A stretch of 64,000 nt of DNA. It comes from a virus (Duplodnaviria > Heunggongvirae > Uroviricota > Caudoviricetes). The position numbers and the translations under genes are program-made. How positions within the stretch are numbered: the first letter of the stretch is position 1; every line of letters begins with the position of its first letter. Below are positions 1-64,000 of this stretch, in pieces. The notes under the pieces were generated by a model. That model saw nothing but the letters and a program-made list of their open reading frames with translations. It had not been told where the DNA came from and did not search any database. The stretch is taken from IMG/VR virus record IMGVR_UViG_2877982868_000014; one strand, written 5' to 3'.

Positions 1-8471: not shown

Positions 8472-8905
8472 TCCCCCTTCATATCAGCATAAAAAATCAT
8501 CGGATGTCTGCTTCCGTCCGGCAGGGTGATTTTCACGGAAAGCGAAAGGCGATCATGCCCCACACGCATGGCATGACATACCACGGATGTGGCAACACCG
8601 CTTTTATGCAGCCACGCCAGCGCTTCATCAGCATAGGCCTGTGCACGGCTGACCACGGAGGACAGCGTCTTTTCACGGCTTAACAGCCAGAGACGGGAGC
8701 CAATGGGGCGCTCCCGGAAACTGTCTCCCCACCATCCCCGACGGTCACGGGTGCCGTCAGGGATTTCATCGGAATCCAGCGCCCGCCTGTCCGTAAACAG
8801 TGAAATAATGACCGCAGTCAGCAGGCTGTTATCCGTCAGAAGATCTGCGCCGTTCAGTTGCAGGGAACCACAACCCTGATCCCAGACGACAGCAATATCA
8901 GCCAT
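8468..8905 (-). CDS. Baseplate protein (Mu gp46 / gpW-like)
   Basis: Start chosen at MADIAVVWDQ, which gives an 8-nt overlap with upstream gene; synteny. Confidence 0.7.
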   Translation of the reverse strand: MADIAVVWDQGCGSLQLNGADLLTDNSLLTAVIISLFTDRRALDSDEIPDGTRDRRGWWGDSFRERPIGSRLWLLSREKTLSSVVSRAQAYADEALAWLHKSGVATSVVCHAMRVGHDRLSLSVKITLPDGSRHPMIFYADMKGE

Positions 8906-9512
8906 TCTCTGGTCCTCCCGTTTTGCTGCCTTCACCGTTATCGTGATGCACATGACCTGAATAGGTGATCCCGGCAATAACCGCTTCGGACATCGTGAAC
9001 GCCCCCTGTGATCTTCCGGTGCCGTCAATGGACACATTGCCTTTGACATGCAGGTTCTTATCCACTGTGATATTACCGGTAAAGTGAGCCTCCGGTGTAT
9101 CCACCTGAACACCTTCATCGGCGTAAATCTCCAGCGTCTTACAGGTCACAATGATCCGGCCGTTCTTTGTCAGACGTATACGGTGCCCCTCATGGTGATA
9201 CACGCCGGTATCTCCGGCGGTAAGTCCGGTCGGGCGACTGCGGCGGTCTTCCACCACAAGCACCACGGCCTGATCCCGTTGTCCGCCAGCACAGGCCAGA
9301 AAAACTTCCGCACCAGGCAGGGGGACGCTGATTTGCCCGTACTGCTGGGGGCGTTCAACGTCATCAAAGGTTTCACCATCCATACCGGTGATTTGCACAT
9401 TCTGGATTTTCAGCGTGTCCGTTGTGCCGGTCAGTACACCACGCCCGAACAGCAGACGAACACCCCGCATCACGGGGGCCAGAAGGCGGCTGATGACTTC
9501 GTCATTCATCAT
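8898..9512 (-). CDS. Baseplate spike/assembly protein (Mu gp45 / gpV-like)
   Basis: 204 aa; synteny. Confidence 0.75.
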   Translation of the reverse strand: MMNDEVISRLLAPVMRGVRLLFGRGVLTGTTDTLKIQNVQITGMDGETFDDVERPQQYGQISVPLPGAEVFLACAGGQRDQAVVLVVEDRRSRPTGLTAGDTGVYHHEGHRIRLTKNGRIIVTCKTLEIYADEGVQVDTPEAHFTGNITVDKNLHVKGNVSIDGTGRSQGAFTMSEAVIAGITYSGHVHHDNGEGSKTGGPENG

Positions 9513-10626
9513 TGAATTTAATCCCCTGTTTTTTCATCTGTGCCCGCACGAAGGCGTCCACGTCACCCGCATTTCCGCTTCCGCTGTTTCCCGGCTCTGC
9601 CGGAACAATAAAGCCGTCACGGGGTGCCAGAATCAGACGGGTGGTTTCGCCGTGATTTGCATCCAGCGAAAACTCCACCTGACAGACAAGAAGATCACGC
9701 TCTTCCACTCCGGTGCGGGGAGCCGTGACAGCCGTCAGCAGGTTGATATCCCACAACTGGCCGTTCTCCCGAAACCAGTGCCGCACGGTGGCTGTCAGGC
9801 GCACAGAGCGGGCAACCGCCCGGCGCATTTCCCGGACAGCCCTCTGGCGTGCACCGTCTGCATCAACAGCATGATCCGCCAGCACAATTTTCGGTCTGTA
9901 ACGGTGGATGGCACTGTCTGTCACCGTACCAACTGGTGCGGCCAGCGTTCCGGCTGTCAGTGCATCCCCGGCATGACCACCACCACGCCCGTGCCCCCGT
10001 ACACGGTATTCACTGTGGCGCAGACGGTGATCCACGTTGTGATCCAAATCCAGCAGATTTTCGCCCAGCGTCAGCGTGTCGCCACGCTGACTGCCGGCCT
10101 GAGTGAAAACCAGTTCACCGGCGGCATTACTGGTTACCAGGACGCCTCTGTGTCTCGCGGCCCGTGTCAGCGCATCTGCCACGGTTTCTGAATTTTCCAG
10201 TGTGAAGGTGGAAAAGGGCCGGGCTGCCGTTGCATCATTTACCTGCCAGCGCACCGTGACCCCGAACGGAGCACACAAATCTGAAGCAATGTGCTCCAGC
10301 GTGCGGTTCCTCCACTGGCTGCCCGGATGAATGGCTGAACAGTCCACCAGGTCACCGGTTTTATCCCGTCCGCTGAGCGTGATCTGAAAACGCGTGGCGC
10401 TGATGCGCTGCCGGACCTGATCCAGCCAGCCAGTGATCACAGGCTGACCGTCAATGCGCAATTCCAGAGACTGACCGGCACGGACGGATGACGGAAGGCG
10501 TACACCGGGCATCATTACCCCCAGTTCAAAGGAGCCCGCCAGATGTTCAAGAGAGCGACGAACACTCACCGTCAGCCAGCCGGAAAAAATCTCACCGCCC
10601 AGATACAGTTCAACCCTGCTGCTCAC
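9502..10626 (-). CDS. Baseplate hub protein (Mu gp44 / P-like)
   Basis: 374 aa; synteny. Confidence 0.75.
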   Translation of the reverse strand: MSSRVELYLGGEIFSGWLTVSVRRSLEHLAGSFELGVMMPGVRLPSSVRAGQSLELRIDGQPVITGWLDQVRQRISATRFQITLSGRDKTGDLVDCSAIHPGSQWRNRTLEHIASDLCAPFGVTVRWQVNDATAARPFSTFTLENSETVADALTRAARHRGVLVTSNAAGELVFTQAGSQRGDTLTLGENLLDLDHNVDHRLRHSEYRVRGHGRGGGHAGDALTAGTLAAPVGTVTDSAIHRYRPKIVLADHAVDADGARQRAVREMRRAVARSVRLTATVRHWFRENGQLWDINLLTAVTAPRTGVEERDLLVCQVEFSLDANHGETTRLILAPRDGFIVPAEPGNSGSGNAGDVDAFVRAQMKKQGIKFNDE

Positions 10627-11980
10627 TAATCACCTCCACTGAATGGCCTCCGGGAATGAACAGCGGATCAACAATACCGTTACGGCGCACAAAACGTTGC
10701 CAGCCGGTACTGTTCCCGGTGGCACGGTACAGGGTCACCAGTGCAGGCTCGGTGGTACGTACAGTCACTACTGTTGCACCGGGTAGCTGAACTCCCCGTG
10801 TATTCAGATCCTCTGTCAGTGCCAGTCTGGCATCACGAAGCGTCAGCGCCGTGGCGGTATACCCCTGCCCGGACAGTGTCATCACCTGCCGTTCGAGCGC
10901 TTCGCTTAAGTCACGGTTAATGCGCTGAAGATCAACTGAACTTTCCAGCCAGACAGGCCAGGTACGGTGGGCTGCGTCACTGTCCGGCAGGGTTTCCTGA
11001 CTGAGAACCTGATCCAGCAGTTTTCCCACGGTCTGTGCCTGGGCCACCACGGCAGCACTCTGCATTACCGCCCGTATCAGACGAATATTCTTTTGTGCTG
11101 CCGGTGTCAGACCGATGAGAGTCTGCGGATTATCCTGCTCATCCAGCACGTAACGCAGGGAAGATAATGTCCTGTACAGTTGTGGCATTCCCTGAGAGAC
11201 GGCGGATGTCGTCCGGCCGATACTGCCACCGGGCCGGGTATTCAGGCCTCCTGAAGACAGTGACGGCAGCGATGGCAGGGTGATCAGGGCACTGAAAAGC
11301 CCCGCAAAAGATGAGGCCATGCGGGAAGGTGCTGTCAGTAATGCCGTGGCATTCCCTTTCAGCGCCGTGAACGTGGCAGTAAAGGCACTGATATCCTGTA
11401 CAATCCCCATGCCGGAAACGGCATTTTCCAGGGCGGACACCTTATCACTGATGGTTTCGGTCATTGCCTGGACATCGTGCATTCCGTCAGAGATCACCGT
11501 CCAGCCCGCTTCCAGGGTTTCAAAAACCTGCCCGAGCGCGGTGGTACTCTTCTGCTCCAGAATGGCGGCCGTGTCCTGTGTGACAGCAGGTGCGGTATCA
11601 TCACTTACCGGCGTGACATTAATGGTGAACTCAACCACGCCCTGTTCAGCGGCGTTATAACGACTTTCAAAGCTGTTTATCAGCACATTTAACGTGCCGT
11701 AATCCGGGTGAAGCAGCTCCCCGGCACCGGGAGCACGAAGGGCATCACGCAGACGATTTCGCTGCGTCTGAACATCATCCCCCATCACAAGTACACTGAA
11801 CGTAAATTCAGCCAGTTTAGGTCCCAGATCGTCTGCCCCACCGGTTTCCCGTAACGGATATTCCCGACGGACAATGTTTCGCCCGCCACGTTCGCGCTGC
11901 TCACGCCAGACGAGGAACGGCACACCACGGAACGCACCACGACCGTCACCAGAGGCCATAATTCCCTCCGTTCCAGACAT
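10610..11980 (-). CDS. DNA circularisation protein N-like (Mu gp43)
   Basis: 456 aa downstream of tape measure; synteny. Confidence 0.75.
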   Translation of the reverse strand: MSGTEGIMASGDGRGAFRGVPFLVWREQRERGGRNIVRREYPLRETGGADDLGPKLAEFTFSVLVMGDDVQTQRNRLRDALRAPGAGELLHPDYGTLNVLINSFESRYNAAEQGVVEFTINVTPVSDDTAPAVTQDTAAILEQKSTTALGQVFETLEAGWTVISDGMHDVQAMTETISDKVSALENAVSGMGIVQDISAFTATFTALKGNATALLTAPSRMASSFAGLFSALITLPSLPSLSSGGLNTRPGGSIGRTTSAVSQGMPQLYRTLSSLRYVLDEQDNPQTLIGLTPAAQKNIRLIRAVMQSAAVVAQAQTVGKLLDQVLSQETLPDSDAAHRTWPVWLESSVDLQRINRDLSEALERQVMTLSGQGYTATALTLRDARLALTEDLNTRGVQLPGATVVTVRTTEPALVTLYRATGNSTGWQRFVRRNGIVDPLFIPGGHSVEVISEQQG

Positions 11981-14021
11981 TCACATCCAGTCCGTGACCG
12001 GACGTGTCATCAATATCAATACTGCGAGCCTGCCACCCTTCCGGGGCAACCAGCTCCACACGGGCAGAGGCTTTTTGTACCGCCTGTCCACTGCTTTCAT
12101 CATCACTGCCCCGTAATTTCTGCCAGGCTTCAGTCAGCCATCCCCCCAGATAGTTACCGAGATAGCTGCCCACCGTAGAACCAATGGCAATCCCCACAGG
12201 TCCGGCTGCCGCCCCCAGCGCACCACCGGCAATACTGCCTGCAAGAGAGCCGACCGCTTCTCCCTTGTCTGTGGCACTGGCGCTGCCATCCAGCAGAACC
12301 GGGGCTGCCATCGCGCCAGCCCACAGGGCACCGCCACCCAGCCGGCCGGCCAGTCCACCGGCACTGCGGAAAAAGCCGGAGAAACGCCCCAGCCCCATGC
12401 GGCTACCGACAGACGAAAGTAACCCACCGGCGCGCCCCATCATGCGCCCCCAGAACCCTGCCCCACCAGAAGAGGGAGACGGTGGCACTGGGGACGGTGG
12501 CAGGGGAGGCGTGACCGGTCTTCCGCGCCCCGGTCCGCGTTTCCTGCGGCCCCGCCCCTGACGTCCGCCTGAGGAAGTATCGGTCGCGCCGGTGCCGGAC
12601 AGTCCTCCTGTGGGCCAGTTTGTTACAAGTACTGGCTGAACGGCTGCCGGATTTACCCCGGTAAGAAAGTTTATAAAACGTTGCCCTCGTCCCTGAGATG
12701 TGCCTGGTGGTGTTCCGGCCGGAGGAGAGCGCCGGAAAGGTGAAGTCAGGAAGGCCGCCGCTGATAATCCGTATCCCAGCAATGCAGCACCCGGACGTAT
12801 AATCCCCATTCCGACAGCCCGCGCCATTTTCAGGGCACGGGTGGCGAGATACATGTACAGCAGGTATTTCGCGGCGGTCTGTGCCCCCTGACCAATGCGA
12901 TCCAGCGCATCACCATAGCCCGCATCCCGCAGAGCCTGAAGCGTGTCGCGTACCTTTCTGATCGCCTGATAAAACCCTGTCACTGCATCACGGGCATACT
13001 CAAAGCCCTGGTTCATGGCTGATGCCGTGCTTTCCGCCAGGGAATGGTAACTGCCATCAGATTTGGCACTGTCAACCCATGAAAGAAATCCCCTGAGATT
13101 ACCCTTCAGTTTTTCAAATGGCCCACTGTCCATCACATCCCGGGCAAACTGATCCCAGACGTCACCCATCATGGCCGTCAGGCCACTCCAGGAATTCATT
13201 GCGTCCTTTTGTGCTCCCCTGGCCTGTTCCGCCAGCGTCTGAAATAACAGGCGAATACTGTCCGGCCCAAGCAGCCCTTTTTCACCAAGTTTTCTGACCA
13301 CTTTCTGGTCCACACCCAGACGATCAGCCAGCACGCGGTAGGCATTAATGCCGTAGGTGGCAAGAATATTTGCATCCGCCGCCTGAATACTGCCTCTTGC
13401 ATACATCTGTTTCAGTTGCAGGGATGCCCCCTGTGCATCGGACAGTGACCAGCCGCCCACGGCACCCTGATCCTGAAGCATGGTGACAAAATTTCGGGCC
13501 TCCCTGTCACTCATACCAAAGCCCAGACTGGACGTATATTCCTGCATGACGCCAGCCAGCCCCCAGGTGGTTTCCTTCGCATTCTGTATTGCCCACCTGC
13601 GGACATCATCAGTTTTCGCCCGATCCCCTTTGTAAAGGGAGTTCAGGCGAATCATATAGGTTTCCATCTCCGCTGCCGGGCGAATAAATCCCCGGTTAAA
13701 GCCATATACAGCAGCACCACCGGCCAGCATTCCGTAAAGATTGCTGATCCGCCCGATGGTGCCGGTAATACTGCCCTGAAGACGGTCAAAATCAGAAGTG
13801 ACATGGCGGATACTGCCCCGCACCCCGGCCAGCGTGCGCTGCATCCTGCTTCCGAGTACATCTGTTTCCTGCCCGGCACGGCGGGCCGCATTTCCCAGAC
13901 CACCCAGCCCCGCCTGGCCGGAGCGTGAGAATGCCCCCAGCTCCTGAGACCACTGGCGGGATTTGGCTGAGATATTGCCGAGCAAATCAACTATCAGAGA
14001 TGCTCTGAGATTTCGGGCCAT
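11946..14021 (-). CDS. Tail tape measure protein (Mu gp42-like)
   Basis: 691 aa, Gly/Ala-rich segments, between chaperone and N-like gene. Confidence 0.8.
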   Translation of the reverse strand: MARNLRASLIVDLLGNISAKSRQWSQELGAFSRSGQAGLGGLGNAARRAGQETDVLGSRMQRTLAGVRGSIRHVTSDFDRLQGSITGTIGRISNLYGMLAGGAAVYGFNRGFIRPAAEMETYMIRLNSLYKGDRAKTDDVRRWAIQNAKETTWGLAGVMQEYTSSLGFGMSDREARNFVTMLQDQGAVGGWSLSDAQGASLQLKQMYARGSIQAADANILATYGINAYRVLADRLGVDQKVVRKLGEKGLLGPDSIRLLFQTLAEQARGAQKDAMNSWSGLTAMMGDVWDQFARDVMDSGPFEKLKGNLRGFLSWVDSAKSDGSYHSLAESTASAMNQGFEYARDAVTGFYQAIRKVRDTLQALRDAGYGDALDRIGQGAQTAAKYLLYMYLATRALKMARAVGMGIIRPGAALLGYGLSAAAFLTSPFRRSPPAGTPPGTSQGRGQRFINFLTGVNPAAVQPVLVTNWPTGGLSGTGATDTSSGGRQGRGRRKRGPGRGRPVTPPLPPSPVPPSPSSGGAGFWGRMMGRAGGLLSSVGSRMGLGRFSGFFRSAGGLAGRLGGGALWAGAMAAPVLLDGSASATDKGEAVGSLAGSIAGGALGAAAGPVGIAIGSTVGSYLGNYLGGWLTEAWQKLRGSDDESSGQAVQKASARVELVAPEGWQARSIDIDDTSGHGLDVNVWNGGNYGLW

Positions 14022-14023
14022 AC

Positions 14024-14206
14024 TTACTGCTTCGTTCTGATGATTTTTTCTGTCTGTCGGCAGTGCCGGTAAAGTTGCGACAGGGGGAGGTTAAGCGCCC
14101 ATTCCGGGCCACTTTTTGTCACCATCCCCAGGATAATTGCCGCTTCTTCAATCTGATCCCGACACTGCGCCTGATCGCCCCCGGTCAGCTGCCAGCTTTC
14201 CGGCAA
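14024..14206 (-). CDS. Possible frameshift extension of tail assembly chaperone
   Basis: Short ORF overlapping 3' end of the 14148..14624 gene in another frame, between tube and tape measure. Confidence 0.3.
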   Translation of the reverse strand: MPESWQLTGGDQAQCRDQIEEAAIILGMVTKSGPEWALNLPLSQLYRHCRQTEKIIRTKQ

Positions 14207-14624
14207 GCGCGGTATCCAGCAGGCTGACCGCTGCCATCAGGCGGGAGAGATCGCGCTCGCTTAACTGTCCAATCTGACGGGGTGACAACGGACCTTCAAT
14301 GTCTCCCACTGCGGCAATCTGACGGCGCAGCAGTGCAACACCGCGTAACGACGGAGACGCTATCAGCATCGGGCCATTGTTTGTCTCCACCACGCGCTCG
14401 GCTTCTGCTTCTGCGTCAATACTGTCTTTCGCTGTCAGTTCCCGGAACGTGACACGATATTCACGGGTCTCACCAAACGGCAGACCATCAAGCAGATCCA
14501 CATATCCCTTTGCCAGTTGCTCTGTCAGCCCGGCAGTGCGTGGATCAGCCCCCTCAAGTGCTTCCCGGATTGCCTCCATCACGGCTGCCTCGGAAACTGC
14601 CGTTTTTTTCTTACGTGTGGTCAT
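14148..14624 (-). CDS. Tail assembly chaperone (Mu gp41-like)
   Basis: Position between tube and tape measure; start taken at MTTRKKK. Confidence 0.55.
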   Translation of the reverse strand: MTTRKKKTAVSEAAVMEAIREALEGADPRTAGLTEQLAKGYVDLLDGLPFGETREYRVTFRELTAKDSIDAEAEAERVVETNNGPMLIASPSLRGVALLRRQIAAVGDIEGPLSPRQIGQLSERDLSRLMAAVSLLDTALAGKLAADRGRSGAVSGSD

Positions 14625-14638
14625 TTTATTTTTCCTGA

Positions 14639-15004
14639 TCACTGAACACGGGTACTGGTGGCGCTGGCGAACTTCACGGAGATCTCCCCGCCACCGTCAA
14701 GCGAGGCCGGTTCACTGCTCCAGGCCTTCGTCATCATGTGGACTTCGCCGGTATCCGCCACAAACTCGATAGTGACAGCAGTCCAGTTGTTGATTTCATC
14801 GGCGGCTGGTGAACCTTCTCCGCCTGCCGGAAATTTGCAGTCCAGCGTCGCTTCACGTGGTTTCTGGCGGTAACCATAGACTTTCGCGCCTTTCACCACT
14901 TCACGTTCAAAACCTGACGGAGAAAATGTAGCCCCCTCAAGCGTCTCGTATTCCTGACCGTTCACACGGATAGTGGCCGTGCCCTGATACTGTTTTCCGC
15001 TCAT
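14639..15004 (-). CDS. Tail tube protein (Mu M/gp40-like)
   Basis: 121 aa directly downstream of sheath gene. Confidence 0.8.
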   Translation of the reverse strand: MSGKQYQGTATIRVNGQEYETLEGATFSPSGFEREVVKGAKVYGYRQKPREATLDCKFPAGGEGSPAADEINNWTAVTIEFVADTGEVHMMTKAWSSEPASLDGGGEISVKFASATSTRVQ

Positions 15005-15012
15005 GCCTTACC

Positions 15013-16512
15013 TCACAAAATGAAACGGATCTGTGCTGCCAGGAAGCGGAACTGGTTAACCAGATCCGGCGTGCATAACACGTCAAGACGGTTTCGATCT
15101 GACGCATTACGCTCCACAAGCAGATTCTTTTTAAAGGTGTCCAGATTTTCGACCAGCCCGAGTTCCACCCACTCTTCACCCAGCGAAATTAACTGAAGCT
15201 TCATGATCTCCGGCGTCACGATATTCTGACCGGCACGAACGGGCGTCCCGTCATCAGCCAGTTTATGGCGCGGAAAACGTTGTGTGATAAAAGTACGCAG
15301 GGAATAACGCAGCCAGGAGAGGGTGTAGATGGTTTCCACATCCAGATAGCTGGGATCACTTTCGCCGTACACGTTCTGGCGATACATGGTCACCTGACGT
15401 TCGATCTGAACCACATCACCGGCAGCCACACTGACCGTGGCAATCCCTCCCCACAGCAGACTGTTACGCTCTTCACGCGTCAGACGATCGGCCGGGGCCG
15501 GGGCCATGCGTGACGGAAGCGCCAGCGTCTGAAGCGGACGCGCAGGATCTGCCCCCAGAGACGGCGCACAGGTGGCGCAGACCGCCGCTGCCCAGAGGTA
15601 ATCCGGTTCAGGGGCTTTGGGAATGAATGTGCAGGTCGCCAGAAAATCATTGCGTTTTGCCCCGAATGCCTGCACCTCACCAAACGTGCCGGTATGCGCC
15701 ATCCACAGCACACCGTCAGACATTTTGGCCGGTCCCCAGCGTTTCAGAAGCTCATCACTGATGATTTTCAGGTTTGCATCATCCTTATAGGGCATGACGA
15801 CATAGTTGTACTGGCGATCGCCCATACCCGCCACGCTTCGGGTGATATCCGGGTTAGTGGCTTTTGTTTTGGGATACCCAAGTTCAATGGTCAGTCCACC
15901 CGGTGTGGTTTCTCCGTCATGATAATTAACACGGATATCATGTACGGAACATTCACCGGTAAAACGGGCATTAATTCCCATACTTCCCTTGAGTCCGCTG
16001 GCGTTATCTGCTACCTGACCTGCATAAGCACTGAAGGGCGCATCAGCATCGGCATTAATAACAGAGACCAGAGCGTCAATAAGCTCCTTACCCTTCTGCC
16101 CTTTCGTGACAGCCAGCAGATAACGCCGACCGCCGATATAAATGTGCAGAACACCATCCTGAGAGGCGGTGCCAATTATATTCATGAGACATGCCTGAGC
16201 CTGACCGGTGCCGCTCCCCTGAGCAATGGCATACAGTTCAGCATCAGGATTGATGGCGATAAATTCCGCCACCATCAGGGCAATCATGGAGCCGCGCCCC
16301 CAGAATTCTGTTGCCTGAGACGCACGGGTGATCCTGACCGGAACATCCAGAACACCGGCACCGTCCACGGCATTCTCTTTCATTCTCGCCTGACCAAACA
16401 GCAGCACACACTGACGCTGTGCCGGAGTGCCGGTGACAGCCATGGAGTTATTAAACTCAACCTCAATCAGCGGTATACGGCGGTCATTACCGATCCCGTC
16501 AAAATTAATCAT
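15013..16512 (-). CDS. Contractile tail sheath protein (Mu L/gp39-like)
   Basis: 499 aa; synteny. Confidence 0.9.
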   Translation of the reverse strand: MINFDGIGNDRRIPLIEVEFNNSMAVTGTPAQRQCVLLFGQARMKENAVDGAGVLDVPVRITRASQATEFWGRGSMIALMVAEFIAINPDAELYAIAQGSGTGQAQACLMNIIGTASQDGVLHIYIGGRRYLLAVTKGQKGKELIDALVSVINADADAPFSAYAGQVADNASGLKGSMGINARFTGECSVHDIRVNYHDGETTPGGLTIELGYPKTKATNPDITRSVAGMGDRQYNYVVMPYKDDANLKIISDELLKRWGPAKMSDGVLWMAHTGTFGEVQAFGAKRNDFLATCTFIPKAPEPDYLWAAAVCATCAPSLGADPARPLQTLALPSRMAPAPADRLTREERNSLLWGGIATVSVAAGDVVQIERQVTMYRQNVYGESDPSYLDVETIYTLSWLRYSLRTFITQRFPRHKLADDGTPVRAGQNIVTPEIMKLQLISLGEEWVELGLVENLDTFKKNLLVERNASDRNRLDVLCTPDLVNQFRFLAAQIRFIL

Positions 16513-16754
16513 TGCGGTTTCTCCTTATCGGATGCCGGTTGGGCGACCGGTTTTTCTGTCGCAGTCGTTGCATCCGCAGATACAGCCGGAGCCTCTTCAG
16601 CGGATTTTTCAGCCTGAATGACATCGCCGTCATCAAGACGCCGACACCAGAACGGCGTAAAGGGCTTTTCCTCCCCCTCCTGTGCCAGCAGGCGCATTGT
16701 GTCGGGATCACGAATCAGGCGTCCCGGCGCGGGTTTGATAAAGATGGTTTTCAT
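16509..16754 (-). CDS. Mu gp38-like protein
   Basis: 81 aa; synteny. Confidence 0.55.
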   Translation of the reverse strand: MKTIFIKPAPGRLIRDPDTMRLLAQEGEEKPFTPFWCRRLDDGDVIQAEKSAEEAPAVSADATTATEKPVAQPASDKEKPQ

Positions 16755-17315
16755 TTACAGTTCCTCCGGCGGTTCGACCGCCGTTGTCGTGTTCCCCGGC
16801 AAATCAATATGTGCCTCAAACGGCGGCGTACCGGGCGGCTCCACAAAGGTTTCGTAATGACGCAGGAAGTCGTCCAGCGAGCTGATATCGGTCAGCGGTG
16901 CGATCATTTCCTCGCAGGAGAAATAAAGCGCATACATCACCGCACCACTGTCCGCCTGGGTTTCGGTGTAACCGTTGACCGCCTTTTCAAAGTAAAGCGG
17001 TGAGGTTTTTTCTGTTCTGAAGCCGTTAAGCACGGCAATCAGCCGGGCCACAATCTGATACAGTCCGGGACGGCTGGCCTCACGCCCGTTGAGCATGTCG
17101 CCGATGACGTAGAACACCCAGTGACTGACCAGGCGACCACGGGTACGGCCTTCACCGGCACCCAGCCAGGCAACGTAGATCGCCGGGGCGTTAATCAGCA
17201 TGCTGCGCAGTACGCCGTCGCTCCAGTCGCCGGGATGCGTGTCAACAGACACAAGTTCATTCCCGAAATACTCACGGATACGGGCGATGTATGCCTGTTC
17301 GGTTTCCGTAATCAT
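16755..17315 (-). CDS. Mu gp37 (K)-like tail completion protein
   Basis: 186 aa; synteny. Confidence 0.65.
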   Translation of the reverse strand: MITETEQAYIARIREYFGNELVSVDTHPGDWSDGVLRSMLINAPAIYVAWLGAGEGRTRGRLVSHWVFYVIGDMLNGREASRPGLYQIVARLIAVLNGFRTEKTSPLYFEKAVNGYTETQADSGAVMYALYFSCEEMIAPLTDISSLDDFLRHYETFVEPPGTPPFEAHIDLPGNTTTAVEPPEEL

Positions 17316-17731
17316 ATGAAGCCCTTCTGGTTGCGCCCGAATACCGCTGCATCAGACTGAACCTGTGGTAAATCCCCGGATTCAGGGGCCGCACCGTTCG
17401 TATCCACACCGACCGGCACATTGCCGTTCATGACATCTTTCAGCCAGGCCAGCGCTTCACGGTAACGGTCACGCGCCTGATCGGAGGCTCGCTGATCGCA
17501 CAGGTAATAAAAGGCAATCGCGCAACAGTGCTGAACAAGAACGGCCGGAATAACCTCCAGCGGCAACGTGTAACGGGCGGACAGATAGCTGTCGATAAGG
17601 GCTGACGCATCTGTCAGCGCCCGGTTCAGCTTGCGCGTGTCCGGCTCATCCGAACGGGGCACAGCCAGTAACGGCCTGAGCAAATCCTCGCGGTAACGCG
17701 CCCGCATATCGGTTTCAGTGGCGTAATTCAT
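17312..17731 (-). CDS. Mu gp36 (J)-like head-tail joining protein
   Basis: 139 aa; synteny. Confidence 0.65.
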   Translation of the reverse strand: MNYATETDMRARYREDLLRPLLAVPRSDEPDTRKLNRALTDASALIDSYLSARYTLPLEVIPAVLVQHCCAIAFYYLCDQRASDQARDRYREALAWLKDVMNGNVPVGVDTNGAAPESGDLPQVQSDAAVFGRNQKGFI

Positions 17732-18087
17732 GCGCGGGCCTTTTTCGCCTGTTTCGCTTTGTTACCGGTCTTTTTCCGGGGAGCATCCTGTCCGGCTTCA
17801 GCTTCGGCTAAATCTGTACCGGCCACTGCATGAACCACACCCGCCACGCTCCCCGCATCATCAGCAGACGTCTGTAGTATTCGCACAGTGAGGCATGGCT
17901 CCGCCTCCAGTCGGGCAAGCTGCTCCGGGGTGACCTCAACCTGCTGACGTCCACGCGTGAACAGGAACCCCGCACGACGAAACGCCGAACGACTGCAACG
18001 CACTTCTGCCAGCACCGTGACAGAATTGTCACCACTGACCTGAAGACCTGAATCATCTGTTGCTGCCACAGTGTGATGTTCATTCAT
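17728..18087 (-). CDS. Mu gp35-like protein
   Basis: 119 aa; synteny. Confidence 0.55.
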   Translation of the reverse strand: MNEHHTVAATDDSGLQVSGDNSVTVLAEVRCSRSAFRRAGFLFTRGRQQVEVTPEQLARLEAEPCLTVRILQTSADDAGSVAGVVHAVAGTDLAEAEAGQDAPRKKTGNKAKQAKKARA

Positions 18088-18130
18088 ATTTGCCCTCCGC
18101 AGGGGCCGGGCCGTAAACCCGGCTCACCGT

Positions 18131-19078
18131 TTACAGATAATCCGCGACAACCAGCTCCAGCTTGCCCTTCATCTCGTTAGAGACGGTTGCGTTTCCGTCT
18201 GCGAACAGTTCACGCTCCAGCAGCTGCACCGCCTGTTTTTCCAGCGAGGTGGGGACAACAATATGGGTGGGTTTGATGCCGAGTTTGCGGCCACCGTCAG
18301 CGGTAAACTCACGCATGGCTGACCAGCCATGCCACAGCGCATCCAGCGTCAGCGGTGACTGCATCATGTAGGCCATCTGCCAGAAGCCGTAGCCCACATT
18401 GCGACGGGCGGAAGCACCGAACACAAATTCGTTATCGGTGAATGCGCGACCTTCATCGACTTTGGTCTGGGCAACCAGTTCAGCCTTACGGCGATCCTGA
18501 TAAATCAGCGGTTTGATTGCGCGTGAACAGTCGAGCAGATACCAGGCAGGACCGCTGTAATCCGCCTGTGCACCGACAGAGCCGGTTTTTGCCACAAACA
18601 TATTGCTGACCATCTGCGCATCACCGGAGCCATCCACTTTGGGGTAAACCGGGTGTTCGGTATCAAAGAAGTTCTGGCCGTCATAGCAGGCCGCACTGAT
18701 CCCGTCACCCAGTGCAGCAAAGACCAGTTCATCCGGTTGTGCCGCCGCAGCGCGCCCCATCTCCTGGAACAACGGGGAGTAGATGCCAAGATTGTCGTCT
18801 TCGAAGTCATCGCGGCTAATGGCGACGGTGCCTTCGAAGGTTTTGTTCACGATGGCGTAGCCATAGGCTTTCATCTTCTCGATGACGCGGGAGCCGATCC
18901 ACTCACGGAACTGCGGGAACTGCCCCAGCCAGCCGTAGGTGTTGGATTTCGACGTGGACGGCACGGTCATCGCAATTTTCTGGTACTGCGACGGAGCCAT
19001 GGACATCCCGGCCTGAAAATCAGAACGGTAGCCCGTCATCAGGGCGGTGATCATCGCCGGTGTAATCGGGGTAGGCAT
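18131..19078 (-). CDS. Major head subunit (Mu T/gp34-like)
   Basis: 315 aa, downstream of protease/scaffold gene. Confidence 0.85.
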   Translation of the reverse strand: MPTPITPAMITALMTGYRSDFQAGMSMAPSQYQKIAMTVPSTSKSNTYGWLGQFPQFREWIGSRVIEKMKAYGYAIVNKTFEGTVAISRDDFEDDNLGIYSPLFQEMGRAAAAQPDELVFAALGDGISAACYDGQNFFDTEHPVYPKVDGSGDAQMVSNMFVAKTGSVGAQADYSGPAWYLLDCSRAIKPLIYQDRRKAELVAQTKVDEGRAFTDNEFVFGASARRNVGYGFWQMAYMMQSPLTLDALWHGWSAMREFTADGGRKLGIKPTHIVVPTSLEKQAVQLLERELFADGNATVSNEMKGKLELVVADYL

Positions 19079-20202
19079 TATTGCATTTCCTCTTTCATTT
19101 TCAGGAACTCGGCTTCGGTTTTACCCAGCAGACGGGCGGCGGCGATATCTTCAGCCGACAGCGCAGCGGTGGCGGTCTTTTTATCCGGCACGGTTACGGT
19201 GTCGGTCTGAAGAGTAGTCAGAGCCGCAACCGGCTGACGGGCGTCAAGCTGTGCAGAAAGTGCCGCAACACCAATCTGTTGTCCGAGTCCTTCCATGTAT
19301 CCGCGTTCGCTTTTGAAAATGCGTCCTTCGGACTCGGCCTTATCCAGCAACTGCTCCAGCGTGGTGCTGCCGTGCTGTGCCGACAGCGCGACATATTCGG
19401 TACGCAGGGCGTTATACGTCTCAACGGGCACATATTTCGTCAGATCAATAGTGCCGCCAGTTGGTGTGCCTTTTGCGGTTTCCAGCTCTGCCGACAAACT
19501 GGCGACCTGTGTTTTCAGGTTGTCGTGTGCATCCGCACGGGTTTTGATCCCGGTGAGGGCAGACAGCGCCGCCGTGCCCAGCTCCGGCGTAAATTCGTCA
19601 CCGTCAGCCACGGTCAGACCGAGCGCCGTCAGCAACTGGCGTAATTGCTCATTCATGGAGGTATCCTTTAAAGGAGGGTTTAAGGCGTTATAAAGGTCAT
19701 CCGCCGACAGCGCGGCGACAGGATTCATGCCGGTCAGACCGGGGTCACCGGTAATAGCCAGCATCCGAAGTTCGACAGGTTCGCCGGTGTTCTCGTCATA
19801 GCCAATCACCGGTGAAAACCAGGGGAATTCGTTATTACGCAGATGTTCAAGGGCCGGAGGGTTCCACTTCGGGCGCACCTCGAAGCCACGCTCTTCACTG
19901 AAGCGAAAATTCTCCGGTGAGGCCATCACAAAACCGGCAGCCGGTGCCTGATGCCCCTTAATCAGGGTCTGGTGGTTGTAGTCAATTTTCACCGGCTGAT
20001 TGAGCGCCACAACCCGGGAGACCATGCGCTCAACGGCTGCATGGTTGATCAGCCAGCCCTCGGCCGGTTTTTCCGGGCGACCGTCACGGGCCTTTACCCG
20101 ACCGGCTGGCATGATCTGACACCAGTCACCGTCCCCGTCTGCGGACAGGCTGATGGCATTCAGAATGGCATAAGCAAGTTTGGGCGTGTTTTTCGTCTTC
20201 AT
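19078..20202 (-). CDS. Head maturation protease/scaffold (Mu I/gp32-like)
   Basis: 374 aa; synteny. Confidence 0.8.
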   Translation of the reverse strand: MKTKNTPKLAYAILNAISLSADGDGDWCQIMPAGRVKARDGRPEKPAEGWLINHAAVERMVSRVVALNQPVKIDYNHQTLIKGHQAPAAGFVMASPENFRFSEERGFEVRPKWNPPALEHLRNNEFPWFSPVIGYDENTGEPVELRMLAITGDPGLTGMNPVAALSADDLYNALNPPLKDTSMNEQLRQLLTALGLTVADGDEFTPELGTAALSALTGIKTRADAHDNLKTQVASLSAELETAKGTPTGGTIDLTKYVPVETYNALRTEYVALSAQHGSTTLEQLLDKAESEGRIFKSERGYMEGLGQQIGVAALSAQLDARQPVAALTTLQTDTVTVPDKKTATAALSAEDIAAARLLGKTEAEFLKMKEEMQ

Positions 20203-20378
20203 TCCGGCAGCATAAGCCGGGAATTTTCAGGGCGGGTTTTGCGGGATTTCAGGAAGTGCTTCCAGGGGAAAAATACAAAGGCGCTTCACGCAGATTTTAA
20301 AGCCCGTTAAATACAGGTTAGAAAATCACGACACGCGCCTGAAGGGGGTAAGGTAATGCATTTGCATACCTTAAACAA

Positions 20379-20852
20379 TTAAGGCGTTTCTGTGGCCTTT
20401 TTAAAGCGTTTTCTGATTTCGTCCATGATCTCCTGCTCTGCCACCTGATCAAAGCCCATATACGGACGTGCACCAATGGCCGCCGGTCCAGGCGGCATAC
20501 CTGGCAGGCCACCCCACTGATGAATGGCCGCATAAGGCTCATTTGATCCAATCAGCGCCCAGGTATCGCCATAATCCGTGGTCAGGCGTCGGGCCAGATC
20601 GCCGTTCAGCGTCAGGATTTTGCCGGGCATGTATCCCTTACGGGTACGCCACTTGCGGTAAGGATCTGACCAGTCATGCCAGCGTTCGCCGTCCGGCTCT
20701 TTTTCCTGTTCAAACGCCATTTCTGACGATGACAGAAGACTCGCCGCCACACTGCGGGCCAGGTCTTTCCCTCCACCCACAAACTGAAGCCGGGCAAAGA
20801 CCCGCTGGAGACGCGTAACGTCAACAACGACAGCGGCATCAATGGATGACAT
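20379..20852 (-). CDS. Virion morphogenesis protein (Mu G/gp31-like)
   Basis: 157 aa; synteny. Confidence 0.7.
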   Translation of the reverse strand: MSSIDAAVVVDVTRLQRVFARLQFVGGGKDLARSVAASLLSSSEMAFEQEKEPDGERWHDWSDPYRKWRTRKGYMPGKILTLNGDLARRLTTDYGDTWALIGSNEPYAAIHQWGGLPGMPPGPAAIGARPYMGFDQVAEQEIMDEIRKRFKKATETP

Positions 20853-20973
20853 ATTGCCTCCGCATAAAGGATGAATATAAAATAAACAGGCGGTCAGTGT
20901 ACGCTTAACTGGTAAAGTCGGTGCCTGCCTCCGGGTGGATCATGTATGCGGGTTCAACCCCCGCCACTGACCG

Positions 20974-22305
20974 TTAATCAATATCTCCTTCCAGTACCTC
21001 AAGCATTCCACCCCGGATATCCGATTTCAGCTTATCCATATTGATAACCCGGTAAGCATTCACAATCACATCCAGTTTATCCGGCTGACGCTTCAGGCTG
21101 TACGGCGCATTAACGGCAATCTGCACACTGCTATCCTTACTTTCCACGATATACATCAGATTGTTGTGGCGTTTGTCCCACAGCACCGCTTTTGGCTTTG
21201 CCAGCATTGCCGGTAATCGACCGAAATCCTCCGGCGTCAGGGCGATACCGTCATTCTGATGTTTCATGCTGTCCGCATGGAGCACATTTTTACCGCTCAT
21301 CGCCAGCAGGCGGGCCGGTGGCGTTCCCGTCCGGCTTTCCACCGCCTGCGCAATACTTTCGGTCATAAAGCCCAGCGTGCGGATATCGTTACCGCCTCGC
21401 CGGGTTTTCATGATGTTTTTTGCCCAGATGCGGAACGCCAGCTGCCGCTCCGGGCTGTTGTTCATCTCCTGCACCACCATTTCCCGCAGCGCCGGGCTTT
21501 TCACCTCGATCAGTTTACGGATCAACGCCTGGTCTGTGCCGAACGCCGCCGAGCCGGGGTTATATGACCAGCCCACATCCGGTGTCATGGTTCTGGTGCC
21601 ATCTGAATATGTGGTCACCGGCATTTCTCTGACTTCTCCGGTCTGCTTATCCACGCCAGCCTCAACATTGCGGGTGGAAAGATGATCCTGACCGGATGAA
21701 ACAGACAGCCCCATCGCATCCAGACGGGCCTGAGACAATGGCCGGACACGGCAGCGGCAGTTCCAGCCATTGGGTGGGTAGTGTGTATTCCAGAACGGAT
21801 CGTCATAGCGGAATACCAGCCCGTTAAGGGCGGAATGCGCCGGGCGGGTGCGGCTGTCCATCACCGCCACATACTGCCAGAACGGATGCGTGTCCGTGTT
21901 GTTCATCATCTGCGTGTAACGCCCGGCATTGTAAGCCACGCGGGTGTTCACGTTGTAAATCAGCGCCAGACGGCGGGGACTGCCCAGTTGCACTTCTTCT
22001 GCGTTACCGGCGCTGTCCACCACAATCTGCTTTCCCCACCATCCCAGCTTTTGCAGGCGGGGTGTCAGTGTGCGGATAAATGCTTTCTGTGAAATCCCCT
22101 CATCAACAGCACGCTGCACTTCCGCCTGTAGTGTGGTCAGTACGTCCAGGCGTGCCGCTTTTGCCGCCGTGAATGAACGGGCATGAACATCCGCGTCTGT
22201 TTCGAACCAGTTCCAGCTGATATGCGCCCCTTTGGCGCGGAAGTATGCCACCGCCTCTTTTGAGGGAAGCGTGGCGGCATAACCTAAATCAATCCCCTGT
22301 GCCAT
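20974..22305 (-). CDS. Head morphogenesis protein (Mu F/gp30-like)
   Basis: 443 aa downstream of portal. Confidence 0.8.
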   Translation of the reverse strand: MAQGIDLGYAATLPSKEAVAYFRAKGAHISWNWFETDADVHARSFTAAKAARLDVLTTLQAEVQRAVDEGISQKAFIRTLTPRLQKLGWWGKQIVVDSAGNAEEVQLGSPRRLALIYNVNTRVAYNAGRYTQMMNNTDTHPFWQYVAVMDSRTRPAHSALNGLVFRYDDPFWNTHYPPNGWNCRCRVRPLSQARLDAMGLSVSSGQDHLSTRNVEAGVDKQTGEVREMPVTTYSDGTRTMTPDVGWSYNPGSAAFGTDQALIRKLIEVKSPALREMVVQEMNNSPERQLAFRIWAKNIMKTRRGGNDIRTLGFMTESIAQAVESRTGTPPARLLAMSGKNVLHADSMKHQNDGIALTPEDFGRLPAMLAKPKAVLWDKRHNNLMYIVESKDSSVQIAVNAPYSLKRQPDKLDVIVNAYRVINMDKLKSDIRGGMLEVLEGDID

Positions 22306-23887
22306 CCAGCATCCCCTTCATTTCCGCAGCAAACATGGCATCACTGAGCAGCGTCATCAGGCGGGAATCATCCATTTCACGGTAAAGGGCAGGCAGGTCT
22401 GCCAGTGCCTCCGCCAGCCCCCGCGTTCTGATGGCTTCAATGACCGGCTCCAGTACCGGGTCGATGGCCTCCTGTAACCGGCGGGCAGGCACCGCGTCCC
22501 CCATGTCGTCCAGTTCATCTCGGGGGCTGCTCTTCGCTTCCGGCAGTCTGGCAGCCAGCGCTGTCTGCTCTGTCTTCTCCTGTTTTTCCGGTGGCATCTC
22601 TTTGTCTGTCTGAGCAGGTTCATTGCCACTCTGACGGACACGGAAGATGGCTTCACCGGGGGCAGGCTGTGGAATACCGGTCTGCTCCCGTACCCAGGGA
22701 TCAGGAATATCCATCCCCGTACTGAGCTGCATCACCGCACTGGTGATTTTGGTGATATCCCCCGGCTCTTTTGTCTGGAAACAGATACGCGGCAGGCGAC
22801 GGATATCTATGGCGTGGGCGGTGTTCAGGGCATACAGCGGATACACCAGATCGCGGTTCAGCGTGGCGGCCAGCTGACGTAAATCAGAATCCCTGATTTC
22901 CCGGCGCACCTCGTTATGCACTTCACCCAGCGAGCGCGCGCCCTTGTCTCCGGCTTCCGTGGTCAGCGTGCCGCCGAGGATAGCTTTGGAGATGGAACGC
23001 TCCCCCCACGAAATCATGGTTTCAAACGGATCGGCCTGACCGTTCGCTGCCGCCTGAAACTCCAGCGACATCCCGGCCGGGATGATCCCGCCTGTACGTC
23101 GACCGATATCCATCACCGCCCGCATCAGGGCGCTTTTCTGCTCCGGTGTTGCCCCGGACGGGTATTTCCCGACCTTCATCGGCAGGCCGTACACCTCCAG
23201 AAATTCAGCCAGATCACGCACGGAATAGTTTTTGAAAATGAACGGCCAGATAAGCGTCCTGACAAGCCCCGTTGCGCCGCCGTAACCGGTGCGTGAACGT
23301 GACTGATGCACTATCCAGCCAAAGGGCTGAAACGCCACCCCGGCATGGCTGCCGTCACGCAGCCGCAGTTCGCTCAAATCATCCGGGTTAAGGCAGAAAT
23401 GCCCGCTGTCACGCCAGCGGATGGCGCGGATGATGTGCATTTTACCGAGCATCCCGTGCTCAATCTCCATACAGGAATAGCCCTTCAGGATGGCATCGGT
23501 GGCATCAAACAGCATGGCATCAAACCAGTCGGCGGAATGAAGATATTCGTCGAGCATTTCCGCGTCCTTTTTCTCATTCGCGCTGGCGTTCGGTGGCGGC
23601 TCAATACTCCAGGGCACGCCCTGAATGGCAAGACGTCGCTTGCCCAGCTCTGCAAAAAGGTGGGTATCCTTTTCTTCAATGTCAGCGGCCAGATCGGACT
23701 GGGCAATCAGATCGCCACGTTCAGCCCCGCGAAGGCACTGCGCCGCCCGGTTCGGGGTGATACCCGAGGCCGGATGTTCAATATAACGGCTGGCAATCTG
23801 CGGAATATCCAGCACGGCACTCTGCATCTCCGGGTCAAAGGAGAAAGGTTTTCCGTCAAGATCAATTATGCGTCCCACTACCAGCAC
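22289..23887 (-). CDS. Portal protein (Mu H/gp29-like)
   Basis: 532 aa following terminase large subunit. Confidence 0.85.
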   Translation of the reverse strand: MLVVGRIIDLDGKPFSFDPEMQSAVLDIPQIASRYIEHPASGITPNRAAQCLRGAERGDLIAQSDLAADIEEKDTHLFAELGKRRLAIQGVPWSIEPPPNASANEKKDAEMLDEYLHSADWFDAMLFDATDAILKGYSCMEIEHGMLGKMHIIRAIRWRDSGHFCLNPDDLSELRLRDGSHAGVAFQPFGWIVHQSRSRTGYGGATGLVRTLIWPFIFKNYSVRDLAEFLEVYGLPMKVGKYPSGATPEQKSALMRAVMDIGRRTGGIIPAGMSLEFQAAANGQADPFETMISWGERSISKAILGGTLTTEAGDKGARSLGEVHNEVRREIRDSDLRQLAATLNRDLVYPLYALNTAHAIDIRRLPRICFQTKEPGDITKITSAVMQLSTGMDIPDPWVREQTGIPQPAPGEAIFRVRQSGNEPAQTDKEMPPEKQEKTEQTALAARLPEAKSSPRDELDDMGDAVPARRLQEAIDPVLEPVIEAIRTRGLAEALADLPALYREMDDSRLMTLLSDAMFAAEMKGMLDGTGD

Positions 23888-25542
23888 CCCCGATCAAATT
23901 CATGATATGCCTCATCGTCATCACGATAACCGCCCTCCATGGCCCGCGACCGCTCCGGCAGCGCCTGACAGGCTGATTCATCCAGGATGAAACCCTCCAT
24001 GTATGACGCCCGGTTTGCCATACAGAGCGCCACGGCAAAATCACCATGGCGGCGGGCGTTCACAGCCGTTGCGTTCTGGTCCTTCGTGCGCCCCTTGTCG
24101 ATTTGCGGGATACCGTTCACCACCTTCACATGGCGCAAATCATCAAGCGTGGTCTGATGGCGGGCGACGAGGATATTCTGATCCTCAAACTCGGCCTTCA
24201 GTTTTGGCATCCACTCGCCATACCACTTCGGCGATAACATCACGCAGTCGATGATGTCCGGGCCAAAGGCCAGCAGCGCGGCTTCGGCCAGATAGCCGCC
24301 GTTACCGGTGGCGTCGAACGCCGCACCGACCAGCGCCGGAACGCGGGTCAGGATGTACATCATCACCTGCTCCTGCTGGGCATACGGCAGGTTGCGCAGC
24401 TCCACGCGAAACACCTCGCGTTTTGCCAGGGATTCAGTGATTTCCAGCAGCACAAAGCAGGACAGGTCTCCGGTGCGGGCAAAGTCTTCCCCGAAGCTGA
24501 AGCGGGAACGGGGATTTAACGCCTCTAAAAGCGGTTTTAAATGTTCTTCACACCAGGTTAAAACCTCCGATTCACGCAGCCATGCGGCACGGCTGATGAA
24601 GTCGTCCGGGGCTTCAAACGTCAGAATCGGGATGTCGCGGATCATCGCCATTTCAATAAGCGCGTGAGGAATATAGGCACCGCCGGATTTTTTCGGGATA
24701 CAGCCGTATTCCTCGTCGGCATCCTCACGGGTCGGGGCGTTTTTGTAGAGATCATCACGCCACTTCTGCTCGCTTTCCGGTGACCATTCGCGGCCGGTGA
24801 CATAACAGATACGACGGTACAGCCCGTCCGCAATGGCATCATCCAGGGTAATGCGGTGGACGCTGTAATCCTTGCGCCCCTCGCGGGCTTCCTGAATGTA
24901 CTGATTAAACAGATTATCGACGCCGTTATGCGTGGAGATAATACGCACGCGCGCGCCCCACATGGTAAGCGCCATTGCCGCCTTGAGAAGCTCATCCAGT
25001 GACTCGTGGAACGCGGCTTCATCAATCACCACATCCCCCTGAAGGCCGCGCAGGTTTGACGGACGGGAAGACAGTGCCTGAATTTTGAATCCACTGTTCG
25101 GAAAGCGGATCATGTAGGTCAGAATTTCTTCTTTTTTATCCCGATCCCAGAAGGTCTGCTCATACACATCAGCATCTGCCAGCTGGTTAAAGGCACGGGA
25201 GAACAGTGCGCAGGCAGAAATATATTCCAGCGCCATCTCCTGCTTTGACCCCACATAAAACACATTGCGGCCACCACGCCGCTTCGGTTTTGCAGCGGTA
25301 ATGACGTTACGCCCGGCTTCCGCCCAGGTAAGCCCGGTGCGGCGGGATTTTTCCGCGATGCAGACCTCGCTTTCATCCTCAAACCAGCGGGCCTGATAAT
25401 CCAGAAACACCGGCATATCACCGGGCAAATCAAGGCTGTCCGGCACATCCACGCCCAGCAGGGCTTTTTCACCGGCCAGATCAATTTTGCGGGTGGAGAC
25501 GGTATTCGTCAGTAAGGGTGAGAGTTCTTCGGCGTTATTCAT
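23878..25542 (-). CDS. Terminase large subunit (Mu gp28-like)
   Basis: 554 aa; synteny. Confidence 0.85.
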   Translation of the reverse strand: MNNAEELSPLLTNTVSTRKIDLAGEKALLGVDVPDSLDLPGDMPVFLDYQARWFEDESEVCIAEKSRRTGLTWAEAGRNVITAAKPKRRGGRNVFYVGSKQEMALEYISACALFSRAFNQLADADVYEQTFWDRDKKEEILTYMIRFPNSGFKIQALSSRPSNLRGLQGDVVIDEAAFHESLDELLKAAMALTMWGARVRIISTHNGVDNLFNQYIQEAREGRKDYSVHRITLDDAIADGLYRRICYVTGREWSPESEQKWRDDLYKNAPTREDADEEYGCIPKKSGGAYIPHALIEMAMIRDIPILTFEAPDDFISRAAWLRESEVLTWCEEHLKPLLEALNPRSRFSFGEDFARTGDLSCFVLLEITESLAKREVFRVELRNLPYAQQEQVMMYILTRVPALVGAAFDATGNGGYLAEAALLAFGPDIIDCVMLSPKWYGEWMPKLKAEFEDQNILVARHQTTLDDLRHVKVVNGIPQIDKGRTKDQNATAVNARRHGDFAVALCMANRASYMEGFILDESACQALPERSRAMEGGYRDDDEAYHEFDRGCW

Positions 25543-26123
25543 CAGGCTTTACCCAACAGAATCCCCTTAATACGGGACTCAAGCTGTTCACTCATCCCGT
25601 CCACGCCGCGCAGCTCGTCGGTGACCGCGTTTGCCATCTCTTCAGCAAATGCGGCCCGGATTTCTTTTTCACGCTTAATGCTGCGCTCGGCGGCACTTTC
25701 CGCACGCTGTGCTGACAGGAGGATGTCTTTGATGAGGCGCATATCCACGTCGCTGTCGCTGTTCAGAGATTCGGTCGCGGCACGCAGGCGGCGGTACATC
25801 AGGGCGCGGGACATTTCCAGAATCAGCGCTGTGGTTTCACCGGTTGGCTTGTCCCCCAGTTCGGCCATCATGGCTTTTGTCTGCTCGCGTAAATCACGCA
25901 GGTTACGGGCAATCAGCTCATTACGGGAGGCTTCCCGGCTGATGGCCGCCGGTGAAAGCTGCTGCTCTTCCGGCAGGCCCGCCTCTCGGATCAGACGGTT
26001 GATTTCCTCGCGGATCTGGACCTGCGTCAGACGTTTTTCACGCAGCATTTCCAGCAGCGGCTTACGGATGCTGTCGGGGAGCAAATCCACCTTGCGTACA
26101 CGACCACGCGTCGGCTTGTCCAT
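25542..26123 (-). CDS. Terminase small subunit candidate (Mu gp27-like)
   Basis: 193 aa charged helical protein immediately upstream of TerL. Confidence 0.6.
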   Translation of the reverse strand: MDKPTRGRVRKVDLLPDSIRKPLLEMLREKRLTQVQIREEINRLIREAGLPEEQQLSPAAISREASRNELIARNLRDLREQTKAMMAELGDKPTGETTALILEMSRALMYRRLRAATESLNSDSDVDMRLIKDILLSAQRAESAAERSIKREKEIRAAFAEEMANAVTDELRGVDGMSEQLESRIKGILLGKA

Positions 26124-26125
26124 CG

Positions 26126-26416
26126 TTACCCCCTTGCGCGTGGTTTCTTCACACCCGGAACGCAGGCCCGGCCTTCCGCCACATCCTGCCCACGACCGGT
26201 CAGTTCCGCGATGAAATAACCGTTAATCAGAACGCGTTTGCGCACCAGTCCCTGCTCGGCAAGCCAGGCAATGTGGGTGTGAACGGTGTCGCGGGACACG
26301 CGGTGGCCGTAATCATCCAGACAGTCCTGGAGCACGGATTCACCCAGTTCACCGTTGTAATCTGCCAGCGACCGCAGAATGACCAGACGCTGATCTTCAG
26401 TAATGAAATCACTCAT
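26126..26416 (-). CDS. Mu gp26-like protein
   Basis: 96 aa; synteny. Confidence 0.5.
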   Translation of the reverse strand: MSDFITEDQRLVILRSLADYNGELGESVLQDCLDDYGHRVSRDTVHTHIAWLAEQGLVRKRVLINGYFIAELTGRGQDVAEGRACVPGVKKPRARG

Positions 26417-26721
26417 TGCGTTTTTTTCCTTACAGCCTGCTCCAGCAGCAGTTCGTTCTGATAGGAGACAGAGCGGAGCGTGGCGTTCGTGGTTTTCAGT
26501 TCACCCCGCAGGGTCACGATTTCCACATTCAGACGGTTGACCTCGGCTTCTGTCGGCAGTGACGACAGGCGGGTTTCCACCTTCTCAACGCGGTCGGAGA
26601 GTTTTTCAAAGGCCTCGCGGGGGACAAACGTTTTGCGCATCAGCGCCATGAATATCCCGCCAGCGGTTGCCGTCGCCGAAAGGATCGGCACAACATAATC
26701 TTTAACGATGCTGACCCACAT
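26413..26721 (-). CDS. Membrane/coiled-coil protein (Mu gp25-like, lysis-associated)
   Basis: N-terminal TM helix then coiled coil. Confidence 0.5.
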   Translation of the reverse strand: MWVSIVKDYVVPILSATATAGGIFMALMRKTFVPREAFEKLSDRVEKVETRLSSLPTEAEVNRLNVEIVTLRGELKTTNATLRSVSYQNELLLEQAVRKKTQ

Positions 26722-26929
26722 TACGGGCCTCCATGATGTTCTGGCAGTTCACACAACGGATGGCATCAGGCACAGCAACAAGACGTGCGGCGGGGATCTC
26801 TCCACCACAGTCCGCGCAGACACGTCTGCCCGGCGTATCCACTGCCTGGCGCTTACGTGTCAGCCGGTTACAAAGGGCGCGTTCTGATCCCCGCTCCATC
26901 ACAGCCTGAGCACGATCTGAATCATCCAT
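26702..26929 (-). CDS. TraR/DksA-family C4 zinc-finger protein
   Basis: CADCGGEIPAARL...IRCVNCQ. Confidence 0.6.
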   Translation of the reverse strand: MDDSDRAQAVMERGSERALCNRLTRKRQAVDTPGRRVCADCGGEIPAARLVAVPDAIRCVNCQNIMEARNVGQHR

Positions 26930-26938
26930 ACCTTTTCC

Positions 26939-27310
26939 TTACTTCGTTTTTCCTGCCGGAACAGCAGGCGTTCCGGCCATATCAGTAAATTCATGTTGTC
27001 GCCGCGTCTCCAGACGACGAATACTGGCCTTGTCCACGTTGCAGTTCTTGATCACCGCCAGCAGTTGCAGGTTGTAAGTGACCGATGCCCCAAACGTGAA
27101 CGGCTCCGGCGCAGGAGGGACTAGGCAGTCAGCCAGCCATTCAGCGGGGATCGGCACCGGCTTCACAGGCACGTATTTCACAGACGGCCCGGCGCACCCG
27201 ATCAGCCACATCATCAGGAACAGGGGCAGAGGCCGCAGGCACTGCTGCCAGCGACCGGCGGACAACGCTCTGCTGCCCCTCGCTGTGCTGAATGTTCTGT
27301 TGTTTTTCAT
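26939..27310 (-). CDS. Rz1-like o-spanin lipoprotein candidate (start uncertain)
   Basis: Lipobox-like LIGC then Pro-rich sequence; starts inside the i-spanin gene in another frame. Confidence 0.4.
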   Translation of the reverse strand: MKNNRTFSTARGSRALSAGRWQQCLRPLPLFLMMWLIGCAGPSVKYVPVKPVPIPAEWLADCLVPPAPEPFTFGASVTYNLQLLAVIKNCNVDKASIRRLETRRQHEFTDMAGTPAVPAGKTK

Positions 27311-27491
27311 TCGTGGCCGCCTCACTGATTTGTGAAATGAGTTGCAGGGTGTGCTGCTGATTTGCCAGCACCTGACGCGCCTCATCCCGCTCACGCACAA
27401 GCACCTGATTATTGTCTTCAAGGCGCTGCGTCTTCTGGTGCATTCCCCATATCGCGGCAACCAGTACAGCGATAATCCCCAGCGCCGCCAT
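27141..27491 (-). CDS. Rz-like i-spanin candidate
   Basis: N-terminal TM helix (MAALGIIAVLVAAIW) followed by charged coiled coil; downstream of endolysin. Confidence 0.5.
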   Translation of the reverse strand: MAALGIIAVLVAAIWGMHQKTQRLEDNNQVLVRERDEARQVLANQQHTLQLISQISEAATNEKQQNIQHSEGQQSVVRRSLAAVPAASAPVPDDVADRVRRAVCEIRACEAGADPR

Positions 27492-27603
27492 GCACGCCCC
27501 GGCAATCAGGGCCGGTAAGGCATTATTCACCGCAGCCACAGGACACCCCGTAACAGCAGTACCGCACACAGCAGCGCTATCATGATCGGTCGCCAGAAGC
27601 GGT

Positions 27604-28104
27604 TCAGACTTTCGGCAAATCGTAGCGACATAACCATTCATCCGCCGAACGGCGGGCCTCAAGGCCGGGGAGCTTCACCCCCTTTGAATAAATCCAGCGG
27701 ATATACTGCTTACAGGACGCGGGCATCTGCCCGGCATTGATCAGGCGCAGAAGCGTGGAGTTGCGAAAGTTCGTTTCACCGGCCCAGAAGATCCACGAAG
27801 CCAGCGCCACCGTCTGACCACGGGTAAGCGGCACCTGAACACGCCGATCAATGGCCGCAAAGGCCCATTTCATGTCCTTTTCCAGTAGTTCCAGGCATTC
27901 TTCATCCGTCAGGGTCATACCCGGTTTCACATCCGGGCCGGTATGGCCGTAACAGATGGTGGGTGTACCGGTGGGATCGATATACGTGGAGTTTTCTTTC
28001 CCTTCCCAGTAACCGGTGTAATGCGTGGCAATCGTGAACGTCCCGGCACCGGCCAGAACAAGGGCAATCAGCTTTTTACGCAGTGGTGCGGGGAGTTTTG
28101 GCAT
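27604..28104 (-). CDS. SAR endolysin (lysozyme, T4-lysozyme-like E-D-T triad)
   Basis: N-terminal signal-anchor LIALVLAGAGTFTIA; YWEGKENSTYIDPTGTPT catalytic motif. Confidence 0.8.
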   Translation of the reverse strand: MPKLPAPLRKKLIALVLAGAGTFTIATHYTGYWEGKENSTYIDPTGTPTICYGHTGPDVKPGMTLTDEECLELLEKDMKWAFAAIDRRVQVPLTRGQTVALASWIFWAGETNFRNSTLLRLINAGQMPASCKQYIRWIYSKGVKLPGLEARRSADEWLCRYDLPKV

Positions 28105-28175
28105 TGTTACGCTGTCTCATGATGTTCTCTGAGTCAGCGTAACGGTGAAGGAAAGGCGGCAGGCTTTGCGGAATA

Positions 28176-28601
28176 TCAGAAAAGTGGCGGTTGTGTTCTT
28201 GCCAGATGCAGACGGCGCTGTTCACGTATGACGGTATAAATCTGGGTTTCTGACATCCGGTAATGGCGGCGAAGGGATTCAATTTTCTCGCCCCGGTCCC
28301 AGCGCGAAAATATCTCATTGTTTCGCAGCTCGGCAAAGAGAGATTCCCCGACCGGCAGGTAATAACCCCGTCCGCCCATATAGGCTGCCTGAGCCGCAGC
28401 CACCTTGCGTGCCAGTTTGCCGGCCAGTACCGGCTCAATCCCCTGACGCTGAAGTTCTGCGCCGGTGACTTCAACCAGTTCTGACAGGGTCCGCGGCCAG
28501 TTCTTTTTGAGAACATCATCAGGGATGTCATCAAGGCGGTCGATAAGGGCGTGCAGTTGCTCACTGTCACCACCAAACATGCTCATCTGAGTTTCTGCCA
28601 T
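28176..28601 (-). CDS. Mor/C-family transcription activator
   Basis: 141 aa; C-terminal ...TQIYTVIREQRRLHLARTQ resembles Mor/C DNA-binding end; between gemA and lys. Confidence 0.75.
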   Translation of the reverse strand: MAETQMSMFGGDSEQLHALIDRLDDIPDDVLKKNWPRTLSELVEVTGAELQRQGIEPVLAGKLARKVAAAQAAYMGGRGYYLPVGESLFAELRNNEIFSRWDRGEKIESLRRHYRMSETQIYTVIREQRRLHLARTQPPLF

Positions 28602-28670
28602 ATCAGCCTCCGGTTCTCGCGTTCCCGGTAAGTTTAAAATAAAAATCCCGCGTTGTGGCGGGATTTGGGG

Positions 28671-29180
28671 TTAACGGGGAAGTGATTTTTCATACTGCCT
28701 GCAAACGGCGTCATACCCCATCAGCGTGCGTTCGGGCATTCCCATCGCGGCCAGCATTTTGCGGCGGTGCCATCGCTTGAGACGCTCCAGCACATCTGAG
28801 GCCAGGGCGGGGTGTTGCTCCAGCCACTGCCAGTTTGCCACACCTTCGCCGCCGTTTTGCGCGGCCGTCTGCGATTTCACCCAGCGGTTAAGGGCGGTTT
28901 CCGCACCATCAGAGATAAAGCCCTGCCGGTGCATCACCTTCCAGATGGCGCGAATTTTAGCGGTCACCGTACCCGGTTTTAAGGCCCGGTTAACCGGGTT
29001 CTGACGCACTTTAAAACCGCGTTTTTTGAAAACATCCAGCACGCGGGATAACTCATCCGGTGACATATCCCGGCAGCTGGTTTTGCCGGTGACCGCCAGT
29101 AGTACGGATGTGTAGGTTTCATCATCCAGGGCAAGCTCGCGTTTTGCCACATGAATGGCAGATATCAGTTTCCCTCTCAT
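28671..29180 (-). CDS. GemA-like regulatory protein (Mu gp16 family)
   Basis: 169 aa upstream of Mor/C as in Mu. Confidence 0.6.
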   Translation of the reverse strand: MRGKLISAIHVAKRELALDDETYTSVLLAVTGKTSCRDMSPDELSRVLDVFKKRGFKVRQNPVNRALKPGTVTAKIRAIWKVMHRQGFISDGAETALNRWVKSQTAAQNGGEGVANWQWLEQHPALASDVLERLKRWHRRKMLAAMGMPERTLMGYDAVCRQYEKSLPR

Positions 29181-29473
29181 GCTGTATCAACACTCCTGCG
29201 GATATGATAGGTATTATTTTCCCGATCGAGCTGAACCCGATACTCCGGAGGAATCACAAAAATATTAAAACCATCATCAGTTTTTATTCTTGAGTAGCAT
29301 TCCCCCTTATGATATCTGGCCAGTGCATTAATCAGAGAAGTCGCAGCCTGCCCAATCAGGTATTTTTTATGAAAAATACTGATAACTTTCCGGCACAGCC
29401 ATCGTGTAATGACGAATGCACCGAAAAAGGATGTGATATATAAATACCAGAACAACTGCGAACTACTGTCCAT
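29177..29473 (-). CDS. Hypothetical membrane protein (98 aa), low-GC accessory gene
   Basis: One TM helix (LFWYLYITSFFGAFVITRWL); overlaps gemA start by 4 nt. Confidence 0.5.
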   Translation of the reverse strand: MDSSSQLFWYLYITSFFGAFVITRWLCRKVISIFHKKYLIGQAATSLINALARYHKGECYSRIKTDDGFNIFVIPPEYRVQLDRENNTYHIRRSVDTA

Positions 29474-29660
29474 TATCTTTCTCCTTATTCAGTCTTCTGC
29501 GGCATTCGGCACAGTCATCAGGGCTTTCAAATGTATCCGGCTCGCGATTATGAGCCAGATATAACCACCGTCCACATATACTGATATTTTCGCCTGTTTT
29601 AAAAAAATGATGCTTCCTGGCCATTAGTGGCCGCGCCCATCCAGCGGGTAGACTATTCAT
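29463..29660 (-). CDS. Hypothetical small protein (65 aa)
   Basis: ORF in operon context, overlapping neighbours. Confidence 0.4.
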   Translation of the reverse strand: MNSLPAGWARPLMARKHHFFKTGENISICGRWLYLAHNREPDTFESPDDCAECRRRLNKEKDNGQ

Positions 29661-29988
29661 TTGCTTTATCCTCCATGCTGGACAGAATCATATGTATTAA
29701 TGTCGGGCGTGGAGATATACGCATTTCATTAAGCGTCTGAAGGGCAGCAACAGCTGCCTGTTTATCGGTGCCTTTGGCAATTTCAGCAAGAGAATGCACA
29801 ATCCATAATGGGCTTAACGCTACGGCTGAATGCAGAATCATGTCATCCATAATAATTTCTGGCATATCCCGTTTGTCACATTCTTTATCCATAAAAGAAA
29901 CGATTTTTTCTGCATCTTCCGGTTTCATGCCTCCGGCGATGAGAATTTTACGATATTCATAAGACGATCTTAATTCAATACTCATCAT
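29653..29988 (-). CDS. Hypothetical protein (111 aa)
   Basis: ORF in low-GC stretch of the early operon. Confidence 0.45.
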   Translation of the reverse strand: MMSIELRSSYEYRKILIAGGMKPEDAEKIVSFMDKECDKRDMPEIIMDDMILHSAVALSPLWIVHSLAEIAKGTDKQAAVAALQTLNEMRISPRPTLIHMILSSMEDKANE

Positions 29989-30000
29989 TCACCTGCCTGT

Positions 30001-30369
30001 TTAATCAGTTTCCAGTGCTTTGCTACGGGCAACAGCCTCACACTCAAAAAATACCGACTCCGGCACACGCTCCTTTAATTCACGAACAAGAAAATCATTA
30101 ACGAGTTCATGACGTCTTATATTTCTTTCCTTTTCCTCCTGGCGCAATACAGCAAGGCGGTATTCAACAGTCCGGCGTTGTTTCTGAAAGACAGCCAGTG
30201 CTTTTCTGGCAGAGTTACGCAATGTATCATCGCCACAGGGTTCGTATTCAAGCTGAAATTTAATCTCTTCAATGGTTTCTTTTATTTTTGCCAGCAAGCT
30301 AAGACAGTCGCTGATTGTCTTCAGTTTTTCATTATCAATATAACTTCTCACGCATTCACCTCCCGTCAT
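30001..30369 (-). CDS. Hypothetical charged helical protein (122 aa)
   Basis: Start MTGGECV overlaps upstream stop (ATGA). Confidence 0.5.
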   Translation of the reverse strand: MTGGECVRSYIDNEKLKTISDCLSLLAKIKETIEEIKFQLEYEPCGDDTLRNSARKALAVFQKQRRTVEYRLAVLRQEEKERNIRRHELVNDFLVRELKERVPESVFFECEAVARSKALETD

Positions 30370-30677
30370 TCCGGTAAAGCTGAAATATGGCACCAGTGCG
30401 TCACCTGTCCGTCCTCATCTTCAAGGCAGGCTCCGGTTTCTTCATCAATAAAAAAGCCTTCATACCCCATATGGCCGATGCGCAGTTCCTGTTGGTCACC
30501 ATACTGAACAATCAGCACGACAGCCTCCATATCAGGCGGGAAAGCATCATTCAGTGAATGCCAGGGATAACCGCGCAAATCCCCGAAATAAACACCGGTC
30601 AGCGTTCCGCCACAGACCGGCATTCCGACGGCACACACAAGGGGTTCATCTGATTCAACAAATAATGTCGTTATCAT
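30366..30677 (-). CDS. Strongly acidic small protein (103 aa), DNA-mimic candidate
   Basis: 18 Asp/Glu vs 2 Arg/Lys; ATGA coupling on both sides. Confidence 0.5.
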   Translation of the reverse strand: MITTLFVESDEPLVCAVGMPVCGGTLTGVYFGDLRGYPWHSLNDAFPPDMEAVVLIVQYGDQQELRIGHMGYEGFFIDEETGACLEDEDGQVTHWCHISALPE

Positions 30678-31225
30678 GGCATTAATTCCCGTAATACAAC
30701 ATCTTCGGCAGTCCGACGACGGTGATAAATAAAACTCACCGTGCCCTCGGATAATTCAAATTTCTCGCCGATTTCCCTAAAGGTAAGACGCCGTGGTGAT
30801 TCAGCATCCCGTAATTCACGAATAAGATGAACATCATCGTCAGGTATGCGGGTAAAAGGCAGTAATTCTCCGTATTTTTTCATGCTTACGCCAATATATC
30901 GCGCCCGATTGTGGACAGAATCCCGGTCTCGCCCCAGATATTCTCCTATTTGCTTACCGGTCATCGTCCTGGCATTTTTTCGGATAAATTTATCTTCATC
31001 AGGTTTAAATCTGAGGCGTTTGCATTTGAGCAACTCCGGGTAAGTACCGCGTAATAAAACAATCCGGTTATGTACACCCCAGAAACTTCTTTTTATCCTG
31101 ACAGCAATATCCTTAACCGGGGTGGATGGATAAAGCGCAATCAGCAGCGCATCTTCTTCAGGTGTCCATGCGCGAACATGAGCGGGTGCACGGCCTTTTC
31201 TCCCCATGGGTTGTAATTTCATCAT
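30674..31225 (-). CDS. Putative DNA-binding protein with Myb/SANT-like and HTH motifs (183 aa)
   Basis: WTPEEDALLIALY...WGVHNRI (Myb-like); LTFREIGEKFELSEGTVSFIY (HTH). Confidence 0.5.
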   Translation of the reverse strand: MMKLQPMGRKGRAPAHVRAWTPEEDALLIALYPSTPVKDIAVRIKRSFWGVHNRIVLLRGTYPELLKCKRLRFKPDEDKFIRKNARTMTGKQIGEYLGRDRDSVHNRARYIGVSMKKYGELLPFTRIPDDDVHLIRELRDAESPRRLTFREIGEKFELSEGTVSFIYHRRRTAEDVVLRELMP

Positions 31226-31228
31226 GCA

Positions 31229-31744
31229 TCACCCCCCGACTCGCTTTTCGGCAGCATAAAACTCATCAGACAGAATTTCGGTCATTTTCCGTTTTGCGGA
31301 ATCATCTTCGCACTGAAGGTAAATAACATCGTCAACGCAGAACCACTTCACGGGACCATGCAATATTGCTGAGAAGTCAATACCCAGCCAGAACAACAGT
31401 GCATCGGTTCTGGCATACGTGACGGGCGAATATTCACGCCACAGACTGTTAAGTTCGTCAGAGGCAACGCGCAGGGCTTTGGGAATACGTGATGTGCGCG
31501 GTGTGCAGCTCCAGCCATTCGACGCAGTCGGTTTTCGCCATAAGTCGCGATGAAAAGGATATTTGTCATCCATAAAGCGCAGCCCTTTAAAACAAAAGCC
31601 ACTGATACCGGATACAAATACCGACCGGCACGCAACATTCAGCACGGCCTCAAGGCGTTTTGCCTCATCCTTAACTTTCTGGCAGTCCTGCTGATATTTT
31701 TGCCACGCGGCCAGCGCGGAAGGGTTTGATGTTTTAAAGAACAT
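31229..31744 (-). CDS. Hypothetical protein (171 aa)
   Basis: ORF in early operon, 3-nt spacing to next gene. Confidence 0.5.
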   Translation of the reverse strand: MFFKTSNPSALAAWQKYQQDCQKVKDEAKRLEAVLNVACRSVFVSGISGFCFKGLRFMDDKYPFHRDLWRKPTASNGWSCTPRTSRIPKALRVASDELNSLWREYSPVTYARTDALLFWLGIDFSAILHGPVKWFCVDDVIYLQCEDDSAKRKMTEILSDEFYAAEKRVGG

Positions 31745-32277
31745 TACGCCACCTCCGCAGATATCCCGGCAGGTGCAGCCGTCCGGTCAACAATCAGGTA
31801 ACGCAGAACATGTTCGGTGATATTCCAGCCGCTTAAACCGCAGATAATGACACCCAGGCGAATGTCGATATACGCCATCACAAACTGGGGCACGCCTTCT
31901 TTCATGGCCTGCTCATCAACTTCAACCACCACATAAACGGTTTCGCAGGTCAGTACGCCCTGAGCAAATTCCCACGCCATCGACGGAATATCATGCCCCT
32001 CAATCCACGGCAGGGATTTTCTGAAGCTGCACCACTGAACATCATCAGCCGCACCTTCCTGGCTGCATTTGCGACGAACCGGCTGCACCGGGCGGGGACG
32101 CGGAATATCATAAAAACCGTTACATTCCGTCAGCACCCCGGCATCGACCGCATCACGCAAAAAATAAACCATCGAGGATGGCGGCATATTCATTTTTTCA
32201 GCCAGAATGCCGCAGGTCAGACGCCCGTAAATACTCAGCCAGTTTTTAACCCCTTCAAGCACTTTTGCATCAATCAT
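31744..32277 (-). CDS. Hypothetical protein (177 aa)
   Basis: ORF in early operon. Confidence 0.5.
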   Translation of the reverse strand: MIDAKVLEGVKNWLSIYGRLTCGILAEKMNMPPSSMVYFLRDAVDAGVLTECNGFYDIPRPRPVQPVRRKCSQEGAADDVQWCSFRKSLPWIEGHDIPSMAWEFAQGVLTCETVYVVVEVDEQAMKEGVPQFVMAYIDIRLGVIICGLSGWNITEHVLRYLIVDRTAAPAGISAEVA

Positions 32278-32280
32278 GAA

Positions 32281-32823
32281 TTATTCCTCCGTCAGCGCCA
32301 CATATTCAGAATGTTTAATTTCCTGGCATTCTTCAGGAATACACCCTTTTATTTCCCTGCCATAAGCGCCTACTTTAAACACCACGCACAGGGCATCACG
32401 GGAGAGCGACGGGGTCCACCAGGAGTCCGTGTTAAACATGGAGGGGATTCTCATTACCCCCAGCTTTTCACAGAGCCAGACAAGGAAATCAGGACGCTTT
32501 CTTAACTCGCGTTCAGCGGCTTCAATCATTGCGGCAATCGCCGGTCCTTCAGGGCATGACTCATCAGGTCTGGCAATAAAGCACGGTCCGTCCCCGATAA
32601 AAGCCACATCATCGCGCTTACGCCAGCCCGCAGGCAGAGCACCAGAAAAATAAAACTCACTGATTACGTCCATGGCAAACGGCTTTAAGCGCAATCCGGC
32701 AGCGCCTGTATTTTTCAGTAATGCCCGAAGAATACTGTTGCGTAGCGGTAAAACAGTCTGTTGATATTTGGTGAAATATTTATTTGTCTGCACACGGTCT
32801 AATTTGAAATAAAAATATGCCAT
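32281..32823 (-). CDS. Hypothetical protein (180 aa)
   Basis: First gene downstream of gam. Confidence 0.5.
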   Translation of the reverse strand: MAYFYFKLDRVQTNKYFTKYQQTVLPLRNSILRALLKNTGAAGLRLKPFAMDVISEFYFSGALPAGWRKRDDVAFIGDGPCFIARPDESCPEGPAIAAMIEAAERELRKRPDFLVWLCEKLGVMRIPSMFNTDSWWTPSLSRDALCVVFKVGAYGREIKGCIPEECQEIKHSEYVALTEE

Positions 32824-32920
32824 ATATCCTGTTCCTTATTTTCAGTTTACAGGCGCAGGCAGTCCCCTGACGCGAGCGCCATACTTAAAACGATGTGATA
32901 TTTAAAGATTTAATGCGGTG

Positions 32921-33451
32921 TTATTTATTCAGTCCGGCGTCCTGTTCAAAAGGCTCGACATAAAAACTTTCAGCGCCTTTATTCACCTTAATACCGGCAA
33001 TGCCTTTCACTGCATCCGGCTCCGCTAGGACCGCTTCCTTGTTCACTTCCTCTTTCGTGCGGATGAATCGCTCAAGCCCCATACGGCGCAGCATTTCAAT
33101 CACACCTTCCACATCACGGCTGACGCTGCATGATGGATTTCCCAGCCGCCATGACACTGTTCCGGTGGTCAGATTGGCTGTTTTGGTTTTGCCGCCGTTC
33201 GTCAGCTCATCGCGGTTGGTTTTGCACCAGTCCTGAATCCCCTTAAAAAGCACTTTGATTTCTTTTTTAAGGTTTTCAATCTGCGGCGTATAACGGGCGG
33301 TGATTTCTGCCACTTCATCATTCATCGCCGTTTCCAGCCGTAGCGCCTCTCGCTGAATATCGCCCAGGGTACGGATATCGCGGCTGACTTCTTCGCGGGT
33401 CTGCGGTGCAGCCTCGGCTGCGGCCTTTAATTTTGTAACACGTTTAGCCAT
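32921..33451 (-). CDS. gam: Gam host-nuclease inhibitor (Mu Gam family)
   Basis: 176 aa; ...DELTNGGKTKTANLTTGTVSWR...RFIRTKEEVNKEAVL... closely matches Mu Gam. Confidence 0.9.
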   Translation of the reverse strand: MAKRVTKLKAAAEAAPQTREEVSRDIRTLGDIQREALRLETAMNDEVAEITARYTPQIENLKKEIKVLFKGIQDWCKTNRDELTNGGKTKTANLTTGTVSWRLGNPSCSVSRDVEGVIEMLRRMGLERFIRTKEEVNKEAVLAEPDAVKGIAGIKVNKGAESFYVEPFEQDAGLNK

Positions 33452-33462
33452 TTTGTTTTTCC

Positions 33463-33756
33463 TTATTGCAGTGTGCCTGATGCTTTATGCACGCGGTGGC
33501 GTTTAATGATGGCATCCGCCCCAAAAGCCTGTACAGATGCCTGAAATTCCGCTGAGAGAAACTGAATAATTTCAGGACTGTGATACTGGAGAATACTTGC
33601 ATAAACGCCACAGAGTGACGTCGGCCTGTTATTCGTATCACGTTCTGTTTTTACATCCACACCAATCTTTTCATGCACTTCAACACAGTCATTGCCTGCC
33701 GGTTTTTCGTCATGCGAAACATGCTTAAATTCAAAAATAACGCGTACTTTGCTCAT
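33463..33756 (-). CDS. Small early protein, paralog A (97 aa)
   Basis: MSKVRVIFEFKH...; tandem paralog of next gene. Confidence 0.5.
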   Translation of the reverse strand: MSKVRVIFEFKHVSHDEKPAGNDCVEVHEKIGVDVKTERDTNNRPTSLCGVYASILQYHSPEIIQFLSAEFQASVQAFGADAIIKRHRVHKASGTLQ

Positions 33757-33760
33757 GGAA

Positions 33761-34033
33761 TTACCCCTGCTGATTAAATTCATTACCTTTAATAACCCCG
33801 GAACGCATGCTCATATCTTTCATGAGCGCACTGGCTTTCATTGCCACAAGTTCAGCAAAGTCTCTGCTTTCCGCGAGCATAACCACCCCAAAAATCATGG
33901 CGGGTCCATCACCTTTCTGCTTTATCCCGGTTGAACGTATGTCCAGACTTACCCCCATGCGCACTGTTCCATCAGCGTTTTTATGGATAACGTGCTCCTT
34001 GTATTCGAAAATAATGCGTACGACTTTACTCAC
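33761..34033 (-). CDS. Small early protein, paralog B (90 aa)
   Basis: MSKVVRIIFEYKEH... Confidence 0.5.
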   Translation of the reverse strand: MSKVVRIIFEYKEHVIHKNADGTVRMGVSLDIRSTGIKQKGDGPAMIFGVVMLAESRDFAELVAMKASALMKDMSMRSGVIKGNEFNQQG

Positions 34034-34311
34034 CCTCTGGTCCTCGTTCTGTTTGGATAACTGACCCGGCGTCTGACCTCACGGCAGAACCGAATCATGG
34101 CATTAAAGGCTTCTTCCTCCGTCACCGCTTCCGGTATCCCCGGAACCAGTAACTGCTCCTGTTCATCACGTCCATGACGCGCCATAACCTCAATCACATG
34201 CCGTACCGTGGCAGGCTTTCCGGCAACTATCGGCAATGCACCTTCCGGCAGGACGTAACCAAACTCAATAAGACCACTCGACCACGCCCATGCAATGAGA
34301 TTTTTTTTCAC
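34030..34311 (-). CDS. Hypothetical early protein (93 aa)
   Basis: ORF in early operon. Confidence 0.45.
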   Translation of the reverse strand: MKKNLIAWAWSSGLIEFGYVLPEGALPIVAGKPATVRHVIEVMARHGRDEQEQLLVPGIPEAVTEEEAFNAMIRFCREVRRRVSYPNRTRTRG

Positions 34312-34312
34312 C

Positions 34313-34579
34313 TCACACCTCCCAGTAAACCGTGCAGCCGCTGATGCGGGTGGCCTTCACACGGCGGCGCAGGCCGTTGGTCTGTATGGTGATTTCAATT
34401 TCACCGGTTCCCTGCACGTTGCCTACCGGCGGCGTGGTTTTCAGTGCAAAACGTTGCGGATAGCGCTTACTGCGTTCCAGTACCGCACCGGCAAGTTCGG
34501 TCAGACGGCGCGCGCTGTTCAGGGAGTCGAATAAATTCATTTTGTTACCGCAGGATTGCATATTCATATAACACCTCAT
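34313..34579 (-). CDS. Hypothetical early protein (88 aa; kil-position)
   Basis: ORF downstream of B. Confidence 0.4.
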   Translation of the reverse strand: MRCYMNMQSCGNKMNLFDSLNSARRLTELAGAVLERSKRYPQRFALKTTPPVGNVQGTGEIEITIQTNGLRRRVKATRISGCTVYWEV

Positions 34580-34807
34580 TTAGCTGACTTGTTTCGCACC
34601 AACAGAACGGCATATTCCGCTGTAAACGTCTGTCGCACCTTCGCGATCAAGTCCGGCAGATATCACCATTCGTGTGCGGTCATTAAATTCAAAAAGAAAA
34701 TCGCCACATTCTTTATTTTCGGCCAGTGAAATCACCTTCACGTTATCGAAATTAACCAGGTAAAAGCGTCCGTAAATATCAGGAATATTAAATACCGCCA
34801 TAATCAC
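34580..34807 (-). CDS. Hypothetical early protein (75 aa)
   Basis: Overlaps B stop. Confidence 0.4.
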   Translation of the reverse strand: MIMAVFNIPDIYGRFYLVNFDNVKVISLAENKECGDFLFEFNDRTRMVISAGLDREGATDVYSGICRSVGAKQVS

Positions 34808-35736
34808 ACCTGTGAGAGTAATTCAGGGTTGGTATAAACCTCTTTAAAGGCCGCATTAATATGTTTTTCTGTCAGCGCCGCGCCTTCACCGCTGGCGGTG
34901 AGCCACGCCTGGTTAAGCGTATGTGTCAGAACGCGTAACGCTCCCGGCTTTTCAGCGATAGCCTGCATGACGGCCAGCTCGGCCTCACCACTGATCCCCC
35001 ACGCCCTGGCAATGGCCAGCACATCCGCCTTTTTGGCCTTGCGAAGTTGTTTTGTACGGGCAAGACGGCTGAACAGGCGCGATAAATCATCAAAGGCGCG
35101 GCGTCCACCTTTAAACAATCCGCGCGGGTTACCAATAAGCACCATCCCGATCCCCGTGGCGTCCTGAATTGCCCGGAGTTGCTCCAGACCGTCAATACCA
35201 AGATGATCCGCCTCATCCACAATCACCAGTCCACGCGTTCCCATCAGGCGACGGCGGATGGCGCGGGATAATGCCCCTTTGTTCGCGCGGGTGTAATCAA
35301 TCCCCAGCGCATCGGCCAGCTCCAGCAGACACTCCGTGACGCTGGAGTGCGCGGGTGACAGGGTGATCATCCAGGTGTTTGGTTGCTCCTGGCAGTAATT
35401 ACGGGCAGTGGCCGTTTTACCCACACCCGGTACGCCCACAATAACGTTAATACAGCCCATCAGACGAACCGCCTGAAACAGTGCGCGCAGCTCCTGGACT
35501 GTCTGCGTTTCCACAAACTGCGGCGGTTCCGGCAGTGCGCTTTGTTTATTCCAGTTCTCATACCAGGAACGCAGGGAAGCAGCCACAGCAGCGTTATCGC
35601 CTTTATATTTTCCCTTACGGAAAGCCGATAATGTGCCGTCGGAAATTCCCGCCTCTCTGGCGATGGCATACTGCGTCAGTACGCCGCCATCAATAAGTTC
35701 ATCAATGGTCTTGATTACATCGTTAATATCAGTCAT
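34804..35736 (-). CDS. Transposition target-DNA activator B (MuB-like AAA+ ATPase)
   Basis: 310 aa; N-terminal HTH, Walker A GVPGVGKT, Walker B LVIVDEAD. Confidence 0.9.
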   Translation of the reverse strand: MTDINDVIKTIDELIDGGVLTQYAIAREAGISDGTLSAFRKGKYKGDNAAVAASLRSWYENWNKQSALPEPPQFVETQTVQELRALFQAVRLMGCINVIVGVPGVGKTATARNYCQEQPNTWMITLSPAHSSVTECLLELADALGIDYTRANKGALSRAIRRRLMGTRGLVIVDEADHLGIDGLEQLRAIQDATGIGMVLIGNPRGLFKGGRRAFDDLSRLFSRLARTKQLRKAKKADVLAIARAWGISGEAELAVMQAIAEKPGALRVLTHTLNQAWLTASGEGAALTEKHINAAFKEVYTNPELLSQV

Positions 35737-35807
35737 ATTATTAACCTCTCATTTGATACCTTGTTTAATCAAATAACCTGAGTCGCCGCTCGGGTTATTT
35801 TTTTATT

Positions 35808-37898
35808 TCAGGCCAGCGGGTCATTTTCTTTTAATTTCGCTTCCAGCAACTGCAATCCCCGCTGGAAATTACGCTCGTATTCTTCATCAGGTTCATCGTC
35901 AGCGACCGGTTGCTGAACGGTCACCGTATTACCCACAGGGCGGTATATGTTTTCCAGCCAGGGCTCCTGCGGCTTGTGCTCCAGCACGTTGACAACCTCA
36001 TCCTCGGCATCACGGATTTTTTCCTCTGCGCGTTTACGCATGCCTTTAAGGCGTTGCTGCTGTTTGTAGTATTCCGCGCTAACCGGGAAGGCTTCGCGTT
36101 TATTACCGTCCCATACCGCCTCGCAAATCACGCTGCCATCCAGGCGACGTACGGTAATTCGTTCGGCATCATGAATGTCATAGCTGATAAGCACCTTACG
36201 ACCATGCTCGTCACGCAGCTCGGGCGCGTAGTAAATATTATTCAGCCAGCGTATTTCACAGCGTCTTACAGGGCGTTCCACCATCGGCCGGAACATATCC
36301 CGCAGCTCAACATCGGACAGCCATTCAATTTCCGTGTCCTCTTCCGCCAGGCGTTTTTTTCTGAACTCCGCCGGGCTGTAATGCTTGCCGTTCGGCTTCA
36401 CCGGTAATTCATCGTGCGGCCGGTTGTTGTACCACTCAACACCGTCACGAATGGCATCAATCAGTTCAGACCAGGACGGTAAATCACGCATCGCTGACTG
36501 CTGCCGGGCGTTCAGCCGTTTGCCCTGTTGCAGGGCAGTAAATGCCGAGCGTAAATCGCGGTTGGTTTTGCGTAACGTCTCGCGATCTGCACCTTTCCCG
36601 AAATAGGTGCGGTATTTACGGGCTATGCGCATCGGTAATGTGCGGTTAAGCCGTTCGATAATGCCTCGTCCCTGCGGATTACCGGCAATCCCGGTCGGGT
36701 GATTAATCCCCAGTCGCGGCAGTATCCCCACAACCTCCTTATCCAGGATGTCGGCGGTTTCCCCGGAGCCGTTATCCGAGTAATACAGAAACGGTTTGCC
36801 GTGATGGCGAATGCCGTGCTGTATGGCACCGGCTACGGCGAAAACATTTTCAGCCAGGTCAAGGCTCCAGCCCACCACAAAGCGCGTGCCACCGTCGATA
36901 ACAAAGGTCACTTCCGGTGCAAATGGCCGACCGTGAACCGGGTGTGCGCATTTCAGCTTCATGCCGTGACCGTCACCAATCCAGACATAATTCACCGGCA
37001 TTCTGGACCAGTCGCGGCGCGTGAATCCCTCAAGCTGGCGGTATTCACTGCCGGTCACCCGGCCTTTTTGTTTCACCACTTCCGGCAGTTTCTTCATTGC
37101 GCGGCGAATGGTGTCATAAGACGGCATGATATCGAGCATATAAGGCTCATCAGCGTGCCGGTGCTGCCATTCAGCGACAAAATCCTCGTAAGCCTCGGTC
37201 ATTGGTCGGCCGTTTGACTGGCGATACTGCGCCAGAAATTCGGGCAGCCAGTTAATATCTTCGGCTTTTATTTCCTGGCGCTTACCCGGTGCCAGTAAAA
37301 GCAGGCGTTCAGCGGCGTTCTGCGCCTTGTTAAAGGCCGCAATCCAGCGTTTCAGCGTTATTTCACTCAACGCACGGCTGTTTCCCTTTTTGGCGTTCGC
37401 CGTCTCAACCATTGCCACAATGCGCTCGTCCAGTTGCGAACGTGCCAGGTTGTCAACGATAAACCGGATAGCTTTCGCACAGCTGAAACCGGGTTGTTGC
37501 GCGACTTTCATCACTTCGCTGACGATCGCAATTCGTGCATCAGCCACCTGGCGCTGGTTTTCAGTCAGGGCATTAAGGCGTTCAACCATCAGTTGTGGTG
37601 ATCCGCGATATGCCTCCACCGCATCAACCACGGCAGGCGAGCGTCTGGCCTTTGTCACCACCGGAGCCGGTGATTCATCAGCTTTTTGCGTCATCAGTTG
37701 AAGGGCATAACGTTCACGCAATACTTGTTGCGCGCCAGAAGGCAAACAATCGATATTAAATTCGATTGCTTTTGTCCCCTTACGTTTGCGTAACATGGCT
37801 GCATTTCCCGCAGCTGCTTTTGTGAGTCGATGGCGAATGTTATGTTCCATCATTGGTAAATCAGGAAGACCAACACATTCTTTTGCTGTTACCCACAT
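35808..37898 (-). CDS. DDE transposase A (MuA-like)
   Basis: 696 aa; MWVTAKECVGLPDLP N-terminus like MuA; between ner and B. Confidence 0.9.
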   Translation of the reverse strand: MWVTAKECVGLPDLPMMEHNIRHRLTKAAAGNAAMLRKRKGTKAIEFNIDCLPSGAQQVLRERYALQLMTQKADESPAPVVTKARRSPAVVDAVEAYRGSPQLMVERLNALTENQRQVADARIAIVSEVMKVAQQPGFSCAKAIRFIVDNLARSQLDERIVAMVETANAKKGNSRALSEITLKRWIAAFNKAQNAAERLLLLAPGKRQEIKAEDINWLPEFLAQYRQSNGRPMTEAYEDFVAEWQHRHADEPYMLDIMPSYDTIRRAMKKLPEVVKQKGRVTGSEYRQLEGFTRRDWSRMPVNYVWIGDGHGMKLKCAHPVHGRPFAPEVTFVIDGGTRFVVGWSLDLAENVFAVAGAIQHGIRHHGKPFLYYSDNGSGETADILDKEVVGILPRLGINHPTGIAGNPQGRGIIERLNRTLPMRIARKYRTYFGKGADRETLRKTNRDLRSAFTALQQGKRLNARQQSAMRDLPSWSELIDAIRDGVEWYNNRPHDELPVKPNGKHYSPAEFRKKRLAEEDTEIEWLSDVELRDMFRPMVERPVRRCEIRWLNNIYYAPELRDEHGRKVLISYDIHDAERITVRRLDGSVICEAVWDGNKREAFPVSAEYYKQQQRLKGMRKRAEEKIRDAEDEVVNVLEHKPQEPWLENIYRPVGNTVTVQQPVADDEPDEEYERNFQRGLQLLEAKLKENDPLA

Positions 37899-37908
37899 AC
37901 ATCCCCCA

Positions 37909-38175
37909 TCAAGCCACTTCTCTGGCGTCCACCTGGTATCTGCTGGGCCAGATTACAGCAGGTTCAACCCCTATTTTTTCGGCGATGGCGGCTTCGTATT
38001 TACGGCACTGGCGGTAAAACACATTGCGCATTGATCCGCTTTTTAATCCTAACTCCCTTTCCAGTTCAGGGAGGTCTGTGCCTTTGTTTTCAAGGGCTGC
38101 ATATACCGCTTTAGCAGACCAGTCACACCCCTCTCGAACAAACAAATTATTCGATGCTTGTCTGGATACCCTCAT
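37909..38175 (-). CDS. ner: Ner-like DNA-binding regulator
   Basis: C-terminal ...EPAVIWPSRYQ matches Ner/Nlp family; divergent from repressor. Confidence 0.8.
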   Translation of the reverse strand: MRVSRQASNNLFVREGCDWSAKAVYAALENKGTDLPELERELGLKSGSMRNVFYRQCRKYEAAIAEKIGVEPAVIWPSRYQVDAREVA

Positions 38176-38331
38176 TGTGTGATCCTCTCATGTTTACCTG
38201 AACCGATAATCAAAACCGGTTATCGATTTAGGTAAATCATAATCGCAAAATAATTCGATATCAACGGTTTTTTGCGAGCATATCGAAATTAAATGCGATG
38301 TCGATAATTTCTTTGTTTTATAGGGGGTTAT
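38176..38331. promoter_or_regulatory. Divergent early/repressor promoter-operator region with TATCGA-type repeats
   Basis: Repeats CCGATAATC, TTATCGATTT, AATTCGATATC, ATATCGAAAT, GTCGATAATT between ner and c. Confidence 0.5.
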
Positions 38332-48518: not shown

Positions 48519-48844
48519 TAAACACGTAAATCGGTAACGGCTGGAAATCATTCAATACTCGCACTATCGAAAGTTCACCAGCCAACCGCGACACGCTCTT
48601 ACATACGAAGTGCCGCGCTTTCCTTAATAATTTTTTAGCAGTACTGTGTAAATAATGAGCGACCTAATCCATGCATGACGCGTAGTGCCTATTGTGCATC
48701 TTTCTGCGTCTCTTTTTACTGGACCCAAGCCAATGATGCTGGCGATACCATTCCCGCCAGGCCCACTTACAACAGTAAAATTCGGAGCTCTGCCTTTACA
48801 TACAATACAATCTACCTAACAAATATCCCCCGGACATTGCAACA

Positions 48845-48870
48845 CAAAAACCGGAGCCGGACTCCGGTTT
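48845..48870. terminator. Bidirectional intrinsic terminator
   Basis: AAAAA-CCGGAG-CCGGA-CTCCGG-TTTT. Confidence 0.6.
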
Positions 48871-48885
48871 TGTGAAGCTGTCGGG

Positions 48886-49155
48886 TTACTTCATCCCGCC
48901 AATATTTTCCCACGTCCCGTCAGCACGCAGGATTTGCAGCGGTCTTACCACGCACTGTATCTGCTTTTTATCCGCATCCAGTATCACCACCTGCGTGATT
49001 ACCCTGTCCTGCTCCGGAATAATACCATTCTCATCGGACTCCAGGATGTCTGCCGGCCCCAGTCGCAGTTGTGCTGTAAGCGACTGCCCGTGTTCACGGC
49101 CATCATGCTTTCCGCAACCACACAGACGCTGCATAAGTTTTTTTAGTATATTCAT
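48886..49155 (-). CDS. Short tail-fibre-associated protein sharing the fibre C-terminal domain
   Basis: LRLGPADILESDENG... parallels fibre end FRLGPASIIETNSNG... Confidence 0.5.
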   Translation of the reverse strand: MNILKKLMQRLCGCGKHDGREHGQSLTAQLRLGPADILESDENGIIPEQDRVITQVVILDADKKQIQCVVRPLQILRADGTWENIGGMK

Positions 49156-49156
49156 G

Positions 49157-50476
49157 TCATTCTCCTGTTCTGCCTGTATCACTGCCCACTTCATCCAGCC
49201 CCTTAACATCCTGCCACGGCCCGTCACCAAACCTGACCTGCAAATGCCGAAACAGCCCCTGAACCTGTGTGGCATCTTTGGGGTCAAGAAAGGTCAGTCC
49301 GGTGATGAGTGCGCCATCTGTATCCGGGAACCAGCCATTGCTGTTTGTCTCAATAATGCTCGCCGGCCCCAGACGAAAACGGATTTGTGTCTCCCCCGGG
49401 TCGCCCTTCGGTCCCTGAGGTCCGGTTGCCCCCACCGGGCCAGCCGCACCTGTTTCTCCTTTCGGTCCCTGTGGGCCTGCCGGGCCTGCCGCACCGGTAT
49501 CTCCCTTTGGACCCTGTGGACCTGCATTTCCCGTCAGACCGGTCTCTCCCCGCTCTCCCCTGTCACCTTTCGGCCCCTGCGGGCCTGCCGGACCAGCATC
49601 ACCTGCCGGTCCCCGTTCGCCGGTTGCCCCGACAGGGCCGGTGTCACCGCGCTCTCCCTTATCACCCTTCGGCCCCTGAGGACCCGCGGGCCCCTGTTCC
49701 CCCTTTGGCCCGGGAGGTCCCACCACGGTGGGGATTCGGTTTACGGCCTCTTCCGCCGCTATCCTGCTTTGTTCCGCTGACTGTGCGCTTTCTGCTGACT
49801 CCCGGGCTTTTTCTGTTGCGGTCGTTGCATCCCTGGCTGCATTACCGGCTGCACTTTCTGCCGTCTTTCTTGACAATTCAGCTTCTGCTGCACTTTGTGA
49901 TGACTCACTGGCTTTTTGAGCGGCCGCAGAAGCCGAGGACGAGGACGCATCCTCTGACTGCTTTGCAGCGGCTGCACTTTCTGCCGCCTGCCGGGCTGAC
50001 TCCAATGCATCCCCTGCTGAAGTGTCAGCATTTGCCGCGCTCTCTTCTGCCTGACTGGCTGATATGCCGGCATTCCTCGCGGACGTCTCCGCCTCTCCGG
50101 CATTCTTCTTCGCCTCCTCAGCGTGACGCGCCGCTTCTTCCACCATCAGTTCAAAACGACGCAGTGCCTCCGGCCGGACGTCATCCTCCGACATGGCACC
50201 GAGAAAATCATTCAGCGTCCCCGGTTGAGAATCTTCATACACGGTGATGGTCCCGGCATGTGACGGCGGGAACCCTTCCACCAACAGAATAACGCTGTAC
50301 TGACCGTACTCAACGTCCATGCTGTAACGACCGGCTTCATCCGGATTTTCAGAGGCCACCGTGTTCACCACCACCGTGGCGCTGTTACGTCTGGCTTTCA
50401 GTTGAATGGTGCAGTTCTCTACCGGTTTTCCTGTGCCGTCTTTCAGTACACCTGAAATCTTTACTGCCATATTCAC
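49157..50476 (-). CDS. Side tail fibre protein with collagen-like Gly-X-Y repeats
   Basis: About 37 GXY triplets (GPPGPKGEQGPAGPQGPKGD...) encoded at 49384..49714; Ala/Glu/Ser-rich coiled region. Confidence 0.8.
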   Translation of the reverse strand: MNMAVKISGVLKDGTGKPVENCTIQLKARRNSATVVVNTVASENPDEAGRYSMDVEYGQYSVILLVEGFPPSHAGTITVYEDSQPGTLNDFLGAMSEDDVRPEALRRFELMVEEAARHAEEAKKNAGEAETSARNAGISASQAEESAANADTSAGDALESARQAAESAAAAKQSEDASSSSASAAAQKASESSQSAAEAELSRKTAESAAGNAARDATTATEKARESAESAQSAEQSRIAAEEAVNRIPTVVGPPGPKGEQGPAGPQGPKGDKGERGDTGPVGATGERGPAGDAGPAGPQGPKGDRGERGETGLTGNAGPQGPKGDTGAAGPAGPQGPKGETGAAGPVGATGPQGPKGDPGETQIRFRLGPASIIETNSNGWFPDTDGALITGLTFLDPKDATQVQGLFRHLQVRFGDGPWQDVKGLDEVGSDTGRTGE

Positions 50477-50485
50477 CCCACAAAA

Positions 50486-50512
50486 AAGCCCGCCTGAACC
50501 GGCGGGCTGTCA
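50486..50512 (-). terminator. Intrinsic terminator after lom
   Basis: GCCCGCCGGTTCAGGCGGGC then TTTTTT on minus strand. Confidence 0.55.
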
Positions 50513-50534
50513 TAACACTGTGTTACCTGGCTAA

Positions 50535-51134
50535 TCAGAATTTATAGCCGACACCCACGATGAAGCCGTCAGTGCGCCAGTCGCCACTGCCGGAGCCTTC
50601 ATAAGCAATATCAATGGCCACGGATTCGGTCGGGTTAAACTGCACGCCAGCCCCCCACGCCAGAGACGTGTTGCTGTGGCGACCGTCATCACTTCCGGTC
50701 AGCACATCGTGCGTTTTCCCCTTGTTGTCAGTTACGCGAAGATAATCCCCGGAGAAAGTCGACACACGGCTGTAAGCCACACCCGCCATCGCATACGCGC
50801 TGAACCATTCATTCACGCGCACAGACGGCCCCGCCATTACGCTGAACCAGCGGTTACGAACGGAATCTTCATGCCAGCGGGTATCGCTGTAACGGGTAAG
50901 CTGGCGATTCTTGTCTCCTGCATAGCTGAATGACGTCACCAGCCCCAGCGTGTCCGTAAATTCATAACGGTATTTCACGTTAATCCCGTTAAGATTATCG
51001 CTACCGGGAGCGCTCGTCCGGGCATGAAGATACCCCGCGCTCAGCGTGGCCTGCTGCTCAGACGCCCATGCAGGCGCGCCGGATACGGCCAGACAGATGG
51101 CTGCGGACAAAATGGCGGCATAAAGTTTACGCAT
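50535..51134 (-). CDS. lom: Lom outer-membrane protein (Ail/PagC/Lom family)
   Basis: 199 aa, near-identical to lambda Lom over most of its length; signal peptide. Confidence 0.9.
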
Positions 51135-51201
51135 AATTACCTCTCGCTTTTCTGCAATAAAAAAGGCGCCATTTCTGGCGCCCGTATCTGGGTTATAAAA
51201 T

Positions 51202-54200
51202 TCAGCTAATCGTGATGCCTGCAGTGGCTTTCTTCATCACCACAACCAGCAAATCGCTGATACTTGCTGTGGGATACCAGTTATTTACCAGCCATGCTGA
51301 CACCGAAAACTCCAGTGTCATGTGACCGTGACCGGCAGGCATATCAATAACACCACTGTAAATCAGCGTATTATCCAGCGCGGTACGGTTATAAATTTCA
51401 GCACCGTTTTTCCGCACTATCAGACGGCATGAGGAGTAAATATCAGTATGCTCTTTCTCATGTTTAGCGCCGCTGAATGCCACCGCCGGAATAACAATCT
51501 GCCGGTCAAACGGCTGATCGTCATAAACCCTGACGGTAATGGTTCCTGATGGCCACCGCTCCGGTGCACGGGAGTCCCGGGGGAAAGCTTTGCCCACTGT
51601 TTTAACGAGATCGCCTTCAATCTGGTTCGCGGACAATTTTCCCAGAACCCGACAGTTCTCGTTAATCGTGACGTTGTTGAGCGTCCCGGAGTTCGCATTC
51701 ACGTTACCGCTGATATCGGCATTTTTCGCCGTCAGCCGCCCGTCCGGTGTCAGGGAAAATGCCGGAGGATTACCGCCGCTGGTAATGGTGGGAGCCGTCA
51801 GATATTTCAGGAACACTTCATTCATAAATATCTGATCGCCCTGACCAACAAACATCGGCTTTGTGTTGCCATTCGCAGGATTAATCATCGCAATCCTGTC
51901 TGCCGCCAGCAGCACCTGACTCTGCATTCCTGCTGGCGTATTCTCAATACCGGCACCGATACCCGCAATATAAAGGCGTCCGTCCTGCATCTGCTGCAGT
52001 TTCACGGCCCACATGCTGTTCAGGTTATTATTTGTATCAACCTGAACTTTCTGTATCTGCTGGATTGCCGCACTCTGATTTTCCAGTTTTTTATTGACGG
52101 TCTGCGTGATTTCATTGCTGACATTCGTAATGGACGTCCTGATTTCAGCCAGGTCCGGCGCAAGCTGACCGTTATCAATCTGCGTCCACAGCTCCTGGGC
52201 CAGATGTGTTTTCCCGATTTCTCCTTTGAAAAAATCCAGGTAACCTTCCGCATCATCGCTCGCCCGACCGACAGCCTCCACGAATGCCGATTTGCCAACA
52301 GTATTCACACTGCGGATATAAAAATAATAATCATGGCCCGGTTTGATATTGATACTGGCAGCTATCCAGTACAGCGCCGAGCCAAGATAGCGGGCTGCGG
52401 TTTCAACCTGCCTGATATCCGCAATCCGCTTTTCCGAGAACCAGAACTCAAACTGTACCGTCGGGTCATAAACGGCAAGATGCGGCGTGGCGGTTATCTG
52501 AAAATAGCCCGGCGTCAGCTCAATCCGCGACGGTGCTGCCGGTGCGGCAATCCGGAAGGTGGTGGTGGCAGGTTCACCCTGCTGGCCATAGCTGTTTATC
52601 GCCCGCACCGTCAGGGTGTATTCCCCGAGCGGCAGGCCGCTGAAACGGTGCTCCGTGTCTGCGGTGATGGCGGTGGTCACCAGTCTGGCATCCGTTCCCT
52701 TACCACTGGTCAGGCGCAGACTGAAGCGCACGCCCTTCACCACCCGCGGCGTGTCCCATTTAGCCTGCGCCAGATACTGGCCGTCAGCTGCACTCACCTC
52801 CACCGTCAGGTGCTGTACTGCCGGTGGGATGACGCTGTTCAGGGAACCTGACTGCGGCTCAAAGCGGGCACCGTTATCCACGATGGCTTCTTTTTCCGGT
52901 ACGTGCTGCACCGCCGTGATGGCAAAGGTGCCGTCCGTGTTTTCCCGGACGGAGACACAGCGGAACAGGCGACGGCACAGTGACGGCAGGGAGAGTCCCC
53001 ACACCCCGTATGTCTCCACACCATCAGGCAGGGTACTGACCTGTATCCGGTCCGGCGCGGGGTGTGCGGTGATGTCCACACTCACCGGCTTACCGCTGCC
53101 GTTAATCAGGTTCACCGTGGCGGCACCGGTCTCCGGCAGTGTCACCTCACGGTCCAGCGTCAGGGTGCGGCTGGCGGCATCGATGGACAGGACACGTCCG
53201 CCGGTCATGGTCCCGGCATAGTCGTTATCACAGATTTCAATAATGTCACCGGGTGTGTGACGCAGCCCCTGTGACCCAAGCGTGAAATCCACCGTCTGCG
53301 TTTCCAGCAGTCCGGTCTTTATCACCCACAGCCCGGCACGGTGGGCCTGACCGCGACTGGTGCAGCCGAACGCATCCATCTTCAGCAGGTTGCGTCCGTA
53401 GCGCAGTATGGCTTCCGGGTCTTCCACCAGTTCCGTGGAGGTCTGCCAGCCGTTCTGCGGGTCGGTGTAATTCACCTCCACCGCCGTGTGGCGGTCCTTC
53501 AGGGCGCTGAAGCTGTAGCGAAACCCCACGCCGTTATCATCCACCACCACATCACTGTTGGTGTACGGCCACACCACATCCGACGGACTGTCCTGAACGA
53601 ACGTCAGCGTCTGGCCGTTCCATACCGGCATACAGCGCATCGCCGAGCAGAAATCACTGAGAACGTCCCACGCCTTACGCTGTTGTGACAGGTACGCATT
53701 AAAGGTCATCCGCGGCTCTGTGCCCCCGAAACCATCAGGGACCATCTGGTCGCAGTACTGCGCAATGGCATACAGCGCCCACTTGTCCACATCCGCCGCC
53801 CCCAGGCGTTTTCCCATGCCGTAGCGCGGGTGAGTCAGCATGTCCCACAGGCACCAGGCCGGGTTGTTGCTGTATGCCGGTTTCAGGCTGCCGTCCCAGA
53901 TGCCGCTGTACGTGCGTTTTTCCGGGTCATAGTTTGACGGCACCTGGATGATGCGACCGCGGATATGGTAGTTCACCGTCATCTGCTGACCGCCAAACTG
54001 CTCCGCATCCACCTGCAGCCCCACAATGGCCGTGTTCGGGTAGCACTGTTTCACATCGATGATTTCGGTGTATGACGACCACAGCGTTCTGTTCTGCAGC
54101 TGGTCCGTGGTGCTGTCCGCCGTCTCCCTGACCATCCGGATGTTAAAGGGCCGGGGCGGCAGATTATCCAGAATCACCGACGCCAGGAACTGCGAGGTGG

Positions 54201-54726
54201 TCTTGCCGTTAATGGTGACATCCTTTTCCGTCACCCAGTTACCGTTACGCTGCAACTGAATCAGCAGTCGGACAGAAGAGTGATTACGGTCGCCCTTTGA
54301 GGTGGTCTCCAACAGTGACTGCACCCCGAAGGTGACCCGCAGGCGGTCAATGTTCGCGGACGTAATGGTGCGCGTCACCGGCTTTGCCTTCGTCACTTCC
54401 ACGCCCAGTGCGGTTTCAGCTCCGGAGGACTCAAAGCCTTCCGGTGGTGTCTGCTCCTGCTCCCCGGCACGCCAGACCGCAGTCACACCGTGTATCACGG
54501 GATTACCGTCCGTGTCCGTCAGCGGGGTTTTGTTCACCAGAATACTCTGCAGCCCCTTCACCGGACCTTCAATCGGCCCTTCACCAATGGCGTCAATCAC
54601 GCTCATCATCTGCGTGGACTTAAGATTGTCCTTTGCCTCTACCGGCGTGTGCCCCTTGCCGCCCCCTTTACCCACTCTGTCCCCCTCTCCTGTCTGATGT
54701 CTGAATCTGTTTATGCCAGAAAACAA
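51202..54726 (-). CDS. Host-specificity tail tip protein J
   Basis: 1174 aa following I/K/L/M as in lambda. Confidence 0.9.
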
Positions 54727-54915
54727 CAGGCACCCCGGAGGGTGCCTGTGTCATGACGGAATAAAATTTCTGAAACTCTTCACATTTCCGGCAATTGCCT
54801 GTAGCCGCAATAATGACGCTGCATTACTTTTTTGATGCCTGAAAAATAACTCCATAACGTTAATCTTCATCGTTCTCTCCCGCAGCTCCGCTAACTCTGC
54901 GGGATTTTTTTATTT

Positions 54916-55593
54916 TCATCCCCGCCCGATAACCACCACTTTCCCGTCTCCGCCCTCATCACGGGTGCTGATGTCCTGGGATATCCGTCGTGAACCAACC
55001 AGCATTTCACCATAAGGCACCGGCATCGGGTTCCCCTGGGCAATCATGTTATCCAGTGACGAAAAATACGTGTTCTGTTTACCGTTATCCGTCGCCCTGT
55101 ACTCCGGTGTTTTTGCCTTCGGTGCCAGCATCTGGGCCACACCGCCCAGTATCATGCTGGCACCCAGTGAGAACAGCATCGTGGTGGCAGTCAGCCCTCC
55201 GGCACTCAGGGCTGCGCCCCACAACGCCATCGTTGCGCCGGCGGTGAAGAAAGAGCCCACGATGGCTGCCGCCCCCAGCACAATCTGCAGTCCACCCTTT
55301 CCGGCTCCGGCCAGTCGCGGCACAATATGGATGACCGCCCCCTCACCCAGAGGTTCGTGAAGACGGGCGTACACCGCCTCCGGTGCCGTGTCCTCACCGC
55401 GAATACGTATCTGGTACCAGCCTTCGTTCATCTGACGGCGGAATCCCGGCATCTGCAGCGACAGGGCACGGATGGCTTCCGCTGCCGTGTTCACGTACAG
55501 GCTGAGGCGGCGGCCAAATCGTTGCAAATCCCCGTGAAGGCAGATGCGTGCCAGTGGCGGTGACGCCAGACAGAATGCGTTCGTCGTTGCCAT
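54916..55593 (-). CDS. Tail assembly protein I
   Basis: MATTNAFCLASPPLARICLHGDLQRFGRR... matches lambda I N-terminus. Confidence 0.85.
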   Translation of the reverse strand: MATTNAFCLASPPLARICLHGDLQRFGRRLSLYVNTAAEAIRALSLQMPGFRRQMNEGWYQIRIRGEDTAPEAVYARLHEPLGEGAVIHIVPRLAGAGKGGLQIVLGAAAIVGSFFTAGATMALWGAALSAGGLTATTMLFSLGASMILGGVAQMLAPKAKTPEYRATDNGKQNTYFSSLDNMIAQGNPMPVPYGEMLVGSRRISQDISTRDEGGDGKVVVIGRG

Positions 55594-56237
55594 TTTTCAG
55601 AATACCTCTCCCGTTTACTCAGTTGTTCAGGCAGATGGTGAAGCAGTTCACCGTTGCCGCAGTATATGGCGGCATGATTGGCCACCGATGCGCCAAAGCA
55701 GCACAGCAGGATATCGCCCGCCTGTGCAGAGGACAGGGGCACCCGGTAAAAACCAGTCGCCGCCATATTGTCCAGGTAAAGGTTCTGACCGTTGCGCCAC
55801 CAGTCATCCTCACGCTCAAAATCCGGCAGCGTTATCCCCGCCAGATGGTATGCATCCCGGAACAGGGTGTAACAGTCCGTCACCCCGTGCTCAAAACGAC
55901 GCCCGGTCAGGTGCGGCACACAGCGGAATTTGTGAATTTCCCCCCGGCAGACCAGCCACCAGGGCAGGGCACTCTTTATCTGCAGCCGCCGGTCGGCCTC
56001 GCTCAGCCAGGGCAGACCACCAGGGTGGCTGTGAACCAGCGCCACAATCTCCCCCTGCATCTCTGCCTGCAGCCAGTCTTCCGGCGCAATACGAAAATAC
56101 GCCTCCGGCTCTGCGGAGATATTCACGCAGGGCTGGTACCGTTCGCCCTCCGGGGTGCCTATCACGAAGCCGCACGACTCCGCAGGCGCACACCGCCGGG
56201 CATGCACCAGAATCGCTGATTCAGTCTGTGTCATAAA
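55491..56237 (-). CDS. Tail assembly protein K (JAB/NlpC-P60-like)
   Basis: ...HARRCAPAESCGFV...HSHPGG... matches lambda K; overlaps I as in lambda. Confidence 0.8.
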   Translation of the reverse strand, partial: FMTQTESAILVHARRCAPAESCGFVIGTPEGERYQPCVNISAEPEAYFRIAPEDWLQAEMQGEIVALVHSHPGGLPWLSEADRRLQIKSALPWWLVCRGEIHKFRCVPHLTGRRFEHGVTDCYTLFRDAYHLAGITLPDFEREDDWWRNGQNLYLDNMAATGFYRVPLSSAQAGDILLCCFGASVANHAAIYCGNGELLHHLPEQLSKRERYSEKWQRRTHSVWRHRHWHASAFTGICNDLAAASACT

Positions 56238-56244
56238 ACAGGAT

Positions 56245-56943
56245 TTACTGCGAAAGTTTATTGATGGAAAGGAAACCGCCAAAATTAGCCACCATGCCGC
56301 GCATCTCACACCCGCGCATGCATTTACTGCATCTGTCCTTCCGGATATCCGTGGTGGGGTTGTCGAACTCATCCGCCACTGCCGGACCGTTATACCCGCA
56401 TTCATCGCCCCGGTAATCCCACATACAGGTGTTCGCCAGCATGATGCGACCGGGAAACAGCGCCCCGTCCGTCTCCGTCGGTGTCGCCAGCACAAACGAG
56501 GCCGTCATGGCCGTCAGCGATGACATCTGCTCCACCACCCACCGGTCCGTCAGCTCCTGCTCAGGGTCTGCCTCAGGATTGCCTGCCACAAAATTCACCG
56601 CATCCAGAAAACGGGCATACACCCGGCGGCGGACCACCGTGGCCCCCACCAGGCTCTGCAGGTCCTCCGCCATCCCGGTGACCAGACCAAACAGATTCGA
56701 CACCGTCAGCGACGGTCTGGCACTGCTGCCCTTCCCGTTCATCTCAAAGCCACTGCCGTCAATCGGGTATGCCTGATATTGCCGCCCCTGCCAGGTAACC
56801 GCCTCCCCTTTTTCATTCAGCTCATTGCAGAAAAAATACCGCTCACCGCCCTGCGCCGTCAGGTCGATTTCCCAGAGTACCACCCGCGGTGACTGCTCTG
56901 ATTTAACCGACTCGTTCAGACTTTCTTCGTGAATATCCTGCAT
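56245..56943 (-). CDS. Minor tail protein L
   Basis: MQDIHEESLNE...GFLSINKLSQ matches lambda L. Confidence 0.9.
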   Translation of the reverse strand: MQDIHEESLNESVKSEQSPRVVLWEIDLTAQGGERYFFCNELNEKGEAVTWQGRQYQAYPIDGSGFEMNGKGSSARPSLTVSNLFGLVTGMAEDLQSLVGATVVRRRVYARFLDAVNFVAGNPEADPEQELTDRWVVEQMSSLTAMTASFVLATPTETDGALFPGRIMLANTCMWDYRGDECGYNGPAVADEFDNPTTDIRKDRCSKCMRGCEMRGMVANFGGFLSINKLSQ

Positions 56944-57272
56944 CAGTTCACCACCTGCTTAAACTCCGCGCTGAACTCAACGCGCAACATCCCGACCCGC
57001 GCAGACCACCCGGCACAGGTCACCTTTATCTGCCGGTATGCATAGGGTGGCTTCCACAAAAATGCCTTCCAGCCTCCGTGCTCTGCCAGGAACGCTTCCA
57101 GATGCCGGGCCTCCTCCCGGGTCACGGAAAGCGTCACACGGTATGTTTTCAGGTCAGCATTCAGCCCTGCCGCCATACGCTGTGAGTACCCGTCACCAAA
57201 ACGCACTTCACGCACCGATGGCTGCGAGTTCACCTCCATATCCGGCTTCACTTTCCAGCGAAAGGTTTTCAT
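56943..57272 (-). CDS. Minor tail protein M
   Basis: MKTFRWKVKPDMEV...SAEFKQVVN matches lambda M. Confidence 0.9.
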   Translation of the reverse strand: MKTFRWKVKPDMEVNSQPSVREVRFGDGYSQRMAAGLNADLKTYRVTLSVTREEARHLEAFLAEHGGWKAFLWKPPYAYRQIKVTCAGWSARVGMLRVEFSAEFKQVVN

Positions 57273-59923
57273 CGCCCGCTCCCCGATAACATACCGCCAT
57301 CACGCAACTGCAGCCGGAGCTCATCCTGCGCCCCCTTGCGGGCCATGTCATACACCGCCTTCATCAGCTGCGGCCCCGCCTGTCCGTTGGTGCCGTCGTT
57401 CTGAATCACCACGTGATTGTTCTGATTAAAATTAATACCTTCCGCCCGCCGCATCTGCGCCGGACTTCCGGCACCACCCACATAACCACCTTCCGCATAG
57501 CCGCGCATCAGACGGTAAAGATTCCCCACACCTATCCGGCTGGTTGCCTCTTTCGTGAAAACAAACTCCCCGCGGTGAACTATCCCCGCAGGCTCATATT
57601 TGCCGCCCGTCCCCGTAAATCCTCCGGTCGCGAAATGGAAGTTCGCCGCCGCAGCCTGAATGGCCGTCCCCGAGGAAGCAGATGCACCACCACCGAAAGC
57701 ACCGCCAATGGCGCTGCCGATACGCCCGACAATGCCCACCATGGCCTGTTTAAGCAGGATTTCTGTCATCATGGACAGCACCGAACGGGTGAATCCCCGC
57801 CAGTCTGCCTCTGCACCGGTCAGCATCGCCGCCATATTCTGTGCAATACCGTCAAAGGTCTGCGTGGCAGCACTTTTAACCTGCGAAAAACTGTCCGTCG
57901 CACTTTCCGCCCACTCGCCCCAGCCGGACTTCAGCCCGGCCATCCAGCTTCCACGAAGCTGCTCCTCCGCAGACCTGGTGTTCTTCAGTGCCGATGTGGC
58001 CTTCGCCAGCGCAGCCGGATTATCACCGTACACGTCCCGAAGACGCTGCGCTTCAGACTCCCGCTGCGCCTGACGGTCAGTGAGACCGCGGGCTTTTGCG
58101 CTGATGGCGGCCTGCTTCGCGCTCTGCTGCTCTTCAAACCGCACCGCCTGCTGTGCCAGCTCATTCAGGCGTTTCTGGTATTCAACCTTGTCGCCCAGCT
58201 CAGCCAGCTGGCGTTTGTACTCCAGCGTCTCGTCTTTATGCGCCAGCAGGGATTTTTCCTGCTCAGATAACTGTCGTTTCGTGGCAGCCTCTTTCAGGAC
58301 CGCATACTGACTTTCCGCCTTCCATAAATCACGGCGCTGCCGGCTGATTTTCTCATTCGCACCGCTGTGTTTTTCCAGCGTCCTGAGCTCAGCTTCAAGG
58401 GCAAGCAGAGCCTCTCTTGCCTGCTCCTCTTCCCTCTCCCCGGCAGAGCGCGTTTTCGGTGATGTATGCTTTTTACCTGTCAGCTCTTCAGCCAGACGGC
58501 TGACGGCTTCCTGCTGCCCCGGACCTTTGCTGACGCCTGTTGCACGCGAACGGTTGATGTACCCCATTTCCCCCTGGCGTATACGCGCATCCCGTTCCGC
58601 AATGGATTTTCTCAGCGCCAGTTCATCACGTTTTGTTTTCTCAATAAATACGCGGTTCTCTTCTGCCAGTTCACCAAACAACGCACCAACGCCGGGCACA
58701 TTCTTTGTCGTTTCCCAGGCTGACTGAATAAATTCAGCCAGCGCCAGATCCCCCTGCACAAGCAGCAGCTTCACCTGTTCAACGGTTCCTGCCACCACGT
58801 CAGTGATCAGACTGAGTGCCCCCAGTGTATGATCACCTATCCATGCCCATGCGTCAGAAGTCCAGGTTTTAACATCGTCCCAGATTTTTTCCACCGGCGT
58901 GGCCGCTTTATCAAGTTGCTCCAGACGTGCATTCATGACATCCGCAAACAGGGACATCGCCTCCGTCACCGCAGCCTGTTTACCTTTCGTGCGCTCAAGC
59001 TCATCAATATGGCGTAACTGGGAAACGCTCAGGAAGTTATACTGCTGATTCAGGGAGGCCAGCGCCTTCACCGGATCTGCTGCAATCCCTTCAAAGGCTT
59101 TTTCCACCTTCCCGGCATCGTCCCCCACCGTCTGCAGCCATCTCTGAGAGGTTTCCCCCATGATCCGTAGCTGCCCGGCGGTATATTTCCCGCTTTCTGC
59201 CAGACGGGCCAGATTTTCTGCCGCCTGTCTGATACCACCACCGGCTTCATCGCTGATCACCCCGGCCATTTTCCACAATTCTGCCGTTGTGGTGGCAGCA
59301 GCCCCTCCGGTCAGGGTCAGTGAACGCAATAAGGCCCGGTCAGCCTGCTCTGCCTGCCAGGCGGCGGCAGCAAGCGCGGCCAGTACGGCAACCCCGCCAC
59401 CTGCCGCCACACGGGCCACCGACATAAATCGTCCCAGCTCACCGGCATTCCGGGCATTTTCAGCCAGTGCATTTGCCGTATCTGACAGCGACTCCTCTGA
59501 TGATTCAGAGGCATCCCTGATCCCGAGAAGTTCCTCCTTCAGCAGGGTAAGCAGGCTGAGCGGTCCACCGAATGAATCGCTGATCTGCCCCCCCTGCTGC
59601 AGCATGATAAGGAAGGGATTCTGACCACCGGCAAGCTGAGTGACAATATCCGTGAACTGTGCGGGCAGTGTGCGCATGGCAGCCTTATACTGTCCGACTG
59701 ATATCCCGGCTTTTTGTGCAGCCAGCGCCTGTCGGCTCAGACTCTGCTCAGCAGCATCAGCCTGTTTTCTGAAAGACTGACTGACTTTCCCGGACATCAA
59801 ATCAGCAAGCGCACTGGTTTCACCCAGCTCTTTTTTTACCCGCGCTGCCTCTTCAGAAAAACGGGCAGAATCCAGTGTCAGCACGGCTGTCAGATCGGCA
59901 AAATTACCTGCCATCGTGGTCAC
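57269..59923 (-). CDS. Tail tape measure protein H
   Basis: 884 aa between G/T and M. Confidence 0.9.
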   Translation of the reverse strand: MTTMAGNFADLTAVLTLDSARFSEEAARVKKELGETSALADLMSGKVSQSFRKQADAAEQSLSRQALAAQKAGISVGQYKAAMRTLPAQFTDIVTQLAGGQNPFLIMLQQGGQISDSFGGPLSLLTLLKEELLGIRDASESSEESLSDTANALAENARNAGELGRFMSVARVAAGGGVAVLAALAAAAWQAEQADRALLRSLTLTGGAAATTTAELWKMAGVISDEAGGGIRQAAENLARLAESGKYTAGQLRIMGETSQRWLQTVGDDAGKVEKAFEGIAADPVKALASLNQQYNFLSVSQLRHIDELERTKGKQAAVTEAMSLFADVMNARLEQLDKAATPVEKIWDDVKTWTSDAWAWIGDHTLGALSLITDVVAGTVEQVKLLLVQGDLALAEFIQSAWETTKNVPGVGALFGELAEENRVFIEKTKRDELALRKSIAERDARIRQGEMGYINRSRATGVSKGPGQQEAVSRLAEELTGKKHTSPKTRSAGEREEEQAREALLALEAELRTLEKHSGANEKISRQRRDLWKAESQYAVLKEAATKRQLSEQEKSLLAHKDETLEYKRQLAELGDKVEYQKRLNELAQQAVRFEEQQSAKQAAISAKARGLTDRQAQRESEAQRLRDVYGDNPAALAKATSALKNTRSAEEQLRGSWMAGLKSGWGEWAESATDSFSQVKSAATQTFDGIAQNMAAMLTGAEADWRGFTRSVLSMMTEILLKQAMVGIVGRIGSAIGGAFGGGASASSGTAIQAAAANFHFATGGFTGTGGKYEPAGIVHRGEFVFTKEATSRIGVGNLYRLMRGYAEGGYVGGAGSPAQMRRAEGINFNQNNHVVIQNDGTNGQAGPQLMKAVYDMARKGAQDELRLQLRDGGMLSGSGR

Positions 59924-59957
59924 CTCCTGAAATGTCCTCTGATACCATCAATAACTG

Positions 59958-60317
59958 TCACAACCTCCTTCCCTCCTCCCCGAAACGGACTCCACCGGCG
60001 AGGCCCGCCGCCTTCTGCATCAGTACATCATTTTCGTCCGGCGTCTCCGCCTGTCCTTCCTCTGCCTCCGGAGCGAACAGGCTGAAATCCGCCGGATGCA
60101 TATCCGGATCGCAAAAAAACAGGCTGAGTACGGCGTACATCAGCCCGGAAAAATGCATATCCAGCTGGGTATCCTGAAAATAATGCGTGCAGTAAAAACG
60201 TCGCCAGTCGGCATATTCGGTGGATGTCATCCCGGCAAGCATGGCGCGCCAGTCGGCTCTCCCCATCTCACGCGCCAGTTTCAGGACAAAGTTCAGCTCG
60301 CCTTCGAATGCTTTTTT
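59958..60317 (-). CDS. Tail assembly chaperone T region (expressed as G-T fusion by -1 frameshift)
   Basis: Reading the -1 frame from slippery A AAA AAG (60311..60317) gives KKAFEGELNFVLKLAREMGRADWRAML... Confidence 0.7.
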   Translation of the reverse strand, partial: KKAFEGELNFVLKLAREMGRADWRAMLAGMTSTEYADWRRFYCTHYFQDTQLDMHFSGLMYAVLSLFFCDPDMHPADFSLFAPEAEEGQAETPDENDVLMQKAAGLAGGVRFGEEGRRL

Positions 60318-60715
60318 GATGTTACCGGCTCAGTCGCTTCTGTTTTCCCGGTTGGTTCAGGATCGGCATCGTGCCGGTTATCCAGCATACCTGAAAGATA
60401 AAGCACCCGGTTCGTTGCCTGATTCAGTGCATCAGCAGGCCATCCCAGCATCACTTCACGGCGGATCTGCTGCATCTCTGTCTCCGGAGAGGCCAGAGTG
60501 CCTTTGAGGGAATGGGAATGCCATAGCGACATCGCCACAAGCAGGGATGCCGTTTCCAGATATCGCTGGTTAATGTGCACGACATCATGCTTCGTTGTCT
60601 CCTGTTGTTCTGCGTCTGAAACAAACTTTATATAATCAAACCGCTGCAGCGCAGACAATTCGGAAAGCGTGACGGACACACCGTTATATTCAAATTGTTC
60701 TGTTTTCAGAAACAT
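60293..60715 (-). CDS. Tail assembly chaperone G
   Basis: MFLKTEQFEYNGVSVTLSELSALQR... matches lambda G; slippery heptamer 18 nt before stop. Confidence 0.85.
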   Translation of the reverse strand: MFLKTEQFEYNGVSVTLSELSALQRFDYIKFVSDAEQQETTKHDVVHINQRYLETASLLVAMSLWHSHSLKGTLASPETEMQQIRREVMLGWPADALNQATNRVLYLSGMLDNRHDADPEPTGKTEATEPVTSKKHSKAS

Positions 60716-60728
60716 GTATTACCTCCGT

Positions 60729-61481
60729 TTACCCTGCAGCGCCCGCTTCAGTAACGGTGACTTCAGCCACTGCGGCGAACTGACCATTTCCGCTCACCAC
60801 AGGGATCTGCACCTTACCTGTCGCCACGCCGTTTACCGTAATTGTCATATCTTTCACACTAATGGTGGCTTTCGACGGATCGGCGGAAACCGCTCTGAAC
60901 GTCTTGTCGGTTGCACTTTCCGGCTCAAAAGAAACCGTCAGGGTGGTTGTTTTCCCTTTTGCCACCGTACCGGATGTCGGTGTCACCTTAATTGCAGTGG
61001 CCGGCGTAATTTCGCTGCGTTCTTCCGCCACGGAAGGTTTGCCCACGTTAGTGACTTTCACCGTGCGGGTGATCACTTCTTTCGCCGTCACGGCCTTACC
61101 GATACTGCTGACCCAGCCACGGAACACATCCACCGTGCCATTTGGGAAACGGATTTTATAGGCCCGCACATCCCCGCTTTCAAACCAGCCTATAAGCCCT
61201 TTCTGACCTTCTTCTCCCGGTTTCCAGGCCAGCGTAAAACTGGTATCTCCTGCAGACTTCTGCCCCTGCCCGGTCGCGGTCCAGTCCGCGTCTTCATCAT
61301 CCAGGTAGTTATCATCGTAGGGTTCTGCCGTCATCTCGCCCGGCGTCAGATCCTTCACCTTAGCCAGTCGCTGCCAGTCATCGTCTGACAACGGGTTTGC
61401 ATAAGCATCACCCTTGCCGTTGTAAACCCACAGAGTGGTACCGGCACCTTTTACCGGCTCAAGGGGATTTGGTGTTGCCAT
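60729..61481 (-). CDS. Major tail protein V (with C-terminal Ig-like domain)
   Basis: [25 protein letters not shown]... matches lambda V. Confidence 0.9.
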
Positions 61482-61488
61482 ATCGTCC

Positions 61489-61887
61489 TCACATCTCGTA
61501 GGTAATTTTCCACAGGAGATCTGCCGATCCCCACATCATAAACTCATCATCCCGGCGGTAGTCATACCCCTGAAGATTCATCTTCAGCAGTAATGCACTG
61601 AGCCCGGGAACTGCCTCCAGCGCAGGAAGAATTTTTTCTTCCATCCACATATCCAGTGCCGAGTCCGGTTCTTTTGCCCTGAGAAAAACCTCAATATGCA
61701 GTGTCGCCTCCCAGGTTCCCTCATCAACGAACTCGTCAGCAGCAGACGCATCTGTCAGGTAAACAGCAACAGCAGGCAGTTCCTGTTCATCAATAAAAAC
61801 CGGGCGACCGTCAAACCAGCTCACCCTCTCAGAAATATTTTCTTTCAGGGCAGACAGAACTGCCGCCCGTATTTCACGGTGTTTCAT
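61489..61887 (-). CDS. Tail terminator protein U
   Basis: [14 protein letters not shown]...WKITYEM matches lambda U. Confidence 0.85.
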
Positions 61888-61899
61888 ACACCCTCCCAG

Positions 61900-62529
61900 T
61901 CATTTTCTTTTCAGCACCAGGCGTAACTGATGCGTCATGGCTTTCATCATCTGCGCCGGTAATTTTTCCCGGTACATCCGGTCCCGTTCACGTTCAAAGG
62001 TTTCTGCCAGCGGTCCGGCAGTCGTAATCTTCACCACTTCGATCGGCAGACGGTGGCGTTTCGGCCTCCCTTTGCTGTCCGCGCCGGTGGATGATGATGC
62101 CCACGGCATACGCTGCATCACATGCCAGCGTCCGTTAGCCAGCCGGGTGATAAAGGCGTCCGGGATCCGTCTTTTCCCCACAATCAGCACACTGCCGCCC
62201 CCTTTCAGGGCCGCACGCTGTCCTTTCTTTCTCCGTTTTCTGCGGGAAAGTCGAACGCGGGCCTCCCCCAGTTTGATGGCGGGCAGGTTGCCGGTATTGA
62301 TGTAAACCTTTGCGTAAACCTTATCCGGTCGTGCCGGACTTAACCGGATGCGGGCACGGATAAGACGACGGGGAACGGCCAGCTCCCTGGCAACTGAAGA
62401 GGCCGTTTTCGCAATAATGGCCCCCGCCACTCGGTTCAGTGTCGTGGCAGAGGCCCGGGGAACGGCACGGCGATCAATTGCATCCAGATTTTTCATGGCC
62501 TGCGCCAGACCTTTTATTGCCATACTCAT
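61900..62529 (-). CDS. Tail completion protein Z
   Basis: ...RRKRRKKGQRAALKGGGSVLIVGKRRIP... matches lambda Z. Confidence 0.85.
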   Translation of the reverse strand: MSMAIKGLAQAMKNLDAIDRRAVPRASATTLNRVAGAIIAKTASSVARELAVPRRLIRARIRLSPARPDKVYAKVYINTGNLPAIKLGEARVRLSRRKRRKKGQRAALKGGGSVLIVGKRRIPDAFITRLANGRWHVMQRMPWASSSTGADSKGRPKRHRLPIEVVKITTAGPLAETFERERDRMYREKLPAQMMKAMTHQLRLVLKRK

Positions 62530-62807
62530 TCCTGTTCGACAAAAATCCGGGGTTTACCGTTGTACGTGTCATAACGGGTCACCGTCAGTGTGCGCCCCGC
62601 AAACACAACAACATCATGACGGGCCGGACGGTACCGGGCTGAAAACACCACCAGTGACAACTGGCTGCCCGAAAGCGCCCCCATCTCCGCGGACTCTTCC
62701 TCCGGCATCACGTCGTACACGACGCCGTTAATCTCCGCCTGTTTGCCCATCACCCGAACGGTCGCCACGTCCATCCGGCAACACATTCGCGTAAACAGAT
62801 CAGACAT
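62526..62807 (-). CDS. Head-tail joining protein (FII-position)
   Basis: 93 aa at lambda FII position; sequence not obviously FII. Confidence 0.45.
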   Translation of the reverse strand: MSDLFTRMCCRMDVATVRVMGKQAEINGVVYDVMPEEESAEMGALSGSQLSLVVFSARYRPARHDVVVFAGRTLTVTRYDTYNGKPRIFVEQE

Positions 62808-63126
62808 TGATTTTTACCGCCACAGTGGCGCTGTTTGCAGGGGCATTTTCCCAGGCTACCCCCGCTGCCACCGCACCGTCTGCAGCCAGCTGCACAACCC
62901 CGTCCTTCAGATAAACCACCGCGCCGGACTGAATGTCGTCAGCAGACTGTTTGGGCAGCAGGAACACGCCTTCGGCAAAACCGTCACCGGCCTCACCGGC
63001 AGGAATATCGGTAATGGCCACGGCCACCATACTGCCGACCACCACCGCAGCACCGCTCAGGATGGTCTGATCTCCGGCATTCACCAGTTCAATGGTGGTA
63101 CCGTCCTGTACAAAATTTTTCGCCAT
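62800..63126 (-). CDS. Small head-associated protein (possible decoration/DUF2190-like)
   Basis: 108 aa Ala/Val/Gly-rich, directly downstream of major capsid gene. Confidence 0.4.
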   Translation of the reverse strand: MAKNFVQDGTTIELVNAGDQTILSGAAVVVGSMVAVAITDIPAGEAGDGFAEGVFLLPKQSADDIQSGAVVYLKDGVVQLAADGAVAAGVAWENAPANSATVAVKINV

Positions 63127-63171
63127 AATGCTGTTTCTCCGGACAGCCCCTGTGGGGCTGTTTTTCAGGCA

Positions 63172-63191
63172 TAAAAAAAGCCCTTTCGGGC
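63172..63191 (-). terminator. Hairpin plus U-tract after capsid gene (possible attenuator)
   Basis: Minus-strand GCCC-GAAA-GGGC followed by TTTTTTT. Confidence 0.4.
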
Positions 63192-63213
63192 AGTGATTGT
63201 GATAACGCGGTTA

Positions 63214-64000
63214 TCAGGCCACCGACGAACGCACCAGCCCGCGCCAGTCAAGTGGTGCCACTCCGGCATCAATACGGATTTTTGTGGCAATGCCGTCAGT
63301 GGTGAAACCTTCCTGCTGATCAATGTATGGCGTGTCCACACCATCCAGCCAGGCCACTTCAATGGTGTCAGTGCCCTGTGCCGCCGCCAGATACCAGGTT
63401 TTCGGGTCTGCCGCATCAAGACGCGCTTCTGCAATCACCTCAGCAAAGTTCTGGATAGGGTTAATGACACCGGCGTTTGCATCCGCCCCTTTCACACTGG
63501 CCGATTTGATGGTCTGGTTCGCCACCGTCTCCAGTGCCACCGGTACCAGCATAAAGGCCGGACGGATATTCAGGGCACGATCGCCTTCTTTCTGCAGGCG
63601 CATCATCTGACGGGCCGCATCCAGTCCGGAAACGGAGATCCCCCCGGTGGCAATATTTTTGTGATCGGCATGGAACAGCGCCTTACCGTCGGACAGTTTC
63701 GGGTTATCCGTCAGCACCTTGTAGACCAGGTCACCAATCGTTGCCTTCGCCGCACGCCCCATCTTCATCGGCACGTCCACCAGCATATTCAGATCATCAT
63801 TGATAATGGCCTGGCGGGTGATGGAGAAAATCTCCCCGTAAGTGGCCAGTGCAATGGTCTCCTTGCGATCTGAGGTGGTGATGTATTTATACTCCGCCCC
63901 CTCACGAACCTGGCGCAGAGAACCAAAACCGCCCATCCCCACGCGATACGCTGTTTTGAAGTCTGACAGGCGTCCCTTACGGGTCCACTTCTGGAAGGTT
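63214..64000 (-). CDS. Major capsid protein (HK97-fold), 3' portion; 5' end beyond window
   Basis: Open frame to window edge; capsid-like sequence upstream of FII/Z/U/V. Confidence 0.75.
   Translation of the reverse strand, partial: TFQKWTRKGRLSDFKTAYRVGMGGFGSLRQVREGAEYKYITTSDRKETIALATYGEIFSITRQAIINDDLNMLVDVPMKMGRAAKATIGDLVYKVLTDNPKLSDGKALFHADHKNIATGGISVSGLDAARQMMRLQKEGDRALNIRPAFMLVPVALETVANQTIKSASVKGADANAGVINPIQNFAEVIAEARLDAADPKTWYLAAAQGTDTIEVAWLDGVDTPYIDQQEGFTTDGIATKIRIDAGVAPLDWRGLVRSSVA

Follow-up and report, generated by a model that had tools for sequence, protein, structure and literature searches.

Nine genes between gam and gemA of an Sp18-type Mu-like prophage probably belong to a variable early region with constant and optional genes

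The nine small genes between gam and gemA in the 64,000-nucleotide stretch of DNA analysed here (the window) probably represent the distal half of a "semi-essential early" (SE, accessory) region of the Sp18 type, in which a constant skeleton is combined with optional genes. The window DNA showed a 100% match to E. coli 2010C-3347, and an identical record was found as NZ_CP034806.1. The matching part of Sakai is annotated as "prophage Sp18, Mu-like phage"; ORF1 was 99.4% identical to the Sakai feature so labelled, and the DNA identity to Sakai was 99.4% over ORF1-ORF4 and 95.6% over ORF7-ORF9. On the basis of these sequence matches, the element carrying the nine-gene block is an Sp18-type Mu-like prophage, a member of a well-known family of Shiga-toxin E. 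coli. A survey of 5426 complete E. coli genomes located at least some part of the region in 233 and ORF1 in 214. ORF7 and ORF8 were found in 215 complete genomes, and ORF5 and ORF6 occurred together in 144 of the 233 carriers.

The block consisted of nine same-strand ORFs at 29177-32823 on the minus strand (3.65 kb), with gam on one side and gemA on the other (Table 1). The first-pass annotation had described nine coupled ORFs at this place, and both their limits and their junctions were confirmed, in agreement with PGAP and PHROG. Adjacent ORFs were separated by 3 nt (ORF1/2 and ORF3/4) or 12 nt (ORF6/7), or overlapped by 1 nt (ORF2/3), 4 nt as ATGA (ORF4/5 and ORF9/gemA), 8 nt (ORF7/8), or 11 nt (ORF8/9); the ORF5/6 junction was either a 4-nt ATGA overlap or a 14-nt gap, as set by the ORF6 start chosen. 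The same nine CDSs are annotated by RefSeq/PGAP in NZ_CP034806.1. Furthermore, because each of the nine matched a PHROG family (E values from 4e-34 to 9e-106), they are not chance ORFs.

Table 1 Features of the gam-gemA interval and of the early operon in the window.
Feature	Position	Strand	Size or evidence
ORF1	32281-32823	-	180 aa
ORF2	31744-32277	-	177 aa
ORF3	31229-31744	-	171 aa
ORF4	30674-31225	-	183 aa
ORF5	30366-30677	-	103 aa
ORF6	30001-30351/30369/30393	-	116/122/130 aa, start ambiguous
ORF7	29653-29988	-	111 aa
ORF8	29463-29660	-	65 aa
ORF9	29177-29473	-	98 aa
gam (upstream boundary)	32921-33451	-	57% identity to Mu Gam; PGAP: host-nuclease inhibitor Gam family
gemA (downstream boundary)	28671-29180	-	Pfam GemA, E = 2e-30; 43% identity to Mu GemA
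Terminator-like hairpin (9-bp stem and T-run)	28643-28666	-	right after the gemA stop codon; consensus scan only
Pe-like sigma-70 promoter (TTGATA-17-TATGAT)	38236-38264	-	10/12 matches; consensus scan

The gene order on the minus strand was A (35808-37898), B, five small ORFs, gam, the nine ORFs, gemA, mor, and the lysozyme gene. The block accordingly had the position of a Mu-type semi-essential early region, that is, on the same strand as A and B and after them, bounded by gam and gemA, and before the middle/late activators. The Pe-like promoter was intergenic and lay between a repressor-like and a ner-like gene (both annotated by PGAP as HTH genes). When the inside of the nine-gene block was scanned for promoters and terminators, the matches were no higher than chance. 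The early transcript presumably begins at the Pe-like promoter, and from the consensus matches and the analogy with Mu we infer that the block rides this transcript, which would end at the predicted hairpin after gemA. The earlier assignment of the nine ORFs to the early operon agrees with this layout.

The block had also been called an expansion of the Mu-like early region, with the suggestion that alignment to other Mu-like prophages would define a variable cassette. Comparison with relatives indeed showed the interval to be a variable cassette, with 5-11 genes in those from E. coli: six variants sampled from this species, together with Sakai, had 5, 6, 8, 8, 8, 8, and 11 genes between gam and gemA. 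The interval search, which was anchored on ORF2, gave 58 complete related gam-gemA intervals (including those of IMG/VR relatives), which measured 1.0-5.1 kb and held 1-12 ORFs in 31 architectures. The 11-gene form was that of one relative (L003), from which the 9-gene form of the window and the 8-gene form of Sakai were each one indel away; the 9-gene and 11-gene forms were distinguished by a single indel of about 390 bp at an ATGA junction. Since the gene number spans 1-12 and the 11-gene form lies one indel away, an expansion is not established. All breakpoints were located at gene boundaries, within a few bases of a start or stop codon and mostly at ATGA overlaps, and therefore the neighbouring genes remain intact and closely spaced. 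Other relatives additionally carried a gene for a 61-aa double-hydrophobic peptide (strongly hydrophobic, KD19 2.92) and one for a 75-aa acidic protein. Thus, the flanks were conserved and the gene content differed between close relatives, as in an accessory region.

Each of the eight E. coli relatives examined closely carried ORF2, ORF3, ORF4, and ORF9; this division into constant and optional genes applies to E. coli Sp18-type relatives, and gp12 and ORF4 were absent in some distant relatives. ORF2 is a homologue of Mu gp11 with 67% identity over the full length (Pfam Gp11_C, PF25754, E = 3.5e-40; phrog_1949), and ORF3 is a homologue of Mu gp12 with 53% identity (phrog_2314, E = 9e-83), which every E. 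coli Sp18-type variant carried and some Muvirus and IMG/VR relatives lacked. ORF4 was basic (pI 10.1) with three HTH/Myb-like segments. It matched phrog_323, 'transcriptional regulator, D5-like' (E = 2e-58; sub-hits at residues 2-56, 75-116, and 141-166), gave weak Pfam matches to Sigma70_r4, AsnC-HTH, HTH_11, and Myb, and is named AsnC family, DNA-binding, or SANT/Myb-like by PGAP depending on the record. In addition, it was 32% identical to part of Mu gp9 (E = 3e-8), which has two HTH/Myb-like segments and is encoded upstream of gam. Judged from its sequence, ORF4 is a DNA-binding protein and the three-repeat counterpart of Mu gp9, relocated and extended. ORF9 (phrog_17269) had a hydropathy peak at the N-terminus, and this hydrophobic segment is likely transmembrane. 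Its residues 11-29 were invariant in seven variants and were followed by a variable C-terminal domain, of which two alleles were found (about 50% identical overall). In all eight relatives, ORF9 was directly upstream of gemA with an ATGA overlap.

The presence of ORF1, ORF5, ORF6, and the ORF7-ORF8 pair varied among the E. coli relatives, whole genes at a time. ORF1, missing in two relatives (L004 and L008), matched phrog_2260 (E = 6e-75) and showed 40% identity to SfMu gp11 (annotated DUF5420) at the equivalent position; no counterpart was found in Mu. Its structure was predicted with confidence as alpha/beta, and no relative of it was found among the solved structures of the PDB. ORF5 (phrog_6925) was strongly acidic, with a pI of 4.05 and a net charge of about -16. 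Only 16 clusters of homologues, all from E. coli or Salmonella, were found among 5.8 billion proteins; in phage records the gene occurred only within Sp18-like inserts, and it was missing in the Sakai/O157 type. The AF2 model of ORF5 was all-beta and poor (pLDDT 57.5). ORF6 (phrog_6158) was helical or coiled-coil-like, had homologues in only 23 clusters among 1.84 billion representative proteins, and its family profile gave no real match in the PDB and Pfam. Homologues with about 40% identity were found in unrelated temperate phages, namely the coliphages Fraca, SaltyDalty, and Fostie and Aeromonas phage AsXd-1; that of Fraca adjoins xis/int in the early operon.

ORF7 (phrog_1988) was acidic and is likely helical. 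It was 34% identical to SfMu gp14, and homologues were also found in Yersinia Muviruses, at the equivalent position; its 13 homologue clusters were all from E. coli, and one was named 'HEAT repeat domain-containing'. ORF7 was missing in two relatives (L007 and L008), and it was present or absent as a pair with ORF8, the start of which overlaps its end. ORF8 is a small Cys/His protein that matched phrog_2358 (E = 4e-34), with the match confined to profile positions 1-67 of 146, and tblastn found it in 325 phage records, mostly of Pseudomonas Pbunavirus at about 45% identity and all annotated as 'hypothetical'. The homologues of ORF6 and ORF8 sat among small unannotated or accessory-type genes in unrelated phages.

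The first-pass annotation had regarded the nine genes as cargo and their AT-rich part as a recent arrival. The AT-rich distal part was evident: the GC content was 41.6% for ORF6, 40.2% for ORF7, 46.0% for ORF8, and 40.4% for ORF9 (40-46% for ORF6-ORF9 vs 55-60% for the backbone), and 45.7% for ORF4; the reference values were 56.3% for gemA, 56.3% for the lysozyme gene, and 53.8% for the whole window. However, the AT-rich genes were 95-100% identical over 120-215 complete E. coli genomes of many serotypes, ORF5 had homologues of about 80% identity in Salmonella, and Mu's own small early genes likewise dip in GC. Hence, recent acquisition is not demonstrated. Nor are all nine cargo: ORF2, ORF3, and ORF4 are Mu counterparts, and ORF1 and ORF7 have homologues in SfMu at the same positions.

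When the nine ORFs were compared with Pfam, NCBIfam, and PDB sequences, no known anti-defence, host-takeover, defence, or solved-structure family was found, and PADLOC-DB gave only chance-level matches (E of at least 0.02). PHROG assigned a functional label to ORF4 alone (transcription regulation), and none of the nine belonged to its host-takeover category. As had been noted from the translations, none of the nine proteins was recognised: the profile and structure searches gave no known function for any of them.

These results were weighed against three other readings. It is unlikely that the block arrived recently as AT-rich cargo devoted to anti-defence, that is, to early inhibitors of restriction-modification or other immunity. 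The early position near gam, itself a RecBCD antagonist, the low GC content of ORF6-ORF9, and the variability of ORF1 and ORF5-ORF8 are consistent with this reading, ORF5 is very acidic like some DNA-mimic inhibitors, and Silas et al. chose the same Mu interval as a candidate counter-defence region. However, no homology to known anti-defence families was obtained, three to five ORFs count as conserved genes of Mu or SfMu, and the conservation and GC data described above argue against it. Furthermore, Mu gp13-15 received no name or function in the available part of that screen, and the poor model of ORF5 provides no test of the DNA-mimic idea. Somewhat less probable still is that the optional genes mainly help the lysogen, by superinfection exclusion, envelope/O-antigen modification, or other protection, via leaky early transcription. 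The hydrophobic segment of ORF9 and the 61-aa peptide of the relatives would suit such a role; in Mu lysogens the SE region is transcribed at a low level from Pe/Pe*, with a host benefit suggested for some genes (PMC3820752), and Mup07/gnarl2, the only SE gene of Mu with a screen phenotype, acts on the O-antigen barrier. Against this, PADLOC was without hits, the block held no independent promoter above chance, and a c-type repressor should silence the operon in lysogens.

We consider it quite improbable that every one of the nine is simply a core early gene of this phage lineage (for regulation or as a replication/transposition helper) and that the variation reflects decay of defective prophages. 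ORF2, ORF3, ORF4, and ORF9 were indeed constant, ORF4 is a predicted DNA-binding protein, and simple deletions from the 11-gene form can account for the variants. However, the indels took whole genes at start/stop junctions and left the neighbours intact, a pattern that does not resemble random decay; Sakai Sp18, with 8 genes, is predicted to be intact and has its DNA packaged (PMC2669165); Mu is entirely without ORF1 and ORF5-ORF9; and the functional Muviruses (Mu, SfMu, and the Yersinia phages) vary in the content of the interval.

Taken together, these findings favour a constant skeleton with optional genes. The early operon would start at the Pe-like promoter, take in the transposase genes A and B, gam, and the nine genes, and end at the hairpin after gemA. 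ORF2, ORF3, ORF4, and the putatively membrane-anchored ORF9 form the skeleton, interleaved with the promoter-less ORF1, ORF5, ORF6, and ORF7-ORF8, which are gained or lost whole with the adjoining genes untouched. Expression of the block would set in immediately when the phage is induced or infects a cell, and would be weak in lysogens should Pe leak as that of Mu does. The proteins of the skeleton may act in phage regulation or DNA handling; those optional genes that are AT-rich may target the host cell, through takeover, surface/superinfection barriers, or counter-defence, and would not serve transposition or morphogenesis.

The closest known system is Sakai Sp18 (ECs_4953-ECs_4959 and ECs_5772), which has the same interval in the same prophage family and shares ORF1-ORF4, ORF7, ORF8, an ORF9 allele, gam, and gemA with the same order and junctions. 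It differs in carrying the gene for the 61-aa hydrophobic peptide in place of ORF5 and ORF6 (8 vs 9 genes) and the other ORF9 allele. In Mu, the corresponding part of the SE region (Mup11-Mup15), which belongs to the Pe early operon, also lies between gam and gemA and likewise consists of small, largely uncharacterised genes with a GC dip; the SE genes of Mu are transcribed from Pe, with low expression in lysogens (PMC3820752). The statement that Mu carries only a few small genes here was roughly right: gp11, gp12, gp13, gp14, and the reverse-strand gp15 lie in 1.9 kb, compared with nine genes in 3.65 kb in the window. Homologues of gp11, gp12, gp9 (partial), Gam, and GemA are shared at the identities given above, whereas Mu gp13, gp14, and gp15 have no homologue in the window; the gp9-type HTH gene, which Mu has upstream of gam, follows the gp12 gene in the window and has one more repeat there. 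SfMu and Yersinia Muviruses (vB_YpM_3 etc.) have the ORF1 and ORF7 homologues, which the SfMu paper already listed as differences from Mu, but lack ORF4 (at this position), ORF5, ORF6, ORF8, and ORF9 and keep Mu-type gp13 and gp14. Silas et al. 2023 (bioRxiv 10.1101/2023.04.06.535777) describes accessory regions as stretches of variable gene content with conserved flanks, in which counter-defence and host-modifying genes are enriched, and the interval in the window shares with them the conserved flanks (gam and gemA) and a content varying between close relatives. Mu Mup05-Mup16 is listed there as an accessory region with six genes screened, including gp13, gp14, and gp15, and Mup07 is the barrier-modifying gnarl2. 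When six diagnostic peptides of the window proteins were searched in the screen sequence tables, none of the nine was found. The gene set is new and the kind of region is already known, the Mu interval having been treated as accessory and partly screened in 2023.

The chromosome (NZ_CP034806.1) of the STEC strain E. coli 2010C-3347 contains the window at 100% identity, and the match in strain Sakai carries the annotation "prophage Sp18, Mu-like phage". Sp18 is known from the description of the Sakai genome; it is predicted to be intact and has its DNA packaged (PMC2669165). The region also had a second match on NZ_CP034806.1; two matching places on one chromosome point to a second Mu-like copy or fragment in this strain. 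On the repressor side of the prophage (window ~39.2-39.8 kb and onward; L002, 30210-35051), a truncated DUF5682 gene lies right next to it, in the vicinity of yehP and yehQ, the latter interrupted by IS1203, and the GC content climbs from ~40% to 55% at ~39.2 kb.

Positions of the early genes of the Sp18-type prophage and of the related loci compared with them
Feature	Sequence	Position	Strand	Remarks
Repressor-like and ner-like HTH genes	window		minus	first in prophage gene order
Transposase A	window	35808-37898	minus	
Transposase B	window	34804-35736	minus	
Five small ORFs	window		minus	between B and gam
Kil-like ORF	window	34313-34579	minus	phrog_2679
ORF matching "host nuclease inhibitor"	window	34030-34311	minus	phrog_1518, host-takeover category
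Two adjacent ORFs upstream of gam	window	33463-34033	minus	106 and 90 aa
gam	window	32921-33451	minus	
ORF1 to ORF9	window	29177-32823	minus	between gam and gemA
ORF6	window	30001-30351	minus	
ORF7 then ORF8	window	29463-29988	minus	small Cys-rich/larger-protein pair
gemA	window	28671-29180	minus	then mor, then lysis and morphogenesis genes
gemA-mor spacing	window	28602-28670		69 nt
Hairpin in gemA-mor spacing	window	28643-28666	minus	with T-run
gp13 then gp14	SfMu (L009)	4958-5450		small Cys-rich/larger-protein pair
gp13 then gp14	Mu (L001)	7471-7957		small Cys-rich/larger-protein pair
gam-gemA interval	L056	3708-8850		largest variant

The nine ORFs between gam and gemA that the first-pass annotation had described were the same nine CDSs in PGAP, and each matched a PHROG family (E-values 4e-34 to 9e-106); therefore, they are genuine genes. 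They are separated by gaps of 3, 3, and 12 nt or overlap by 1, 4, 8, 11, and 4 nt, and the ORF5/ORF6 junction is a 4-nt ATGA overlap or a 14-nt gap depending on the start chosen. The AT-richness noticed earlier in the distal part was reproduced (40-42% GC in ORF6, ORF7, and ORF9, and 46% in ORF4 and ORF8, versus at least 56% in gemA and the late genes). Canonical Mu indeed has few small genes here, namely gp11, gp12, gp13, gp14, and the opposite-strand gp15, within 1.9 kb. Upstream of gam, the 106-aa and 90-aa ORFs were weak paralogues (33% identity across 55 aa). The first is a member of phrog_2230, a family that Mu gp7 (gnarl2, the O-antigen-barrier gene) matches weakly (E 0.009).

Subsequently, the homologues of each protein were examined. 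ORF2 corresponds to Mu gp11 (67% identity; Pfam Gp11_C) and ORF3 to Mu gp12 (53% identity). ORF4 is a basic protein with three HTH/Myb-like segments, the last two-thirds of which align with Mu gp9 (32%, E 3e-8). In Mu, gp9 is encoded upstream of gam and comprises two HTH-like segments, whereas ORF4 lies downstream of gam; because the window has no gp9 homologue upstream of gam, ORF4 is a relocated and extended gp9 counterpart. ORF1 was 40% identical to SfMu gp11 ("DUF5420") and ORF7 was 34% identical to SfMu gp14, both at the equivalent position; the SfMu paper already reported these two SfMu proteins to be missing from Mu and D108. ORF7 has a counterpart in Yersinia Muviruses too, and its 13 homologue clusters came from E. 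coli only. ORF5 and ORF9 were found only in Sp18-like elements. Relatives of ORF6 (~40% identical) occur in an Aeromonas phage and in temperate coliphages such as Fraca, where the gene adjoins xis/int, and those of ORF8 in 325 phage records, chiefly of Pseudomonas Pbunavirus.

Three further features of these families were observed. ORF6 of the window has Leu at family position W44, a residue that is Trp in at least 90% of family members, among them a homologue with 93% identity; this may be a weakened allele. P0014, an ORF5 homologue of 137 aa, resembles ORF5 over its first ~47 residues, whereas the C-terminal region beyond them is unrelated, which suggests domain shuffling inside the family. 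A small Cys-rich protein (~60-65 aa) directly adjoins a protein of ~100-110 aa in the window, SfMu, and Mu, and no homology was detectable among the three small proteins; this pair may be a recurring two-gene module.

We then compared the gam-gemA interval among relatives. Six E. coli relatives were sampled; in these and in Sakai the interval held 5, 6, 8, 8, 8, 8, and 11 genes, with ORF2, ORF3, ORF4, and an ORF9-family protein constant. The N-terminal hydrophobic segment of ORF9 was invariant, and its C-terminal part occurred as two alleles (~50% identical overall). ORF1, ORF5, ORF6, ORF7 together with ORF8, a 61-aa double-hydrophobic peptide, and a 75-aa acidic protein were optional. Some part of the region matched in 233 of 5426 complete E. 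coli genomes; ORF1 did so in 214, ORF7+ORF8 in 215, and ORF5+ORF6 in 144. Furthermore, an IMG/VR scan with a gp11 alignment gave 72 loci, and with the reference loci 58 complete gam-gemA intervals, which spanned 1.0-5.1 kb and 1-12 ORFs in 31 architectures. The interval of the window (3.74 kb, nine genes) was in the upper range of the 58 and not the largest. The largest variant, L056 (IMGVR_UViG_2757320580_000003), had 12 ORFs in 5.1 kb. Its ORFs of 192, 150, 104, and 166 aa had no counterpart in the window and no credible Pfam match (one was weak and sub-threshold), and the MazG-like appearance of one of its extra ORFs received no Pfam support.

In pairwise comparison with the 11-gene relative L003, the window form lacked ~390 bp carrying the 61-aa and 75-aa genes, and the Sakai form lacked ~890 bp, on which L003 carries ORF5 and ORF6 as well as the 75-aa gene. 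Breakpoints fell at, or a few bases from, gene starts, mostly at ATGA start/stop overlaps, indicating that whole genes are gained or lost without damage to the ORFs on either side, which keep their close spacing. The nine-gene state of the window may be an expansion or a partial deletion; these data fit either. The alignment with Mu-like relatives resolved the variable cassette anticipated in the first-pass annotation into optional and constant genes. The first-pass reading of the segment as cargo is right insofar as the segment is a variable accessory slot in the early operon; four of the nine genes, however, make up a skeleton that stays constant in the E. coli relatives compared, and for five a counterpart exists in Mu or SfMu. 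The term "recent" was not borne out, as the AT-rich genes are widespread, conserved, and not demonstrably recent. Taken together, the best-supported reading is that the segment is the accessory region of the Sp18 family, built of a skeleton and modules.

With regard to expression, a Pe-like promoter (10/12 matches to the sigma-70 consensus) was observed between the divergent HTH genes, and directly past the gemA stop codon lies a hairpin with a 9-bp stem and a T-run. Within the nine-ORF block, sequences resembling promoters or terminators were no commoner than in shuffled sequence, and no Rfam match was found in 27-40 kb of the window. In Mu, the semi-essential early genes, described as "largely uncharacterized", ride the Pe transcript and show low-level transcription even in lysogens (PMC3820752). 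Carriage of the nine genes on the early transcript, as proposed in the first pass, is a reasonable prediction. In Mu, gemA and mor overlap by 4 nt, whereas the two are spaced apart by a hairpin-bearing gap here; the boundary between early and middle transcription in Sp18-type prophages may therefore sit elsewhere than in Mu.

None of the nine proteins had been recognised initially, and our sequence and structure searches likewise assigned no function. In Pfam, NCBIfam, PADLOC, and PDB sequences, the matches for the nine were limited to Gp11_C in ORF2 and weak HTH hits in ORF4. The AlphaFold model of ORF1 was confident (pLDDT 88, pTM 0.80), and Foldseek found no solved relative in PDB (best E 0.21); the matches, such as a MutS domain and a MotA-type protein, were scattered and not meaningful (TM ≤ 0.25). 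In BFVD it had only three matches, all unnamed viral proteins (TM ~0.7). ORF1 may have a fold without a solved relative, and with it a new activity. The SfMu paper raised divergent homology between the ORF1-type protein and gp12 as a possibility; BLASTP found nothing and hhalign gave a probability of 2.4% (E 0.019), so that the proposal lacks support. With a pI of 4.05, ORF5 is strongly acidic, in keeping with the idea of a DNA mimic; its homologue set was tiny (16 clusters) and its AF2 model unusable (pLDDT 57.5). A C-terminal hint of DUF551 was rejected, as a permissive Pfam run (E ≤ 10) linked no family. The ORF6 family comprised just 23 clusters among 1.84 billion representative proteins, and its profile had only spurious coiled-coil matches, e.g. 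Abraxas, in PDB and Pfam.

The anti-defence role proposed earlier is a prior expectation, without supporting homology. It is conceivable, if rather doubtful, that at least one optional gene encodes a new effector that acts on the host, by counter-defence, modification of a barrier, or exclusion of superinfecting phages. The candidates are the acidic ORF5, the ORF6 family shared by unrelated temperate phages, ORF7 and the small Cys-His ORF8 as a pair inherited together, and ORF9, predicted to be membrane-anchored, with its invariant N-terminus and divergent alleles. Sp18-type prophages occur in ~4% of complete E. coli genomes, chiefly those of strains that produce Shiga toxin, and are able to integrate into Stx phages. 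Their early slot is compact and naturally varied, with ~ten small uncharacterised genes, and its clear presence/absence contrasts make it a convenient panel for screens of host takeover, superinfection exclusion, and counter-defence.

The gain of this analysis is a map of skeleton versus optional genes rather than a new mechanism, and the findings are in line with what Mu and prophage specialists would expect. Six diagnostic peptides (from ORF1 and ORF5 to ORF9) did not occur in the supplements of two papers by Silas et al., and literature on the Sakai locus tags of the region yielded one incidental mention only. For Mu, the sections consulted of the preprint by Silas et al. (bioRxiv 10.1101/2023.04.06.535777) list Mup05-Mup16 as an accessory region and describe screening of Mup06, 07, 08, 13, 14, and 15, of which only Mup07 is named there (gnarl2, affecting the O-antigen barrier). 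The idea behind our finding has therefore already been published for Mu.

Follow-up and report, generated by a model that had tools for sequence, protein, structure and literature searches.

A triple helix-turn-helix protein related to T5 D5 and Mu gp9, encoded within the early operon of an Sp18-type Mu-like prophage

The stretch of 64,000 nucleotides analysed in this work (the window) encodes a 183-aa protein composed of three tandem helix-turn-helix (HTH) repeats, which belongs to the same phage protein family as D5 of phage T5. The protein is probably an accessory regulator of phage DNA transactions that acts by binding double-stranded DNA, and its gene is an internal cassette of a Mu-like early operon. 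DNA binding as such is very likely.

Gene and predicted protein

The gene is located on the minus strand of the window:

30674..31225 (-): triple-HTH protein gene (T5 D5-like / Mu gp9-like), 183 aa, ATG start, PHROG 323

This open reading frame is a genuine, conserved gene, since it matches PHROG 323, has 32 close homologues in E. coli, Salmonella and Citrobacter, and shows dN/dS values of 0.22-0.25 against diverged alleles, which indicate purifying selection. All the peptides quoted in the preliminary description (WTPEEDALLIALY, WGVHNRI and LTFREIGEKFELSEGTVSFIY) are present in its translation, and the ORF is not a piece of a larger known gene. The full-length architecture with three repeats is kept across alleles as low as 37% identity. 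The protein is strongly basic, with a pI of 10.1 and 38 lysine and arginine residues versus 25 aspartate and glutamate residues.

Fold and repeat structure

The AlphaFold2 model of the 183-aa protein, built from an alignment of 22 sequences, has a mean pLDDT of 84 and contains three 3-helix HTH bundles followed by a short C-terminal helix (aa 173-181); the inter-domain geometry in this model is uncertain (pTM 0.52). The Myb/SANT-like multi-HTH architecture proposed in the preliminary description thus agrees with the predicted structure. The repeats are encoded as follows:

31046..31177 (-): HTH repeat 1, aa 17-60 (WTPEEDALLIALY...WGVHNRIVLLR), helices 22-31, 37-43 and 48-59
30890..31018 (-): HTH repeat 2, aa 70-112 (FKPDEDKFIRKN...DSVHNRARYIG), helices 75-84, 90-97 and 101-110
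30713..30853 (-): HTH repeat 3, aa 125-171 (DDDVHLIRELRD...LTFREIGEKFELSEGTVSFIYHRR), helices 129-140, 149-156 and 160-169

The three units are internal repeats, as revealed by hhalign comparisons of repeats 1 and 2 (98%) and of repeats 2 and 3 (69.5%, E 4e-5). Variability within every repeat peaks in the third, recognition helix, with mean column entropies of 1.74, 1.91 and 2.09, in contrast to the conserved scaffold helices, of which helix 2 of repeat 3 is nearly invariant (entropy 0.23). A variable recognition helix on a conserved scaffold is the pattern expected if relatives of this protein read different DNA sequences.

The best structural match is the DNA-binding domain of GcrA (PDB 5yiu), followed by Tc3 and Myb/SANT domains. 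A sequence search against the PDB produced no significant match (best E 0.23), and no NCBIfam model scored above its cut-off. The Myb and sigma-region-4-like domains for which the preliminary description had suggested a search do give Pfam matches, as do other HTH models, but all of these lie below the gathering thresholds:

Repeat 3: Pfam Sigma70_r4, 23.5 bits vs a cut-off of 24.1
Repeat 1: Pfam Myb_DNA-binding (PF00249), 16.6 bits vs a cut-off of 24.4
Repeat 2: Pfam HTH_11 and HTH_23, under the cut-offs of 25 and 24.6, respectively

The Myb match of repeat 1 is located at aa 19-31, and the second Myb model, PF13921, reached 16.1 bits vs a threshold of 22.9; some homologues of the 183-aa protein do pass the Pfam Myb threshold. 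The three-helix fold is superposable on Myb repeats, and eukaryotic Myb R1R2R3/SANT proteins likewise consist of tandem three-helix repeats, about 54 residues apart. The motif W-[ST]-x-E-E-D at the start of helix 1 is common to both. However, the spacing of three tryptophans or other aromatic residues per Myb repeat was not found. Of the three signature tryptophans only the first is retained in this prokaryotic, phage-encoded protein; W20 of repeat 1 is the only invariant one, and the family alignment contains no conserved tryptophan in repeats 2 and 3.

In a Foldseek search of the whole chain against the PDB, the best matches were sigma factors. Together with the score of repeat 3 just below the Sigma70_r4 cut-off, a weak match to TIGR02937 and the toxicity of T5 D5 when expressed alone (PMC13405049), this would be consistent with a takeover factor that binds RNA polymerase as a mimic or appropriator of sigma-70 region 4, instead of or besides DNA. 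Such a role is improbable, given that the Foldseek matches lack significance (E > 0.05, TM about 0.2), that region-4-like matches are generic to the HTH class, and that sigma region 2 is absent. The protein is not a member of the sigma-70 family, its TIGR02937 score being 18.6 bits vs 42.9.

The tandem arrangement is shared by many phage proteins in BFVD, 18 of which matched at E<=1e-3, several of them from phage Goslar. An exhaustive profile search retrieved 14,063 proteins at E<=1e-3. Some of these, of bacterial or metagenomic origin and 300-870 aa long, contain the HTH repeat in 4-10 copies (e.g. P0033, P0034, P0038 and P0042), and P0034 is fused to an SF2 helicase; one multi-copy protein comes from a Propionibacteriaceae MAG. 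Gene 109 of Mycobacterium phage Bombitas (L084:1004-2431) contains a pair similar to repeats 1 and 2 (35% identity) within an annotated DNA methyltransferase, and in mycobacteriophages of the related cluster the same tblastn match falls under HNH endonuclease or methylase genes.

Family assignment and relatives

The 183-aa protein matches PHROG 323 ('transcriptional regulator, D5-like') with an E-value of 2.3e-58 and 199 bits, residues 2-182 being aligned to profile positions 80-256. It is therefore a new member of a catalogued, poorly characterised phage family that includes T5 D5 and Mu gp9. The commonest database name of its homologues, 'AsnC family protein', is a misnomer: the HTH_AsnC-type model gave 20.1 bits vs a cut-off of 27, no AsnC_trans_reg/RAM ligand domain was matched in the Pfam search, and the structural model consists of all-helical HTH repeats. 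The assignment corrects this widespread misannotation, as well as the label 'hypothetical', and connects Mu gp9 and T5 D5, the latter studied biochemically, with an early gene found in Sp18-type Mu-like prophages of pathogenic E. coli.

The D5 protein of T5 (T5.118, 255 aa), after which PHROG 323 is named, scores E 1.2e-71 on the family profile. Its residues 72-232 are collinear with residues 18-170 of the 183-aa protein over all three repeats (hhalign 96.7%, E 4e-10, 28% identity). The N-terminal ~70 residues of D5 are missing from the latter, in which only 16 residues precede repeat 1. Like D5, the 183-aa protein is a phage protein that is expressed early and lacks an enzymatic domain. However, D5 is essential, is encoded in a replication gene cluster and belongs to a virulent phage, whereas the gene studied here is accessory, belongs to a temperate transposable prophage and is missing from some relatives.

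According to the T5 GenBank record, D5 binds DNA, is needed for both DNA replication and late transcription, and takes part in the shut-off of early genes. Within the family, D5 is the only member for which binding of double-stranded DNA and functions in replication, late transcription and the shut-off of early genes are established (PMC13405049, PMC12630848). A 2026 preprint reported that, in an AlphaFold3 prediction, the HTH of D5 binds the msdDNA of a type IX retron, that D5 remodels the retron-Kva2 complex in vitro, thereby triggering the retron, and that D5 expressed alone is toxic (PMC13405049).

A shorter homologue is encoded by phage Mu itself. Mu gp9 (E8, Mup09, 99 aa) contains two repeats, which align to repeats 2 and 3 (32% identity, E 7e-10), and it matches the same PHROG 323 with E 5e-29. 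Both genes lie within the Mu semi-essential early region, but at different places: that of Mu gp9 is directly upstream of gam, and the one in the window instead comes after gp12. Mu has no homologous gene at this latter position, where gp12 is followed by the unrelated gp13/gp14. Searches of the literature on Sp18, Mu gp9 and the early region revealed no functional data or experiment on either the HTH gene or Mu gp9.

The relation to GcrA is structural. A fold of the GcrA-type DNA-binding domain is recognised, with 17% identity to the Caulobacter domain (PDB 5yiu). Pfam GcrA (PF07750) gave no match at E<=1 for the 183-aa protein. GcrA consists of one DNA-binding domain and a sigma-70-interacting domain; the phage protein has three repeats resembling the DNA-binding domain and lacks the C-terminal sigma-70-interacting domain, its chain being filled by the three HTH repeats and one short helix.

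Early operon of the prophage

The region is 99% identical to a prophage found in E. coli O157 and other STEC genomes and is present in 232 of the 5,426 complete E. coli genomes. Inserted copies carry the label "Bacteriophage Mu-like phage" in records of Stx phages, and the prophage is of the Sp18-type Mu-like kind. The following features were identified around the HTH gene:

38332-38943 (+): CI-type repressor gene
38236..38264 (-): promoter-like site with 10/12 matches adjoining the repressor gene, the only strong one found
35808-37898 (-): Mu transposase
34804-35736 (-): MuB-like ATPase, followed by small early genes before Gam
32921-33451 (-): Gam, followed by a 180-aa ORF and then the gp11-like gene
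31744..32277 (-): Mu gp11-like gene, Pfam Gp11_C E 3.5e-40
31229..31744 (-): Mu gp12-like gene, PHROG 2314, 53% identity to Mu gp12
28671-29180 (-): GemA
28643..28666 (-): terminator-like hairpin after GemA, the first good one downstream

In homologous loci the gp12-like gene is matched by PF26885 (Phage_Mu_Gp12). Downstream of it, the HTH gene is followed by a 103-aa ORF, a 122-aa ORF, three more small ORFs, GemA, a Mor/C-family gene and lysozyme, all on the minus strand. The two ORFs next to the HTH gene are:

30366..30677 (-): acidic 103-aa ORF, pI 4.05, ATGA-coupled, PHROG 6925 (label without a function)
30001..30369 (-): 122-aa ORF from the ATG at 30369, PHROG 6158 (label without a function)

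The coupling described earlier is present in the sequence as ATGA overlaps: the stop codon of the HTH gene overlaps the start of the 103-aa ORF, whose stop codon overlaps the ATG at 30369 that gives the 122-aa ORF. The start of this third ORF is ambiguous, as RefSeq has a protein of 116 aa from the GTG at 30351, where the PHROG profile also begins. The 103-aa ORF ends with LPE* at 30366-30369, overlapping the next ATG, and its homologues are 5-10 residues longer. Neither small ORF matched a Pfam or NCBIfam family, and both fall only into PHROGs with no assigned function. The 103-aa family is narrow, being found in E. coli and Salmonella only, and the AlphaFold2 model of this protein, all-beta with a pLDDT of 51, is too poor for a fold search.

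Contrary to what had been supposed, the HTH gene does not head a unit. Its ATG is located 3 nt past the stop codon of the gp12-like gene, which itself overlaps the gp11-like gene by one base, so that the HTH gene is coupled as tightly to the gene upstream as to the ORFs downstream. A promoter scan revealed no promoter-like site near the HTH gene, and no terminator was found nearby. Since the only strong promoter-like site is that at 38264-38236, it likely drives the whole early operon including the HTH gene, and the hairpin at 28666-28643 after GemA is the likely end of this operon. The HTH gene is thus internal, one of about 18 tightly packed genes in an early operon of roughly 10 kb. Scans for promoters, terminators and tandem repeats yielded no candidate binding site for the HTH protein.

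A single Mor/C-family gene (28176-28601, minus strand) is present, which is more similar to Mu C (39%, E 4e-35) than to Mu Mor (27%, E 3e-14). It is located directly upstream of lysozyme, as C is, and is preceded by the hairpin at 28643-28666; the early operon has no Mor orthologue at its end. Because the only Mor-family gene of the phage is C-like and lies behind the terminator, replacement of Mor by the HTH protein as activator of the middle genes was considered. This idea is weakened by a Salmonella Mu-like locus (L083) that keeps the GemA-Mor-lysozyme layout without an HTH gene.

Gene content in related prophages

The gene content was classified in 65 loci from IMG/VR and 12 loci fetched by exact protein look-up. 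A scan of GTDB representative genomes returned one locus, and the context statistics therefore rest on the IMG/VR loci. The Mu-like loci, like the rest of the IMG/VR set, are non-independent and stem mostly from isolates of E. coli and Salmonella; three arrangements were distinguished among them:

14 of 42 informative Mu-like loci: HTH, 103-aa and 122-aa genes, as in the window
16 of 42: HTH and 103-aa genes only, without the 122-aa gene
12 of 42: HTH gene followed directly by a 111-aa gene, without the 103-aa gene

The 103-aa gene is thus present in 30 of these loci and the 122-aa gene in only 14. In L083 (3483-4342) the 103-aa gene comes straight after gp12, and no HTH gene is found within 8.3 kb. 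In another Salmonella Mu-like locus (L082:2962-4342) gp12 is replaced by an HTH allele of the P2 type; there, a gene similar to dATP/dGTP pyrophosphohydrolase (PF04447) is located straight after the 103-aa gene.

Outside the Mu-like prophages, full-length homologues with 41-48% identity are encoded in 20 P2-like IMG/VR loci, immediately upstream of replication gene A. A D12-class Dam methylase gene is located upstream within about 1.5 kb in all 19 of the loci for which upstream sequence was available. Neither the 103-aa nor the 122-aa ORF is present in the P2-like loci. The Salmonella and Citrobacter loci fetched by look-up have the same P2-like layout. In Citrobacter phage phiSM (Peduoviridae) the homologue is located upstream of a replication endonuclease, and no Dam is annotated. 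The arrangement of Dam methylase, HTH protein and replication protein A recurs in P2-like prophages (L002-L005, L010-L012, L060-L079); the order in L012 is HTH-Dam-gpA.

An E. coli allele of the HTH gene with 72% identity is bordered on both sides by DNA of 94-97% identity, and its dS is 0.77 vs 0.13-0.23 in these flanks. The adjacent 103-aa gene remains 94-96% identical beside the swapped allele and shows no covariation with it. With a dN/dS of 0.22 for the 72% allele, diversifying selection on the HTH gene was ruled out. The high dS together with this low ratio indicates an old allele moved by recombination; the divergence reflects a gene-sized replacement and is not the outcome of fast protein evolution.

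These data bear on the earlier proposal that the basic HTH protein, the acidic 103-aa protein (as its partner, antagonist or DNA mimic) and the 122-aa protein form a module of three or two genes with takeover or anti-defence effectors. Translational coupling through ATGA overlaps links all three ORFs, the charges of the first two proteins are opposite (pI 10.1 vs 4.05), and the 103-aa gene is the next after the HTH gene in 30 of the 42 Mu-like loci. However, the complete set is found in only 14 loci, the HTH gene occurs without the 103-aa gene in 12, L083 has the 103-aa gene directly after gp12 with no HTH gene, and the P2-like loci lack both partners, so the three genes assort independently among related prophages and a fixed three-gene unit is not conserved. 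Replacement of the HTH allele next to an unchanged 103-aa gene speaks against co-evolution, equal coupling exists with the upstream gene, and the small ORFs, for which a role as effectors had been suggested, have no domain or defence-related match; nothing supports such a role. The proposal is largely refuted by this comparison of gene content, and we see little chance that it holds. The HTH gene is instead an accessory single-gene cassette common to Mu-like and P2-like prophages, its accessory nature following from relatives such as L083 that do without it, and the comparison demonstrates the independence of this cassette.

Its patchy distribution, with presence and absence among relatives, allele replacement and occurrence in prophages of both kinds, would also be seen with an orphan DNA-binding array, that is, a selfish remnant of a mobile nuclease or methylase gene that has kept HTH domains of the homing-endonuclease type without the catalytic domain and has little function for the phage. 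Weak matches to the HNH endonuclease families phrog_1891, phrog_8446 and phrog_6156, as well as the tblastn matches under HNH endonuclease and methylase genes of mycobacteriophages, fit this view. It is hardly compatible, though, with the purifying selection on the gene (dN/dS 0.22), with conservation of the full-length three-repeat architecture down to 37% identity and the stable operon position, and with the failure to find a nuclease remnant nearby, and it has a correspondingly slim probability.

The neighbourhood of the P2-like homologues raises the question of methylation. In a GcrA-like manner, the HTH domains could recognise Dam-methylated or hemimethylated sites and so make phage replication or transcription responsive to the methylation state, with the phage's own Dam as the methylase in P2-like phages and the host Dam in Mu-like ones. 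The GcrA DNA-binding domain is the best structural match, multi-repeat homologues match Pfam GcrA at about 1e-9, a pair similar to repeats 1 and 2 is part of a mycobacteriophage DNA methyltransferase, and the gene stands between Dam and gene A in the 19 P2-like loci mentioned above or, in L012, ahead of both. On the other hand, the 183-aa protein itself has neither a Pfam GcrA match nor the sigma-interacting C-terminal domain, a Dam gene was found neither in the examined parts of the Mu-like early region nor in the annotation of phiSM, and synteny within one lineage is a weak sign of functional linkage. Recognition of methylated DNA is for these reasons unlikely.

Proposed function

We infer that the protein binds DNA and has sequence specificity and a regulatory role. 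In the preferred reading as a D5-family regulator, a small, basic, non-enzymatic protein with three tandem tri-helical HTH domains of the Myb/GcrA/homeodomain-like class would bind double-stranded DNA. Transcription of its gene within the early (Pe-type) operon would restrict synthesis of the protein to the time after induction or infection. The three recognition helices may read successive major-groove sites, with a target of roughly 25-35 bp, and occupancy of this DNA would modulate phage, and possibly host, transcription and/or the timing of replication, as D5 does. Involvement in replication would agree with the location of the gene beside that of the replication initiator in P2-like phages. 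The remoteness of the homology (28% identity) counts against a D5-like function, as do the missing N-terminal ~70 residues of D5 and the fact that D5 is essential in T5 and the HTH gene dispensable in relatives.

A more speculative possibility is that the triple-HTH cassette acts at an interface of defence and epigenetics, either as a GcrA-like reader of the Dam state that times replication or transcription, or as a D5-like protein sensed by msDNA-based retrons. We regard this as doubtful. Sensing by retrons, if true, would explain both the gene-sized allele replacement and the presence/absence polymorphism. If D5-like proteins generally trigger type IX retrons, members of the PHROG 323 family would be candidate triggers in temperate phages. 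The practical value of the assignment is modest, and it would be no surprise for a phage specialist.

Prophage end and flanking DNA

A perfect 11-bp tandem repeat, TTTGAAGATGT, is present in 2.7 copies at 39087-39116, in the interval from the end of the repressor gene to host DNA. These repeats are probably the end-binding sites of the transposase at the left end of the prophage. The regions at 39532-47770 and 51202-59923 contain host genes, including those for a VWA CoxE-like protein, a SWIM-domain protein and a LytS-type histidine kinase, as well as the tail region of a second, lambdoid prophage with a J-like tip attachment protein and a tape measure protein. The flank is unlike that in strain FORC_044, where ndh borders the same prophage; such a difference is expected for random insertion of the Mu type.

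Follow-up and report, generated by a model that had tools for sequence, protein, structure and literature searches.

The DNA analyzed here, a 64,000-nucleotide stretch of a virus of the Caudoviricetes (IMG/VR record IMGVR_UViG_2877982868_000014; hereafter the window), raises the question of why a gene for a collagen-like side tail fiber is directly followed by a small gene that repeats the C-terminal domain of the fiber. A preliminary description of the locus had proposed that the small open reading frame (ORF) could be a recombination remnant or a separately expressed receptor-binding or chaperone module. Based on the analyses presented below, we propose, with a probability of about 0.7, that the two genes are a unit encoding an EPclA-type fiber and a separately made, selected paralog of its PfC domain, which would be a dispensable trimeric accessory of the fiber.

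Positions 48800-50560 of the window are 100% identical in DNA sequence to Enterobacteria phage VT1-Sakai (AP000400.1), and from its sequence the locus is assigned to the terminal part of a Stx1 prophage of the VT1-Sakai/Sp15 type at yehV. In VT1-Sakai (Sp15) of Escherichia coli O157:H7 Sakai, the fiber gene and the small ORF are H0004 and H0003 (ECs2941 and ECs2940). The AP000400.1 annotation ends the tail operon with J, lom, H0004 ("tail fiber protein"), and H0003 ("hypothetical protein, similar to 933W L0122"), beyond which lie a dinI-like gene that carries an SOS box and, after it, the attachment site. The window and VT1-Sakai have the gene order lom, fiber, small ORF, dinI, and attachment site in yehV in common; there is no difference between them within the fiber/small-gene pair, and they diverge from lom onward, so that the window would derive from a different O157:H7 strain or from a prophage that has recombined. 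Neither an invertase nor a reverse transcriptase was found among the neighbors of the pair (lom, J, dinI, and the attachment site), and an Rfam scan of positions 47800-51300 returned only a chance match below the gathering score.

RefSeq names the products of the two genes "prophage tail fiber N-terminal domain-containing protein" (fiber) and "phage tail fiber C-terminal domain-containing protein" (small gene). When complete E. coli genomes were searched with a 1761-nt query, 692 of the 5426 contained a place covering at least 80% of it, and partial matches were present at up to 18 places per genome. We conclude that the fiber and its small paralog are a real, conserved, and ordinary pair and that both genes are already known and annotated. 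The features of the locus are collected in Table 1.

Table 1. Features of the fiber/small-gene unit (positions in the window)
Feature	Position	Strand	Details or basis
EPclA-type collagen-like side tail fiber gene (probable start)	49157..50470	-	437 aa + stop; H0004/ECs2941
PfN domain (prophage tail fiber N-terminal)	50072..50470	-	PF08400
PCoil, Ala/Glu/Ser-rich low-complexity segment, predicted trimeric coiled coil	49721..50071	-	composition; Ghosh et al.
Collagen triple-helix tract	49388..49720	-	37 uninterrupted Gly-X-Y triplets (111 aa); PF01391
Fiber PfC domain, predicted C-terminal trimerization knob nucleating collagen folding	49193..49384	-	PF06820; Ghosh et al.
Coupling junction AGGAG-AA-TGA-C-ATG	49153..49166	-	sequence reading
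Small gene, standalone PfC paralog	48886..49155	-	89 aa + stop; PF06820, phrog_576
N-terminal 28-aa extension of the small protein, MNILKKLMQRLCGCGKH...	49072..49155	-	alignment; unrelated to fiber
Intrinsic-terminator-like hairpin and U-run closing the fiber/small-gene unit	48841..48871	-	RNA fold

A mechanical reading of the fiber ORF (49157..50476, minus strand) gives the 439 aa of the preliminary description, counted from a GTG. The real start is likely the ATG at 50470, which gives 437 aa, because the matches to PfN and to the PDB collar each start at residue 3 and because AP000400 annotates a protein of 437 aa. Pfam matches to the fiber fall in the order PF08400, PF01391, and PF06820. 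The first covers its full model (230 bits, residues 3-135), and residues 3-95 also match the PDB entries 9e7m and 9mgh, "Tail fiber protein" (E = 4e-52), 9MGH being the collar domain of the Ur-lambda side tail fiber. The N-terminal ∼94 residues of the fiber are therefore homologous to the lambda Stf collar, which attaches the fiber to the tail tip, and this homology explains the attachment of the fiber encoded here.

The segment that follows has the Ala/Glu/Ser-rich composition described earlier, with 45 Ala, 23 Ser, and 21 Glu among the 140 residues from 111 to 250; Leu, Val, and Ile together account for only 5 of the 121 residues from 125 to 245. By regex count, residues 253-363 form the longest unbroken Gly-X-Y run, of exactly 37 triplets, in agreement with the earlier estimate of about 37, and imperfect 99-nt repeats underlie the tract (direct-repeat family D1, 99-nt spacing). 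The suggestion that collagen repeats vary in length also held: the tract comprised 15-38 triplets in 109 intact fiber ORFs of related loci (37 triplets in 89 of them), and the length of the coiled coil varied as well. Long antisense ORFs cross the collagen tract on the plus strand (48872..49780 and 49387..50247), and these are attributed to the GC-rich codon periodicity of the Gly-X-Y repeats.

The remaining Pfam match, PF06820, covers residues 365-428 of the fiber (123 bits). In sequence, the fiber thus has a PfN domain, a PCoil segment, a single uninterrupted (Gly-X-Y)n tract, and a PfC domain, which is the PfN-PCoil-Col-PfC architecture by which Ghosh et al. (2012, PMC3368898) defined EPclA; the PCoil of this type is a low-complexity Ala/Glu/Ser stretch of ∼116 aa with almost no Leu, Val, or Ile. 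Their table of EPclA proteins lists ECs2941 of Sp15 at 437 aa with a 111-aa collagen region, and gives collagen lengths of 63-144 aa. When analyzed by SEC-MALLS, CD, and EM, recombinant EPclA (rEPclA) was a dumbbell-shaped trimer with a true collagen triple helix, and PCoil and PfC were trimerization modules (PMC3368898). In addition, Col-PfC refolded quickly and reversibly after melting, which indicates that PfC nucleates the helix (PMC3368898). By analogy with rEPclA, which is >90% identical and is closest to ECs2717, the fiber encoded here would form a trimer with a collagen triple helix.

The small ORF begins with the ATG at 49155 and ends with a stop codon at 48886-48888, and its equivalents are H0003/ECs2940, L0122 of 933W, and ORF68 of Sp5. 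AP000400 starts the ORF further upstream (129 aa), whereas RefSeq and PHROGs give 89 aa; a mechanical 133-aa ORF that starts at a TTG inside the fiber gene was considered as the product and is not likely. The small protein matches PF06820 (Phage_fiber_C) at 123.2 bits, over residues 28-89 and positions 1-64 of a 64-position model whose curated cut-off is 25 bits, and it matches phrog_576 over residues 1-89 of 89 (E = 2e-60). These were the only families found; among the Pfam, PHROG, and NCBIfam matches of the small protein there was no Tfa family.

The arrangement of the two genes was read from the minus-strand sequence around their junction, …ACAGGAGAATGACATGAAT…. A Shine-Dalgarno (SD) sequence, AGGAG, lies 6 nt before the ATG of the small gene and inside the last codons of the fiber gene, whose TGA stop codon ends one base before that ATG. 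A promoter scan found no σ70-like promoter inside the fiber/small-gene unit. At the other end of the unit, 15 nt past the small-gene stop, an 11-bp stem is followed by a U-run, and the 56-nt segment containing this hairpin folds at -19.3 kcal/mol (z = -3.1). A consensus terminator scan missed the hairpin because A-U pairs take up the T-run. With these features, the small gene appears to be arranged for translation coupled to that of the fiber from the late transcript.

Homology to the fiber begins in the small protein at (Q/F)-L/R-RLGPA, and its first 28 residues have no fiber counterpart. This leader, MNILKKLMQRLCGCGKH…, is predicted by AF2 to contain a short helix (residues 3-12, low confidence), which is followed by a conserved CGCGK motif; a Citrobacter homolog retains LCGCGK. 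A reading of MNILKKLMQRLCGCG as a lipoprotein or signal peptide was rejected, as the sequence is without a hydrophobic core and has Arg and Lys where the lipobox context excludes them. A PDB sequence search found no solved PfC structure. Because the AF2 model of the small protein is of low confidence (pLDDT 56.6, from a 6-sequence alignment), we infer its trimerization and docking from the paralogous domain only.

When the C-terminal regions of the fiber and the small protein were aligned by BLASTP, 25 of 62 residues were identical (40%, E = 4e-13), and each PfC domain matches the whole PF06820 model at ∼123 bits, a similarity far beyond chance. The preliminary description was therefore correct in stating that an adjacent ORF of roughly 90 aa repeats the C-terminal domain of the fiber. 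At the DNA level the similarity of the two copies is limited to one exact block of 11 nt at RLGPA, CTGGGGCCGGC, and a further block of 12/13 identical positions; the copies, in which RLGPA has the same codon phase, form direct repeats. The small gene is therefore probably an ancient paralog of the fiber knob.

In the searches made, the PfC family was confined to Escherichia and Citrobacter prophages and one distant metagenomic fiber. An exhaustive profile search returned 79 proteins among 1.84 billion representatives, nearly all of them Escherichia fragments or deletion chimeras. A scan of one genome per species identified three loci. One is in E. albertii; the others, on a 725-nt contig labeled "Xanthomonas pisi" whose copy is 94% identical and on a contig of a Clostridiales MAG, probably reflect contamination by E. 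coli. Homologs from Citrobacter rodentium are shorter (60-78 aa). The distant relative (P0145, locus L164) is a metagenomic phage fiber in which short Gly-X-Y stretches separate four tandem PfC-like modules and a long collagen tract comes after them, from which it follows that PfC can be strung along a trimeric fiber, beyond capping it only.

Conservation of the small gene was analyzed in two samples of loci. In 80 IMG/VR loci found with the sequence of the small protein itself, the coupling junction was identical in 78, and the ORF was 89 aa long in 78. A first pN/pS estimate was biased, as the loci had been selected by the amino acid identity of the small ORF; a second sample, drawn through the fiber PfC instead (73 evaluable loci), gave the same result. 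In this second sample the small ORF was intact in 66 loci and disrupted in 7. The fiber gene, which is five times longer, was disrupted in roughly a quarter of the loci found with the small protein. Since the two genes are disrupted at similar rates per base, intactness alone is uninformative. The prophages in these samples are often defective.

Over the 54 distinct intact alleles of the small ORF in the fiber-PfC sample, pN/pS was 0.17 for the whole ORF, with values of 0.064 for its PfC part and 0.37 for the leader; by comparison, the fiber PfC gave 0.25, and the two off-frames of the small ORF gave 1.1-1.8. A pN/pS of 0.06 in the PfC part is unusually strong conservation for a receptor-binding tip. 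The 89-aa form dominates the protein clusters, and clusters of homologs contain from hundreds to >1000 members each. At codons 4-6 of the small ORF, a run of A7 was present in 146 of 150 copies, whereas three copies had A6 and one had A4; phase variation at this run was considered and set aside, as these counts are compatible with sporadic mutation or homopolymer sequencing error.

About ten loci contain a third PfC fragment, of the short type, 0.7-1 kb further downstream. These fragments lie between nleG-type effector genes, have in-frame stops, and are only 75-78% identical, and we regard them as true remnants that contrast with the small ORF. Given the clear selection signal and the availability of true remnants for contrast, the small ORF appears to be a maintained protein-coding gene, under purifying selection on its own frame, rather than a decaying remnant.

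The view that the small ORF is left over, without function, from an old duplication or an exchange of modules does fit the surroundings of the gene, as the region at the end of the tail operon is recombination-prone, with decayed PfC fragments, many deletion chimeras, and effector cargo adjoining it. However, a leftover would not be expected to show pN/pS values of 0.064 in its PfC part against 1.1-1.8 in its off-frames, invariant start signals, and a conserved length of 89 aa, or to have homologs in E. albertii and C. rodentium as well. The selection test has already largely refuted this reading, which we consider very improbable, and with its own SD and ATG, its invariant junction, and these pN/pS values, the small ORF does not have the properties of the recombination remnant that had been proposed initially.

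Both the paralogy of the small gene and its interpretation as a reservoir are already in print. In a gene-by-gene dissection of the Stx2 phage Sp5, Mondal et al. (2016, PMC5155283) suggested that the homologous 89-aa ORF68 is a "reservoir" for fiber variation, in which case the small ORF would mainly be a spare C-terminal cassette that is grafted onto the fiber by recombination. The in-phase RLGPA codons within the exact 11-nt block are consistent with such grafting, as are two natural chimeras: P0063, in which a collagen tract is joined to a short-type PfC at a GPA microhomology, and P0121, in which a short N terminus is joined to a fiber-type PfC. However, the 11-nt and 12/13 blocks are too little for efficient homologous exchange, and exchange between direct repeats is a one-way deletion. 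The fused form is also rare (4 member sequences for P0063 against thousands for the free 89-aa form), and neither 160 loci nor the exhaustive profile search yielded a full-length fiber with a short-type PfC. In addition, a silent cassette needs no invariant SD and ATG, no conserved 28-aa leader, and no terminator. Use of the small ORF mainly as a cassette is thus decidedly unlikely, and recombination seems to touch the PfC domains as sporadic events in decaying prophages.

In lambda, tfa follows stf, and the small gene occupies the position of tfa in this order, as would be the case for a tail-fiber assembly chaperone that helps the PfC domain and collagen tract of the fiber to trimerize. The tight translational coupling, which suggests that the two proteins are made in matched amounts, points in the same direction, and in the loci examined the small gene was found only behind PfC-ended fibers. 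It follows EPclA fibers in long-tailed phages and EPclB fibers in short-tailed Stx2 phages; in one locus (L005), the fiber has three collagen runs and appears to be of the EPclB type, and the junction after it is unchanged and leads into an 89-aa small ORF that is 99% identical. However, recombinant EPclA trimerizes without the small protein, and Col-PfC and PfC likewise trimerize and refold without it (PMC3368898). In Sp5, the fiber ORF67 (ECs1228, EPclB type), which is located at the tail end of the virion, is essential, whereas ORF68 is not: its deletant still forms plaques and lysogens, and no phenotype of the deletion was reported on K-12 (PMC5155283). The small protein also lacks the match to a Tfa family that a chaperone of this kind might be expected to have, and we consider this function unlikely. 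Of the earlier proposal of a separately expressed module, separate expression fits the sequence, but an obligatory chaperone role is disfavored by the published work.

The same junction could instead serve a +1 shift at GAA-UGA-C (…TGE-D-MNILKK…), which would produce a minor form of the fiber ending in two PfC knobs in tandem. Past GAA, the codons in the +1 frame are GAC ATG AAT, in frame with the small ORF, and the weak stop context UGA-C with the SD-like AGGAG just upstream resembles the +1 frameshift site of prfB, where a weak stop is likewise combined with an upstream SD-like element. The distant fiber with four tandem PfC-like modules also indicates that a tandem PfC is structurally possible. 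However, the P-site GAA cannot re-pair in the +1 frame (AAU), and AGGAG overlaps the P-site codon instead of lying 3 nt upstream, which separates this site from those of the prfB type; its spacing is ideal for ordinary initiation. No protein in which the fiber is fused to the small ORF was found in any database search, and Mondal et al. found no frameshift signal (PMC5155283). We regard recoding as extremely improbable.

Together, coupled translation and strong conservation suggest that the small gene supplies the fiber with a dispensable accessory, a separately made PfC trimer. In the two-gene unit that we propose, the fiber and small genes would be transcribed together as the final unit of the tail operon in a lambdoid Stx1 prophage. 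The PfN collar of the fiber would dock on the tail tip, its shaft would consist of the trimeric Ala/Glu/Ser coiled coil and the 37-triplet collagen triple helix, and its PfC domain would trimerize, nucleate the collagen zipper, and form the distal knob. These properties of the fiber modules have been shown for close homologs.

As the SD lies in the last codons of the fiber gene and the ATG one base past its stop, the small protein would be translated by termination-reinitiation coupling. It would then form a PfC trimer of its own, for which the N-terminal helix and CGCG motif may serve as a clamp or as a docking piece. We infer that this trimer is a dispensable accessory that is bound to, or caps, the distal knob; alternatively, it may improve assembly of the fiber or adsorption on natural hosts. 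With either role, the small protein would not be an essential chaperone, and its gene would not be a silent DNA cassette.

A more specific version holds that the small PfC is a second trimeric knob that docks on the fiber PfC, or is occasionally fused to it by recoding, and thereby sets adsorption or host range. We consider this version rather unlikely. If it were true, the fiber tip would be built from a duplicate of the fiber's own terminal domain, with a role on natural O-antigen-bearing hosts that has so far been invisible in K-12 assays.

The present analysis adds three observations to what was in print: strong purifying selection on the small gene, almost no DNA homology between it and the fiber PfC copy, and truly decayed PfC copies that look different from it. 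Together, these weaken the published "reservoir" idea and that of a remnant. Fibers of this kind sit on phages that spread genes for Shiga toxin and type III effectors among E. coli, so that any tuning of fiber adsorption affects the movement of virulence genes.

The locus can be compared with several known systems. The EPclA proteins have the same domain order and lengths as the fiber encoded here, with >90% identity among copies, and the small PfC gene downstream of them was not discussed by Ghosh et al. (2012, PMC3368898). A literature search found the small gene addressed in no paper besides that of Mondal et al. (2016). In two array studies ECs2940 or ECs1229 was differentially expressed, with signals that cross-hybridize among many copies. 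Sp5 (ORF67/ORF68) and 933W (L0121/L0122) have the same 89-aa PfC ORF directly after a PfC-ended collagen fiber. The fibers of these short-tailed virions, which belong to the EPclB type, contain a Pf2 repeat and two collagen tracts and are essential; in contrast, the fiber encoded here is a lambda-Stf-like side fiber on a long-tailed phage.

The locus differs from the invertible segments of Mu and P1 and from diversity-generating retroelements in that its PfC copies are direct repeats that share an 11-nt identity block. It resembles lambda stf-tfa in having a homologous N-terminal collar, the same position after J and lom, and a fiber gene followed by a small co-translated gene. However, the shaft and tip of the two fibers are unrelated, and the small gene here, which is no Tfa homolog, copies the terminal domain of the fiber. 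Finally, although PfC has no sequence relationship to collagen C-propeptides/NC1, the Scl2 V domain, or foldon, each of these is, like PfC, an autonomous trimer that registers the chains and starts the zipper.

Between lom and the start of the collagen-like side tail fibre gene lies a strong terminator-like hairpin (window 50487-50508, minus strand; 8 bp, 7 of them GC, with a T-run), so that, as judged from the sequence, expression of the fibre would have to depend on late transcription with antitermination or on a promoter that escaped recognition. The small gene that follows the fibre, which encodes a standalone PfC domain, contains an A7 homopolymer in codons 4-6 (window 49133-49139, minus strand). 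When this run is shortened to A6, the body of the small ORF shares the fibre reading frame and a TGA stop is the sole separator. Phase variation at this run was rejected because A6 variants are too rare (3 of 150 copies); these variants may be sequencing errors. Two long antisense ORFs are read here as by-products of GC-rich triplet periodicity and not as genes. The positions of these ORFs and of the other features are collected in the table.

Proteins P0063, P0121, P0028, P0066, and P0088 are chimeras involving the PfC of the small ORF. Among these deletion chimeras, the domain is joined to a collagen tract at a GPA/CCGGCAG microhomology, and its other fusion partners are the fibre-type PfC, a CII-like sequence, and fragments of J and of Lom. 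The chimeras are mostly singletons, and they resemble remnants left by the decay of EHEC prophages.

In related prophages, outside the window, the intact small gene is followed 0.7-1 kb downstream by a third copy of the short-type PfC coding region, which is decayed, with in-frame stops and 75-78% identity. The position of this copy between NleG-like type III effector genes, which lie on both sides of it, suggests that effector cassettes were inserted by recombination events that used the 3' end of the small gene as their anchor. On the chromosome flank, the yehQ side is broken by an IS629 copy (window about 43.0-44.2 kb), according to the AP000400 annotation.

Feature coordinates in the window and in related contigs
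Feature	Location	Strand	Remarks
DinI-like gene	window 48270-48518	+	SOS box annotated; adjoins prophage end and split yehV
Antisense ORF	window 48872-49780	+	302 codons; across collagen/coiled-coil coding region
Antisense ORF	window 49387-50247	+	286 codons; across collagen/coiled-coil coding region
lom, J	window 50535-54726		
Decayed short-type PfC copy	L015 4954-5100		
Decayed short-type PfC copy	L017 4348-4494		
Decayed short-type PfC copy	L026 4955-5101		
Decayed short-type PfC copy	L020 5048-5116		
Decayed short-type PfC copy	L024 5047-5115		
L162	NZ_JPLE01000138.1		725 nt; labelled 'Xanthomonas pisi'
L163			Clostridiales MAG contig

The sole remote relative of PfC found among 1.84 billion representatives is a distant 565-aa phage fibre encoded by a metagenome contig (SRR17035117_85161; L164 3505-5202). 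This protein has four PfC-like modules of ~77 aa in tandem, with short Gly-X-Y stretches between them, and beyond these an extended collagen tract and a C-terminal domain that is unrelated. Two very short contigs assigned to unrelated taxa (L162 and L163) also carry PfC sequences nearly identical to those of E. coli prophages, and these copies are most likely assembly contamination.

Identity to AP000400, the VT1-Sakai record, runs through the fibre, and divergence starts within lom, with many mismatches from window 50651 onward; NZ_CP017440 matches window 48800-50560 at 100%. The J ORF of the window is unbroken (1174 codons, counted from TTG), whereas J in the VT1-Sakai record is annotated as split by mutation. 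Based on the divergence from lom onward and the intact J, the source of the window is a different O157:H7 strain or else a prophage that has recombined.
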